This document shows positions 1 to 64,000 of a DNA stretch of 64,000 nucleotides, in pieces. Under the pieces are notes generated by a model. That model did no database searches. It had not been told where the DNA came from and worked only from the letters and a program-made list of their open reading frames with translations. This DNA comes from an uncultured delta proteobacterium. Lineage in GTDB: Bacteria > Myxococcota > Myxococcia > Myxococcales > Anaeromyxobacteraceae. How positions within the stretch are numbered: the stretch's first letter is position 1; each line of letters begins with the position of its first letter. The stretch is from NCBI GenBank assembly GCA_963766715.1, contig CAVYBH010000017.1, positions 133,396 to 197,395 on the forward strand. The letters are read 5' to 3'. The translations under genes and the position numbers were made by a program.

Positions 1-1412
1 ACTCCCGCAGCGCCTTGATCTCCTCCTCGTAGGTCTTGAAGAGCGGCACGAGGTCCTGCGCCACGCGGCGGAGATCGGTGATCTCGACCTCGCGCCCCTG
101 CGAGAAGGCGCGGTGCAGCGCGCCCACCACCACCTGCTCGAGCTCGGCGCCGGAGAAGTGCTCGCAGGCATCGGCGAGCAGGCCCAGGTCGAACCGCTCC
201 GGCACGCGGCCTCGCTTCTGGAGGTGGAGCGCCAGGATGGCCCGGCGGGCGGCGGCATCGGGCAGGTCGACGAAGAAGAGCTCGTCGAAGCGCCCGCGCC
301 GGAGCAGCTCCGGCGGCAGCCGGGACACGTCGTTGGCGGTGGCCACCGCGAAGACCTCGCCCTCCCGCTCCTGCAGCCAGGTGGAGAAGGAGCCCAGCAA
401 CCGGGCGGCGCGCGAGTCGGCGCCCTGCCCCGGCCCGCTCCCGGCGAAGGCCTTCTCGATCTCGTCGACCCAGACCGCCACCGGCGCCACGGCCTCCGCC
501 GCGGACAGGGCCCGGGCCAGGTTCTCCTCGGCCCCCTCGGCGGCGCCCAGGACGCGCGGGAGGTCGAGCCGGAGCAGGGGCACGCCGAGCTGCGCCGCCG
601 CCACCTTGGCCGCCAGCGACTTCCCGCAGCCCTGCACGCCGACGAGCAGCACGCCGCGCGGCGCCGGGAGCCCGAAGGCCCGGGCGTCCGGTGCGAAGGA
701 TTGCGCCCGCTCCTCCATCCAGGTCTTGAAGGTCTCGAGCCCGCCCAGCGACTCGGGAGCCTCGCGGGTCTCCACCAGCTCGAGACCCAGGTCCCGCGCC
801 AGGATCCGCTTCTTCTCCCCGAGCACCAGGTCGGCGGCCGCGAGCCCCAGGGCGGGGTCGGCCCGCAGCGCCCGGAGGAAGGCCCGGCGGGCCTGGCTCT
901 CGGTGAGGCCGCGCGCCGCGACGAGCACGCGGTGGCGGTCGGCCTGCGAGGCGCCACCCGGCGGGGCGAGCGCGTCGAGCAGCACCGCGAGCTCGGCCGC
1001 CGACGGGCAGCGGCAGCCGGATCACCGCCGCCTCCGCCGCCAGCCCGGGCGGGATGGCCAGGCGGGGCGCCACCACGGCCAGGCAGCGCCCCTCCGCGGT
1101 CAGGCGCGGCAGCGCGTCCCGGATCACCCGGACCACGCCGGGATCCTCGAGGGCCTCGTGGAAGTCGAGCAGCACGGCCAGGAAGGGCGCCGGGGCCTGG
1201 AGGACGGCCTCGATCGCCGCGATGGGCGTCTTCGCCAGCGGGGCGATGGGGTCGAGCCCCCGCACGCTGGACCAGACCGCGACGTTGGCGTCGAACCCGT
1301 CCGCGGCGGCCCGGCAGACCGCCACCGCCCGCTCCTCCTCGGCGGTCACCAGGTAGACGATCGGCGTGCCGGCCGACCAGAGCTCCGCGATCTCGGCCTG
1401 GGGCGAGGTCAT
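1..1412 (-). CDS. AAA+ ATPase (Ycf46/SpoVK-like), runs off left edge; apparent frameshift near 1005
   Basis: Manual translation: MTSPQAEIAELWSAGTPIVYLVTAEEERA..., Walker A GVQGCGKS (~620-645), RRGRFDELFFVDLP. Start overlaps the upstream gene's stop (ATGA). Absent from the ORF track. Confidence 0.85.
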   Translation of the reverse strand, partial: MTSPQAEIAELWSAGTPIVYLVTAEEERAVAVCRAAADGFDANVAVWSSVRGLDPIAPLAKTPIAAIEAVLQAPAPFLAVLLDFHEALEDPGVVRVIRDALPRLTAEGRCLAVVAPRLAIPPGLAAEAAVIRLPLPVGGRARGAARRARPAGWRLAGRPPPRARRGARPHREPGPPGLPPGAAGRPRPGARGRRPGARGEEADPGAGPGSRAGGDPRGSRVAGRARDLQDLDGGAGAILRTGRPGLRAPGAARRAARRRAGLREVAGGQGGGGAARRAPAPARPPARPGRRRGGRGEPGPGPVRGGGRGAGGGLGRRDREGLRRERAGAGRRLARRPVAGLLLHLAAGAGGRGLRGGHRQRRVPAAAGAAPARALRRALLRRPARCRRPPGHPGAPPPEARPRAGAVRPGPARRCLRALLRRRARAGGGGRAAPRLLAGARGRDHRSPPRGAGPRAALQDLRGGDQGAAG

Positions 1413-3233
1413 CGCTGTCCTTCCGCATCGGCCGTCGAGCGCATGGCCTCCTCGAAGGAGGTCGCCCCCGAGGCCACCTTGAGGACGGCGTGCTCGCGCA
1501 GGGTGCGCAGGCCGTCCTGGCGGGCCGTCCGGGCCAGCACCTCGGGGGTCGCCCCCTCGGCGATGAGGTGGCGGAGCCGGTGGTTGACCGAGAGGATCTC
1601 GAAGATCCCGGTGCGCCCGAAGAACCCGGTGAAGCGGCACCGGGGGCAGCCGACGCCCTTGCGGGCGATGAGCTTGCCGGCGTGCTCCTCGGGGTGCCGG
1701 ACGCCGAGCTCGGCCACCTGGTCGGCCGTGAGCAGGACGTCCTCCGCGCAGCTCGGGCAGACGCCCGCGCACCAGCCGCTGGGCCACCACGCCGGTCAGC
1801 GTCGCGGCGATGAGGAACCCGGGAACGCCCAGGTCCCGGAGACGCGCCACCGCGCCGACCGAGTCGCTGGTGTGGAGCGTCGTCAGCACCAGGTGCCCGG
1901 TGAGGGCCGCCTGGACGGCCTGGGAGGCCGTCTCCGCATCCCGGATCTCGCCCACCATGACCACGTCGGGATCCTGGCGGAGCACGTGGCGCAGCGCCTC
2001 GGCGAAGCCGGTGCCGGTCTTGGGGTTGGCCGCGATCTGGTTGAACTCCTCGTGAACCATCTCGATGGGGTCCTCGATGGTCACGATGTTGATCTCCGGC
2101 GAGGCCAGCGCCTCCAGCGCGGAGTAGAGCGTGGTGGTCTTGCCCGATCCGGTCGGGCCGGTGACCACCACCATGCCGTGCGGCCGCTCCAGCCAGCGCT
2201 CGAGGCGATCGCGCTCGTCGGGCAGGAATCCCAGCTCGGAGAGGTCGCGCACCAGGATCTGCTGGTCGAGCACCCGGACCACCACCTTGTCGCCGAAGGC
2301 GGTGGGGATGGTGGAGACGCGGAGCTCCATCTCGGTCTCGCCCCGCGCCGTCCGGATGCGCCCGTCCTGCGGGCGCCGGGCGGCGATGTCGAGGCGGGCC
2401 ATGATCTTCAGCCGGTTGACGATGGCCCCGTGCACGCTCTTGGGGACCCGGTAGACCGGGTGGAGGACCCCGTCGATCCGCATGCGGATGATGCTCTCCT
2501 CGCGCCGCGGCTCCACGTGGATGTCGCTGGCCCGCTGCTCGAAGGCGTAGTGGAGCAGGTACTCGACCGCGGCCACGACCGGCTCGCTGGAGGCCTCGAG
2601 CGCGTCGAGCCCGGACAGGTCGACGAACTGCTCGAGGTTCCCCACGTCCACCACCCCGCCCTCGACGCGGGACTGCGCCTCGCGGATCTGCTCGCGGAAG
2701 CCGTAGATCTCGGCGATGGCGCGGTGGATGTCGGCGGGCGCGGAGAGCACCGGCTCGATGGCCATCCCGGTGAGCCCGTGCAGGTTCTCGAAGAGCTCCC
2801 GGTCGAACGGATTGGCCGTCGCGACCACGAGCGCGCCGTTGCGCTTCTCGATCGGGAGCACCGCGTGCTTGCGCGCGAACGGCCGCGAGAGCGTCCGGGT
2901 GATGAGCTGGACGTCGAGCTTGAGCGGGTCGACCTTGACGTACGGGACGCCGGTCGACTCGGCGAGCGCCTTGGTGATCCGGTCCTCGTCGATCCGGTCG
3001 GTCTCGCGCCGGGCGTCGAAGAAGCCGAAGGAGGAGAGCAGCTCGACCGGCGACAGGTCGGCGCGGCGCAGGGCGCGCCCGTCCCGTCCGGCGGACTCGC
3101 GGAGCAGCTTCGCCCGCTGCACGTTCTCGCGCCCGGTGGCGATCTTGCGGTCCTCGGGGCGCAGGATCCCCTGGCGCTGGAGCGCCTCGGTGACGAAATC
3201 GAGGTTGAAATCGCTGGCGCGATGGCTTCGCAT
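1409..3233 (-). CDS. GspE/PilB-family secretion/pilus ATPase (several apparent frameshifts)
   Basis: ASDIHVEP, Walker A GPTGSGKTTT (~2131-2165), TIEDPIE, LRQDPDVVMVGEIRD, TGHLVLTTLH, tetracysteine CPSC...CPRC, GRTGIFE. Confidence 0.9.
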
Positions 3234-3301
3234 GCCGCACGGATCCTATCGCGGCTGGCCCCGGGGAGCGAGGTGGCGTCCTCGAGGCGGTATCGCTCGT
3301 T

Positions 3302-3319
3302 TCCGCGCGACCGCGCGGA
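3302..3319 (-). promoter_or_regulatory. Putative bacterial SECIS element
   Basis: UGA(3333-3331), 11 nt, then UCCGCGC-GGUC-GCGCGGA (7-bp stem, GGUC loop). Confidence 0.7.
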
Positions 3320-3321
3320 TG

Positions 3322-3540
3322 TCAGATGGCTCAGCCGACCGGCCCACACCCGGGGGAGGCGCTGGCCGGACTGGCCCCGCCCCCCTCGCCGGACGAATGG
3401 GCGGCCGGGCGCGACATCCGCTTCTCGACCCGCTTGCCCTTGCAGGCGGGACAGCGGACGTCGGCCTCGTCGGAGCGGCGCAGCACCAGCTCCTCGAAAT
3501 CGCGCTGGCAGGCCTTGCAGCTGTACTCGTAGATGGGCAT
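3322..3540 (-). CDS. FmdB-family zinc-ribbon protein, probable C-terminal selenocysteine (ends at 3331 if the UGA is a stop)
   Basis: MPIYEYSCKAC...CPAC signature; C-terminus CGPVG-UGA-A-I-UGA with SECIS-like hairpin. Confidence 0.85.
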
Positions 3541-3584
3541 CGGCCGTGAGAGCCAGCCCGGCCCGGCAGGATTCGCGCCGGCCC

Positions 3585-4172
3585 CTACTTCGTCTTCTTC
3601 CGCCCCTTCTTGGGGGCCTGGGCCGAGTTTCCGCGGAGCCAATCGACCTCCCGGTCGTACAGCCGGATGGCGCCGCGCAGCACCTCCATCGCCTCGCTCC
3701 GCCCCTGGGGCTCGCGGACCAGCACCTTCTTGTGCTCGAGCGCCTTGTAGTCCTCGAAGAAGCGCTTGAGCTCCCGCATCCGGTGGGCCGGCATCTCGGA
3801 GATGTCGGAGATGTCCGCGTACTCGGGGTCGTCGGCGGAGACGGCGACGAGCTTGTCGTCCTCGCCCTTGTCGTCGCGCATGCGCATCACGCCGATGACC
3901 TTGGCCTGCATGATGGCCAGCGGGACGATGTGCTCCTGGCAGTAGACGAGGATGTCCAGCGGATCCCCGTCGTCGCAGTAGGTGCGGGGGACGAAGCCGT
4001 AGTTGGCGGGATAGTGGACCGCGCTGAAGAGGATCCGGTCGACGCGGAGCAGGCCGCTCGCCTTGTCCAGCTCGTACTTCACCTTCGATCCGGTGGGGAT
4101 CTCGATGATCGCGGGGATCGACTCCTCCGAGTATCGGGGGAGCTTCACGTCGTGCCACGGGTGGAAGGACAT
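3585..4172 (-). CDS. ppa: Family I inorganic pyrophosphatase
   Basis: [32 protein letters not shown]. Confidence 0.95.
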
Positions 4173-4205
4173 TCGGTCTCCGGTTCGCCGGGAATCGGGC
4201 GCGGG

Positions 4206-5092
<887 letters not shown>

Positions 5093-5096
<4 letters not shown>

Positions 5097-7177
5097 GGAT
5101 CTCTCCGGGGTGAGGGCACCTTAAGGTCGACGCCCATTTCGGGCAACTTCGCCTCCTCGCCTTCCTCGGCGAGGAGCGCGTCCACCTCGGCCTCTCCCGG
5201 CTCGAGCGCGACCACGGAGTCCGGGCGGTGGAAGAATTCCCGGACCAGGCGGGCCTGGGCCGGCCCGATCCCCTCGACCTGGGCGATCTCCGCCTCGGTC
5301 GCCTCGCGCACGCGGCGCAGCAATCCGAAGTGACGGAGCAGCGCCTTGCGCCGCAGGTCGCCGATCCCGGGGATCTCGTCCAGCACGGATCGGAGGTTCT
5401 GGACCCGCCGCAGCTTGCGGTGGAACTCGATGGCGAAGCGGTGGGCCTCGTCCCGCAGCCGCACGAGCAGGTAGAGCTCGGCGGAGTTCTGGCGCAGCAC
5501 GACCGGATCCTTCCGGCCGGGGACGAAGATCCGCTCCGGCGTGCGAGCCGCCTCGGCGACGAAGCCCTTCCCGGCCCGCTCCGCGGCCTCGGCCAGGCCC
5601 GCGCTCCGCGACGATCGGCGCGAGATCACCCGGGTCGTCGAGAGCGCGGTGGCGTCCAGGTTGCGGCTCTTGGCCAGTCCCACCATCTGCACGAAGGGCA
5701 GGCCGGGGTTCCCGGGATCCGGCTTCGTCGGAACCCCCAGGTCGTGCGCCGCCGCGAGCGCCGCGGCCAGCTGCCCCTTGCCGCCGTCGATGACGAGCAG
5801 GTCGGGCATGGCCCCCTCGGCCAGCGCCCGGCGCAGCCGCCGGGTCACCACCTCGTGGAGCATGGCGAAGTCGTCCTGGCCGGCGACGCCCCGCACCTTG
5901 TAGCGCCGGTAGCCGTCCCGATCGGGCTCTCCATCCCGCATGGACACGCCCGAGCCCACCGCCAGCGATCCCTGGAAGGTGGAGATGTCGTAGCACTCCA
6001 TCCAGCGCGGCTCCCGGGCCAGGTGGAGCGCCCGGGTGAGCGCGGCGAGCGCGTCGTCGCGCCGGCCGCCCTCCTCCCGCCAGCTCCGGAACGACTGCTC
6101 CGCGTTGCGATTCGCCACGTCCAGGAGATCGGCCTTGGCGCCCCGCTGCGGGAAGAGGAGCCGGACCTTGCGGCCGCGCCGTTCGCCGAGCACCTCGGCC
6201 AGCGCGTCCACGTTGGCGGGCTCGATGGGGAGCAGGACCTCGTCGGGCGGCGCCACCCGCTCGTAGTAGAGGGAGAGGAACGAGGAGAGGAGCTCGTCGC
6301 CGGGGAACTCCTGGCCGGCGAACGGGTGGGCCCGGGAGTCGAGGAGCTTGCCCCCCCGCATCGAGAGCACCTGGAAGACCAGGTCGGGCCCCTCGCGGTG
6401 GATGCCCAGCACGTCCCGGTCGGCCCGGTCGTCCATCAGGACGCGCTGGGTCTCCAGGCTCCGCGCCACCGCCCGGAGCTGGTCGCGCACCCGGGCCGCC
6501 TCCTCGAACCGGAGCGCCGCCGCGGACTCCCGCATGCGCGCCGCCAGCCGCTCGGCGAGCTCCCCTTCCCTGCCCTCCAGGAAGGCCACGGCGTCGTCCA
6601 CGCTCCGTCCGTACTCCTCGGGCGAGACGTCGTAGACGCAAGGGGCCGGGCAGCGGTGGATCTGGTAGAGGATGCAGGGGCGCTTGCGGTGGTCGAAGAC
6701 GTGATCGGTGCAGGTCCGCAGCTGGAACCAGCGGTTCACCACGCGCAGGGTCTCCCGGATGGAGCTGGCGCTCGAGTAGGGGCCGAACCAGCGCGCCCCG
6801 TCGTCCTTGCGCTGCCGGGCGCGGCTCACCTCCAGGCGGGGGAACGGGTGGCGGGTGTCGAGGCGCAGGACGATGAAGTCCTTGTCGTCGCGCAGCCGGA
6901 CGTTGAAGCGCGGCTTGTGCTTCTTGATGAGCTCGTTCTCGAGGAGGACCGCCTCCTTCTCGGATCGGGTCACCACCACGTCGAGGTCGCCCAGCAGCCC
7001 GTCGAGGAGCGGGATGAAGTGGCGGTCGTCGCCGCTGGCGTCGAAGTAGCTGCGGACCCGGGAGCGGAGCGAGGCCGCCTTGCCCACGTACACGACCTCG
7101 CCGGCCCGGTCCTTCATGAGATAGACCCCGGGCTGGTGGGGCAGGTCGTCGATCTTCCTCCGGAGCGCGGCGTCCAT
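5093..7177 (-). CDS. uvrC: Excinuclease ABC subunit C
   Basis: [44 protein letters not shown], HhH end. Confidence 0.95.
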
Positions 7178-7194
7178 GGGCGGGAGGTCCCGGA

Positions 7195-9283
<2,089 letters not shown>

Positions 9284-9312
9284 CGGGGAATCCTAACGGC
9301 CGGAGCGCTCCG

Positions 9313-10761
9313 CTACTCGACCTTCCAGGTGGTGCCGGAAGGGCCGTCCATCAGGGCCACGCCCATGGCCGCCAGCTCGGCGCGAACCGCGTCGGAGCGG
9401 GCGAAGTCCTTGGCGGCGCGCGCGGCGGTGCGCTCGGCAATCCGGGCCTCGACGAGCGCCGGGTCGATGCCCCGCCGCAGGACGGCGCGGGCCCGCAGCG
9501 CCTCCAGGGCGGCCGAGGTCGGCCGCTGCAGGATCCCGAGCTCCGCACCGACCGAGCGGGCATTCCGCGCGAACCGCGCCAGGGCCGCGCGATCCTCCGG
9601 GCTCTTCTTGCCCTTGCGGTCGGCGTCGGCGTTGGCGACCGTGAAGGCGTCGGCGAGGATGCCCAGCACCGCTGCGGTGTTGAAGTCGTCGTCGAGCACG
9701 GCCCGCGCCTCCTCGGCCCAGGCCGAGATCCCGGGCCCCGGCTCGGCGCCCGCGGCGATCCGATCGGCCTTCTCCAGCGTCTCGTAGAGGTATCCGAGGC
9801 GCCGCTCGGCGTCGGCCAGCAGCCCGTCGGAGAAGTTGATGGGATTGCGGTAGTGGGTGCCGAGCAGGAGGAGGCGAAGCCCCTCGGCGTCGTGGCGCCG
9901 GAGCACGTCCTTCACCGTGAAGAAGTTGCCCAGCGACTTGGACATCTTCTCGTTGTCGAGCTCGACGAACCCGTTGTGCATCCAGTACCGGGCGAAGTCC
10001 TCCGGCTCGAGCCGCTCGGAGAGGGCCGCCGCCGACTGGGCAATCTCGTTGGTGTGGTGCGGGAAGACCAGGTCCTTGCCCCCGGTGTGGATGTCGAACG
10101 GGGCGCCCAGGTGCTCGAGCGTCATGGCCGAGCACTCGATGTGCCACCCCGGCCGTCCCTTCCCCCACGGGGAATCCCAGGCCGGCTCGCCGGGCTTGGC
10201 CCCCTTCCAGAGGGCGAAGTCGAGAGGGTCCCGCTTGGATTCGCCGGGCTCGACCCGCGCCCCGGACTCCAGGTCGTCGAGGTTCCGCCGGGAGAGCCGC
10301 GTGTAGGCCGGGAACTTCCGGACCGCGTAGTAGACGTCGCCTCTCCCGTCCGGGTAGGCGAAGCCGCGCGCGACGAGCCGCTCGATGAGGGCCACGATCC
10401 CTGGCATGGAGCTGCTGACCCGGGGCGCGGCGTCGGGGCGCGCGCAGCCCATCGCGTCCATGTCCTCCAGGAAGGAATCGGCGTACCGGGAGGCGAACGC
10501 GACCGGATCCTCGCCCCCCTCGGCGGCGCGCCGGATGATCTTGTCGTCGACGTCGGTGAAGTTGCGGACGTACTTCACCTCGAACCCGCGAGCGCGCAGG
10601 TGGCGGACCACCACGTCCCAGACCACGTAGCAGCGCGCGTGCCCGAGGTGGGCGTGATCGTAGACCGTGGGGCCGCAGACGTAGAGGCCGACCTTGCCCG
10701 GGACGATGGGGTGGAACTCGCGCTTCTCGCCGGCGAGCGTGTCGTAGATCTGGATGGCCAT
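9313..10761 (-). CDS. cysS: Cysteine--tRNA ligase
   Basis: CGPTVYD, HLGH, GRPGWHIECSAM, KMSKSLGN. Confidence 0.97.
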   Translation of the reverse strand: MAIQIYDTLAGEKREFHPIVPGKVGLYVCGPTVYDHAHLGHARCYVVWDVVVRHLRARGFEVKYVRNFTDVDDKIIRRAAEGGEDPVAFASRYADSFLEDMDAMGCARPDAAPRVSSSMPGIVALIERLVARGFAYPDGRGDVYYAVRKFPAYTRLSRRNLDDLESGARVEPGESKRDPLDFALWKGAKPGEPAWDSPWGKGRPGWHIECSAMTLEHLGAPFDIHTGGKDLVFPHHTNEIAQSAAALSERLEPEDFARYWMHNGFVELDNEKMSKSLGNFFTVKDVLRRHDAEGLRLLLLGTHYRNPINFSDGLLADAERRLGYLYETLEKADRIAAGAEPGPGISAWAEEARAVLDDDFNTAAVLGILADAFTVANADADRKGKKSPEDRAALARFARNARSVGAELGILQRPTSAALEALRARAVLRRGIDPALVEARIAERTAARAAKDFARSDAVRAELAAMGVALMDGPSGTTWKVE

Positions 10762-10770
10762 CTCGGTCGC

Positions 10771-11918
10771 CTATCTCCTCACCAGCAGCGCCACGGCGTG
10801 CGCCGCGATTCCCTCGCCTCGCCCCACGAATCCGAGCCCCTCGCCGGTGGTCGCCTTCACGTTCACCTGCCCGGGTGCGACGCCCAGCGCCTCCGCCAGC
10901 CGGGCTCGCATCTCGTCGGCGCGGGGCGCGATCTTCGGGACGCCGCGCCGCCAGCGTCACGTCGCAGTTCCCGACCGTCCACCCCAGCGCCGCGGCCTTC
11001 GCGGCCACCTCCCGGAGGAGGCGGAGGGACGAGACCCCCTTCCACTGCGGGTCGGTGTCGGGGAAGTGGCGGCCGATGTCCCCCAGGCCCGCCGCGCCGA
11101 GCACGGCGTCGCAGAGGGCATGGGCGCAGATGTCGGCGTCGGAGTGACCGAGCAGCCCGTCTCCCTCGAACTCGACGCCGCCGAGCACGAGCTTCCGTCC
11201 CGGCGCGAAGGCGTGGACGTCGTAGCCCACGCCCATGGCGACGGCCGGCTCGACGAGCGCCCGGGCCCGGGCCAGGTCGCCCGGCCCGGTGATCTTGAAG
11301 TTCGTCGCCTCGCCAGGGACGAGCGCCACCGTCTCCCCGAGCCGCTCGACGAGCTGGCACTCGTCGGTGGCCCCGGCTGCGGAGGGGCCCGCCGACTCGA
11401 AGGCCCTTCGCAACAGGGAGGTGCGGAATCCCTGCGGCGTCTGGGCCAGCCACACGCTGCGCCGGTCGAGGGTCTCGGCGACGCGATCGCCCTCGGCCCG
11501 CTTCACGGTGTCGGTCGCGGCGAGAGCGGCCAGTGCGGCGCCGCGCGCGAGCGCCGTCTCGGCCACCGCCCGCGCCAGGGCCGGGGTGGCGAAGGGGCGC
11601 GCCGCGTCGTGCACGAGCACCACCCCCACCGGCCCCAGGGCGTCGAGCCCGGCCCGGACCGAGTCGGCCCGTGCGAGCCCGCCCGCGACCGTGCGGACCG
11701 GGATTCCGATGCCGGCCAGGTCGGTCTGGCCCCGCTCTTCCTCCCCGGCCGGGACGACCAGGACCAGCTCGTCGACCACGCCGGAGGCGGCCAGGGCGCG
11801 CGCGGCCCGGCGAAGGACCGTCTCCCCGCCCAGGGAGACCCATTGCTTGGCGACGCCGGCGCGAAGCCCCGAATCCGCCCGCCGCCAGGATCGCTCCCAC
11901 CCTCTCGCTGCCGATCAC
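10771..11918 (-). CDS. ispDF: Bifunctional IspD/IspF (apparent frameshifts ~11870 and ~10945)
   Basis: [30 protein letters not shown] joined in frame to [28 protein letters not shown]. Confidence 0.9.
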
Positions 11919-11937
11919 CCTGCCTCCACTCCCCGGC

Positions 11938-11953
11938 TGGCACCGACCGTGCT
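11938..11953 (+). promoter_or_regulatory. Sigma54-type -24/-12 motif, antisense to the operon
   Basis: TGGCACCGACCGTGCT = TGGCAC with GG-N10-GC. Confidence 0.45.
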
Positions 11954-12093
11954 CTGTCCCGACGTCGATGCCCGCCCTGACCGCCACCACGGACGTCGCG
12001 CCCCGGAAACGAGACCGCCGCGCGTGCCGATGGCCGCGCGGCGGACGCATCCGCAGTCGGTCCGGCGCGGCGAGCCGCCCCGGCCGGGCGGCT

Positions 12094-12609
12094 TCAGTTG
12101 ATGTTGAAGATCTTCCGGAGCTCGGTCTCCACGTCCTGCTCGTCACAGTCCTTGGCGATGGCCAGTTCCTTGATGAGCAGCGACCGCGCCGTATCGAGCA
12201 TCTTCCGCTCGCCGAAGGACAGGTCCTTGTCGGAGCGGAGCAGGTAGAGATCGCGCAGGACCTCGGCGATCTCGAAGACCGAACCGGTCTTGATCTTGTC
12301 CATGTACTCGCGGTACCGGCGGTTCCAGGTGGTGGAATCGACCGAGACCTCCTTCTCGCGAAGGATGCTGTAGACCTTGCGCACTTCCTTGTCGCCGATG
12401 ATCTCGCGCAGGCCGACCGAGCCCACCTTGTTCATCGGGATCATGATCTTCATCCCGTTGTCGAGGATGCGCAGCACGTAGAAGGACTGCCGCTGGCCGG
12501 CAACCTCCTTGTGCTCGATGCCCATCACTTCGCCAACTCCCTGACCAGGGTAAACTGCCTTGTCCCCGACCTTGAAGGTCGGGCCCGACGGGTTCTGAGG
12601 TGCGGCCAT
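12094..12609 (-). CDS. cdnL: CarD-family RNA polymerase-binding protein (CdnL type)
   Basis: FKVGDKAVYPGQGVG, WNRRYRE; no HMGA tail; lies upstream of ispDF. Confidence 0.92.
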   Translation of the reverse strand: MAAPQNPSGPTFKVGDKAVYPGQGVGEVMGIEHKEVAGQRQSFYVLRILDNGMKIMIPMNKVGSVGLREIIGDKEVRKVYSILREKEVSVDSTTWNRRYREYMDKIKTGSVFEIAEVLRDLYLLRSDKDLSFGERKMLDTARSLLIKELAIAKDCDEQDVETELRKIFNIN

Positions 12610-12684
12610 TCGTTCCTCCGCCCGGCTGCCAATCTCGCCTGCGCCCGGGTGTTCGGGCGGGCGGGCGCTGGGCCTGGAGCGCGA

Positions 12685-12713
12685 ACCCTACCACAACGCT
12701 TGCGCCCCGTCAA
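12685..12713 (-). promoter_or_regulatory. Sigma70-type promoter of cdnL operon
   Basis: TTGACG-N17-TAGGGT with TGn extension. Confidence 0.6.
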
Positions 12714-12764
12714 TACGAGCGAAATCGATCGCTTTCGGGTGCTTTCCTGAGCACTTCCGCAAGG

Positions 12765-15068
12765 TTGGCGCGCTGGGCCGCCTGGTTTGCCGCCGGGGCG
12801 GCCGCGGCCATCTCCTTGAAACCAGGGGCTTTCGCCATCGCGGGGGGTGCCGCAGCAGCGGCGGCCGGGCTGGCCTGGACCCCCGCCACGCCCCTCGCCT
12901 TCGCGGCTGCAGGATGGGTCGCGGGCGGGGTAGCCCGGACGGGGCGGCTCGCGCCGCCAGCCCCGTCGGCCACCCTCCGAGGCGCGGTGGTCTCCATGCC
13001 CCGTCACGACGAGGATCGGGCCCGGTTCACGGTGGAGGACGCGACCGCCGGACGGCTCGAGGTCTCCTCACCCGACCTGCCCGTGCCCCTGGCGCTCGGG
13101 GACGAGGTGCTCGTCTCGGCCGACGTCCGGGAGCTCCGGTCCGCCCGGAACCCGGGAGGCCGGGATCCCTCCTCCGTCTCCGTGGCCCACGGGGTCGCCG
13201 GGCAGGCCTGGACCCGCACCCCACCGGCCCGGACGGCGCCGCCCGCCCTCCTCTCCCGCGTCGCCGCGGCACGCATCGCGTTCGGCCTGGCGGCCTCCCG
13301 GGTGCTGCCTGCCCGCGAGGCCGCGCTCGTCCGCGCCATCGGGGCCGGAGACGAGTCGACGGTCGACGCCGACACCCGCGACCGCTTCGCCCGCAGCGGG
13401 CTGGCCCACGTGCTCTCGGTCTCCGGCCTCCACCTCGCGGTGGTCGCCCTGGGGACGTGGCGCGCGCTGCGAGCGGGCCTGGTCCGCCTCGAGCCCATCT
13501 CGTCCCGGTTCGACGTGCGGCGCGCCGCCGCCGTGGCCGCACTCCCGGTGACTGCCATCTACGCGGTGGCCACCGGCGCCTCGGTGCCCGTCGTCCGGTC
13601 GGCGGTCGCCACCGGCCTGGTCTTCGGATCGGTGCTCCTCGGCCGCCGCCCGGACGCTGGGCACGCCCTCGCCGTGGCGGCCATCGCCATCCTGGCCTGG
13701 GACCCGGGCTCCCTCGTCGACGTCTCCTTCCAGCTCTCCTTCGTGTCGGTGGGCGGCCTGCTCCTCCTCGCGGGCCCGCTCCGCCGGGCCTTGCCGGTGC
13801 ACCCCAATCCATCGCGTCTCACCGGCCGAGCCCTCGAGTCGGCCCTCCAGGGAGCCTGTGCGAGCGCCGCTGCGACGATGGCCACCGCGCCGCTCCTGGC
13901 CCTCCACTTCCGGCGCCTCTCGACCCTCGCCATCCCCGCCAACGCCGTGGGGTTGCCCTTCGCGTCGGCGCTCACGGTCCTCGCGGCGCTGGCCTTCCTG
14001 GCGAGCGCGGCGGCCCCTCCCCTCGCACCGGCGCTTCTCTGGCTCTGCCGCCCCTTCGCGACCGCGTTCCTCGCCGTGAACGACGCCTTCGCCGCTCCGC
14101 CCCTCGCCTCGGTGGGGATCGCCTCTCCTGGCTGGGGCCTCGTCGCAGCGGCCTACGCACTGGGAGGGGCGGCGCTGCTCTCGCGCGGGCGGAGGCGCTG
14201 GGTGCTCGCGGCCTGCGCCGCGGCGGCGGTCGCGCTGCCCGGACCGGCTCGCCTGCTGGCGGCCCGCCACCGCGCCGGCATCGAGGTGGTCTTCCTCTCG
14301 GTGGGCCAGGGGGACTGCACGCTCATCCGCCTGCCCGACGGCTCGGGCGTGGTGATCGACGCGGGGGGCGACCCGGCCGGGCGCTACGACCCCGGTGCAC
14401 GCGACGTCCTTCCCTTCCTCCTCGACATGGGTGTCGTCCGCCTCGCGGCCGCCTTCGTCTCCCATCCCCATCCCGACCACCTGCAGGGGCTCCCCGCCGT
14501 CGTGACGGGCCTGCGGGGAGAACGCGTCTTCGCCTCCTTCGACCGCGGCGACGCGGCGGCCCGCGCCGCGTTCGATCGGATGCCTCCCGCCCGCGTGCTC
14601 GCTGCCGGCGACGACCTCACCCTGGCGGGCGTGCGCTTCCGGGTCCTCGGGCCGCCCCGAGGGACGCACGGGCTCCGCGAGAACGACGCCTCCCTCGTCC
14701 TCCACGTGTCCTACGGCGCCACCTCCTTCCTGCTCCCCGGCGACGTCGAGTCCGCGGGAGAGGCGGCGCTCCTCGCCGGCGAGGTCCCTCGCGTCGACGT
14801 GGTGAAGGCGCCCCACCACGGCAGCCGCACCAGCTCCGGGCGCGGGCTCGTCCGCGCCACGCGGCCGCGCTGGGTGGTCTTCATGGTCGGCGCCGGGAAC
14901 CGGTACGGCTTCCCGCACGCGGAGACCGTGTCCCGGTGGCAGGAGGTCGGCGCCGAGCTCCTCCGCACCGATTCGGGGCCGGTGCGCTTTCGCTCCGACG
15001 GTCGCCAGGTCTGGCGCACGGACCCCGCCGCCGCGCTCGACGCCTGGGACCTCGCCGCCGGGAGGTGA
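12765..15068 (+). CDS. comEC: ComEC/Rec2 DNA uptake protein (start uncertain)
   Basis: GLAHVLSVSGLH, SFQLSF, multiple TM segments, VGQGD, MBL SHPHPDH, HHGS. Confidence 0.92.
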   Translation: MARWAAWFAAGAAAAISLKPGAFAIAGGAAAAAAGLAWTPATPLAFAAAGWVAGGVARTGRLAPPAPSATLRGAVVSMPRHDEDRARFTVEDATAGRLEVSSPDLPVPLALGDEVLVSADVRELRSARNPGGRDPSSVSVAHGVAGQAWTRTPPARTAPPALLSRVAAARIAFGLAASRVLPAREAALVRAIGAGDESTVDADTRDRFARSGLAHVLSVSGLHLAVVALGTWRALRAGLVRLEPISSRFDVRRAAAVAALPVTAIYAVATGASVPVVRSAVATGLVFGSVLLGRRPDAGHALAVAAIAILAWDPGSLVDVSFQLSFVSVGGLLLLAGPLRRALPVHPNPSRLTGRALESALQGACASAAATMATAPLLALHFRRLSTLAIPANAVGLPFASALTVLAALAFLASAAAPPLAPALLWLCRPFATAFLAVNDAFAAPPLASVGIASPGWGLVAAAYALGGAALLSRGRRRWVLAACAAAAVALPGPARLLAARHRAGIEVVFLSVGQGDCTLIRLPDGSGVVIDAGGDPAGRYDPGARDVLPFLLDMGVVRLAAAFVSHPHPDHLQGLPAVVTGLRGERVFASFDRGDAAARAAFDRMPPARVLAAGDDLTLAGVRFRVLGPPRGTHGLRENDASLVLHVSYGATSFLLPGDVESAGEAALLAGEVPRVDVVKAPHHGSRTSSGRGLVRATRPRWVVFMVGAGNRYGFPHAETVSRWQEVGAELLRTDSGPVRFRSDGRQVWRTDPAAALDAWDLAAGR

Positions 15069-15072
15069 CGCC

Positions 15073-15807
15073 GTGCAGAGCCACGTCCTCGTCCAGGAGC
15101 CTGGTAAGCCGGACCGCGAGTGGCCGCTCTCGCCGGGGGAGACCGCGGAGCCCCTCCCCTCGGTCCGCGTCTCGGCGGCGGAGGCCGCCGGGGTCGTCAT
15201 CGAGCCCTCCGTCCGGCGGATCACGGTGGGTGGACGGGTCCTGCGCGGCGGGGAGCGACGGCTCCTCCGGCCGGGTGAGGTGGCACGGGTGGGGGAAGCC
15301 CGGATCGTCGCGTCGAGCCGCGAACCGGGCACGGCCACCCAGGCGCGCGGGCTCCTGCTCGCGGCGCTCCGCGGGGAGGAGGTCCGCTTCGGGCCGGGCC
15401 TCGACGTCCTGGAAGGCCCGGAGGCGGGACGCCTCCTGCCGCTGCGGGAGGGCGTGCTCGGCCGGGGATCGCCGGCCACGCTGCGCCTCGCCGATCCGTC
15501 GCTCTCCCGGAGTCACGCCCGGATCCGGGTCGAGGGCGGGCGGGTGCTCGTGGAGGATCTGGGGAGCAAGAACGGCACCTGGCTGCGAGGAGCGCCCATC
15601 TCCTCGCTCCGGGAGCTCCGCCCCGGCGACGAGGCGCGTGCGGGGCGCACCGTGTTCGCCCTTGCGCTCACCGCCGGCGCTGGAACGCAGCCTCCGCCTT
15701 CCCGGCGGGAGCCGGCGCCGCCGGCTCGCATGAGCCGGCTGGCCCGCGCCGCGCTGGCCGTGGCCATCGGGGCAGCGGCCGCCGCCGCGGCGATCGCCTC
15801 CTCGTGA
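15073..15807 (+). CDS. FHA-domain protein with hydrophobic C-terminus
   Basis: LGR...LSRSHARI...EDLGSKNGT. Confidence 0.85.
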   Translation: MQSHVLVQEPGKPDREWPLSPGETAEPLPSVRVSAAEAAGVVIEPSVRRITVGGRVLRGGERRLLRPGEVARVGEARIVASSREPGTATQARGLLLAALRGEEVRFGPGLDVLEGPEAGRLLPLREGVLGRGSPATLRLADPSLSRSHARIRVEGGRVLVEDLGSKNGTWLRGAPISSLRELRPGDEARAGRTVFALALTAGAGTQPPPSRREPAPPARMSRLARAALAVAIGAAAAAAAIASS

Positions 15808-15816
15808 CCCGTCCGG

Positions 15817-16740
15817 CTAGAGGCGGGCGCCCATGCCGCGATAGGCGTTCTCGAGGGCATCGAAGTCGCGCAGGACGGTCGCGCCGGCGTCCCGGAAGGG
15901 CTCGACTCGCCCGTTCGTGGCAGCCCCTCCGACGAGGATGTCCACGCCCCGCGGAAGCGCCTGGGCGATGGTGCCTGCGACCTGCTCGGGCGGGATTTCG
16001 CCGGTCACGGTCATCCCGAGCACCACCACCCGGGCTCCGGTGCGCCGGACCGCCTCCACCACGTCCGCGTGCGGAAGGTCCGCCCCCAGGTAGATGACGC
16101 CCAGGCCCGCCGTGGCCCCCAGCATCGCCGCGGCCAGGATGCCGATCTCGTGCCGCTCGCCCGCGGGCGTGGCGAACACGACACCCGCCCGGCCGTCTCG
16201 CGGCGCCTGGACCCGGACCAGCGAGCCGAGGAGGTTTCGCATGGCGCCGGTGGCCAGGTGCTCCTGGGCGACGGTGAACTGGCCCCGCTCCCAGGCATCC
16301 CCGACCTCCCGCATCAGCGGGAGCACCACCTGGAAGACCAGCTCGCGGGCCGACAGCACCGCGGCGAGCTTCCCCACCTGGCGGTCCAGCGCGGCCATGT
16401 CGTACCGGTCGATGGCCTCGAAGAGCGCGCGCAGGTCAATCTGGTCGGCCTTGCCGTCGCGGTCCCGCGGCTCGAGACCCGCCTCCAGCAGGCGCGAGAG
16501 CTCGGCGTCGCCCATGTTGGCGATCCGCCCGATCGCGTGCCCCCGCTCGACGAGCCGCCGGAGCAGCTTCAGCTTCTGGACGTCGGGCTCGGCGTAGAGC
16601 CGGCCGCAATCGTCCCGGCCGGGCTCCACGGCGCCGTAGCGCCGCTCCCACGCGCGGAGGGTGTCGATGGGGATCCCGGTCAGTCGGGCGACGACCCGGA
16701 TCGGGTACTTGCCTGGACCTCTCTCGGCGGATGCGTCCAT
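15817..16740 (-). CDS. carH: CarH/LitR-type MerR regulator with cobalamin-binding domain
   Basis: MerR TLRAWERRYG, W-x9-EH (WERGQFTVAQEH), ExHxxG (GERHEIG), YLGADLP. Confidence 0.88.
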   Translation of the reverse strand: MDASAERGPGKYPIRVVARLTGIPIDTLRAWERRYGAVEPGRDDCGRLYAEPDVQKLKLLRRLVERGHAIGRIANMGDAELSRLLEAGLEPRDRDGKADQIDLRALFEAIDRYDMAALDRQVGKLAAVLSARELVFQVVLPLMREVGDAWERGQFTVAQEHLATGAMRNLLGSLVRVQAPRDGRAGVVFATPAGERHEIGILAAAMLGATAGLGVIYLGADLPHADVVEAVRRTGARVVVLGMTVTGEIPPEQVAGTIAQALPRGVDILVGGAATNGRVEPFRDAGATVLRDFDALENAYRGMGARL

Positions 16741-16768
16741 GGAATCCACTTAGCAGGACGACAAGCGC

Positions 16769-16797
16769 TTGCAAGTCATTTGCAATGCCTTTATCCA
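16769..16797. promoter_or_regulatory. Candidate CarH operator (11-bp periodic repeats)
   Basis: TTGCAA at 16769 and 16780, TTATCC at 16791, in an AT-richer divergent intergenic region. Confidence 0.45.
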
Positions 16798-16850
16798 TGA
16801 CAACGATCGCCCCGTGGACGATCAAGGACTTGTCGAAGGGAGCTGCCCGA

Positions 16851-17333
16851 ATGACCCCGTTCCACATCCTCGAACGGCACCAGACCGTGCCCCTGAGCCG
16901 GGCCGAGGTGTTCGCCTTCTTCGCCGACCCGCGGAACCTCGAGGCCATCACCCCCGATTTCCTCCGGTTCCGGATCCTTCCCCCGGTGCCGTCCACGCTG
17001 CAGGTGGAATCCCGCATCGACTACCGGCTGTCGCTCTTCGGCGTCCCGTTCCGGTGGCGGACCCGGATCGCCGCCTGGCGCCCGGGCGAGCGCTTCGTGG
17101 ACGTCCAGGAACGCGGTCCCTACGCCCTCTGGCACCACACGCACACCTTCCGCGACGTCGACGGGGGGACCCAGGTCTCCGATCGGGTCGAGTACGCCCT
17201 TCCCCTCGGCGTCCTGGGCGCGGCGGCCCACCCGCTCATGGTCCGTCGCACGCTGGCCCGGATCTTCGATCACCGGCGCGAGCGCGTCGCCGCCCTGCTG
17301 GGCGGCGCGCCGATGTCGCAGCGAGCGGCCTGA
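16851..17333 (+). CDS. SRPBCC-family ligand-binding protein
   Basis: VFAFFADPRNLEAITP, FVDVQERGPY..WHHTH, DRVEY. Confidence 0.85.
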   Translation: MTPFHILERHQTVPLSRAEVFAFFADPRNLEAITPDFLRFRILPPVPSTLQVESRIDYRLSLFGVPFRWRTRIAAWRPGERFVDVQERGPYALWHHTHTFRDVDGGTQVSDRVEYALPLGVLGAAAHPLMVRRTLARIFDHRRERVAALLGGAPMSQRAA

Positions 17334-19713
<2,380 letters not shown>

Positions 19714-19724
19714 GGGGTCGGGGC

Positions 19725-21312
19725 TCAGAGCCGGATGCGCCGCACTTCGCGGACGTGGGGAATGGAGCGGAGGGCGTCGAGGACGGCCGAGGGGGGCTCG
19801 GAGTCGACGTTCAGGAGCGACACCGCCGCGGCGCCGGTCGAATCCCGGGAGAGCGAGATGCCGGCGATGTTCACGCCGGCGGCGCCGAGCGACGTGCCGA
19901 TGTTCCCCACCACGCCCGGCGAGTCGTCGTTCACGCAGAGGATGATGTGCCCCTCCGGGACCGCCTCGAGGCGGAACTGGTTGACCCGCACGATGCGGAG
20001 GTCGCGGCGGCCGAAGACCGTGCCGGCCACCACCGCCTCCCCGCCCTGCCCGGTCACCGACACGGTCACCAGGCTCGCGTAGTCCTGGTGCCCGGCCACC
20101 TGCTCCTCGCGGACGGTGATCCCGCGCTCCCGCGCGATTCCCGGAGCGCTCACCTCGTTCACCGGCTGCGCCTCGACGTGGGAGAGCATCCCCGAGAGCA
20201 CGGCGGCGGTGAGCGGGCGCGGCGAGGCCTCGGCGACGTCGCCGGCGTAGGACACGCGAACCTCCCGGACCCCGCTCGGGCCGATCTGGGCGGCCAGCGA
20301 GCCCAGCTTCCCGGCCGAGCTCCAGGTAGGGTCCGAACCGCTCCAGCGCCTCCCGCGACATCGACGGCACGTTGACCGCGTTCTTCACCTCGCCCCGGGT
20401 CAGGAAGGCCGCCAGCTGCTCGGCGATGCCCACCGCCACGGCGGCCTGGGCCTCCTCGGTGGAGGCCCCCAGGTGCGGCGTGCAGATGAACCCGTCGAGC
20501 CGGAGGAGCGGGTTGTCGGGCGACACCGGCTCCTTCTCGAACACGTCGAGGGCCGCACCGCCCACGTGGCCGGAGGCGAGCGCGTCGGCCAGCGCCTTCT
20601 CGTCGACCAGCCCCCCGCGCGCGCAGTTCACGAGGAGGACCCCCTTCTTCATCTGCGCGAGGCTCGCCGCGTTCACCACGTTGCGGGTCTTCTCGGTGAG
20701 CGGGACGTGGAGCGAGATGACGTCGGCCCGCTTCCAGACCTGCTCGAGCGGAACGAGCTCGACGCCCATCAGCGCGGCGGCCTCCTCCGAGACGAACGGG
20801 TCGAAGGCCACCACGCTCATCTTCATGGCGCGGGCCCGGTCGACCACCACCGACCCGATGTTGCCGATCCCCACCACGCCGAGCGTCTTGCCCGCGAGCT
20901 CGTGTCCCTGGAACCGCTTCTTCTCCCACTTCCCGCCCTTCACGCTGGCGGTGGCCTGCGCGATGTGGCGGGACAGGGCGAGCATCATGGCGAGCGCGAG
21001 CTCCGCGACGGTCACCGACGAGCCCCCGGGCGTGTTCATCACCACCACGCCGCGCCGCGTGGCCGCATCCAGGTCGACGTTGTCGACCCCCACCCCGGCC
21101 CGCCCCACCACCCGGAGCCGCGTCGCCTTCTCGAGCACGGCGGCCGTGATCTTGGTGGCGCTGCGGACGGCGATGGCGTCGTAGTCGCCCACCGCAGCCA
21201 GCAGCTCCTCCGGCTTCAGCCCGACCCGGACGTCGACCTCGAGCCCGGCCCGACGGAGGATCTCCACACCCTCGGCGGAGAGGTCGTCGGCGACGAGCAC
21301 GCGGTGAGCCAT
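19725..21312 (-). CDS. serA: D-3-phosphoglycerate dehydrogenase with ASB/ACT domains (frameshifts ~20260-20315)
   Basis: GRAGVGVDN, GIGNIG, NCARGG, PHLGAST, C-terminal ACT. Confidence 0.95.
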
Positions 21313-21371
21313 GAATACTCCCGGGGGACGATGCGGGTGGACCCCGGAGTTAACAGGGCACCCGGGAAGCG

Positions 21372-22046
21372 TCAATTCGACGGGATGGGCACGCCCGGAG
21401 CCAGGATCGCTCCCAGCGCCGCCGACACCACCTGGCGCTTCATCCGCTCGAGCTCCTCCTCGGACGGGTGCGGTGCGGTCAGGAGGCCCGTGACCATGCC
21501 GGCCAGGTTCATGTCGAGGACGCCGAGCACGCTGGCCGCCGCCACCAGCGCGTCGAGGTCGGTGCGGACCTGCCCTTCGCGCTGTCCGCGGACGACCATG
21601 TCGGCGACCAGCCGGATGGCGGTCTCGAAGGTCTGCCGCGTGCTGCCGGCCCGCAGGACGTCCGGCGTGCGAGGCACCTCGAGGATGAGCACCCGGACCG
21701 CCGCCGGCGCGGTGCGGAAGACGTCGAGCGCGAAGCGGATCACCGAGGCGATCTGCTCGGCCGCCGTCCCCGGACCCTCGGCGATGGCCCGGATGGCGCC
21801 GATGAAGAGGGTCCACTGCTCGTCGAAGACGCTCTCGAGCAGCTCGTCCTTGTTCCGGAAGTAGTGGTAGACGAGCCCGTAGGCGACGCCGGCCTGGCTC
21901 GCCACGTCGGCGATGCGACAGCCGTGGTAGCCCCGCTCGGCGAAGACCTTGAGGGCGGCGTGGAGGATGGCGCGCCGCTTCTCCGGCTCGCCCTCGATGG
22001 GCTGGCTGGCTCGGGTCTCGTCGGTCGGGATTCGCTGGCGGGCCAC
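21372..22046 (-). CDS. TetR/AcrR-family regulator
   Basis: ILHAALKVFAERGY...AGVAYGLVYHYFRNKDEL. Confidence 0.92.
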   Translation of the reverse strand: MARQRIPTDETRASQPIEGEPEKRRAILHAALKVFAERGYHGCRIADVASQAGVAYGLVYHYFRNKDELLESVFDEQWTLFIGAIRAIAEGPGTAAEQIASVIRFALDVFRTAPAAVRVLILEVPRTPDVLRAGSTRQTFETAIRLVADMVVRGQREGQVRTDLDALVAAASVLGVLDMNLAGMVTGLLTAPHPSEEELERMKRQVVSAALGAILAPGVPIPSN

Positions 22047-22050
22047 GTTT

Positions 22051-22099
22051 TTGACTCCAGAATCAACGTCAGGCTACGCGCCCGCGCGGGTCCAGTCAA
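22051..22099 (-). promoter_or_regulatory. tetR promoter plus imperfect palindrome
   Basis: TTGACT-N17-TAGCCT (22099-22071); palindrome TTGACTCCAGAATCAA at 22051-22066. Confidence 0.55.
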
Positions 22100-22119
22100 A
22101 CCCTCCATGGCGGGGTCCC

Positions 22120-24697
22120 TCAAGGGATGAGCGTCAGGCCGGTGATGGCCGACAGGTCGAGCCCGGCCGACACCCCGTAGTACCCGCACTGCGACACCCG
22201 GACCTGGACGAGCGCGCGCCAGCAGTTGCACGGAGAGTCCCAGCTGGCGGTGACGGTGTTCTGCTGCATCGACGGCCCGACCGGCACCGCCGCGCCGCCG
22301 CCGCAAGGCGTGGCGTAGACGGTCCGGACCGAGAAGAGCGTGTCCCACTGCACGTCGAGGCCGCCGACCACGTGCACCTTGAGCGCGGCGGTCCCCTGCC
22401 CGAAGGTCTGGAAGGGGATGGGGCGTGGGTCGAAGAGCGGATCGAGCCCGGCCTTCAGCGTGGCCGAGGCCGCCGACGAGAGGGCCAGGAAGCCGAAGGT
22501 CAGCTTGTCCCCGCGCCCGTCGTGCGCGGCCAGGTCGAACCGGACCTCGGTGAAGCTGTCGAGGAAGCCGGGATCGAGCGAGCCCCAGGTCCCGGTGGCG
22601 GGGGTGGCGCCGAAGGCCAGGAAGCGGGCCAGCAGCAATCCCTCCACCGGTCCCCACGCGGCCGCGCCCCGGACGAAGGTCTCCCCCAGGCGACCGCCGG
22701 ACAGGTCGAGGTCCTGGCCGAGATCGAGGTCGAGACGGGTCATCGACGTCGAGTCGGCGCCGGGAGCGACGAGCCGGTTGCGCAGGGACAGGCGCATCTG
22801 GTTGAAGCCGCCCGGGAGGGTGGACGAGAGGGTTCGGAGCGGCAGGCACCCGCCGGAGACGCCGGTGGGAGGGGCGATGCAGGGAGCGCCCGCGAGGACC
22901 GGCGCCGCGTCGCGCTCGTCGTAGGCGTAGGCCGGGAGCGGCGTGCCGGCGATGCCGGTGGAGCCGCGCCACTCGACGCGCGGCTCGATGACGTGCCGGA
23001 GCGCGCTCGGCGCCCTCGCCGAAGGTCCGCGACAGGGAGGTCGAGAGGACGGCCCCGCCGCTCACCCACCCGCTGGCGAGCGAGGGCTGTGCTCCGGCGC
23101 CGAAGAGGTAACCCGCCCCGTTCGCCGCCACCCAGGGCTCGAGCACGGCGAGACCCGCGATCGGCAGCGGCGCGCGCGCCTCGGCACGAGCCCAGGCCCG
23201 CGAGGCGGAGAGTCGCTGCCCCGCCACCCAGACGTCCCCGGGGGGAGGCGCCGGCCCCAGCCAGCCTCGCTCGCCGGGGCCGAGACCGCCCACGCTCTGG
23301 TCGGTGATCCCGGAGATGGGCGCGAAGCGCGCCAGCCCGACCTGGCCGGAGAGTCGCAGCGGGCCGGCCACCTCGAGGGGGAGCAGGGTCGCGGAGATCG
23401 CCGGCAGCCGGTGGAACGAAGGAACGCTTCCCCCGAAGAGCCCGAACGGCACGAGCGGGATCTCCGCCTGTCCCGGCGGGCTCGCCTGGCCCAGGGTGCC
23501 GATCTGCTCGTTGTAGGCGAGGTCGGCCTCGAGCAGGACGTGCGGGAAGGCGTACCCCGCCGCCACGGACGATCGGTGATAGGCCGCGCTGCGCTGCAGG
23601 AGGTCGCCGATGAAGTCCTCGGGCCAGGCCGCGTCGCCCACGAGGAAGGCCTCGGCGTTCACGAAGCCCGTCCCGCCGACGCGGGCGTCGCTGCGCATCG
23701 CGAAGCCCAGGCGGAGGTCGTCGGCCGGCTTCCAGCGGTACGGGAGCGTGTCCTGCTGGAGGAGGAGCTTCGCCTCCCCGTTCACGCCCGGGAGCGGCGC
23801 CCAGCGGAACTGGAGCGCGCCGCCCACGCCCCGGACACCCGGGTCCTGCCCCTTCGAGATCCGGTCGTCGATGGTCGACTGCGAAGGGCCGAAGGCGTAA
23901 CCGGCCGTGAAGGTCAGGTCGTAGCTCTCCCCCAGCGTGAGGAAGAAGGGCTCGGCGAGCCACCATCCGGTGCGCGAGCCCACGTCCACCGTCGGGAACA
24001 GGAGGCCGGTCTGCCGGCCGGAGAGGGGCACCTGGAGCCAGGGAAGCGGCAGGATTGGGATGGGATGGTCGATGAAGAGGAAGCGCGGCGTGACGTAGAG
24101 CACGGGCCAGGTGAGGGTCGCGGTCCGCCCGGGCTCGATCTCGGCCTTCTCGGCCCGGATCTCCCAGGAAGGCGCCCCGCCGCAGCAATCGCACAGGGTG
24201 AGCCGGACTCCCTCGGCGGTGAACCGGGTCGCGGCGTCGCCGGCCGGAGCGACGCCCGAGGCGAGATTGGTCCGGATGGTCAGCCGGTTGCGCCCGTCGC
24301 GCTCGGCGTCGGCGATGGTGGCGTCGCGGGAGAGGTCGAGCGGCGTCGACTTGTAGAACGCGACGACGCCGCGGGCCTCCCACGGGCCGTCCATCACGGC
24401 GTGCACGCCGTCGGCGGCCACCACCCGCCCCGGAGCCGTCAGGAGCACGTCGCCGGTGGCGTCGACCGCCCCGGTGCGCGGGTCGTAGCTTCCGAGGCGC
24501 GCGCGGAGGAGGACGGCTCCCCGCCGCAGCCGCACGCCGTCCTCCAGATGGAATCGCTCGGTGGCGACGTCGTACGTGATGACCCCGGCCTCGACCTCCA
24601 CCGGGCCGCCGGGGCCCGGCAGCGAGGCCGACGCGGCCGAGGCCGCGCCCGGATGGAGCAGCAGCAGCGCGACCAGGAGCGCGAAGGACCGCGTCAC
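22120..24697 (-). CDS. lptD: LPS-assembly protein LptD-like (apparent frameshift ~23010)
   Basis: Signal peptide, OstA-like N-terminus, TLC..PSWEIRA, RQTGLLFP, beta-barrel, SPCNCW near end. Confidence 0.8.
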
Positions 24698-24700
24698 CCG

Positions 24701-26104
24701 CTACTTGGCCGGAGCCGCCGGGGCCTGGGCGGCAGCGGGGCGATCGAAGTCGAGAGAGAGCGTGTCGCCGTCGATCCGCTGCTGCCAGGAGACCCGCTCC
24801 CGGAGCTGGATCTCGAGGACGTAGCTGCGTCCCGAGCGGACCGGCGTGATCTTGGCCACCGCGGTGGGGAAGAACGAGGTGTCGAGGAAGTTCAGGTCGT
24901 TCCGCAGCGGAACCTGGGTGTTCGGGAACTCGACCCGGACCAGGTTCTCGCGGGGCTCGGAGACGCTGAAGCGCGGTGGATGCTTCGTCCGGACGAACAC
25001 CCGCGAGCCCTGGGGGAGCTGCTTGAATCCGACGAACTCGATCTGGTTGGGCCCCGTGGAGGCGATGGCCGGCTTCGGCGCCGGCGCAGGCGTTGCCGCC
25101 ACCGGAGCGGGGGCCGGGGCCACGGGAGCCGGGACCGCGCGGAGCGACCGGGCGGGAAGCCGCCGATGCTGCGGCGGCTGCACGCGCCTTTGCCTCGGCA
25201 GCGAGCCTCGCCTCCTCGGCGGCGCGGGCGTCGGCTGCCACGCGCGCGTCCGCTGCCGCCCGGGCTTCGGCGACGGCGCGGGCCTCTGCAGCCGCACGCG
25301 CGTCCGCTGCGGCCCGGGCCTCGATGGCGGCGCGGGTCTCGGCGGCGGCCTTCGCATCGGCGAGGGCGCGGGCTTCCGCGGCCGCGCGGGCTTCCGCTTC
25401 GGCGGCGAGCGCGCGCGCCTCCGCCTCCTTCGCCTGCTGCCTGGCGCGGGCCTGCTCGGCCTCGGCCGCAGTGGCAGCCGCGGCCGTCGTCGCAGCGGCC
25501 GTCGTCGCGGCGGCAGCCGGGGCAGCGGCGGGAGCAGCAGGGGGCGCAGGAGGAGGAGGTGCAGCGGCCGCGACCGGGGCGGGCGCGGGGGCTGCCGCCG
25601 CAACCGGTGCCGCAGCGGCGATCGGGGCAGCCGGCGCAGCCGCCACGGCCGGAGCGGGAGGAGGCGCGGGCGGGGGACGGGCGCGGGCGGAGGCGCAGCC
25701 GCCGCGACCGCAGTACCCGGACGAGGGTCGACCCGGACGACCAGCCGGGTTCCGTTCACCTTCACGTCCGGCGGCTCCACGTCCCCGAGGAAGGTGACGG
25801 TGATGCGCGCGGTGGCGTGCACGCCCTCCCCGAAGGAGATCGCGCTCACTTCCTTCACGGCGCCTGCGCCCGGCGTCTTTCGCGTCACGCCCTCGAAGGT
25901 GGCCTCGGAGAGATCGATCACGAACCGAGGGGGATCGACGAGCGAAAAGGTGGTGAATGACGGGGGGTTCGACGCGCGGATGGTCACCTCCGTCGAGGCG
26001 CCTCGCTCCGCGACCTCGATGCCGGTGACCACGTTGGGCGTCGCCGCCGGCGTCACGGCGGGGGCGAGGATGAGGGCAGCGGAGAGAAGGACAAGCATGC
26101 TCAT
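24701..26104 (-). CDS. Secreted protein with two AMIN-like domains and an Ala/Pro-rich linker (compensating frameshifts)
   Basis: Signal peptide; FSLVDPPRFVIDL; C-terminal SRVFVRT...LDTSFF domain. Confidence 0.75.
   Translation of the reverse strand: MSMLVLLSAALILAPAVTPAATPNVVTGIEVAERGASTEVTIRASNPPSFTTFSLVDPPRFVIDLSEATFEGVTRKTPGAGAVKEVSAISFGEGVHATARITVTFLGDVEPPDVKVNGTRLVVRVDPRPGTAVAAAAPPPAPVPRPRLLPLRPWRLRRLPRSPLRHRLRRQPPRPPRSRPLHLLLLRPLLLPPLPRLPPRRRPLRRRPRLPLRPRPSRPAPGSRRRRRRRARSPPKRKPARPRKPAPSPMRRPPPRPAPPSRPGPQRTRVRLQRPAPSPKPGRQRTRAWQPTPAPPRRRGSLPRQRRVQPPQHRRLPARSLRAVPAPVAPAPAPVAATPAPAPKPAIASTGPNQIEFVGFKQLPQGSRVFVRTKHPPRFSVSEPRENLVRVEFPNTQVPLRNDLNFLDTSFFPTAVAKITPVRSGRSYVLEIQLRERVSWQQRIDGDTLSLDFDRPAAAQAPAAPAK
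25190..25470 (-). repeat. Imperfect ~18-bp coding repeats (AAAEAR-like)
   Basis: AEARAAAEARALADAKAAAETRAAIEARAAADARAAAEARAVAEARAAADAR; boundaries approximate. Confidence 0.75.
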
Positions 26105-26176
26105 GGCGCGCTCCCGTCGGGCGTTTGCGCGAAGATAGCACGCGCCCCAGCAGGGCCAAGAAAGGCTTCCCTGCGC

Positions 26177-27388
26177 CTACATCTCCTCACCCGCGAGCAC
26201 CTGGCGGGCCTCTCCGACGAGGTAGAGCGAGCCGGCCACGCAGACGAGCGCACCATCCCCGGCGAGCGCACGGGCGCGGGCGAGCGCCGCGGGGAACGAA
26301 TCGTGCTCCTCCACGAGCGCCCCGTGCCGCTCCGCGGCCGCCGCGCAGCTCCTCGGAGCCCGCGCCCGCGGCGAATGCGGCGCCACGAGGTGGATGCGCC
26401 GCACCGCCGGAGCGAGCTCGGCCAGCATTCCCTCGTGATCCTTGTCGGCGAGCACGCCGAAGACCAGCTCGACGGGCCGACCCGGGTGCAGGGCCCGGAG
26501 CGCGGCGGCGAGCGCCGCTGCGCCGTCCGGGTTGTGGGCGCCGTCGAGCAGCACTCCCCCCACCTCCTCCAGGCGCCCCGGCCAGCGCGCGGTCGCGATC
26601 CCCTCGGCGATCTCCGGCTCCCCCACGCGGACGCCGGTCGCGTCGAGGAGGCGGAGCGCGGCGGCGGCCAGCGCCGCGTTCCCCGCCTGGTGCGCCCCCC
26701 GCAGCCCGACCGGGCCCGGCCACGCGGCCGCGGCCACGTGGAACGGGGAGCCCCGGCGGGAGGCCTCGTCCCGGAGCGCGGCCAGCGCCGCCGGCGGCTG
26801 GGCGTGCGCGACCACGGCGGGGACGCCCGGCTTGAAGATGCCGGCCTTCTCGCGCGCGATGGCGTCGACGCGGTCGCCCAGGAACTGCATGTGGTCGAGC
26901 CCGATGCGGCTCACCGCGGTCACCCGCGGCGTCACGGCGTTGGTCGCGTCGAACCGGCCCCCGAGCCCGACCTCGACCACCGCCGCGTCCACTCGCTCGC
27001 GTGCGAGGTGGAGCAGGCCGAGCAAGGTCGCGAACTCGAAGTAGGTGAGCCGATCGTCGTCGTCCCGCTCGTGCCACGGACAGGCGCCACGAACCTCTGC
27101 GATGCGGGCGGCGAGCACGTCCTCGGAGATGGGACGCCCCTGGACCTGGATCCGCTCGCGGAAGTCGACGAGGTGAGGCGAGGTGTAGAGCCCCACGCGG
27201 TGACCCGCCAGGCGCAGGGCCTCGGCCGCCATGGCGCAGGTCGATCCCTTGCCGTTCGTGCCGGCGACGTGGAGGATCGCGAGGTCGCGCTCGGGCCGCC
27301 CGAGCGCGTCGAGCGCACGCTCCATGCGCTCGAGGCCGAAGCGCATGGCCAGCGGCCGGAGCGAGTCGAGGTAGTCGTTCGGGCCCAT
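26177..27388 (-). CDS. folC: Folylpolyglutamate/dihydrofolate synthase
   Basis: HVAGTNGKGS, YTSPHL, EVGLGGRFDATN, DGAHN. Confidence 0.95.
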   Translation of the reverse strand: MGPNDYLDSLRPLAMRFGLERMERALDALGRPERDLAILHVAGTNGKGSTCAMAAEALRLAGHRVGLYTSPHLVDFRERIQVQGRPISEDVLAARIAEVRGACPWHERDDDDRLTYFEFATLLGLLHLARERVDAAVVEVGLGGRFDATNAVTPRVTAVSRIGLDHMQFLGDRVDAIAREKAGIFKPGVPAVVAHAQPPAALAALRDEASRRGSPFHVAAAAWPGPVGLRGAHQAGNAALAAAALRLLDATGVRVGEPEIAEGIATARWPGRLEEVGGVLLDGAHNPDGAAALAAALRALHPGRPVELVFGVLADKDHEGMLAELAPAVRRIHLVAPHSPRARAPRSCAAAAERHGALVEEHDSFPAALARARALAGDGALVCVAGSLYLVGEARQVLAGEEM

Positions 27389-27421
27389 TCGCCCCGGTGC
27401 CAGGTGGGCGGCGCGGCGACG

Positions 27422-28282
27422 CTAGCCGAGGAGGGAGACGATCTGGGCCAGTCGCTCGCGCATCTGGAGGCGCGGGACGATGGCGTCGATCATCCCCCTC
27501 TCGAGCAGGAACTCGCTGCGCTGGAATCCCGGCGGGAGCTTCTCCCGGATGGTCTGCTCGATCACGCGCGGCCCGGCGAATCCGATGAGGGCCTTGGGCT
27601 CGGCGATGATCACGTCGCCCAGCCAGGCGAAGCTCGCGGCGACGCCGCCCGTGGTGGGGTGGAGCATGACCGAGACGTACGGCTTGCGAACCGAGCGGAA
27701 GCGGTTCAGCGCCGCGGAGGTCTTGGCCATCTGCATGAGGGAGAAGATGCCCTCCTGCATGCGGGCACCGCCGGTCGAGCTGAACACGATGCACGGGATG
27801 CGACGCTCGCAGGCGCGATCGATGACGCGGGCGACCTTCTCGCCCACCACCGATCCCATCGACCCTCCCATGAACTCGAAGGCGAAGGTGCCCAGCGAGA
27901 CGGGCTGGCCGGTGATCTGGCCCACGCCGGAGATGAAGGCGTCCCGCAGCCCGGTGGCCTTGTAGGTGCTCTTCAGGCGGTCGCGGTACTTCTTCGCGTC
28001 GGTGAAGCCGAGCGGATCCTCGGGAACGAGCTCGGTGTCGAGCTCCTCGAACGTGTCCGGGTCGAGGACCATCTCCAGCCGCCGCCGCGCCGGAAGCGCG
28101 TCGTGGTGCCCGCATCCGGGGCAGACGTTCCAGTTCCCTTCCCACTCCTGGGTGTAGATGACCTCGCCGCAGCCGTCGCACTTCGTCCACAGCCCCTCCC
28201 CCTTCTTGGCCGGCACCGGTCCGGTGGGCTTGTCGGGGGTGTTCTGCGCCTTCAGGGTCTGTCGCTTCGAGAACCAGGCCAT
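27422..28282 (-). CDS. accD: Acetyl-CoA carboxylase carboxyltransferase beta
   Basis: WTKCDGC...CPGC, GGSMGSVVGEK, GGARMQEG, PTTGGV. Confidence 0.96.
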   Translation of the reverse strand: MAWFSKRQTLKAQNTPDKPTGPVPAKKGEGLWTKCDGCGEVIYTQEWEGNWNVCPGCGHHDALPARRRLEMVLDPDTFEELDTELVPEDPLGFTDAKKYRDRLKSTYKATGLRDAFISGVGQITGQPVSLGTFAFEFMGGSMGSVVGEKVARVIDRACERRIPCIVFSSTGGARMQEGIFSLMQMAKTSAALNRFRSVRKPYVSVMLHPTTGGVAASFAWLGDVIIAEPKALIGFAGPRVIEQTIREKLPPGFQRSEFLLERGMIDAIVPRLQMRERLAQIVSLLG

Positions 28283-28307
28283 GGTCACCTTGCCGGGCGG
28301 GGGATCG

Positions 28308-29073
28308 TCACGTCGTGATCTCGTCGCCGCTGGAGAGCACCTTCACGCCGGGGAGGCCGAGGTCGGCGATCTCCGCGCGAAGCTCGGCCTCGAAGGCCGG
28401 CTTGAGGTGGTACAGATATACGGGAACGTCCCTGCGTTCCACCTTCGACAGCTCCGCCGCCAGGGTCCGGGGCGTCAGGTGGCCGGACCAATCGGCGAGC
28501 CGCTGCATCCGGCTGGGGAAGCTCGTCTCCACGAAGAGGGCGGAGAGCCCCTTCGCGCGATTCACCTCGCGCCAGAAGGCGCTGGTCGGACCGGTGTCGC
28601 CCGAGATGGCGAAGGAGGAGCCTGCCCGCGAGACGACGAAGCCCGACGACTCGACGGTGTGGCGGACCTTCACGGCGACGACCGCGTGGGGCCCGATGCG
28701 GAACGGCTGCCCGAACCGGAAGGTCTCGAGCCGGACCACCGGCTGGCGGGCGCTGGGGAGGCGCGTGAAGTCGGGCCAGAGCCTCCCGTTGAAGAGGGAG
28801 CGGCGAAGGGTGGTCGTGGCGACCGGCGAGGCGTGCACCGTGACCGGCCGCCGCCGCCTCCCCACCATGAGGTCGGCGAGCAGCGGCACGTCCTTCACGT
28901 GGTCGAGGTGGGCGTGCGTGAGCAGGACGTGGTCGACCCGAATCCAGCGCGGCGAGGTCGAGGCGCGAGGTGAGCGCCCCGGCGTCGAGGGCCAGCCGCC
29001 CGTCGACGAGGAAGCAGGTGCTCCCGTGCCCGCGCAGCTCCCCTCCGGCGGCGCCGAGGACCTGGATCTTCAC
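28308..29073 (-). CDS. MBL-fold 3',5'-cyclic nucleotide phosphodiesterase, class II-like (frameshift ~28940)
   Basis: MKIQVLGAAGG, LDAG, THAHLDHVKD, FNGRLWPDF, SGDTGPT, GHLTP, YHLKP. Confidence 0.8.
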
Positions 29074-29705
29074 GCCCGGTTCCCCGCCCGCGAGTCGAGC
29101 TGCAGCAGGTCGAGGAAGTGCCGGAGGCGGTCGGCGTCCGGCACGGTCCAGGCGCCTTCCGATCCGGTGATCAGCCCGGCGCGCTCGAGGGTGCCGAGCA
29201 CGTCCGCGACGGCCTTCGCCTCCACGTCGAGGCGCGACGCCAGCTCGTCCGGCGGGAGGGAGAGCGGGGTTCCCGGACTGCGCGCGGCGGCACCGGACAC
29301 GAAGTGGACGACGCGGGACCGTGCGTCGCGGAGGAGGAGGTTCTCGATCTGGCGGTCGGCTTCCGCGAGCCGTCCCGCCAGCTTCTCGATCATGCGCACC
29401 GCGATCTCGGAGCTGGCCCGGACCATCGCCTCGAAGGTGCGCGCGTCGACCACCAGCAGCTGGCAGTCCTCGACGCAGGTGGCCGTGGCCGACCGGGGCG
29501 CGTGGTTCAGGATCGACATCTCCCCGAGGAACTCTCCCTGCCCGAGCGTGGAGAGCACCTTCTCCACCGCCCCGACCCGGGCCGAGATGGCGACCTTCCC
29601 GCGCTGCACGACGTACATCTCGCCGCCCGGGTCCCCCTCGCGGAAGAGCACCGTGCCGCGAGGAAAATCGCGGGCGAAGCGACGAAGGAGATCTCCGGGG
29701 TCCAC
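29070..29705 (-). CDS. Crp/Fnr-family cNMP-binding regulator
   Basis: LFREGD, GEFLGEMS, PRSATA, short C-terminal HTH. Confidence 0.9.
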   Translation of the reverse strand: MDPGDLLRRFARDFPRGTVLFREGDPGGEMYVVQRGKVAISARVGAVEKVLSTLGQGEFLGEMSILNHAPRSATATCVEDCQLLVVDARTFEAMVRASSEIAVRMIEKLAGRLAEADRQIENLLLRDARSRVVHFVSGAAARSPGTPLSLPPDELASRLDVEAKAVADVLGTLERAGLITGSEGAWTVPDADRLRHFLDLLQLDSRAGNRA

Positions 29706-29805
29706 GGAGGGTCCTTAGCCGAGGGCGCTCCGCGGTGTCAACGCGGGCGAGGGCCGGCGCGGTGACGCCTTGCGGCATCGCCACGCACTGCGGTAAGGGG
29801 GGCGG

Positions 29806-30840
29806 ATGGCCACGACCTATCGCGACGCCGGCGTCGACATCGACGAGGGCGATCGGCTCGTCGACCTCATCAAGCCCCTGGCTCGCCCCACCCTGCGCCC
29901 CGAGGTGCTCGCCGGAATCGGCGGGTTCGGCGGGCTCTTCGCGCTCGACACGAAGAAGTACCGGAACCCGGTGCTGGTCTCGGGGACCGACGGCGTGGGG
30001 ACGAAGCTCAAGCTCGCCTTCCTGACCGGACGCCACGACACGGTCGGCATCGACCTCGTCGCCATGTCGGTGAACGACGTGGCCGTGACCGGCGCCGAGC
30101 CCCTCTTCTTCCTCGACTACTTCGCCACCGGCCGGCTGCGCGCCGAGGAGGCGGCCCAGGTGGTGAAGGGCATCGCCGAGGGCTGCCGCCAGGCCGGCTG
30201 TGCGCTGATCGGCGGGGAGACCGCGGAGCTGCCCGGCTTCTACGCAGACGGCGAGTACGACCTGGCCGGGTTCGCCGTGGGCGTGGTGGAGCGGGACCGC
30301 ATCCTCGACGGGCGCGGGGTGGTCCCGGGCGACGCGCTGGTGGGGGTGGCCTCCACCGGGCTCCACTCGAACGGCTACTCGCTGGCCCGCAAGGTGCTCC
30401 TCGAGCGCCACGCCCTCTCCGACCGGCCCGTCGAGCTGTCGGGCAGGACCATCGGCGAGGCCCTGCTCGAGCCGACCCGCATCTACGCGCGGGACGTGCT
30501 GGCGCTGCTCGACGAGGTTCCCGTCAAGGCGATCGCCCACATCACCGGCGGTGGCCTCCCCGGCAACGTGCCCCGGAACCTCCCCGACGGCACCCGGGCG
30601 GTGGTCCGCGCCGGCGCCTGGGACGTCCCTGCGATCTTCGGTCTCATCGAGCGGGAGGGCGCGGTGGCGCCGGACGAGATGTACCGGACCTTCAACATGG
30701 GGCTGGGGCTCGTCCTCGTGCTTCCCGCGTCGAGCGCCGAGGCGGCCCGGGCCGTCCTCGCCCGCCGAGGCCTCGCGAGCTGGGTGGTGGGCGCCGTCGA
30801 GGCCGGCAGCGGCGAGGCCACCTGCGAGGTGGTGGGGTGA
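29806..30840 (+). CDS. purM: AIR synthetase
   Basis: [33 protein letters not shown]. Confidence 0.97.
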
Positions 30841-31514
30841 TCCGGATCGGCGTCCTGGCCTCCGGCTCGGGGTCCAACCTCCAGGCGCTCCTCGACGCCG
30901 TCCGCGAGGGGCGCATCGAGGGGACGATCGCGGTGGTGATCGGGAACGTTCCGGGCGCGCGAGCCCTGGAGCGCGCGCGGGTGGCCGGCGTCCCCGCCGA
31001 GCTGCTCCCGTCGAAGGGGGTCGCCGATCGCGCCGCCTACGACCGGCAGGTCGTGAGCCGCCTCCAGGCCGCCGGCGTCGACCTGGTGTGCCTGGCCGGC
31101 TGGATGCGCCTCGTGACGCCCGCGTTCCTCGATTCCTTCGGCCCCGCCCCCGGGACGCACGGCTGCCCGCGCGTGATGAACGTCCACCCCGCCCTCCTCC
31201 CCAGCTTCCCGGGGCTCCACGCGCAGCGCCAGGCCCTCGAGTACGGCGTCCGCATCTCGGGGTGCACCGTCCACTTCGTGGACGCCGGCACCGACACCGG
31301 GCCGATCATCGTCCAGGCGCCCGTCCCGGTGCTCCCGGGGGACGACGAGGCCGCGCTCTCGGCCCGCATCCTCGTCGAGGAGCACCGGATCTACCCGCTC
31401 GCGGTGCAGTGGTTCGCCGAGGGGCGGCTGGAGGTCTCGGGACGCCACGTCACCTTGCGCGACGCCGGCGCCCCCATGCTGGACGGCGTCTCCAACCCTT
31501 CCGGGGATCGCTGA
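30837..31514 (+). CDS. purN: GAR formyltransferase
   Basis: [28 protein letters not shown]. Confidence 0.97.
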
Positions 31515-31518
31515 CCCC

Positions 31519-32997
31519 GTGGAGGCGAACGCGAAGCGAGCGCCGCGCGCGGCCTCGGTCAAGAGGGCCTACGACGCCTGCGTGGTGGGCACCCAGCTCG
31601 GCGGCGTGGCGGCGGCGGCCCTGCTCGCCCGCCGCGGCTTCCGCGTGCTGCTCGTGGACTCCGACGGCCGCGGCTCCGGCTACGAGGAAGCGGGCTGGCG
31701 GCTGCCCTGGGGCCCCGCCCTCCTGCCGGTCCCGAAGGCCGTCCCGGCCGCCGAGCAGGTGCTCGGGGAGCTGGGGCTCGCGAGCGACGCCGGGCGGCTG
31801 CTGGAGCCGGCTCGCCATCCGCTTGCAGCTGCTCCTGCCGCGCCACCGGCTCGACCTCCCCCTCTCGCGCGTCGACCGGGGAACGGAGCTCCGCCGGGAA
31901 TGGCCCGGCGACGTCCCGAGGCTGGAGGCGGCGCTCGACGCGGTCCGCGCCCTCTCCGACCGCGAGCAACCCCTTCCTGGCCGCGCTCGCCCCCTTGCCT
32001 CCGCGCGGGCTGCTCGACCGCTGGCGACTTCACCGCGCGAGAAGCCTGGTCCCCGGCGGGGCCGGGCGCGGCGCCCTTCCGCTCGCCGAGCTCGGCGACC
32101 ACCCGCTCGCCTCGGCACTGCGGGGCGCCTGGCCGTTCCTCGCCTCGCTCGACGGCGACCCCTCCGCGCTCGGGCTGGCCCGGACGCTCGGCGCCGTCCT
32201 CCAGGGGACGCTGCGGACGCCCGGAGGAGAGGCCTCGGTCGCGGCCGTGCTTCGCCGCCGCATCACCGAGTCGCGCGGCGAGTTCCTCGGCGGCGAGGGC
32301 GAGCCCGCGCCGGTCTCGGGGCTGGAGATGGAGGGCGGCCGCCTGGTGGCACTCCGGGTGAAGAGCGGAGAGGCGCGCTACACCGCGCGCGCCTTCGTGT
32401 TCGCCGGCGATCGCCGCCACGCTGCCGGGACTGCTCGCCAAGCCCGGCAAGCTGGATGCGTACCTCGCCGCCGCGCTCCCGTCGGCGAGGATCTTCTCGA
32501 CGAACTGGGTCGTGCGGGCCGGCGCCCTTCCCGCGCCCCTGGCCGAGGTGGCCCTGGCCTTCCCGGCCGAGGGATCGCCCGTGCTCCTTCAGGTCATCCC
32601 GGCCTACCGAGGCGGGGCGAAGGGGCACGAGCCCAGCGCCGGCGAGGTCATCCTCTCCGCCGGAACCGCGGTCCCGGAGGGCACCGATGCCGCCGAGGCG
32701 GCCGGCTACCTGCGCCGGACGGTCGCCGGGTTCATCCCGTTCCTCGACCGGGCCACGCTGCACGAGTCCGTCGCCGGGGAGCGCGGACCCGCCCGCGGCT
32801 TCCATCCCCTCTTCGCTTCCCGCCCCGACCGCTCCCTGGGCGTCGGCGGCGTCTCCTGCCGTTCCCCCATCCCGAACCTCTTCCTCGCAGGAAGGGAAGT
32901 GCTGCCCGGGCTGGGGTTCGAGGGGCAATTCCACGCCGCGCTGCAGGCCGCCCAGGCCGTGGAAAAGCTCCTCGGATCGAAGCCCAGGCCAAAGTAG
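31519..32997 (+). CDS. Phytoene-desaturase-like FAD oxidoreductase (about 3 apparent frameshifts)
   Basis: YDACVVGTQLGG..AALLARRG; C-terminal NLFLAGREVLPGLG. Confidence 0.7.
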
Positions 32998-33055
32998 CTT
33001 GACCTTTCCTCCTTCCTGCGTAATAACCCGCCCTCTTTTCTAGGGAAAAACGCCA

Positions 33056-33277
33056 ATGGCACGTCGCTGCGACATCTGTGGGAAGGGGCCGCTCGTCGGC
33101 AACAACGTCTCCCACGCGAACAACAAGACCAAGACCCGCTCCCTCCCGAACCTCCGTTCGGTGCGGGCGTCGGTGGACGGAACCGTCCGCCACGTCCGCG
33201 TGTGCACCCGCTGCCTCAAGGCCGGGCGCATCACCAAGGCGCCGCATCACGGAGCGCGGGCTGCGGCCCGCGCCTGA
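33056..33277 (+). CDS. rpmB: 50S ribosomal protein L28
   Basis: [19 protein letters not shown]...CTRC. Confidence 0.96.
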
Positions 33278-33331
33278 GAGCGCCTTCGACCTCGCGCCCC
33301 GGGACCACGTGGTCCCGGTAGTCCACGCGCG

Positions 33332-34958
33332 ATGACCGGAACAGGACAGGACGACGGCGAGCCCGCCCCCGCGGGATTGGCCGAGGTGCGCCGCGCGCTC
33401 TCCACCCTCGGAGGGCGCAAGCGGCTCGACCTGCTGCTCGACCAGCCGGATCCGCGGGCCATCGTCCGGGCGCTCCCGGCCGACGAGCTCTTCTACGCCA
33501 TCCAGGAGACCGGCCTCGCCGACGCCTCCGACGTGGTGCAGCTCGCCTCCCCCGAGCAGTTCCAGGCCTTTCTCGACCTCGACGCCTGGCGCGGCAACGA
33601 GGCCGAGCCGATGCGGCTCATGCCCTGGATCCGCGCCGCGCGTGGGCCGACGTCGGAGAGCGACGAGGACCGGGACGAGTGGCGCGAGAAGCTGGCGTTG
33701 CTCGATCCGGACCTGGTGAGCCTCCTCTTGCGCTCCGCGCTCCGGATCCACGACCTGGAGGAGGACGAGGACCCCGACCTCGAGGGGGAACGCTTCGTCC
33801 GGACGGTGGAAGGGCGCTACATCGTCGAGTTCGTGCCGGACGGCGCGGACTACATCGCCGTGCGGCGCCTCCTCGACGACCTCTACGAGAAGGACCCGTT
33901 CATGGCGGGCCGGATCCTCTCCATGGTCCGATGGGAGCTCGACAGCGACCTCGCCGAGTCGGCGCTCCGGTGGCGCAACGGCCGGCTCGCCGACCTCGGC
34001 TACCCCACCTTCGACGAGGCGATCTCCTGGTTCGCCCGGCCGGCCTCGCGCGTCGAGGCGCCGGCAGGCCTCCCCGAGCGCCCGCCCGGATTCTGGCTCG
34101 CCTCCTTCCGGCGCGAGACCCTCCTCGATCGGGCCGCGGCCCGCCTCGGCCCGGACGCGATGGCGCGATTCGAGATGGAGGCCATGGCGGCGGCGAACGC
34201 GGCGGTCGTGGCCGACCGGGTCGACCCCGCCGACACGGAGGCCGTTCGCGGCGCCGTCGAGTCCGCCCGGGCCCTGCTGGAGATGGGGCTCGAGACCCTC
34301 TCCGGCGGCGATCCGGAGGCCGCCGCCTCGGTGCTCGCCTCCACGCCGCTCAAGGCGGTCTTCCAGCGCGGGTTCGTCCAGCTGCTCGAGCTGCGGTGGC
34401 GCGCCGAGCGGCAGCGAAAGGCGGAGGCGGCCCTCGGGCCCGTGCCGGCCCTCGACGCCCCGATCGGCGAGGCGGTGGACGCCGTCCTGCGACGCCGGCC
34501 CCGATACTTCCCGGGCCTCGACCTCCCGCGCGAAGAGTGGGGCTCGGTCGCGGCGAGCGCCCCGCAGGCCCGGCCGTTCCAGTCGACCGAGGAGGTCCGT
34601 CGGGCTTCCGGGGCGCTGGACGACGCGAGCGCGCTGCTCGCCCTGGGACGGCAGCTCGGTCTCGCGCCCGCTCCCGGGTCGCCTGCTCCGACGCTCGCCA
34701 CGCTCTACCTCACCGCGCTCGCCAACGAGCGCCTCGGCCGCGGGTTCGCGCCGGCTCCGCTGCGCCGCGCCGATCTCCCCGCCGTCGCTCGCGCCTTCGA
34801 GACCCTCGACGACCCGCGCCTGGCGGAGGCCGGCGCCCCGGGAGCGCTTCTCGCGACCCTGGCCCGCAACCGCGCCGCGGAGCTCGCGCCCATCCGCGCC
34901 GGCGAGGAACCGCCAGCCCGGCGCGATCGCCGCCGTGCTGGTCGCCGAGACGGCCTGA
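33332..34958 (+). CDS. DUF6178-like hypothetical protein (frameshift near 3' end)
   Basis: QFQAFLDLDAW, RWRNGRLADLGYP; GC3-rich frame; family name recalled from memory. Confidence 0.7.
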
Positions 34959-34978
34959 CCCGCGACGCGCGTCTCCGG

Positions 34979-35986
34979 TCAGGCCGGGCGCGCGCCCTCG
35001 ACGAAGGTCGCCTCGCGCGCCCAGCGCAGCGCCTGATCGATCTGCTCCTCGGCGAGCACGCCGTTCGTGCGGAGCATCTCGAGCTCGCGGCGCATGTCGG
35101 TGTCGAGCAGGTACGGTCCGTCGGTGTTGATGGTGAACCGGACCCCGTTCCTCCAGAGCTTCTGGAGCACCTCCCGCATCTCGGCGGTCCCGGACACGGC
35201 GCGCGTGGCCAGGTTGGAGGTCGGGCAGATCTCGAGCGTCACGCCCCGCTCCCGGAGCAGGTGCATCACCTTCTCGTCCTGGGCGGCGCGGACGCCGTGG
35301 CCGATGCGATCGGGCTCCAGCTGCTCGACGACCGCGCGCACGCCCTCGGCGCCGGTCCCGGCCGTCTCCCCGGTGTGGACCGTGGTCCGCAGCCCGGCCT
35401 TGCGGGCGTGGGCGAAGAGCGTCCGGTACTTCCCCACCACGGCCGGGTCGAGCTCGATGGCGTTCCGCTCGGTGCCGGCGAGATCGATTCCCACGACCCC
35501 GCGCCGCTGGTAGCGGATGGCCTTCTCGACGATGATCTCGTTCAGGTGAGGCTCGAACTCGCGGGCCAGGCAGAAGATGAGCCCGGCCTGCACCCCGTAC
35601 TCGAGGACGCCCCGGTCCATTCCCCGCAACGCGGCGTGGATGATGTGATCGAGGTCGCGCTCGCCCCCCTGGTTCCGCTTCATGGGGTTGAATCTCAGCT
35701 CGATCAGGTTGACCCGGGAGGACCGGTACTCCTTCCCGATGATCTCGTGGACGCTTCGCTCCATGGCCTGGGGCGAGGACTGGATCTTCTCGGTCCACTG
35801 GTGGAGCACGGCCAGGTACTCGTCGAGCGACTTCACCTTGCCCGGGCGCGCCGAGACCAGCTCGCGGAACTCCCAGTAGTCGGCCACCGGGAGCTTCAGC
35901 CCCTGCTCGTGCGCGATGGACCAGAGGGTGTGGGGGGCCGAGGCCCCGCCCACGTGGATGTGCAGGTCGGCGAGGTCGCGGGTCAT
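34979..35986 (-). CDS. add: Adenosine deaminase family protein
   Basis: DLHIH, HTGE, RIGHG, CPTSN, INTDGP. Confidence 0.9.
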   Translation of the reverse strand: MTRDLADLHIHVGGASAPHTLWSIAHEQGLKLPVADYWEFRELVSARPGKVKSLDEYLAVLHQWTEKIQSSPQAMERSVHEIIGKEYRSSRVNLIELRFNPMKRNQGGERDLDHIIHAALRGMDRGVLEYGVQAGLIFCLAREFEPHLNEIIVEKAIRYQRRGVVGIDLAGTERNAIELDPAVVGKYRTLFAHARKAGLRTTVHTGETAGTGAEGVRAVVEQLEPDRIGHGVRAAQDEKVMHLLRERGVTLEICPTSNLATRAVSGTAEMREVLQKLWRNGVRFTINTDGPYLLDTDMRRELEMLRTNGVLAEEQIDQALRWAREATFVEGARPA

Positions 35987-36480
35987 GGTGTTCCTGGACG
36001 CTTCAGTGCTCGGCCTCGTCCGGCGACGCGTCGGACGGGCGCGCCCAGGGCGAGCCCGCAGTCGGGGCACTCGGCCGCGGGCCCCGAGGGCGTGAACTTG
36101 TGCCCACAGGCCGGGCACTCGATCTCGCCGCCGGCGTCGAGGTCGACGCCCTTCAGCCCGCGATCGGCCGCCTCGCGCGCGCCGGCCTCGCCGAGGAGGT
36201 GCGCCCAGTCGGACTGGAGCGCCGCCGCGGCGGCCGGAACCTCGGCCTCGGGAACGTACAGGTTCCACAGCGGGCGCTGCTTCTCCTCGGGCCGCCGGCC
36301 GGGGACCTGCTCCATCCCCGGGGAGAGCCCTTGCGCCTCCAGGACCTCCATCATCTCCTTCACCGAGGCGTAGCCGGACCGCGACATGAGCTTCAGTCCT
36401 TCGGCCTCGGCCGTGCAGGTCACGCAGGTCCCGGCTGGGTCGAGTGGGGTGCTGCACTTGGGGCAGGCGACGACGTCCAT
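35983..36480 (-). CDS. Small multi-CxxC zinc-ribbon protein (may end at 36003 if one base is an error)
   Basis: CPKC..CVTC at N-terminus; CPAC..CPDC at C-terminus. Confidence 0.75.
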
Positions 36481-36547
36481 GGGGTCCTTCCCGCGCGTCC
36501 GGAAGGGCGCGCGCTCCGACGCTCTCACGGCTATACTCCGCCGCCTC

Positions 36548-37391
36548 ATGATCATCGACGGAAAACAGGTGGCAGCGAAGGTCCGCGCCGAGGTCGCCGA
36601 CCAGGTGAAGCTCATGTCCCAGCAGGGTCTCATCCCCGGGCTGACGGTGGTGCGGGTGGGCGACGACCCCGCCTCCGCCATCTACGTGCGGGGAAAGCGG
36701 AAGGCCTGCGAGGAAGTGGGGATGCGCTCGGTGGAGCACCACCTCCCCGCCTCGGTGAGCGAGGCCGACCTGCTCGCCCTCATCGCCCGGCTCAACGCCG
36801 ATCCCGAGACCCACGGCATCCTCGTGCAGCTTCCGCTGCCGAAGCACGTCGACGAGGGCAAGGTGCTCGACGCGATCTCGCCGGCCAAGGACGCCGACGG
36901 ATTCCACCCGCTCAACGTGGGCGCGCTCTGGCTGGGCAAGCCGGCTCCCCGCCCCTGCACCCCGGCCGGCGTCATGCGGCTGCTCGACGAGGCGGGAGTC
37001 GACCCGAAGGGCAAGCGGGCCCTCGTCATCGGCCGCTCCCACATCGTGGGCAAGCCCATGGCGGCCATGCTCCTCGACCGGCACGCCACGGTGACCGTGG
37101 CCCACTCCCGGACCGCAGGACCTGGCCGCCGAGGTGGCCCGCGCCGACATCCTCGTCGCCGCCATCGGGAAGGCCGAGATGGTGAAGGGGGCCTGGGTCA
37201 AGCCGGGCGCCGTCGTCATCGACGTCGGGATGAACCGCAAGGCCGACGGGAAGCTCTGCGGCGACGTGGAGTACGGCGAGGCCGAGAAGCGGGCCTCGGC
37301 CATCACGCCCGTCCCCGGCGGCGTCGGCCCCATGACCATCGCCATGCTGCTCGTGAACACCCTCGACCTGGCCCGGGGAACCCGGCGGTGA
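36548..37391 (+). CDS. folD: Methylene-THF dehydrogenase/cyclohydrolase (frameshift ~37115)
   Basis: [38 protein letters not shown]. Confidence 0.95.
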
Positions 37392-38486
37392 AGGGAGCGA
37401 TCGTCGCCGCGGCGCTCCTCGCCGCAGCACTGCTCGCAGCGAAAGAGCCCCGACTTCGTCCTGCGGCCCGTGGCGCCAGGACCGGCGGCGGCGGCCTTCC
37501 CGGTCGCGGCCCGCGTGCTCCACTTCGCCGACTTCGGCGACGACACCCCGCAGCAGGCGGTGGTCGCCGCCGGCATGGCGGCCCTCTCGAGCCGCGAACC
37601 GGTCGACCTGCTCCTCTCCCCGGGCGACAACGTCTACGAGTGCGGGCCCGACCCGCTCCTCCCCGGCGCGGCCGCCTGCGAGTTCGGCCCCGACCAGAAC
37701 ACGGTGCCGCCCGGCTACGCCCCTCCGGCCGACGGGAGCTTCGCGCGGCTCTTCGAGCGGCCGCTCGCCGGGGTCCTCCGGGACGGAAAGCCCGTCCCCG
37801 TGCTGCTCACGCTCGGCAACCACGACGTGGCGGCGGTGGGCTCCTGCGCCGGCGGCGCCGAGGACGCCCGGGTCGTGGCCCGTCGGCGCGCCTGCCTCGA
37901 GGTGGCCCACCGCTCGCCCACCTGGTCGATGCCGGGGCGCCACTGGGTCCACGACCAGGGTCCTGCGCGCTTCATCGGAATCGACTCCAACCTGCTCCGG
38001 CGGGACTACGGCGGCTTCTCCATCGACGACGAGGTGGCCTTCGTGGCCGAGGCCGCCCGCCCCTGCGGGGAGAAGCTCTGCTTCGTCGTGGCCCACCACC
38101 CGAGCTTCTCCGCGGGCGAGCACCGGGCCGACGCCACCCCCGGATACCTGGACCGCGTGAAGCGAATCGAGGCGGCGGCCGGCCCCATCGCCGGCTGGCT
38201 CTCCGGGCACGAGCACCAGCTCGAGCACCTCCGGGCGCCGGCCGGGTACGACGTCCTCGTCTCCGGCAACACCTCGCGCGGCCGGCCCGAGGAGCGCTTC
38301 AAGGAGGTCTCGGCGCCCGGCGCGCGGCTCCTCTTCGCCTCCACGCGCTGGGGCTTCGGCGTGCTGGAGGTCGGCGACGCCGGCAACTGGTCCTACCGGT
38401 TCGTCGACGAGGCCGGACACCCGATCCAGTGCTGTGCGGCCTTCGCACGGGGCCGCTGCGAGCCCGTCACCTGCCCCTCTCGATGA
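37388..38486 (+). CDS. Secreted calcineurin-like metallophosphoesterase (frameshift after signal peptide)
   Basis: DFG, GDNVY, GNHD, HHP, GHEH. Confidence 0.85.
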
Positions 38487-38490
38487 TGCC

Positions 38491-38518
38491 TTGACCCTCG
38501 GGGGGCGGCCGCTAGAAT
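38491..38518 (+). promoter_or_regulatory. Sigma70 promoter of gcv operon
   Basis: TTGACC-N16-TAGAAT. Confidence 0.55.
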
Positions 38519-38549
38519 CGCGACGCCCCCCACAACCCTGGCGGTCTCG

Positions 38550-39632
38550 ATGGCGAAGCGAACCCCGCTGCACGACGTTCACGTAAAGTCCGGCGCCCGG
38601 ATGGTGGATTTCGCCGGCTGGGACATGCCGGTCCAGTACACCGGCCTCCTCGACGAGCACGAGGCGGTGCGGACCCGCGCCGGCCTCTTCGACGTCTCGC
38701 ACATGGGCGAGGTGGTCTTCCGCGGCCCCCAGGCGCTCGCCGCCCTGAACCGGGTCTTCACGAACGACCTCACCAAGGTCGCCGACGGCCAGGCCCAGTA
38801 CGGCTGTCTCTGCCGCGAGAACGGCGGCATCGTGGACGACGTGGTGGTCTACCGTCGCTCGGCCGAGGACCTGCTCGTCTGCGTGAACGCCGGCAACCGC
38901 GACAAGGACTTCGAGTGGCTGCGCGACCACGCCGGCGGCGCCCAGGTCACGAACGAGTCGGACGACTGGGCGCAGATCGCGATCCAGGGACCGCGGGCCC
39001 AGGCCATCCTCCAGCCGCTCACGGCGGTCGACCTCTCCCGGCTGAAGACCTTCTGGTTCACGGAGGGCTCGGTGGCGGGCGCGAAGTGCATCGTCGCCCG
39101 GACCGGCTACACCGGCGAGGACGGGTTCGAGCTCTTCTGCCGCCCCGCCGACGCGGCGGCGCTCTGGAAGGCCCTGCTCGAGGCCGGGAAGCCGGAGGGG
39201 CTCGTGCCCGCCGGACTGGGCGCCCGCGACACCCTCCGCCTGGAGGTCGCCTACCGGCTCTACGGCAGCGACATGGACGACTCCACCACGCCGCTCGAGG
39301 CGGGGCTGGGCTGGGTGGTCAAGTTCGACAAGGGCGACTTCATCGGCCGCGCCGCCATGCTGCGGCAGAAGGAGGGCGGGCTCCCGCGGAAGCTGGTCGG
39401 CTTCGTCCTCACCGACCCCGGCATCGCCCGCCACGGCTTCGACGTGCTTCACGACGGCAAGAAGGTGGGCACGGTGACGAGCGGGACGAGGTCCCCCACC
39501 CTGAAGACCTCCATCGGCCTCGCGTACGTGCCACCGCCCCTCGCCGCCGAGGGCTCCACCTTCGCCGTGGACATCCGCGGCCGCCCCGCCTCCGCCCAGG
39601 TAGTGAAGACGCCGTTCTACACGAGGAAATGA
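38550..39632 (+). CDS. gcvT: Glycine cleavage T protein
   Basis: [29 protein letters not shown]. Confidence 0.97.
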
Positions 39633-39634
39633 CC

Positions 39635-40024
39635 ATGAACTTCCCCGAGGATCTCCAGTACACGCGCGACCACGAGTGGGCCCGCGTCCAGGGCAACCGC
39701 GTCACGGTGGGCATCACCGACTTCGCGCAGGACCAGCTCGGCGACGTCGTGTACGTCGAGTTCCCCGACGTCGGCGACGTCATCAAGAAGGGAGAGGCCT
39801 TCGGCGTGGTCGAGTCGACCAAGGCCGTCTCCGATCTCTTCTCCCCGGTCTCCGGCAAGGTGGTCGAGGTCAACAGCCCGCTCGGCGACGCCCCGGAGAC
39901 GGTGAACGAGGACCCCTACGAGGAGGGGTGGATGATCGTGGTCGAGATCTCCGACCCCAAGGAACTCGCCGAGCTCATGGACGCGCCCACCTACCGGAAG
40001 TTCGTCGAGGAAGAGCAGGAGTAG
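39635..40024 (+). CDS. gcvH: Glycine cleavage H protein
   Basis: HEW, GITDFAQDQLGD, VESTKAVSD. Confidence 0.96.
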   Translation: MNFPEDLQYTRDHEWARVQGNRVTVGITDFAQDQLGDVVYVEFPDVGDVIKKGEAFGVVESTKAVSDLFSPVSGKVVEVNSPLGDAPETVNEDPYEEGWMIVVEISDPKELAELMDAPTYRKFVEEEQE

Positions 40025-40027
40025 ACC

Positions 40028-41365
40028 TTGCGCTACCACCCCCACACCCCCGGGGACGTCCGGCAGATGCTGGACGTCTGCGGGGTGAAGTCCGTCGGCG
40101 ACCTGTTCCGCTCCATCCCGGAGAAGCTCCGGCTGGGTCGCCTCCTCGACGTGCCGGCCGCCACCGACGAGGTCTCGCTGCTCGCCGAGTTCCAGGCCCT
40201 GGCCGCCCGGAACCGGACCGAGCACCCGCCCTTCGTCGGCGCGGGCGCCTACGCCCACCACGTGCCTCCTGCCGTGGACCAGCTGCTCCTGCGCGGCGAG
40301 TTCTTCACGGCCTACACGCCCTACCAGCCGGAGATCGCCCAGGGGACCCTCCAGGCGCTGTTCGAGTGGCAGACCTTCGTGACGCTCCTCACCGGCCTGG
40401 AGATCGCCAACGCCTCCATGTACGACGGGGCCACGGCCACGGCGGAGGCGGTCCTGCTCGCCACCCGCGCCACGTCGCGCGACAAGGTCGTGGTCAGCGC
40501 CGCGCTCCACCCCGAGTACAGGAAGGTCCTGGCGACCTACCTGGCCTCCACGGGCGACGAGATTGTCACCATCCCCTACGGACCCGACGGCCGGACCGAC
40601 CTGGCGGCCCTCGAGGCGGCGGTCGACGATCGGACCGCGGCGGTGGTGGTGGGCTACCCCAACTTCTTCGGCGTGGTCGACTCTCTCCCCGAGGCGGCCG
40701 CCATCGCCCGCCGCGGCGGGGCACTCGCCATCTCCTCCACCGCCGAGGCGGTGGCCCTGGGACTCCTCCAGGCGCCGGGCGCGCTCGGCGCCGACGTCGC
40801 GGTCGGCACGATGCAGAGCTTCGGCAACGGCGTGAGCTTCGGCGGCCCGGCCCCCGGGTTCCTGGCCATCCGCGAGGGCCTGCTGCGCCAGATGCCCGGG
40901 CGCGTGGCCGGCGCCACCGTCGACCGCGAAGGGCGGCGAGGCTTCGTCCTCACCCTCTCCACCCGCGAGCAGCACATCCGGCGCGACAAGGCCACGTCGA
41001 ACATCTGCACCAACGCCGGCCTGGCCGCGCTCGCCGCCACCATCCACCTCTCCCTGCTCGGCAAGAACGGCCTCGCCCACCTGGCGCGGCTCAACTTCGC
41101 GCGCGGCAAGCAGCTTCGCGACGCCATGAAGCGGGCCGGCTTCGGGCTCCGCTTCACCGGCCCGACCTTCAACGAGGCAGCCTTCGAGGTGGGCGACGCG
41201 GAGGCGGTCGTGGAGCGGCTGGCTTCCCGCGGCATCGCCGCCGGCGTTCCGCTCTCCCGCTGGTACCCCGACGACCCGAGAATGAAGGGCGCGCTGCTCA
41301 GCGTGGCCACCGAGGTCCACACCCCCGAGCTCATCGAGCTCTTCGCCCAGACGGTGAGGGGATAG
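40028..41365 (+). CDS. gcvPA: Glycine dehydrogenase subunit 1
   Basis: [37 protein letters not shown]. Confidence 0.96.
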
Positions 41366-41367
41366 CC

Positions 41368-42935
41368 ATGGCCAATCCGACCGGCTGGAAGCCGAGCATG
41401 GAGAAGGGCGCCGAGGGCGCCGCGGCCCAGGAGCAGGGCGCCATGGGCGCCACCCGCGGGCTGCAGATGGAGGAGGCGCTGGTCTTCGAGCAGGGCTCGC
41501 CCGGGCGCATCGGCGTCTCCTTGCCCGCCGTGCCGGCCGGGACCGACCCTGCCGCCGAGATCCCGGCGGCGCTGCTTCGCCCGGAGATCCCCGGCATGCC
41601 GGAGATGGCCGAGCTCGAGGTGGTCCGCCACTTCACCCGGCTCTCCCAGTGGAACTGGGGGATCGACACCGGGTTCTATCCCCTCGGCTCCTGCACGATG
41701 AAGTACAACCCGAAGTCGAGCGAGGCGCTGGCGCGCCTGCCCGGCTTCGCCGGCGCCCACCCGCTCCTTCCGTCGTCCATGAGCCAGGGAGCGCTCGAGC
41801 TGATCTTCAAGCTCGAACGCGCCCTCTCCGAGATTGCCGGCTTCCCCTCCACCGTCATGTCGCCCGCCGCCGGCGCCCAGGGCGAGCTGGCCGGGCTCAT
41901 GATGATCCGGGCCTACCACGTCGCGCGCGGCAACCCGCGCCGCAAGGTCCTCATCCCCGACACGGCCCACGGCACCAACCCCGCCTCGGCTGCCCTGAAC
42001 GGCTACTCGACGGTCCAGCTGGAGAGCGGTCCCGACGGCCGGCTGCACCCGGAGACCGTGGCGAAGGCCATGGACGACGACGTCGCCGCCATCATGATCA
42101 CGAACCCCAACACGCTGGGGATCTTCGAGAGCCACATCGCGGAGATCGCGGCCATCGTCCACGCCCGCGGCGGGCTGGTCTACGGGGACGGCGCGAACTT
42201 CAACGCCGTGCTGGGCGTGGCCCGCCCCGGCGACATGGGCTTCGACGTCATGCAGTACAACCTGCACAAGACCTTCGCCACGCCCGCACGGCGGCGGCGG
42301 CCCCGGTTCCGGGCCGGTCGGCGTCGGCGAGGCGCTCGTGCCCTTCATGCCCCTTCCCGTGGTCGTGAAGGAAGGCTCCGTCTACCGCCTGGTCACCGAC
42401 CCGGCCGAGCGGCCGAGCACCATCGGCAAGCTCCGCGAGTTCTGGGGCAACATGGGCATGTTCGTCCGCGCCTGGGCGCTCATCCGCGAGCTCGGGCCGG
42501 AGGGGCTGCGCCGCGTCGCCGAGCTGGCGGTGCTGAACGCCAACTACGTCCGCGCCGAGCTCTCCAGGGACTTCAACCTGCCCTACGAGACCGAGACCCT
42601 CCACGAGGTGGTCTTCGACGACAAGCTCCAGAAGGACTCGGGCGTCTCCACCATGGACGTGGCCAAGCGGCTCATCGACCACGGGTCCCACCCTCCCACC
42701 GTGTACTTCCCGCTGGTGGTGCACGGGGCGCTCATGATCGAGCCGACCGAGACCGAGTCGAAGGAGACGCTCGACCAGTTCATCGCCGCGATGCGCTCCA
42801 TCGCCGCAGAGGCGAAGGCGCGACCCCGAGGCCCTGAAGAGCGCGCCCACGAAGCCCATCCGCGCGCGGCTCGACGAGACCCGGGCCGCACGGAAGCCCG
42901 TCCTCCGCTGGACGCCCGGGATGAAGGTCGAATAG
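41368..42935 (+). CDS. gcvPB: Glycine dehydrogenase subunit 2 (frameshifts ~42285, ~42825)
   Basis: LGSCTMKYNP, AHGTNPASA, NLHKTF, IEPTETE. Confidence 0.94.
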
Positions 42936-43077
42936 CTCGCACTTCGGGGCGGCCGGGTTGGAACTGCAACCCCCCGGATCGCAAGTGGATTGTCGCGCCC
43001 GATCCCGGCGAAAGTCGTGGACGGCTCGCTTTCCCTTGTGGCAGGCTGTGCCGGAACTCACCTCAGGGAGACTCCGG

Positions 43078-43725
43078 ATGAACAGGCTTCTCGGCGCCCT
43101 CGCTGTCCTCGCCGCTCTCGCGGCCGCACCCGCCGCCCAGGCCCAGATCGCCCTCGATTTGAAGGTCGGCTACGCGCTGCCCACCGGCAACGTCGCCTCG
43201 GCGACCACGGTGACGAGCGACCCCTCCGGCAAGCTGTCGAACTGGGTGTCCAGCGCCGTGCCGATTGAGATCGCGGGGCGCTACCGGTTCACGCCGAAGT
43301 TCTCCGCCGGCATCTACTTCCAGTACGACCCCGCGTTCGTCTCCGCCTTCTCCTGCCTGGAGAGCTTCTCCTGCTCGGCGTCCAACGTCCGGGTCGGCGC
43401 CGAGGCGGTCTACGCGTTCCTTCCCGACTCGACCTTCAATCCCTGGGTGAGCGTCGGCACCGGATGGGAATGGCTCAACCGCAAGGTCACCACGCCGACG
43501 ACCAGCGCCAAGGACGGCCTGAGCGGCTGGGAGTGGTTCAACGTCCAGGCCGGCGCCGACTGGAACGTGACGAAGACGTTCGCCTTCGGCCCGTGGCTCG
43601 GATTCTTCGGCGGCCAGTACTCCACCGCCACCACGACCGACGGGCGGACCCTCACCATCGCCTCGTCCAACCGCCAGTTCCACGGATGGTGGCAGTTCGG
43701 CCTGAAGGGCACCGTCAACCTGTAG
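43078..43725 (+). CDS. Small outer-membrane beta-barrel protein
   Basis: Signal peptide, alternating aromatic strands, end WWQFGLKGTVNL. Confidence 0.75.
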   Translation: MNRLLGALAVLAALAAAPAAQAQIALDLKVGYALPTGNVASATTVTSDPSGKLSNWVSSAVPIEIAGRYRFTPKFSAGIYFQYDPAFVSAFSCLESFSCSASNVRVGAEAVYAFLPDSTFNPWVSVGTGWEWLNRKVTTPTTSAKDGLSGWEWFNVQAGADWNVTKTFAFGPWLGFFGGQYSTATTTDGRTLTIASSNRQFHGWWQFGLKGTVNL

Positions 43726-43780
43726 CGAGGGGAGCCGCCGGTCGCCCGGCGGTGGCCCCGGCGCGGCGGGCGAGACCGGG

Positions 43781-45049
43781 CTACTGCCCGGGGCCCTTGA
43801 AGAACCGGAACCCGCCGCCGCCGGTGGACACGTGGAACCCGAAGGTGAAGCGGATGTCCCCGTGGGCGTCGGCGAGGCCGTTCGGCGGGTTCACGAAGGG
43901 CTGGGCCTTCTCGAACGCGTCGATCGCCGTCTGGTCGAGGAAGTCGAGACCGCTCGACCGGGCCACCTTGATCTCGGTGACGCCGCCCTGCGGGTTGAGC
44001 GTGATCGCCAGGACCGTGGTCCGGTCCTTCTGGAAGTACCGGGACCCGGTGGGATCGCGCACGCTGGCCGCGCCCATGGGGTTCCAGTTCTCGGCCACGG
44101 TCTGCTTCACCCGGTTGAAGAACCCGGCGTACTTCCACTCCCGCGTGTTGAGGAAGGTGGAGTCGCCCACGTCGACGCCCTCGACGTGGTCGGGCGCGGG
44201 GGCGGCGGTGAGCTTGTCGTAGAAGGCCGAGGACGGGCTGAGGATGGGCTTCCCGCCCGAGGCGCCCGGTCGCGCCGCACCCTCGCCTCCCTCGCCCCCC
44301 TCGCCCAGCTCCTCGAGCGGGGTCTTCTTCTTGTCCGAACCCGGCTCCTGGGGGCGCTCCTTGGAGTCGATGCGGCCGTCCGGGGAGACGGCCATCGCCA
44401 GCTTGTCCGGCGACGGCTTGGGAGAGGTGTCGGCGAGCTTGCCGCGCGAGCCGGCCTTGCGCGTGTCGCCGCCTGCCGTGCCGGGCGGGCTGTCCTTCGA
44501 GGCCTGCTCGCCGCGCGGACCGGGCGCCTGCTCCTTGACCTGGTTCTGCGTCGGCATCGGAGCCGCCTTCTCGTAGTCGAGCTTGCGGAACCGGGAGACC
44601 GACTCCTTCTCCACCGTGTTGTTGCTCTCGGCGAGGAAGCGGGTGTCCTTGGGCGGCTGCGCGTTCTTCGACGGCGCCACGTCCACCACCTGGCCGGGCA
44701 ACCGCTGCGGAGACGCGGCTTCGGCCTGCTGGGCGGGCGTGGGTGGAGGGGCCTGCTGCGCCTGCGCCGGCTGCCGGGGCGCGGGCTGCCGCGGAGGGGC
44801 GGCGGGCGGCGGCGGCTTGCTCCCGTCGGTGATCTGACGATTGGCCGCCCAGCTGTCCTTCGACAGGGGCGCCATCGCGACCGAGCGGGGCCCCTGGGCA
44901 GGCAGGGCCTTCAGCTTGGTCCAGTCGATCTCGACCAGCCAGAGGACGAGCGAGTTCAACGCCAGGGACAGGACGATGCCGGCGAGGAGCCGCCATCCGG
45001 TCCAGGACCTGGGGCGCCGGCGGCGCAGGCTGGGGCCGAGGTGATTCAT
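43781..45049 (-). CDS. TonB-family energy transducer
   Basis: N-terminal TM with SLALN, Pro-rich linker, SSGLDFLDQTAIDAF..AQPF. Confidence 0.85.
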   Translation of the reverse strand: MNHLGPSLRRRRPRSWTGWRLLAGIVLSLALNSLVLWLVEIDWTKLKALPAQGPRSVAMAPLSKDSWAANRQITDGSKPPPPAAPPRQPAPRQPAQAQQAPPPTPAQQAEAASPQRLPGQVVDVAPSKNAQPPKDTRFLAESNNTVEKESVSRFRKLDYEKAAPMPTQNQVKEQAPGPRGEQASKDSPPGTAGGDTRKAGSRGKLADTSPKPSPDKLAMAVSPDGRIDSKERPQEPGSDKKKTPLEELGEGGEGGEGAARPGASGGKPILSPSSAFYDKLTAAPAPDHVEGVDVGDSTFLNTREWKYAGFFNRVKQTVAENWNPMGAASVRDPTGSRYFQKDRTTVLAITLNPQGGVTEIKVARSSGLDFLDQTAIDAFEKAQPFVNPPNGLADAHGDIRFTFGFHVSTGGGGFRFFKGPGQ

Positions 45050-45160
45050 CTCCGGAAGGCCGATCTATATAACAGACGATTGGGGGGTCGGGCTCCAGGG
45101 ATGCACCGGAAATCTCGCATGTTGACCCCTCGCCGGCCCGGGGCTAAGTAGCGCCCGTCC

Positions 45161-47182
45161 TTGCCTTCCGGCCCGTCCCATCCCGCAACCCCGACCTCCG
45201 CGCCCCGCGGCGGACGGCGCAGGCGCCTCGTCCTCGGAAGCGCGGCCGGGGTCGCCTTGCTGGTGGCTGGATGGGCCGGCGCCTTCGCCTGGGGCAACGG
45301 GCAGGCCGGGCGCGCCTTCCTGAAGGCCCGGGCCGAGGCTGCGCTCCGCGGCCGCTTCGGATCGGTGGAGGTGGGGGACGCGGGCATCGATCCCTTCCTG
45401 CGGGCGAGGCTCGGGCCGGTGACGATCCCGGGAACGCGCCCCGGGGCGCCGCCGCTCCTTCGCGCGGAGTCGGTCGTGGTCCGACCCCGTCTCCTTTCCC
45501 TCCTCGCCGGCCGCGTCGAGCTGGCCTCGGTGACCCTGCGCTCGGTCCACGTCGCGCCGGGTCCCGGCGGCGAGGACCTCCGGCGGGCGCTCGAGCGGCG
45601 AGCGGCAGGGCCTGCCCGGACCAGCGCGAGCCCCGCCGCTCCCCTTCCCGCCCTCCACCTGCGGGGGCTCTTCCTCGACCTGGCGCGCGCCGGGGGCCAG
45701 CCGCAGGAGGAGATTGGCCCGCTCGACCTGGACGTCGACGTGGGGCGCGGTCCGGACGGATGGGCCGGGACCGTGCACCTCGGCCTGCCCGGCGGAGGCC
45801 ACCTGGACCTCGAGCTCACGCCGGGCGCGGAGGGCACCGGGGTGCGGGCCGAGGGCAGCGTGATCCTGCCGGCCGACCTGCCGGACGGCCTCGCCGGCCG
45901 GCTGCCCGCCTCGCTCGTGTCGGGCACGTTCCGGCTGAAGGCCACCGGCAGCTACCGGGACGGGGGACGGGAAGCCACGCTCTCGGCGGAGGCCCGGACG
46001 CGCGACCTGTCGCTCTCCGGGCCCCGGGTCGGGCCCATCCCGATCGGGCCGATCACGGCCGGCGCCTCCGGACGGGTGTCCTGGAGCGGCGCCGATCGCC
46101 GCCTCGTCCTCGACGACGGCCGCATCACCCTGGGTGAATCGGGAGAGGTGGGCGTGAAGCTCTCCGGCGAGGCCTCGCTGCGCGGGGATCCGCGCTTCGC
46201 CGTGGCCGCCCACGCAGATGCCGTCCCCTGGCAGGCGCTCGTCGCATCCTTGCCGCCCGAGCTCGGGCCCCCTCCCTCGGCGCCGCCCCTTTCCGGCGGC
46301 CTGTCGGCTCGCGCCACGGTCTCCGGCCCGCTCGCCCGGCGCGGCGAGTGGGAGGTCCAGGTCGACCTCGACATCGAGGACCTCCGCCGCGCGTCTCGCG
46401 CCGCCGGCCCCACCTGGCTCTCGTCCGGCTTCGAGTGGAAGCCCATCGACGCGGGGCCGGGCGAGCCTCCGCGCCGCATCGCCGTCGGACCCGGCAACCC
46501 GGCCTTCGTGCCCTACGCCGAGATCCCGCAGACGCTGGTGCGCGCCGTCACCGCCAGCGAGGATGCCGGGTTCTTCGGCCACCGGGGGTTCGACTTCCGG
46601 GAGATCGTGAGCGCCGTGGCCGAGCGCGGCCGCGTGCGCGGCGCCTCCACGATCTCGCAGCAGCTCGCGAAGAACCTCTTCCTCTCCCCGGAGCGGACGC
46701 TGGCGCGAAAGGTCCGCGAAGCGCTCGCGACCATCGCGCTGGAGGCCTCCGTGCCGAAGGCCCGCTTGCTCGAGATCTACCTGAACATCGCCGAATGGGG
46801 CCCCGGCGTGTACGGCGTGGGCGAGGCGGCCAGGTACTGGTTCGGCAAGGACGCGCGGCTGCTCACGCCCCGGGAGTCCGCCTTCCTGGCCACCGTGATC
46901 CCGAGTCCGCGCCGCTTCGCCGCGCGCCTCCACCGTTCGGGGATCACGCCCTGGTGGAACGCCCGGATCGACGACGTGCTCGGGAAGATGCGCACCCAGA
47001 ACCAGCTCTCCGACGACCAGTACGCCGCGGCTCTCGCCGAGTCGCTCAGGCCGCTGGCGTCGGACCACGCACCGGTCCCCGACGAGGGAGGCGCCGCGGA
47101 GGCCGGCGAGCCCGTGCAAGACGAGGAGCAGCCTGCCCCTGACCGTCCTGGCGACCCCTCATCCCCCACGCGGCACCGATGA
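45161..47182 (+). CDS. GT51 peptidoglycan transglycosylase with long N-terminal region
   Basis: SEDAGFFGHRG, GASTISQQLAKNL, RKVRE, LEIYLN; no transpeptidase domain. Confidence 0.88.
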   Translation: MPSGPSHPATPTSAPRGGRRRRLVLGSAAGVALLVAGWAGAFAWGNGQAGRAFLKARAEAALRGRFGSVEVGDAGIDPFLRARLGPVTIPGTRPGAPPLLRAESVVVRPRLLSLLAGRVELASVTLRSVHVAPGPGGEDLRRALERRAAGPARTSASPAAPLPALHLRGLFLDLARAGGQPQEEIGPLDLDVDVGRGPDGWAGTVHLGLPGGGHLDLELTPGAEGTGVRAEGSVILPADLPDGLAGRLPASLVSGTFRLKATGSYRDGGREATLSAEARTRDLSLSGPRVGPIPIGPITAGASGRVSWSGADRRLVLDDGRITLGESGEVGVKLSGEASLRGDPRFAVAAHADAVPWQALVASLPPELGPPPSAPPLSGGLSARATVSGPLARRGEWEVQVDLDIEDLRRASRAAGPTWLSSGFEWKPIDAGPGEPPRRIAVGPGNPAFVPYAEIPQTLVRAVTASEDAGFFGHRGFDFREIVSAVAERGRVRGASTISQQLAKNLFLSPERTLARKVREALATIALEASVPKARLLEIYLNIAEWGPGVYGVGEAARYWFGKDARLLTPRESAFLATVIPSPRRFAARLHRSGITPWWNARIDDVLGKMRTQNQLSDDQYAAALAESLRPLASDHAPVPDEGGAAEAGEPVQDEEQPAPDRPGDPSSPTRHR

Positions 47183-47236
47183 CGAGGCGAATGGCCCCGC
47201 TTCGCTTCAGGCAGGCATGCTGGGGCTGACGCAGTC

Positions 47237-47309
47237 AGGGGAGCCACGGCTCGCGCTGGGCTCCCCTCCTGGCGTCGCGGATGGTTCCGGCCGGACTGCT
47301 CCTGGCCGG
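47237..47309. terminator. GC hairpins between convergent genes
   Basis: AGGGGAGCC/GGCTCCCCT (47237-47267) and CCGGCC/GGCCGG (47287-47309); no U-tract. Confidence 0.3.
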
Positions 47310-47531
47310 CTACTTGTCGCGGTAGGTGATGCGGCCGCGCGTGAGGTCGTACGGGCTGAGTTCCAGCTTCACGCGGTCGCCGGGAATGATGCGGATGTGG
47401 AACTTCTTCATCTTTCCGGATGCATAGGCGAGCACCACGGGGCCGCTGTCGACCTTCACGCGGTACATGCCACCGGCCAGGGCCTCTTCCACCGAGCCCT
47501 GTACCTCGATTCCTGCTTCCTTCTCGCTCAT
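47310..47531 (-). CDS. infA: Translation initiation factor IF-1
   Basis: [34 protein letters not shown]. Confidence 0.96.
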
Positions 47532-47621
47532 CGCTCTCCTGGGTTCGCAACCTTATAGCCGGAATGGACGCGAGCGGCCTCGGAAAACCGAGGCCGCCCG
47601 CCGGCTACCTGCCGTGGACTG

Positions 47622-47666
47622 CTAGCCGCGGCGGACGTTGGCCGCCTGGAGCCCCTTCGGGCCCTG
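47622..47666 (-). pseudogene. Cold-shock protein (CspA family) C-terminal remnant
   Basis: Translates QGPKGLQAANVRRG*; RNP1/RNP2 region absent. Confidence 0.6.
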
Positions 47667-47687
47667 CTGCCCGGATCTCGGGCGCGA

Positions 47688-47716
47688 AATATCCACAAAC
47701 CCCGGCGGGCCGTCAA
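47688..47716 (-). promoter_or_regulatory. Sigma70 promoter upstream of csp remnant/infA
   Basis: TTGACG-N17-GATATT with TGn extension. Confidence 0.55.
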
Positions 47717-47735
47717 GCGAACGCAACCCCCCGGA

Positions 47736-48122
47736 TCACGCGCCCGAGGCCGCCAGCCGGGCCGCCACGATCCCGGCCACACCGGCCACCCAGGCGAGGA
47801 CGACGGTGGCCCCGACGTAGGCCGCGGCGAGCCCCCAGTGGCCTCGCTGGGCGAGCGAGAGGGTCTCGTGGTTGAACGAGGAGTAGGTGGTGAATCCGCC
47901 CAGGACCCCCACGGCGAGGAGCAGCCGGAGCTCCGGGCCGACCATGCCGACCTCGAGCCCGAGGTACATGACCACGCTGATGAGGAACGACCCGGTGGTG
48001 TTGATGGCCAGGGTGCCCCACGGGAAATCGGTTCCCCACGTGGACGTCACCCAGCTCCCGACGAGGTAGCGCGCGCCGCTCCCGATGGCGCCGCCGAGGC
48101 AGACGAGGAGGAGCTTCGACAT
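47736..48122 (-). CDS. crcB: Fluoride channel Fluc
   Basis: GGAIGSGARY, PWGTLAIN, GVLGGFTTYSSF. Confidence 0.95.
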   Translation of the reverse strand: MSKLLLVCLGGAIGSGARYLVGSWVTSTWGTDFPWGTLAINTTGSFLISVVMYLGLEVGMVGPELRLLLAVGVLGGFTTYSSFNHETLSLAQRGHWGLAAAYVGATVVLAWVAGVAGIVAARLAASGA

Positions 48123-48186
48123 GAGCGGCGCGGAGCATAGGCCGCGGGCCGCGTTCCCGGCAAGGCGGGCGCGGCGCCCGCGGCCC

Positions 48187-48634
48187 TCAACCACCGGTGG
48201 CACGGAGCAGCGCGCCGGCACGCCGAGCCACCGCGTCGTTTCCCTCGCCCAGCTCCCGCAGGTCGGCCTGGGCGACCTCCACCCGCGGTCCCCTGCCGGT
48301 CGCCGGCATCGGGGGGAACGGCCAGGAGCGCCTCCGCCCGCGCCAGGCGGACCTGCCGATCGTCGGGAGCGAGGCGCACGGCGGCCTCCGCGCAGAGCAG
48401 CGCCGTCCAGGGCTCGCCGCGCCGCCGCTCGACCTGGGACAGGAGCGCCCAGGCAAGCGCGTCCCGCGGGTTCGTCACCACGAGTCCTTCCAGCATCCCC
48501 CTCGCCGCGTCGAGGTCTCCGTCGGCGGCTTCCTGCGCCGCGAACGACGCCACCGCGGCGCCCAGCTCCTCGGTGAACCCCTGCACCTGCGCGAGCGTCA
48601 CGCCTGCCATCAGCTCCTCGGTCGTCGGGATCAT
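48187..48634 (-). CDS. TPR protein resembling SycD/LcrH class II T3SS chaperones (frameshift ~48312)
   Basis: LMAGVTLAQVQGFTEE...GDLDAARGMLEGLVVTNPRDALAWALL pattern. Confidence 0.65.
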
Positions 48635-48644
48635 GGTCTCTCGC

Positions 48645-49579
48645 TCACCGGAGGTTCTGGACGGCCACCATGCTGGTGTCGTGCATGCTCTTCATGACGT
48701 TGGAAACTAGCGTGAACATTTGATTCTGCTTATCGACCAGGCGCTGGATCTCGAGCATCTGGAGCCGCTCGTCCGGTGAGCCGGCCTCGCCGGTCCCGGT
48801 CTTTGGATCGGGCTTGGGCTTGGTCTTGGTATCGGTCTTGGTGTCCGTCTTCGTGTCGGTCTTCTTGGCCGGGGCCTTCTTGGCCGTGGACGACTCGCCC
48901 GCCACCATCGCGCCGAGTCCCTGGCCGAGGGCGAGCGCAGCGGGTGCGAGCATGGGCAGCCCCACGGCCGTGGCCAGCGCGGCGAGAACCGGCCCACCCA
49001 GGGCCTGGAGGGCGTCCTTCAGGAACTCGTCGACGCCGCCGAAGATCGAATCGGCGATGGCGAGCGGCGGGACGAGCACCTTGAGGATGGTCCCGAAGAT
49101 GCCGCCACCGTCGTCCTGCTTCTTCGCCTCGGTCCCGCCCTCCCCGTACTTGGCCTTGTAGTCCTCCATCTTCTGCGTGAGCTCGCCGTCGAGCTTCTTC
49201 TGGACCGCCGCCATGAACCGGGCGAGCTTCTCCTCCACGCTGAGGGAGGCATCGGTGAGGAACGACCACTCTCCCGTGATCTTCGGGCCGGTGGACGCCT
49301 TCGGCTTCGACGCGGTGGCGGCGGCTGGACGCCGCGGTGGCGTAGCCGGCCCCGGAGCCGGGGCGCGACCGCCGAGGGCGACACCAGCCACGACGCCGAG
49401 GAGCCGGACCCGGCGCCCAGGATCCACGGGAGCTGGATCGCGCCCGCGCCGTCCTCCGGGAGGCCGGGCGCCTCCACGGCTTTCGGACCCCGGGCGGAGC
49501 TGCTCCGATCCTGCCCGGCGACCTCGTCGGTGGGGACGGAGAGGCGTGGGGAAGAGGGGATGGCCTGCGCGATGGACAT
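48645..49579 (-). CDS. Putative type III-secreted filament/translocator-like protein (frameshift ~49350)
   Basis: AAGGAGG SD; Ser/Pro-rich N-terminus; hydrophobic core; end LEIQRLVDKQNQMFTLVSNVMKSMHDTSMVAVQNLR. Confidence 0.6.
48800..48866 (-). repeat. 12-bp coding repeat (KTDT)x3 followed by KP tract
   Basis: KKTDTKTDTKTDTKTKPKPDPKT. Confidence 0.8.
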
Positions 49580-49618
49580 GGACGACCTCCTTGCGGTGAG
49601 AGGAACGGAGGGACGCCT

Positions 49619-49634
49619 AGCGCGTCGCGTGCCA
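49619..49634 (-). promoter_or_regulatory. Sigma54-type promoter
   Basis: TGGCACGCGACGCGCT (GG-N10-GC), 39 nt before the ATG at 49579. Confidence 0.6.
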
Positions 49635-49713
49635 GCCCGGCGCCGCCCGCCCGGAAGCCCATTCCCGGGCCCCGCGGGACGCACCTCCGACCACCCGGCC
49701 GCGCCGCGTCCGT

Positions 49714-49742
49714 TTGACCCCGCTTCCGCACGCTTCTAGATT
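49714..49742 (+). promoter_or_regulatory. Sigma70 promoter, leaderless ruvX
   Basis: TTGACC-N17-TAGATT-N6-GTG. Confidence 0.65.
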
Positions 49743-49748
49743 GCGTCG

Positions 49749-50162
49749 GTGCGCTACCTCGGCATCGACCTCGGGCGGGCCCGCATCGGGCTGGCGCTCG
49801 CCGACGACATCCTGCGCTCGGCGCGCCCGCTGAAGGCCGTCCTGCATCGGAACGCGGACTCCGACCTGGCCGAGATCGGCGAGGTGGCCCGCGAGTACGA
49901 GGTGACCCAGGCCGTGGTCGGCCTGCCCCTCAACATGGACGGCTCCGAGGGGCCGGGCGCGAGGATGGCGCGCGCCTTCGCTCCCCGCCTCTCCAGCGCG
50001 CTGGGCGTCCCGGTCGACCTCTTCGACGAGCGGCTCTCCACCTTCGAGGCCCAGGACCGCCTCCGGGCCCGGGGCATCTCGTCGCGGGAGATGAAGGACC
50101 TGGTCGACGCCGAGGCCGCGGCCGTCATCCTGCAGGGATGGCTCGACCGGAGGGCGGCTTGA
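49749..50162 (+). CDS. ruvX: YqgF/RuvX pre-16S rRNA nuclease
   Basis: LGIDLG..RIGLA, VGLPLNMDG, DERLST, DAEAA. Confidence 0.94.
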   Translation: MRYLGIDLGRARIGLALADDILRSARPLKAVLHRNADSDLAEIGEVAREYEVTQAVVGLPLNMDGSEGPGARMARAFAPRLSSALGVPVDLFDERLSTFEAQDRLRARGISSREMKDLVDAEAAAVILQGWLDRRAA

Positions 50163-51232
50163 AGATCGTCCGGCTCCTCGGGTTCCTGGTCTTCCTCTCG
50201 GTGCTGGCCGGCGCGGCCTTCGTCTGGACCACCTGGCGCGAGCTGCGGGGCTTCCGCGACACCCCGTTCGGAAGCGGCGCCGAGAAGATCGTGGAGATCG
50301 ATCCGGGCACCAACGCGCACGGGGTCATCCGGCGCCTCGCCGAGGCCGGGGTCCTCTCCGACGAGCAGACCGCCTGGCGCTACATGCGCATGTGGAAGCG
50401 GGACAAGCGCACCCTGAAGGCGGGCGAGTACGCGTTCAGCGGTCCGCTGCTCCCCGACGACGTCCTCGAGCGCATCTACCGGGGTGAGGTGAAGACCTGG
50501 AAGTTCACCGTTCCGGAAGGGCTCCGGGCGGACGAGATTGCGCCCATCATCGAGAAGGCCTCCCTGGGCAAGAGCGACGAGGTCCTCGTCCTGATGCGCG
50601 ATCCGGACTTCGCGATGGAGCTCGGGTTGCCCTTCCCCTCGCTCGAGGGATTCCTCTTCCCGGACACCTACGCCTTTCCGCACAGCGCGAAGCCGCGGGA
50701 CATCCTGGGCGCGATGGTGGCGCGGTACCGGGAGGCCTGGGACAAGGCCCAGGCCAAGCGGAAGCCGGGGGTGACGCTCGACGAGGCCCAGGCCGTGGTC
50801 CTCGCCTCCATCATCGAGAAGGAGACCGGCCGCGCGGACGAGCGCCCGCGGATCTCCTGCGTGTTCCACAACCGGCTGGCCAAGGGGATGAAGCTGCAGA
50901 CCGATCCGACCGTGATGTACGCGACCATGCTCCGCCGCGGCGGGACCTGGTCGAACAACATCACGAAGAAGGACCTGGCCGCGCCGCACCCCTACAACAC
51001 CTACGCGGTCGCCGGCCTCCCGCCCGGACCGATCGCGAACCCGGGCGAGGCGGCGCTGGCGGCGGCCATCGCTCCCTCCGACTGCAAGGACCTCTACTTC
51101 GTCTCGAGGAACGACGGCTCCCACGTCTTCTGCCCGGATCTCCGGTGCCACCAGGAGGCGGTCCGGGAGTGGCAGGTGGAGTTCTTCCGGGCCCGTCGCG
51201 CCGCCCGGGAGAGCGCGGCCGTCTCCCGGTAG
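50159..51232 (+). CDS. mltG: Endolytic transglycosylase MltG
   Basis: LEGFLFPDTY, ASIIEKET, LQTDPT, YNTY, GLPPGPI. Confidence 0.95.
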   Translation: MKIVRLLGFLVFLSVLAGAAFVWTTWRELRGFRDTPFGSGAEKIVEIDPGTNAHGVIRRLAEAGVLSDEQTAWRYMRMWKRDKRTLKAGEYAFSGPLLPDDVLERIYRGEVKTWKFTVPEGLRADEIAPIIEKASLGKSDEVLVLMRDPDFAMELGLPFPSLEGFLFPDTYAFPHSAKPRDILGAMVARYREAWDKAQAKRKPGVTLDEAQAVVLASIIEKETGRADERPRISCVFHNRLAKGMKLQTDPTVMYATMLRRGGTWSNNITKKDLAAPHPYNTYAVAGLPPGPIANPGEAALAAAIAPSDCKDLYFVSRNDGSHVFCPDLRCHQEAVREWQVEFFRARRAARESAAVSR

Positions 51233-51260
51233 CCGCGCGCGGCGGGCGGCCCCGTCGCGA

Positions 51261-52127
51261 TCAGTCCGCGAGCCTCGGGACCCGGGCGTCGACCCAGGCC
51301 TTCGCCCCCGTGGCGCCCAGGATGAGCGCGCCACCCAGGATCGCCAGGAGCATCGGTCGCTCGCCGTGGACCACCCAGGCCCATACCGGGTTCAGCGCGG
51401 GCTCCACCAGGAGGAGCAGCGCCACGTCGATGGCCGGCAACGTCCGGACGCCGTTCGTGAGGAAGTAGTAGGCCCCGGCCACCTGGAAGACGCCCAGGTA
51501 GACGAGCGCCGCCCAGTCCCCCGCCGTCACGAGCGACAGGGAGCGGAGGAAGGGCAGGCAGAGGAGCGCGGCGAAGACGTTGCCGAGCACCGCCGCCGCC
51601 ATCGGCGAGCTGCCCCGCTGCTCCGACATCCACCGGAGCCCCATGATGGCGAACGCCCAGGTCACGCCGGAGAGGAGCGCGAGAACGTTGCCGCGAACGG
51701 GGTCGGGCGCGGTCCGGACCGGGGCGCCGGTGTGGAAGAAGACGAGGAGCAGCCCGATCGCCACGGGGATCATGAGGACGAGGTCGCTGCGGCTCGCCCG
51801 CTCCCGCAGCAGCCACGGGCCCAGGAGCAGGACGTAGAGGGGAGCGGTGGACTGGAGGAAGATGCTCGCCGCGGAGGTGGTGAGCTTGTTCGCGGAGACG
51901 AAGAGGACGAGCGAGCCCGCGAACGCCAGCCCCACCCCTGCAGCGCGCAAGGTGTAGCCGCGGCGCGCCGCGGGAACCAGCGCCACCAGCGCGATCGCGG
52001 CGATCGCCGACCGGATGCCCGCCACCTCGAAGCCGGACAGCGTCGTCGCCTTGATGGCCGCGCCGCCGGTGGAGAAGAGCAGGGCGGCGAGGACGATCTC
52101 GATGCGGGCGCGGCGGACCGGGAGCAC
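51261..52127 (-). CDS. DMT/EamA transporter
   Basis: About 10 TM segments, LLLVEPALNPVW..GERP. Confidence 0.9.
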   Translation of the reverse strand: MLPVRRARIEIVLAALLFSTGGAAIKATTLSGFEVAGIRSAIAAIALVALVPAARRGYTLRAAGVGLAFAGSLVLFVSANKLTTSAASIFLQSTAPLYVLLLGPWLLRERASRSDLVLMIPVAIGLLLVFFHTGAPVRTAPDPVRGNVLALLSGVTWAFAIMGLRWMSEQRGSSPMAAAVLGNVFAALLCLPFLRSLSLVTAGDWAALVYLGVFQVAGAYYFLTNGVRTLPAIDVALLLLVEPALNPVWAWVVHGERPMLLAILGGALILGATGAKAWVDARVPRLAD

Positions 52128-52303
52128 GCGCGGAGAATCCCCCGGGAGCGGCAGATCGGCAACCACTCCCGCCTTTGGGGCGCGTACCTTTCCTCTCACG
52201 CGGTCCCTTCCATCCCCCCGGGGGGCGCTGCTATGTTGCCGCGGATTGACGCCCTCCCCGTCCCCAGCCCCGGCGCTCGCACCGCGCCTGGATCGCCGCC
52301 GCC

Positions 52304-53545
52304 GTGATCGGCTCGGCGACCGCCATTGGCGTGGCGGCCTTCGTTCTCGCGACCTCCTCGTCGGCTCCCTCCCTGCGGACCGAGGCGCTGGCTTCCGTCC
52401 CTGCGGTCGCCCCGGCCGTCGCGCCCCCGCCCGCCCCCGTCGCTCCGCCCAATCGGACGGTGTCCCTCTCGCGACTGGTCGGCCGGAACCAGAACCCCAC
52501 CCAGGTCCTGTCGGCCCTGGGCTTCCAGGGAGCCGAGTTGCAAGGGACCCTCGCGGCGCTCGAGGAGGTCCTCTCGTTCCGCCGCACCCGGCCCACCGAC
52601 CAGGTTCGCGTCGAGCGGACCGCGCCGGACGGCGCGCTTCGTTCCCTCTCCTGGCGCCAGGGCCCGGCCGACGAGTTCCTCGTCCTTCCCTGCGGGACCG
52701 GGCTGTGCGCCCGCAAGCGCGACGTCACCGTGACCCGCGAGACCGTTCGCGTCTCGGTGACCATCCGGAGCTCGGTCTCGGAGGCCCTCCAGTCGGCGGG
52801 GCACGACGTCGGGCTCGTGGCGTCCGCGGCCGACGTGCTGGCCTGGGACGTCGACTTCTACCAGGACGTCCGCGTCGGCGACTCGCTCAAGCTGGTCGTC
52901 GAGCGGTTCGAGGCCGACGGTCGATTCCTGCGCCACGGCGAGGTGCTCGCCGCCGAGTACGAGGGCAAGGCGGCGGGTCGCAAGCGCCTCTTCCGCTACA
53001 CCGATCCCTCCGGCGAGACCGGCTACTTCGACGATGCGGGCACGAGCGCCCGGCGCGGCTTCCTCAAGGCCCCCGTGCCCTACGTGCACCTGACCTCCCG
53101 GTTCGGCAGCCGCCTCCACCCGCTCCTCGGCTACGTGCGGGCCCACCAGGGAGTCGACTACGGCGCCCCGGAAGGCACGCCGGTCTGGGCCGTGGGCGAC
53201 GGCGTGGTGACCTCGGCCGGCTGGAGCGGCGGCTGCGGGCTGGCGGTGCAGATCCGGCATCGCAACGGGTTCGACTCCATGTACTGCCACCTCTCCAAGG
53301 TGAACGTGGCCACGGGCTCGCGGGTCGCCCAGAAGCAGGTGGTCGGCCGCGTGGGCAGCACCGGCATGTCCACCGGGCCGCACCTGCACTACGCGGTCCG
53401 CCGCGGCGGCTCCTACGTGAACCCGCTCCAGATCCAGCTGCCCCGCGGCGAGCCGGTTCGCGCCGAGTGGCGCGACGACTTCGTCTCCAAGATCGGCGCT
53501 TCCCGCGAGCAGCTCGACCGGGTCCCGGTCGCGCTGCTCGACTGA
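52304..53545 (+). CDS. M23 peptidase (MepM/Csd3-like)
   Basis: HQGVDYGAP, YCHLS, STGPHLHY. Confidence 0.92.
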   Translation: MIGSATAIGVAAFVLATSSSAPSLRTEALASVPAVAPAVAPPPAPVAPPNRTVSLSRLVGRNQNPTQVLSALGFQGAELQGTLAALEEVLSFRRTRPTDQVRVERTAPDGALRSLSWRQGPADEFLVLPCGTGLCARKRDVTVTRETVRVSVTIRSSVSEALQSAGHDVGLVASAADVLAWDVDFYQDVRVGDSLKLVVERFEADGRFLRHGEVLAAEYEGKAAGRKRLFRYTDPSGETGYFDDAGTSARRGFLKAPVPYVHLTSRFGSRLHPLLGYVRAHQGVDYGAPEGTPVWAVGDGVVTSAGWSGGCGLAVQIRHRNGFDSMYCHLSKVNVATGSRVAQKQVVGRVGSTGMSTGPHLHYAVRRGGSYVNPLQIQLPRGEPVRAEWRDDFVSKIGASREQLDRVPVALLD

Positions 53546-53548
53546 CCG

Positions 53549-56531
53549 TCACCGGGACGCGAGGCGTCTCTCCAGGCTCGCTCCCTGGGCGACGAGCGGA
53601 AGTCCCGGGTCGGCGCCTTTCCACGTCTCCCTCCACGCCTTGACCCGCACCCGGGCCTCGTCCGGGCGCCCCAGCCTGGCCAGTGACTCCGCGGCGAGGA
53701 GTTCCGCCCAGGGCTGGAGGCTGGCGAGCGGCGGCGAGGCGTAGATGGCGTGCATGGATCGAACGGCCTCGAACGCCTGCAGCGCCTCCGCGTCCCGGCC
53801 GTCCCCGGCGAGCGCCAGGCCGAGCAGGAACGGCGGTTCCACGCCCGGGCTCCGGCGCGCGACGTCGCCCAGGATCTCCGCGGCCTCGCCGTACCGCCTC
53901 TCCACCAGTGCGACCGCTCCGGCGAAGAGGCGCTCGGAGAGCGACCCCGGCGGCAGCGTGAGCGCCCTCACCCTTCCCTCCTCCGCCTCGCCCAGCCACG
54001 CCAGGAACCAGGCCTTGCGGTCGGCATCGACGTCCTCGCCGCTCGGCGGAAGCCGATGTTCCTGGAGCTGGCGACGCGCCCCCTCCCGGTCTCCTCCGGC
54101 GAGCGCCAGGTGGGCCATCTGCATGGTGTCCCAGACGTCGTACTGCTGACCGGCGCTCGCGCCGGCGACCGAGGCGAAGACCTCCCGTGCCTCGCGCCCC
54201 CGCCCCTGCGCCGCCAGCTGCATCGAGAGGACCTCGGCCGCGACGCGCCGCTGTCCAGGGTCCGCACCCGGGCGGAGCCACTGGCGCAGCTCCTTCTCTG
54301 CCTCGCCGGGGCGTCCGGCTCCGAACAGCAGTTCCGCGTACGCCGAGGAGGACTCGAAGTGGTGACCGTTCGAGACGGCGACGGCGTTCCTGGCGGCCGC
54401 GAAGGCCTCGGGCCAGCGATCCGCGGCGGCGAGCGCTCGCGCCACCATGGCCTGGGCCTGGGGCGAGGGGCGGAGCTTGGCGGCCTTCTCGGCGCGGGCG
54501 AGCGCCTCCTCCCGGGGTCCGAAGCGATCGATCCACCCGAACAGGTGGATGTAGGCGACGAGGTACGCAGGGTCGAGGTCGAGCGCGGCGCGGAAGAGCG
54601 CCGCCCCCCTCGCGAACCCGCCGGGCGTGTCTCCGTGCCAGAACGCCTCTCCCGCGACGTAGAGAACCTGCTTGTCGAGCGGGTAATCGAGCGCCAGTGC
54701 GTCGAGGATGCGCATGGCCTCCGCGTAGCGATTCTCCACGAAGGCCTGGTAGCCCAGGACGAGCCGCCGCTCCTTGTCCGGGAGCCGGCCGGTCTGCCGC
54801 GCGGCCGCTCGCATGTGGGCCCTGGGATCCTCGTCCGGCGCGTCGTGCCAGCCGGCCAGGATCGCCATCTCGAGGTGCGGCATGGCGAAATCCGGGTCGG
54901 CAGCCAGCGCGGCCTTGTACTCGGCGACGGCCGCCTGGATGTCGAAGCTCTCGTTGGCGAACTGCTGCCCGAGGAGGTAGTGGCGATAGGCCTCCAGGTT
55001 TCGCGTCACGGCCGGGCCAGCGCCCGGCGTCCGGGACGCCGTTTCTCCTGCGTCGCGAAGCGACTGCCGGACGGCGGCCGCGACGCGATCCACGACCTCC
55101 GCCATCGCCTCGGTCCCGGCGGATCCCGGCGTGCGCTCCTCGACGGCGAAGAGCGGCTCCATGCTCGCCGGCTCCATCGCTCGCACCTGGACCACGAGCG
55201 CCGGCCCGACGCGACGAACCTCCGGCACGAGCAGCACGTGCGCACCGAGCCGGCGCGCGATCTCCCGGGCCACGGCGGGCTCTATCCGCGCGGACGACCC
55301 CAGCGCATCCTGCGCCGCGAGGTCGAGGAGGCGCAGCCGGCCCGGGACGTCCAGGGCGCGCGACTGCTCGAGCGCGGTCACCAGCATGGGCGAGATCGAA
55401 TCGAGCGCCGGGTCGCCGGCGCGGTTCAAGGGATCCGCGACCACGACGAGGGTCCGTCCTGGATGGACGGCCACGGGGGCCGGCGTGGCGCGGTGGTGCA
55501 GGAAGGCCCCGAGCGCCGTTCCTCCCGCGAGCGCCGCGACCCCCCATGCCAGGGCGGCCAGGCGGGGGCGCCTCCGCGCCCGGGGCCGCTCCCGGTCGGC
55601 CTGCGGCTGCCTGTCCGCGGACGGCACGTCCATCTCCTCGAGCTCTCGCCCCACCGCCGCCGCATCGCGCGGCCGGTCCACCGGGTCGCGCGCGAGCATC
55701 CTCTGCACCAGGCCGCCGAGCTCGGGGATCTCGGGCACCTCCAGGACCGGCGGTCCGCGCTCGTCCCTCGCGCCCTTCTCACCCGGGAAAGGGGAGCTCC
55801 CCGGTCAGGATCTGGAAGAGGAGCACGCCCAGGGCGAAGACGTCGGTGCGCTCGTCCTCGGGGGCGCCGCGCCATTGCTCGGGGGCCATGTAGGCCGGCG
55901 TCCCCCCCTCGACCCCGCGCTGGCCGAAGGCTCGGGCGAGCCCGAAGTCGAGCACCTTGGCGTGCCCTTCGTCCAGGATGAAGACGTTCGACGGCTTCAG
56001 GTCGCGGTGGACGATCCCCGCCGCGTGGGCATGCGCCAGGGCGGCGGCCACGTCCCGGGCCACGTGCAGCGCCTGCCTCGCCGGGAGCGTTCCCGCCTCC
56101 AGCCGCTCGGCCAGGGTCTGGCCCCGCAGCATCTCGAGGACCAGGTAGGGCCCGTACTCGGAGTGACCGAGGTCGTGGAGCTGGACGATGTTGGGATGGG
56201 ACAGCCGCGCGGCCGCTGCCGCCTCCCGCACGAGGCGCTCCTCCCGGAGCGCGCCCTGGTGCACGCTGGCGACCGACTTGAACGCGACGGTGCGGCCCAG
56301 CGAGAGGTCCCGCGCCTCGTAGACCACGCCGAAGCCGCCGCGCCCGATCTCGCGGACGATCTCGAACCGCCCCTCGACGATGACGCCCGGGTGCAGCCGA
56401 GCCGCGACCTGTCCGACGTCGACGTCCGGGGAGTAGGCGATTTCCCTGAGGAGCGCAGAGATGGAACGTCCGCCGAAAGGCCGGCGGTCAGGACTGGCAA
56501 TCGCCCCGGTTCGGCCGTTCGAGCCGGCCAT
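53549..56531 (-). CDS. Membrane Ser/Thr kinase with TPR-rich C-terminal region (frameshift ~55780)
   Basis: GRGGFG, HRDLKPSN, DFG, GTPAYMAPE, TM, TPR-like repeats. Confidence 0.9.
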
Positions 56532-56630
56532 GACGAGCCCCCCGCTCTTCCTTGCCCCTGCAAGGAAGAACGGTAGCACCGCCCGTGGTCCGTCGCGCCG
56601 GCCGAACCCCGAAGGGGCCCGATTCCCGGG

Positions 56631-58534
56631 TCAGCGCCTGCGCCGGCGGGCCTTCTCCGCGGCCAGGGTCTTCCCGAAGGCTTCCTTGCCGGTGAGGGAG
56701 GAGACGACCCGCTCCGCGTCGTCCGGGTTCACCTCGAGGAAGGTGTGGGTCCTTCGGATCTCCACCTTCGCGAGCTCCACGCCGGGCGCCAGGCCGGCCA
56801 CGGTCTCGCGGACCTTGGCCTCGTCCGCCCCGTCGACCTCGCCGGCGCTCACGAAGATGCGGGACCGGGCCGGACCCCGGGGGTCGGCTCCGCGTCCGGC
56901 GCGTCCCCGTCGGGAGGCCGGGATTCGGCCACCACCGAGATCTCGACCGGCTCCTTCGCCGGCTCGCGCGTCTCCCGGGGCTCCTCGCGCCGCGGACGGC
57001 GCTCCCCGCGATCCCCGCGGTCGGGCCGGCCGGCGCGATCGCCGCGCTCCCGCCCTCCCCGATCCCTGCCCTCCGGGCGTCCCTCGGAGCGGCCTTCGCC
57101 CCGCGCCTCGCGCTTCGGGGCGACGCGCTGCTCCTTCTTCTCGTGGACGTCGAGCTTGTGCACCGCCTTCACGAGGTCCTGCACCTTCTCGATCCGGTGG
57201 CGGTTGAAGAAGAACTTGAGGGCGAAGGCCACCAGGTGGTCGCCGTCCGGACGGCCGCGGAGCTCCTGGGCGAGCGGGATGAACGCCTCGAAGATCGAGG
57301 AGTTCATGCCCTCGCGGAGCTCGGCCACGTGCCGGTCCGTCCAGAGGCGCCGGGCCTCCTCCTGCGTGGGCATCTGCTTCTCCTCGAAGACCACGCCGAA
57401 CTTCTTCTGGAGGACGCCGAGCGTGATGCCCTCCGCGCCGGTGACGAGCGAGAGCGCCGTGCCCTTCTTCCCGATGCGCCCGGTGCGGCCGGCCCGGTGC
57501 AGGTACACCGCCGGGTCCTCCGGCAGCGAGTAGTTGATGACGTGGGACAGGTCGGAGATGTCGATGCCGCGCGCCGCGATGTCGGTGGCCACCATGAAGC
57601 GGACCTCGCCGCGCTTCACCTTGGCCATGACCCGCTCGCGCTCCTTCTGCGGCAGCTCGCCGTTCAGGAGCTCGGCCTCGTAGCCGTTGCGGTTCAGCAC
57701 CGCGGTGATGAGCGAGGTGTCACTGCGCGTGTTGCAGAAGACGATGGCCGACTCGGGCTCCTCGATCTCCACCATGTAGAGGAGGTTTCGCGGCTTCGGG
57801 TAGGACTCGTTCGTGTGGTAGAGCACGTTGCGGATGTTGTCGACGCGGTACTCGTCGCCCGAGAGGAGGATCGTCTCCGGATCGGTGAGGTACTCGCGGA
57901 TGATCTGCTCGATGTCGGCCGGGACGGTGGCGGAGAAGAGCAGCTGCTGGCAGTCGTCGGGAAGGTGGTCGAGGATCCGCGTCACCTCCTCGAAGAAGCC
58001 CATGTTGAGCATCTCGTCGGCCTCGTCGAGGCAGGCCACCATGCAGGTGGACAGGTCGAGGGTGTGCCGGCGGATGTGGTCGTAGATCCGTCCCGGCGTC
58101 CCCACGATGATCTCGGCGCCGGCGTGGAGCGCGTCGAGCTGGTCGCCCATGGAGGCGCCGCCGTAGATGGTCGCGACCCGGAGCCCCTTCACCTTGGCGA
58201 GCGCCGCGAGCTCCTCCGCGACCTGGATGGCCAGCTCGCGGGTGGGGGCCATGATGAGCGCCGACGGCTTGCCCCGGCCGGCCGGGATGCGCTCGATCAT
58301 CGGGATGCCGAAGGCGGCGGTCTTGCCGGTGCCGGTCTTCGAGCGGACGATGACGTCCCTGCCCGCCAGGATGGGGCGGACGGTGGCCGACTGCACCGGC
58401 GTGGGGCGTTCGTAGCCGCGTTCGGCGATGGCGCGACGGACGGGCTCGGAAAGCCCCATGTCGTCGAAGGATGCTTCGGAGAAATAGTCGGAACGGACCT
58501 CGGACGGTCCTCCGGACGGAGCGGAGTCGCTCAA
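56631..58534 (-). CDS. DEAD-box RNA helicase with DbpA-type RNA-binding C-terminus (frameshift ~56870; start uncertain)
   Basis: TGTGKT, PTRELA, DEAD, SAT, ARGID, HRAGRTGR. Confidence 0.93.
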
Positions 58535-58723
58535 TGTGCTGCCCTTTCTGTGAAGGGCGCATGGCGGCTCGCCAGACTGCGTGGGCCTCGCTCCTCGAGC
58601 GGGGGCCGCGCCTTCGCGCGAACCGGCCATGCGCCGGACGTGCCTTGCGTGCAAGGCGGACTTCTCATATCACAACCACTGGGAACCGCAGAAATTCCCC
58701 GCCTTTCGCCCCCGGAGGCCTCG

Positions 58724-59839
58724 CTGTCGCCCCCCAGGAAACGCCCCGCCAAGAAGCCCGTTCCCGCCGAGGCCCCCCGCGCCGAAACCGAGACGGGGGT
58801 CGACTCCGCCGCGGGCACGGACGTCGAGCAGGCCGACGCCCCGGAGCCGGAGGTGGTCGAGCCCGAGGTCGTGGACGCCGACGCGGTCCTGCCGGACGTG
58901 CTCGACCTCGAGGAAGAGCCCGAGATCGTCGTCCCGGCCAAGCTGGCCGAACCCTCGGGGACCAGCCTCGCACGCTCCGACCCCCTGCGGGCCTACATGG
59001 CCGAGGTGACGCGCCATCCCCTCCTCTCCCGGGAGGAGGAGCTCAATCTCGCGCAGCGCTACGCCCGCACCGGCGATCGGGACGCGGCCTGGAAGCTCGT
59101 CACCGCCAACCTCCGGCTGGTGGTCAAGATCGCCCGGGAGTACCACCGCGGCATGTTCCAGCTCCTCGACCTGATCCAGGAGGGGAACGTCGGGCTCATG
59201 CAGGCGGTGAAGAAGTTCGACCCGCTGAAGGGCGTGAAGCTCTCCACCTACGCGGCCTGGTGGATCAAGGCGTACATCATCCGCTTCATCATGGACAACT
59301 GGCGCCAGGTGAAGCTCGGGACCACCCAGGCGCAGCGCAAGCTCTTCTTCAACCTGGCCAAGGAGCGGGAGCGGCTGCTGTCCCGCGGCATCGACCCGAC
59401 CCCGCGCCTGCTCGCTCGAAACCTCCGGGTCGACGAGAGCGACGTCATGGAGATGAGCGCGCGGATGGCGGGCGACGACCTCTCGCTCGACCAGCCGCTG
59501 CGCGGCGACGAGGGGGACACCTCCACGACCCGCCTCGACCGGATGGAGGACGGCGCGGCCCGGGCCGACGAGTCGCTGGGCGACGACCAGGTCCGCCGGC
59601 TCTTCCGGGAGAAGCTCGAGGCCTTCGGCCAGACCCTCACCGACGAGCGGGAGAAGGAGATCTTCGCCAGGCGGCTGCGCCCGCCCGAGGGAGAGGCGCC
59701 CGCGACCCTGTCCGATCTCGGCGCCCGCTTCGGGCTGACCCGCGAGCGGGCCCGCCAGATCGAGGCCAAGCTCACCGCCCGCCTGCGCGAGTACATGCAG
59801 GCGGAGATCCCCGACTTCCACCTGCTGGGCCCGGAGTAG
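58724..59839 (+). CDS. Sigma32-like RNA polymerase sigma factor (start uncertain)
   Basis: NLRLVVKIA, DLIQEGN, YAAWWI, RpoH box QRKLFFNL, TRERARQIE. Confidence 0.9.
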   Translation: MSPPRKRPAKKPVPAEAPRAETETGVDSAAGTDVEQADAPEPEVVEPEVVDADAVLPDVLDLEEEPEIVVPAKLAEPSGTSLARSDPLRAYMAEVTRHPLLSREEELNLAQRYARTGDRDAAWKLVTANLRLVVKIAREYHRGMFQLLDLIQEGNVGLMQAVKKFDPLKGVKLSTYAAWWIKAYIIRFIMDNWRQVKLGTTQAQRKLFFNLAKERERLLSRGIDPTPRLLARNLRVDESDVMEMSARMAGDDLSLDQPLRGDEGDTSTTRLDRMEDGAARADESLGDDQVRRLFREKLEAFGQTLTDEREKEIFARRLRPPEGEAPATLSDLGARFGLTRERARQIEAKLTARLREYMQAEIPDFHLLGPE

Positions 59840-59840
59840 C

Positions 59841-60545
59841 GTGGACGCCGGGGGCCCGGCGCCGGCCGGGAATCCCGTACGGCGCCTCTCCCGCTGGGGA
59901 TGGGCCGCGCTCGGCGCGGCCGTGGTCGTCGCGAACCTCCCCCTCCTCGGGCTTCCCTTCCGCGGAGAGCCCGGGACGAGCGTCCCCGGCCCCGCCTACG
60001 CCGACGCCTTCGACCGATCCGAGGTCGGGCCGGACTGGGGATCGACGGGGGGAAGCGCCTGGTCGATCCGCGACGGGGCGCTCTGGGGCGCCGGCACCCG
60101 GAACGATCCGCTCTGGCTCCGCATGCGCCTGCCGCGCGACGTCGCGATCGACTTCACCGCGCGGAGCGAGACCAGGACGGGCTCCCGCCCGGGCGACATC
60201 AAGATCGAGGTCTTCGGAGACGGCCGCGACCACGCCTCCGGATACGTGCTCGTCTTCGGCGGCTGGGGAAACGCGATCTCCGTCATCGCGCGCCAGGACG
60301 AGCACGGGGCCGACCGGGTCGAGCGCAGGGACCGCAAGGTCGAGATCGGCAGGACCTACCGGATGCGCGTCGAGCGCCGCGGAACGACCCTGCGCTGGCT
60401 CGTCGATGGCGAGCCCTTCCTGTCCCTCGACGACCCTCACCCGCTCGAGGGACCGGGGCACGACCGCTTCGCCTTCTCGTCCTGGGACGCGGATCTCGTC
60501 TTCGACAATCTGCGAATCGAGCCGTTGCCGCGAGCGGCTGACTAG
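59841..60545 (+). CDS. Hypothetical exported protein, beta-sandwich/concanavalin-like
   Basis: N-terminal TM; DAFDR, FDNLRIEP; fold is inferred. Confidence 0.65.
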   Translation: MDAGGPAPAGNPVRRLSRWGWAALGAAVVVANLPLLGLPFRGEPGTSVPGPAYADAFDRSEVGPDWGSTGGSAWSIRDGALWGAGTRNDPLWLRMRLPRDVAIDFTARSETRTGSRPGDIKIEVFGDGRDHASGYVLVFGGWGNAISVIARQDEHGADRVERRDRKVEIGRTYRMRVERRGTTLRWLVDGEPFLSLDDPHPLEGPGHDRFAFSSWDADLVFDNLRIEPLPRAAD

Positions 60546-61238
60546 CTCGCCTCGGCCGCGTCGGCCGCTGGGCCCCTCGGCGCCTCGCGCTTCCCGGCCG
60601 GTCCGGCTGCGCCCCTGCCCCAGGCACGGGGGAACTGGAAGGCCGCTCCGGCCACCGCCAGGATCACCGCCGCGGCCAGGATGGCGACCGGGTGGTCGAG
60701 GAGGGCTCGACCGGCGCCCGTGGGCCGCAGGGCGCCGGTGGCGCCCAGCGCCACGGCCAGTGCGCCCACCGTCGCCGCGACCACCGAGGCGACGAGCCGG
60801 GCGAGAAGGAACCCCACCACGGCGCCCAGCGCGGCGCCCACCGCCAGCACCTCGAGGCGGCGGTCGGGAGGCGCGAAGAGGCCGGCGAGGAGCGCGCCCG
60901 GCAGCGCGCCCGCCAGGGCGGGGAAGAGCTGCGGCAGGAGCGCGGCGACCGCCCCGGCGACCGCGGCGGAGATCACCGCGAACGTGGACGGCGTGAGCCC
61001 CAGCGCCTCCCCGAGCGGTGCGCCGAGCGCGGCGGCGGCTGCCGCGGCGACGCCGGCCGCGCCGAGCGCCGCGACCGGCCGCCTCGGTCGCGCCACCGAA
61101 GAGGAGGATCCCGAGACCCGCCAGGACGACCGCCGCTGCGACGGGCCAGGGCGCGGCCCCGACCTCGCCAGCCACCCCGGCGGCCCACCTCCCGGCCTCG
61201 TGGACCGCGCTGCCCAGGCCGTCGAGCGCGCCGCTCAT
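60542..61238 (-). CDS. Hypothetical membrane protein (frameshift ~61095)
   Basis: Gly/Ala-rich TM helices; ATGA overlap with upstream ORF. Confidence 0.65.
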
Positions 61239-61477
61239 CGATGCCAGAGGCCGGCGATGGCCACCGCGGCCAGGAACGCGAGCCCCGCGACGAACGACCA
61301 GACCGCGGTCGGTCCGGGGCGAAGGCGCGCGAGCACCCGCCCCGCCGCGTCGCGCTCCGCGTCCGTCCCGGACGCCGCCAGCGCGACGGCCTCGACGCGT
61401 GCCTGCCGCCAGTCTCCTGCGGCGAGAAGTCCCTCGAGCCGCTCGTCGGCGGCGCCTCTTCGTTCCTTGCGAGCCAC
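61235..61477 (-). CDS. Small hypothetical protein with C-terminal TM
   Basis: 80-aa ORF with a -10 element 6 nt before the GTG. Confidence 0.6.
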   Translation of the reverse strand: MARKERRGAADERLEGLLAAGDWRQARVEAVALAASGTDAERDAAGRVLARLRPGPTAVWSFVAGLAFLAAVAIAGLWHR

Positions 61478-61561
61478 GGGGGAAATCTAGCAGAGGTGTA
61501 GTACTGTCGCGACCGCCGGGTGATGGAATTCAGCGCCCGGCATCCCGGTTCCCCTCGCGCC

Positions 61562-62311
61562 ATGCGCCGACGCACCTTCCTCCAGATGGCCGCCCTGGGC
61601 GCCGGCTCGCTCGCCCTGCCCCGCGCGGCTCGCGGCATGGGGGACGCCTCCCGCGTCGCCATCGGGCAGATCGAGCACGGGGGGCGCTGGAATCCCCGGC
61701 CCTCGGCCCTGCGGCGCCTCTCCTGGGAACTGGCGCAGCGCACCAGCATCGACGCCGCGGCCGACGGCGACGCGGTCCGCCTCGCGGGGCCCGCCGTCCA
61801 CCTCCACCCGTTCCTCTACCTGGCAGGCGACGGCGCCATGCCGCCCTTCCCCGACGCCGACCTGGGGGTGCTCCGCCGGCACCTCCAGTACGGCGGGTTC
61901 CTCCTGGTGGACGCCGCCGACGGCTCGGACGGCACCGGGTTCGACGCGTCGGTCCGGCGCGAGCTCCAGCGGCTCCTGCCGGCGTCGCCCCTGGCCCGGA
62001 TCCCGCGGGAGCACGTGCTCTACAAGAGCTTCTACCTGCTCGACCACCAGGGCGGGCGCGTGCTCACCCGCCCCTGGCTGGAAGGCCAGGTGGTGAACGG
62101 ACGGCTGGCCGTCGTCTACTCCCAGAACGACCTGGGAGGGGCCTGGGCTCGCGGGCAGCTCGGTGACTGGGAGTACGATTGCACACCGGGGGGAGAGCCC
62201 CAGCGCGAGACCGCCTTCCGCCTGGGCGTGAACCTGGCCATGTACGCCCTCTGCACCGACTACAAGGACGACGCCGTCCACCTCCCCTTCATCCTGCGGC
62301 GCCGGAGCTAG
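61562..62311 (+). CDS. DUF4159 protein with Tat-like signal
   Basis: MRRRTFLQ, HPFLYLAG, YGGFLLVD, NDLGGAW, LGVNLAMYALCTDYKDD. Confidence 0.85.
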   Translation: MRRRTFLQMAALGAGSLALPRAARGMGDASRVAIGQIEHGGRWNPRPSALRRLSWELAQRTSIDAAADGDAVRLAGPAVHLHPFLYLAGDGAMPPFPDADLGVLRRHLQYGGFLLVDAADGSDGTGFDASVRRELQRLLPASPLARIPREHVLYKSFYLLDHQGGRVLTRPWLEGQVVNGRLAVVYSQNDLGGAWARGQLGDWEYDCTPGGEPQRETAFRLGVNLAMYALCTDYKDDAVHLPFILRRRS

Positions 62312-62314
62312 CAC

Positions 62315-64000
62315 CTGGGACCGGTCCACGAGACCTGGCGGCTCGCCCTCCTCTCTCCCTGGCCGCGCGGGGTCCTGGTCGCGGCCGCGCTGGCCGCGCT
62401 CGCGTCCGTGCTGCTCGCCTGGCGGGGGCTCCGCGGGCGAGCCGAGACCCGGGCGGCGCGCCGCCCTGCTCTCCCTTCGCGCGCTCGCCGCGCTGGCCGC
62501 GCTCTTCCTGCTCGCCGAGCCCGCGCTGCGGGTCGTGCAGACCGCCCGCGTCCGGAGCCGGGTGGCGGTCCTCGTCGATCGCTCCCGCTCGATGAACTTC
62601 CCGGTCGAGCGCGGCGGGGAGACGAGGACCGAGGCCGCCGCCCACTTCCTCTCGGCCAGCCGGCCGGGGCTCGAGGCGCTGGCCGCCGAGGCCACGGTGG
62701 AGGGCTGGGGCTTCGCGCGCGACGCCTGGCCTGCCGACCTGGCCGCGCTGTCCCGGCCCGAGCCGGGGACGGGCGGCGCCACCGACATCCTGGGCGCCCT
62801 CCGCGGCGCTGCGGGAGGGTCGGGAGCTCCGGGAAGGCGCCTGGCCGGGGTGCTGCTGGTCTCGGACGGCGCCGACAACGGCGCGCTCGCCGGCGGGCTC
62901 TCCGGCCAGGCCCGCGCCGACCTGCTCGCGCTCGGCGTGCCGGTCAACGTGGTGGCCGTCGGCACCGACGCGCCGCGGGACCTGGCCATCGAGCGGGTGG
63001 CCGTCGACGACTTCGCCTTCGTCCGCAGCACCATCACCGTCGAGGCCACCCTGCGCGCCCGGGGCTTCGGCCGCGAGGACGTGAAGGTGGTGCTGCGCCG
63101 CGAGGGGCAGGTGGTGGCGCAGGCCAGCGTGAAGCTCGAGCCGGGCAAGGAGGTCTACCAGGTGCCCCTCGCCTTCGCCCCGGACACCACCGGCACCTTC
63201 GTGCTCACCGTCGCCACCCCGGTCCTCCCGGGCGAGGCGGTGGCGGAGAACAACTCGCGTTCCTTCGTCCTGCGCGTCATCCGGGACCGGGTGCGGGTGC
63301 TGCTCGTGGCCGGGCGCCCGAGCTGGGACGAGCGCTTCCTGCGAGGGCTGCTCAAGCAGGACCCGAACGTGGACCTGGTGTCCTTCTTCATCCTCCGGAC
63401 CGCTGGCGACAATCCCGGGCCGCAGGATCAGCTCTCCCTGATTCCCTTCCCGGTGGCGGAGATCTTCGGCGAGCAGCTGCGCACCTTCGACGCGGTGATC
63501 TTCCTCGACTTCGCCTTCCAGCCCTACCGGTCCCTCGACATCGAGCGCTTCCTGCCCAACCTTCGCGAGTACGTCCGCGGCGGCGGCGCCTTCGCGATGG
63601 TGGGAGGCGACCAGTCGTTCGCCCAGGGGCACTACGCGGGCACCCCCATCGCCGACGTCCTGGCGGTGAACCCGGCGGACGGCATGGGAGACACGGCGGA
63701 ACCGTTCCGCCCCCGGCTCACCGCGGAGGGACGCCGGCACCCGGTCACCTCGCTCGCGCCCGGGGAGGCCGCCAACGAGGCCGCCTGGAACGGGCTGCCT
63801 CCGCTTCCCGGCCTCAACTTCACCGCGCCGCTCGGCCCGGCGGATGGCGCCCGGGTGCTGCTCGAGGCCCCCACCCTGCTCGTGGGCGGCCGCCCGGCGC
63901 CGGTGGTGGCGGTCCGGGAGGTGGGAGCCGGACGTTCACTTGCAGTCATGACCGACGCCACCTGGTACTGGGGCTTCGTGGCCGCCGGCGACGGCCAGGG
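62315..64000 (+). CDS. Membrane protein with vWA-like and glutamine-amidotransferase-like domains; partial, frameshift ~62435
   Basis: Manual translation: TM, VDRSRSM, VSDGADN, GEAVAENN, VLLVAGRPSWDERFLR, FFILRT, LIPFP. Confidence 0.75.
   Translation, partial: MGPVHETWRLALLSPWPRGVLVAAALAALASVLLAWRGLRGRAETRAARRPALPSRARRAGRALPARRARAAGRADRPRPEPGGGPRRSLPLDELPGRARRGDEDRGRRPLPLGQPAGARGAGRRGHGGGLGLRARRLACRPGRAVPARAGDGRRHRHPGRPPRRCGRVGSSGKAPGRGAAGLGRRRQRRARRRALRPGPRRPARARRAGQRGGRRHRRAAGPGHRAGGRRRLRLRPQHHHRRGHPARPGLRPRGREGGAAPRGAGGGAGQREARAGQGGLPGAPRLRPGHHRHLRAHRRHPGPPGRGGGGEQLAFLRPARHPGPGAGAARGRAPELGRALPARAAQAGPERGPGVLLHPPDRWRQSRAAGSALPDSLPGGGDLRRAAAHLRRGDLPRLRLPALPVPRHRALPAQPSRVRPRRRRLRDGGRRPVVRPGALRGHPHRRRPGGEPGGRHGRHGGTVPPPAHRGGTPAPGHLARARGGRQRGRLERAASASRPQLHRAARPGGWRPGAARGPHPARGRPPGAGGGGPGGGSRTFTCSHDRRHLVLGLRGRRRRPG

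Follow-up and report, generated by a model that had tools for sequence, protein, structure and literature searches.

A conserved gene pair beside ruvX in myxobacteria that probably encodes a type III secretion-linked substrate and its chaperone

Layout and reading frames of the gene pair

The gene pair lies in the window, by which we mean the whole 64,000-nucleotide stretch of DNA that was analyzed, from a genome of 4.2 Mb with 72% GC and a completeness of 84.6%. Both genes are on the minus strand and form a unit between ruvX and crcB. Gene 1 (48645..49579, minus strand; 310 codons), the predicted T3SS substrate, starts with an ATG at 49579, and its stop codon ends at 48645 after SNVMKSMHDTSMVAVQNLR. 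Gene 2 (48187..48634, minus strand; 148 codons) encodes a SycD/PcrH-like TPR protein and follows after a gap of 10 nt, so that the coordinates agree with the original prediction of a small TPR gene 10 nt behind the first stop. Upstream of gene 1 we also confirmed the predicted Shine-Dalgarno sequence AAGGAGG (49586..49592, minus strand) and sigma54-type -24/-12 motif (TGGCAC..GC, of the form GG-N10-GC; 49620..49634, minus strand), for which promoter activity is predicted. The pattern GGCAY-N7-GC is found upstream of gene 1 in all 24 related loci that reach the ruvX side, against a mean of 2.1 and a maximum of 7 in shuffled sequences and 1 of 24 on the opposite strand; a stricter pattern is found in 19 of these 24, and rpoN is present in the window genome. 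Elsewhere in the window, between IF-1 and crcB (47624-47690), lies what we take to be a short coding tail resembling a cold-shock protein, with no evident start.

The length of gene 1 (935 nt) corresponds to a whole frame plus two bases, located near 49367 and 49326, and that of gene 2 (448 nt) to a whole frame plus one base, near 48302. The protein of about 310 residues described in the original prediction can thus be read in the window only across two frame changes, and the TPR protein across one. Intact homologues are common (for example P0004, 317 aa, 94% identical). All three single bases are absent from contigs of a close relative in run X1 (one contig per site, the other three runs having no coverage there; the contigs differ from the window at 26 and 32 positions over 592 and 650 bases). 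Since close relatives lack them, the extra bases are probably assembly errors, and the window copy of the unit is probably intact in the cell. Frame switches occur in 31 of 152 orthologous genes tested in the window assembly, some of which may belong to the query genome, and three switches in 1.4 kb exceed this background, for which reason we leave a small chance that the unit is decaying in this strain. Glycine-cleavage-like genes at 39676-43081 of the window, named by reading the sequence, also seem to be split across frames, which fits an error-prone assembly.

The related loci that carry titles come from Anaeromyxobacteraceae, Myxococcales, or delta proteobacteria. As the original prediction of a two-gene module implied, the TPR gene directly follows the substrate gene in 29 of 30 loci, the sole miss being at a contig end. 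Upstream of the substrate gene, ruvX is present in 25 of the 30, and the five misses are contigs that are too short; crcB follows the TPR gene in only 16. No third gene of the operon was found in these 30 loci or in 20 further regions that span the class.

Regions of the substrate and its predicted TPR partner

The substrate begins with a disordered N-terminal region. Conservation and a predicted interface mark a G-Y-A motif within it (49339..49347, minus strand) as a candidate chaperone anchor: G[YW]A is found in 100 of 121 diverse homologues, against 4 in shuffled sequences, and GYA also in the Myxococcaceae orthologues. The P/VxLxxP anchor typical of SctE stays near shuffle level in the same 121 homologues (11 versus 8.9), and the one present in the window copy is not conserved. 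None of the 121 has a signal-peptide-like hydrophobic peak in its first 35 residues, consistent with the predicted lack of a Sec signal. A helix that we call block A follows (49146..49274, minus strand; AF2 helix 30-60, pLDDT 84-92), which conservation and AF2 suggest pairs with the C-terminal helix; hairpin matches cover both. About 120 residues are inserted between these helices. Of the two hydrophobic stretches originally predicted here, the second alone is clearly hydrophobic: a 19-residue Kyte-Doolittle peak of at least 1.6 was found for the second in 74% of 238 homologues and for the first in only 18%. The first is a weakly hydrophobic segment after a KK..GG.FG junction (49035..49106, minus strand), marked by a weak SctE-like match. 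The second (48897..49001, minus strand) is an uncharged hydrophobic helical hairpin (GGP.LAA.ATA.G.P.LAP) with 84-99% conserved columns, and its core is free of charged residues in 84% of the 238. The protein ends in a needle-type, SctF-like helix (48648..48773, minus strand), so classified by profile matches.

The original prediction combined a needle-type C-terminal helix, a membrane-inserting core, and a SycD-like TPR protein; we found weak and consistent similarity to SctF, SctE, and SycD/PcrH, respectively, but at no point did a score reach a curated cut-off. For the C-terminal helix, the window substrate matches Pfam T3SS_needle_F (PF09392) at E 0.016 and 15.8 bits against a cut-off of 29.4, and it therefore falls short of SctF membership by PF09392, as it does by TIGR02105. 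At 310 codons with a large insert, it also differs from an SctF protein, which has about 70-90 aa and consists of the hairpin only. T3SS_needle_F is the most common Pfam match of the helix family (38 of 144 members, best E 8.5e-4, all below cut-off). The top PDB match of the C-helix profile is 7y6c_F (E 0.055), an EsaG needle fragment according to the available text of its description (PMC9426511). A profile of the paralogues located inside T3SS loci matches the same structure at E 9.4e-5, with the next match at 0.73, and can be aligned with the helix of the substrate (99% probability). By contrast, all matches of the Myxococcaceae hairpin profile were generic coiled coils, and EspA did not emerge as a match of the substrate family in Pfam or PDB searches. 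The best of 39 reference proteins for the C-helix profile is encoded behind sctE and a 262-aa gene in a T3SS of Rhizobium gallicum (P 8e-7). That T3SS, on a plasmid (L174:11998-14892), has sycD, sctE, the 262-aa gene, and a 179-aa gene, the last with a C-terminus matching the substrate helix family; all 18 homologues of this helix-bearing gene are hypothetical or lack a name.

The helix-plus-hydrophobic core weakly resembles SctE translocators in sequence. Both SctE proteins among the 39 references take the top two ranks (P 2.4e-5 and 4.6e-3), aligning at the junction between the coiled coil and the hydrophobic part. The Pfam family SseC is matched by 7 of 144 family members (best E 3.1e-4), all of them short of its cut-off for SctE membership, and the one match that was located, at the same junction, scores 16.5 bits against a cut-off of 30.2; hhalign of the core to single SctE sequences gave no significant result. 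A Myxococcaceae orthologue matches two other translocator families, NolX (E 3e-5) and HrpK1 (E 1e-4), both below cut-off. In addition, an ESM Atlas cluster of Myxococcota labelled NolX resembles the window family at 0.79, which we treat as a lead only.

Outside the window's family the substrate is rearranged. A Myxococcaceae genome (G024) carries the same pair, divergent from ruvX. Using its TPR protein as a query, we surveyed 20 of the 99 genomes with a match, picked to span genera. In all 20 regions the TPR gene has a neighbouring substrate gene that encodes block A and/or the C helix, and in 19 ruvX and/or mltG are adjacent. In these forms a hydrophobic segment is N-terminal and block A lies next to the C helix; many carry repeats that match NolX and HrpK1 below cut-off, whereas the Anaeromyxobacteraceae form in the window lacks such repeats. 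The substrate thus keeps the hairpin and the GYA motif as its constant core, while the cargo varies. The locus, for which an accessory cassette had been proposed, is not of sporadic occurrence: it is found throughout the class Myxococcia at a fixed position and tracks the short T3SS.

Gene 2 encodes a small stand-alone TPR protein of 148 aa with an N-terminal arm. Against TIGR02552 the window piece scores 31.3 bits, an intact relative 27.3, and the Myxococcaceae orthologue 51.3, for which it is the top family; all three lie below the cut-off of 104.8 for SycD/LcrH class II membership, and within its own genome the protein ranks sixth for SycD likeness. In the PDB its profile has only two full-length matches, PcrH (E 0.0098, profile positions 11-139) and SycD (E 0.075, positions 13-137). 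SctY is matched at 13.5 bits (E 0.078), and it scores below SycD in both orthologues tested.

A complex model of the pair, built from the intact proteins of the relative L004, scored 0.81, compared with 0.00 for the best of three controls, in line with the chaperone role originally predicted. Of 157 solved pairs, 116 reach the score mark, as do 2 of 215 mismatched ones, figures that are no more than approximate for the alignments used; the runs share at least 73% of contacts, and partner pLDDT is at least 61. On the substrate, the GYA motif, block A, the hydrophobic hairpin, and the C helix are predicted to make contact; on the TPR protein, the N-terminal arm and a conserved LEGL..TNP stretch. 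The C helix is one of four contact regions; the class III chaperones (PscG/YscG/EsaH) grip the C-terminal needle helix only and act together with the product of an SctE-type (PscE/YscE) partner gene. The model supports binding of the TPR protein to the adjacent substrate. It is important to point out that its score may reflect likeness to the solved AcrH-AopB complex, because the three-part interface parallels that structure, in which, as far as the accessible text goes, AcrH holds AopB via a short anchor, the N-terminal arm, and the convex face (PMC10116596).

Association with the short type III secretion system

The export apparatus that the original prediction presupposed is present in the window genome, far from the locus: sctRSTUV on contig C7 and sctN on contig C12. 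The C7 cluster comprises sctJ, sctQ, fliO, and sctR, S, T, U, and V, with sctI as its second gene by sequence reading, and the genome's only FHIPEP gene lies at its end. SctN has sctL- and sctO-like neighbours on C12, labels again based on sequence reading; the three genes (G000 C12:708307-711589, L050) sit directly behind rpoB, rpoC, and a gene for a small sigma factor and are separate from the export cluster. No flagellin was found in the window genome, and neither was a long T3SS locus (one FHIPEP gene, in the short locus; genome 84.6% complete). In the 4.2 Mb, the C-helix profile matches the C-terminus of one other open reading frame (E 2e-9; next match 1.5), which heads the C7 cluster and provides the single paralogous C-terminus of the genome. 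The same sigma54-type motif precedes this head gene in the window genome and in 20 of 28 relatives.

Across 151 genomes, the helix was found in 130 and FHIPEP in 137, and all 14 genomes without FHIPEP also lack the helix (13 by name, one by tally); these tallies include an unpublished genome (G081) as one row, and kin genomes are not independent. Seven genomes have FHIPEP but no helix, and all four of these that were tested carry flagellar FlhA. We checked the ruvX side of ten genomes for loss, four of which were uninformative. No module lies beside ruvX in G014, which lacks FHIPEP, or in G011 and G020, which have the long system only. In G148, also with the long system only, the TPR gene stands alone beside ruvX, and in G055, with FlhA only, an eroded TPR remnant is left between ruvX and crcB (L201:1938-2396) and the substrate gene is gone. 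In G113 the module is present, with a divergent substrate beside ruvX; on the other side of ruvX, a Gly/Ala-rich unannotated open reading frame replaces mltG (L200:2-1381 and 1930-2931).

A link to contact killing by M. xanthus, which had been suggested, finds no support, as killing is attributed to the long system and no long locus was found in the window genome; the short system, T3SS(2), is reported as not involved in prey killing in the available text of PMC10196010, which cites Thiery 2022.

Several observations concern the T3SS loci themselves. The first gene of both short and long loci encodes 110-190 aa with an SctF-type helix at the end, precedes sctI and sctJ, and is a candidate for the major filament subunit (short-locus head gene G000 C7:24082-24514, that is, L002:14083-14515; further head genes L103:15709-16275 and L089). 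The head gene of the long locus is followed by a TPR gene. Among these head genes, the SctF family TIGR02105 is matched at E 0.02. In the long locus, sctV is immediately preceded by needle-sized open reading frames (74 aa in G024; L104:13254-13475) that share this C-terminal helix, with a second copy at G024:C1:2857669-2857770 and tandem copies in G036 (three; L091/L093/L096) and G058 (five; L086-L098). The needle-sized frames have ESM Atlas neighbours at 0.90-0.92, with T3SS_needle_F in 13-32% of members, and no direct Pfam match. The same long locus (L104:10930-16614) contains several TPR genes, one above the SycD cut-off (118 bits), each beside unannotated genes of 120-390 aa, one with DUF1521, which are candidate substrates of the predatory system.

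Interpretation and comparison with known systems

Taken as a T3SS-linked substrate with its chaperone, the pair is, in our judgment, very probably identified correctly. The more specific reading that we prefer, in which the short myxobacterial T3SS exports the protein late, with the help of its chaperone, as a translocator/tip hybrid, stands at about an even chance. Sigma54 would transcribe the substrate operon together with the structural operon of the short T3SS, as the motif common to both suggests. The TPR protein is predicted to grip the GYA motif, the hydrophobic hairpin, and the coiled coil of the substrate. Export would occur through SctRSTUV with the SctN ATPase, the genes for which are present. 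Block A and the C-terminal helix would form a needle/tip-type hairpin, which may cap or dock on a filament made of the SctF-like product of the T3SS head gene, and the hydrophobic hairpin may enter a membrane as a translocon-like part. We extend this only tentatively to the whole apparatus: the short system could consist of a filament from the overlooked SctF-like head gene and a single fused tip-translocator cap whose hydrophobic hairpin would open a membrane, with no dedicated secretin, in which case the myxobacterial T3SS would be neither needleless nor translocon-free. If true, the earliest-branching non-flagellar T3SS would show that the needle, the class II chaperone, and a one-protein translocon were in place before a secretin was captured.

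The alternative that survives best, although we consider it fairly unlikely, is that the substrate is a filament or tip-filament subunit like EspA or Bsp22, which polymerizes via its paired helices and whose insert is a display or packing domain instead of a membrane anchor. Its N- and C-terminal helices pair around the insert, the layout described for Bsp22 and EspA in the accessible part of PMC12607632, the Rhizobium gallicum protein is the best reference for its C-helix profile, and the cargo differs widely among families. However, no other part of the family is as conserved as the insert, which is uncharged and hydrophobic; the chaperone resembles class II, and the tip role of the Rhizobium gene, which has no named homologue, is deduced from gene order. 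An improbable second alternative is a secretion switch or sensor, in which the substrate, exported or docking at the export gate by its C helix (SctX/SctY-like or a secreted anti-activator), frees a regulatory TPR protein and has no structural role outside the cell. The single substrate and TPR protein with no partner translocator, the weak SctY match, and the TPR gene kept by G148 after loss of the substrate fit such a switch, but SctY ranks below SycD in both orthologues, and the hydrophobic hairpin and the NolX/HrpK1-like repeats would be left unexplained.

The absence of a secretin from both T3SS clusters of the window genome bears on a third alternative, namely that the substrate inserts into the outer membrane of its own producer and replaces the missing secretin as the exit for filament or cargo. 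The strict linkage of the module to the short system and the reported lack of a role of that system in prey killing (PMC10196010, in its available text) agree with this idea, but the genome's other secretins, matched in a T2SS locus, in a Tad-like locus, and at a further site, could be shared, and we regard it as quite improbable. The Tad-like locus (G000 C5:5906-12793) contains, by sequence reading, a prepilin-peptidase-like gene, a secretin split by a frameshift, and CpaE- and TadB-like genes. Least probable of all is a generic coiled-coil protein beside a generic TPR protein, unrelated to type III secretion and with matches due to composition: no family score reaches its cut-off, generic coiled coils do equally well in hairpin searches, and kin genomes are not independent, but the one specific paralogue heads a T3SS operon, pair and operon have a promoter motif in common, the module is lost together with the short system, and four separate T3SS families emerge as best matches.

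The short and long 'Myxo' loci were defined in work whose available text lists secretin, SctF, tip, and translocon as absent and allows that tip and translocon homologues were missed (PMC3459982). The long T3SS* is likewise described, in the accessible portions of four papers, as lacking secretin, needle, tip, and translocon (PMC10433427, PMC10849154, PMC12075869, PMC12428579), and one of them places LcrH homologues inside the long cluster (PMC10433427). The cargo and export route of the myxobacterial T3SS are treated as an open question in the text available from all five. Our literature search, which fell short of most subscription journals and supplements, returned no description of this locus or of myxobacterial SctF-like genes. 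Since needle and translocon genes are described as missing, the locus offers testable candidates. It is a conserved module, tied to a secretion system without a known function, that likely works as a mixture of SctF, SctE, and SycD. It supplies a named candidate substrate and chaperone for the short system, present in Myxococcaceae, where genetics is easy, and with its helix profile SctF-like genes can be recognized within the short as well as the long locus, which put the 'needleless' model and the proposed loss of SctF in the basal lineage to the test.

Among known systems, SctE with its class II chaperone (AopB-AcrH, PopB-PcrH, YopB-SycD) resembles the pair in its adjacent TPR gene, its disordered N-terminus without a signal peptide, and its coiled-coil helix followed by a hydrophobic hairpin, with a weak sequence match at the junction; for AopB-AcrH, the predicted three-part chaperone interface can be added (PMC10116596, as far as accessible). 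The pair differs in having GYA in place of PxLxxP, one clear hydrophobic segment, and an SctF-type helix at the end, in having no SctB partner or tip gene alongside, and in lying far from the apparatus genes. The SctF needles (EsaG, MxiH, PrgI) have 70-90 aa, compared with 310 aa and about 120 inserted residues in the substrate, which scores below the Pfam cut-off and is accompanied by a single TPR protein, with no SctE-type co-chaperone gene seen. Bsp22 (with Btc22) and EspA, compared by description, share the N- and C-terminal helices around an insert (PMC12607632, accessible part), and a neighbouring chaperone gene (PMC7498569, accessible part), whereas the insert of our substrate is hydrophobic and its N-terminus long and disordered. 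Of the plant-associated translocators, HrpF/NopX (NolX) and HrpK1 belong to the two Pfam families matched below cut-off by the Myxococcaceae orthologue, through repeats that the window form does not have. As for the short 'Myxo' NF-T3SS (T3SS(2), MXAN_5643-5654 type), its locus is present in the window genome, and the module tracks this locus and shares a promoter motif with it. In the available text of PMC3459982 this system is described without SctF, tip, or translocon, whereas here it gains SctF-like and translocator-like candidates.
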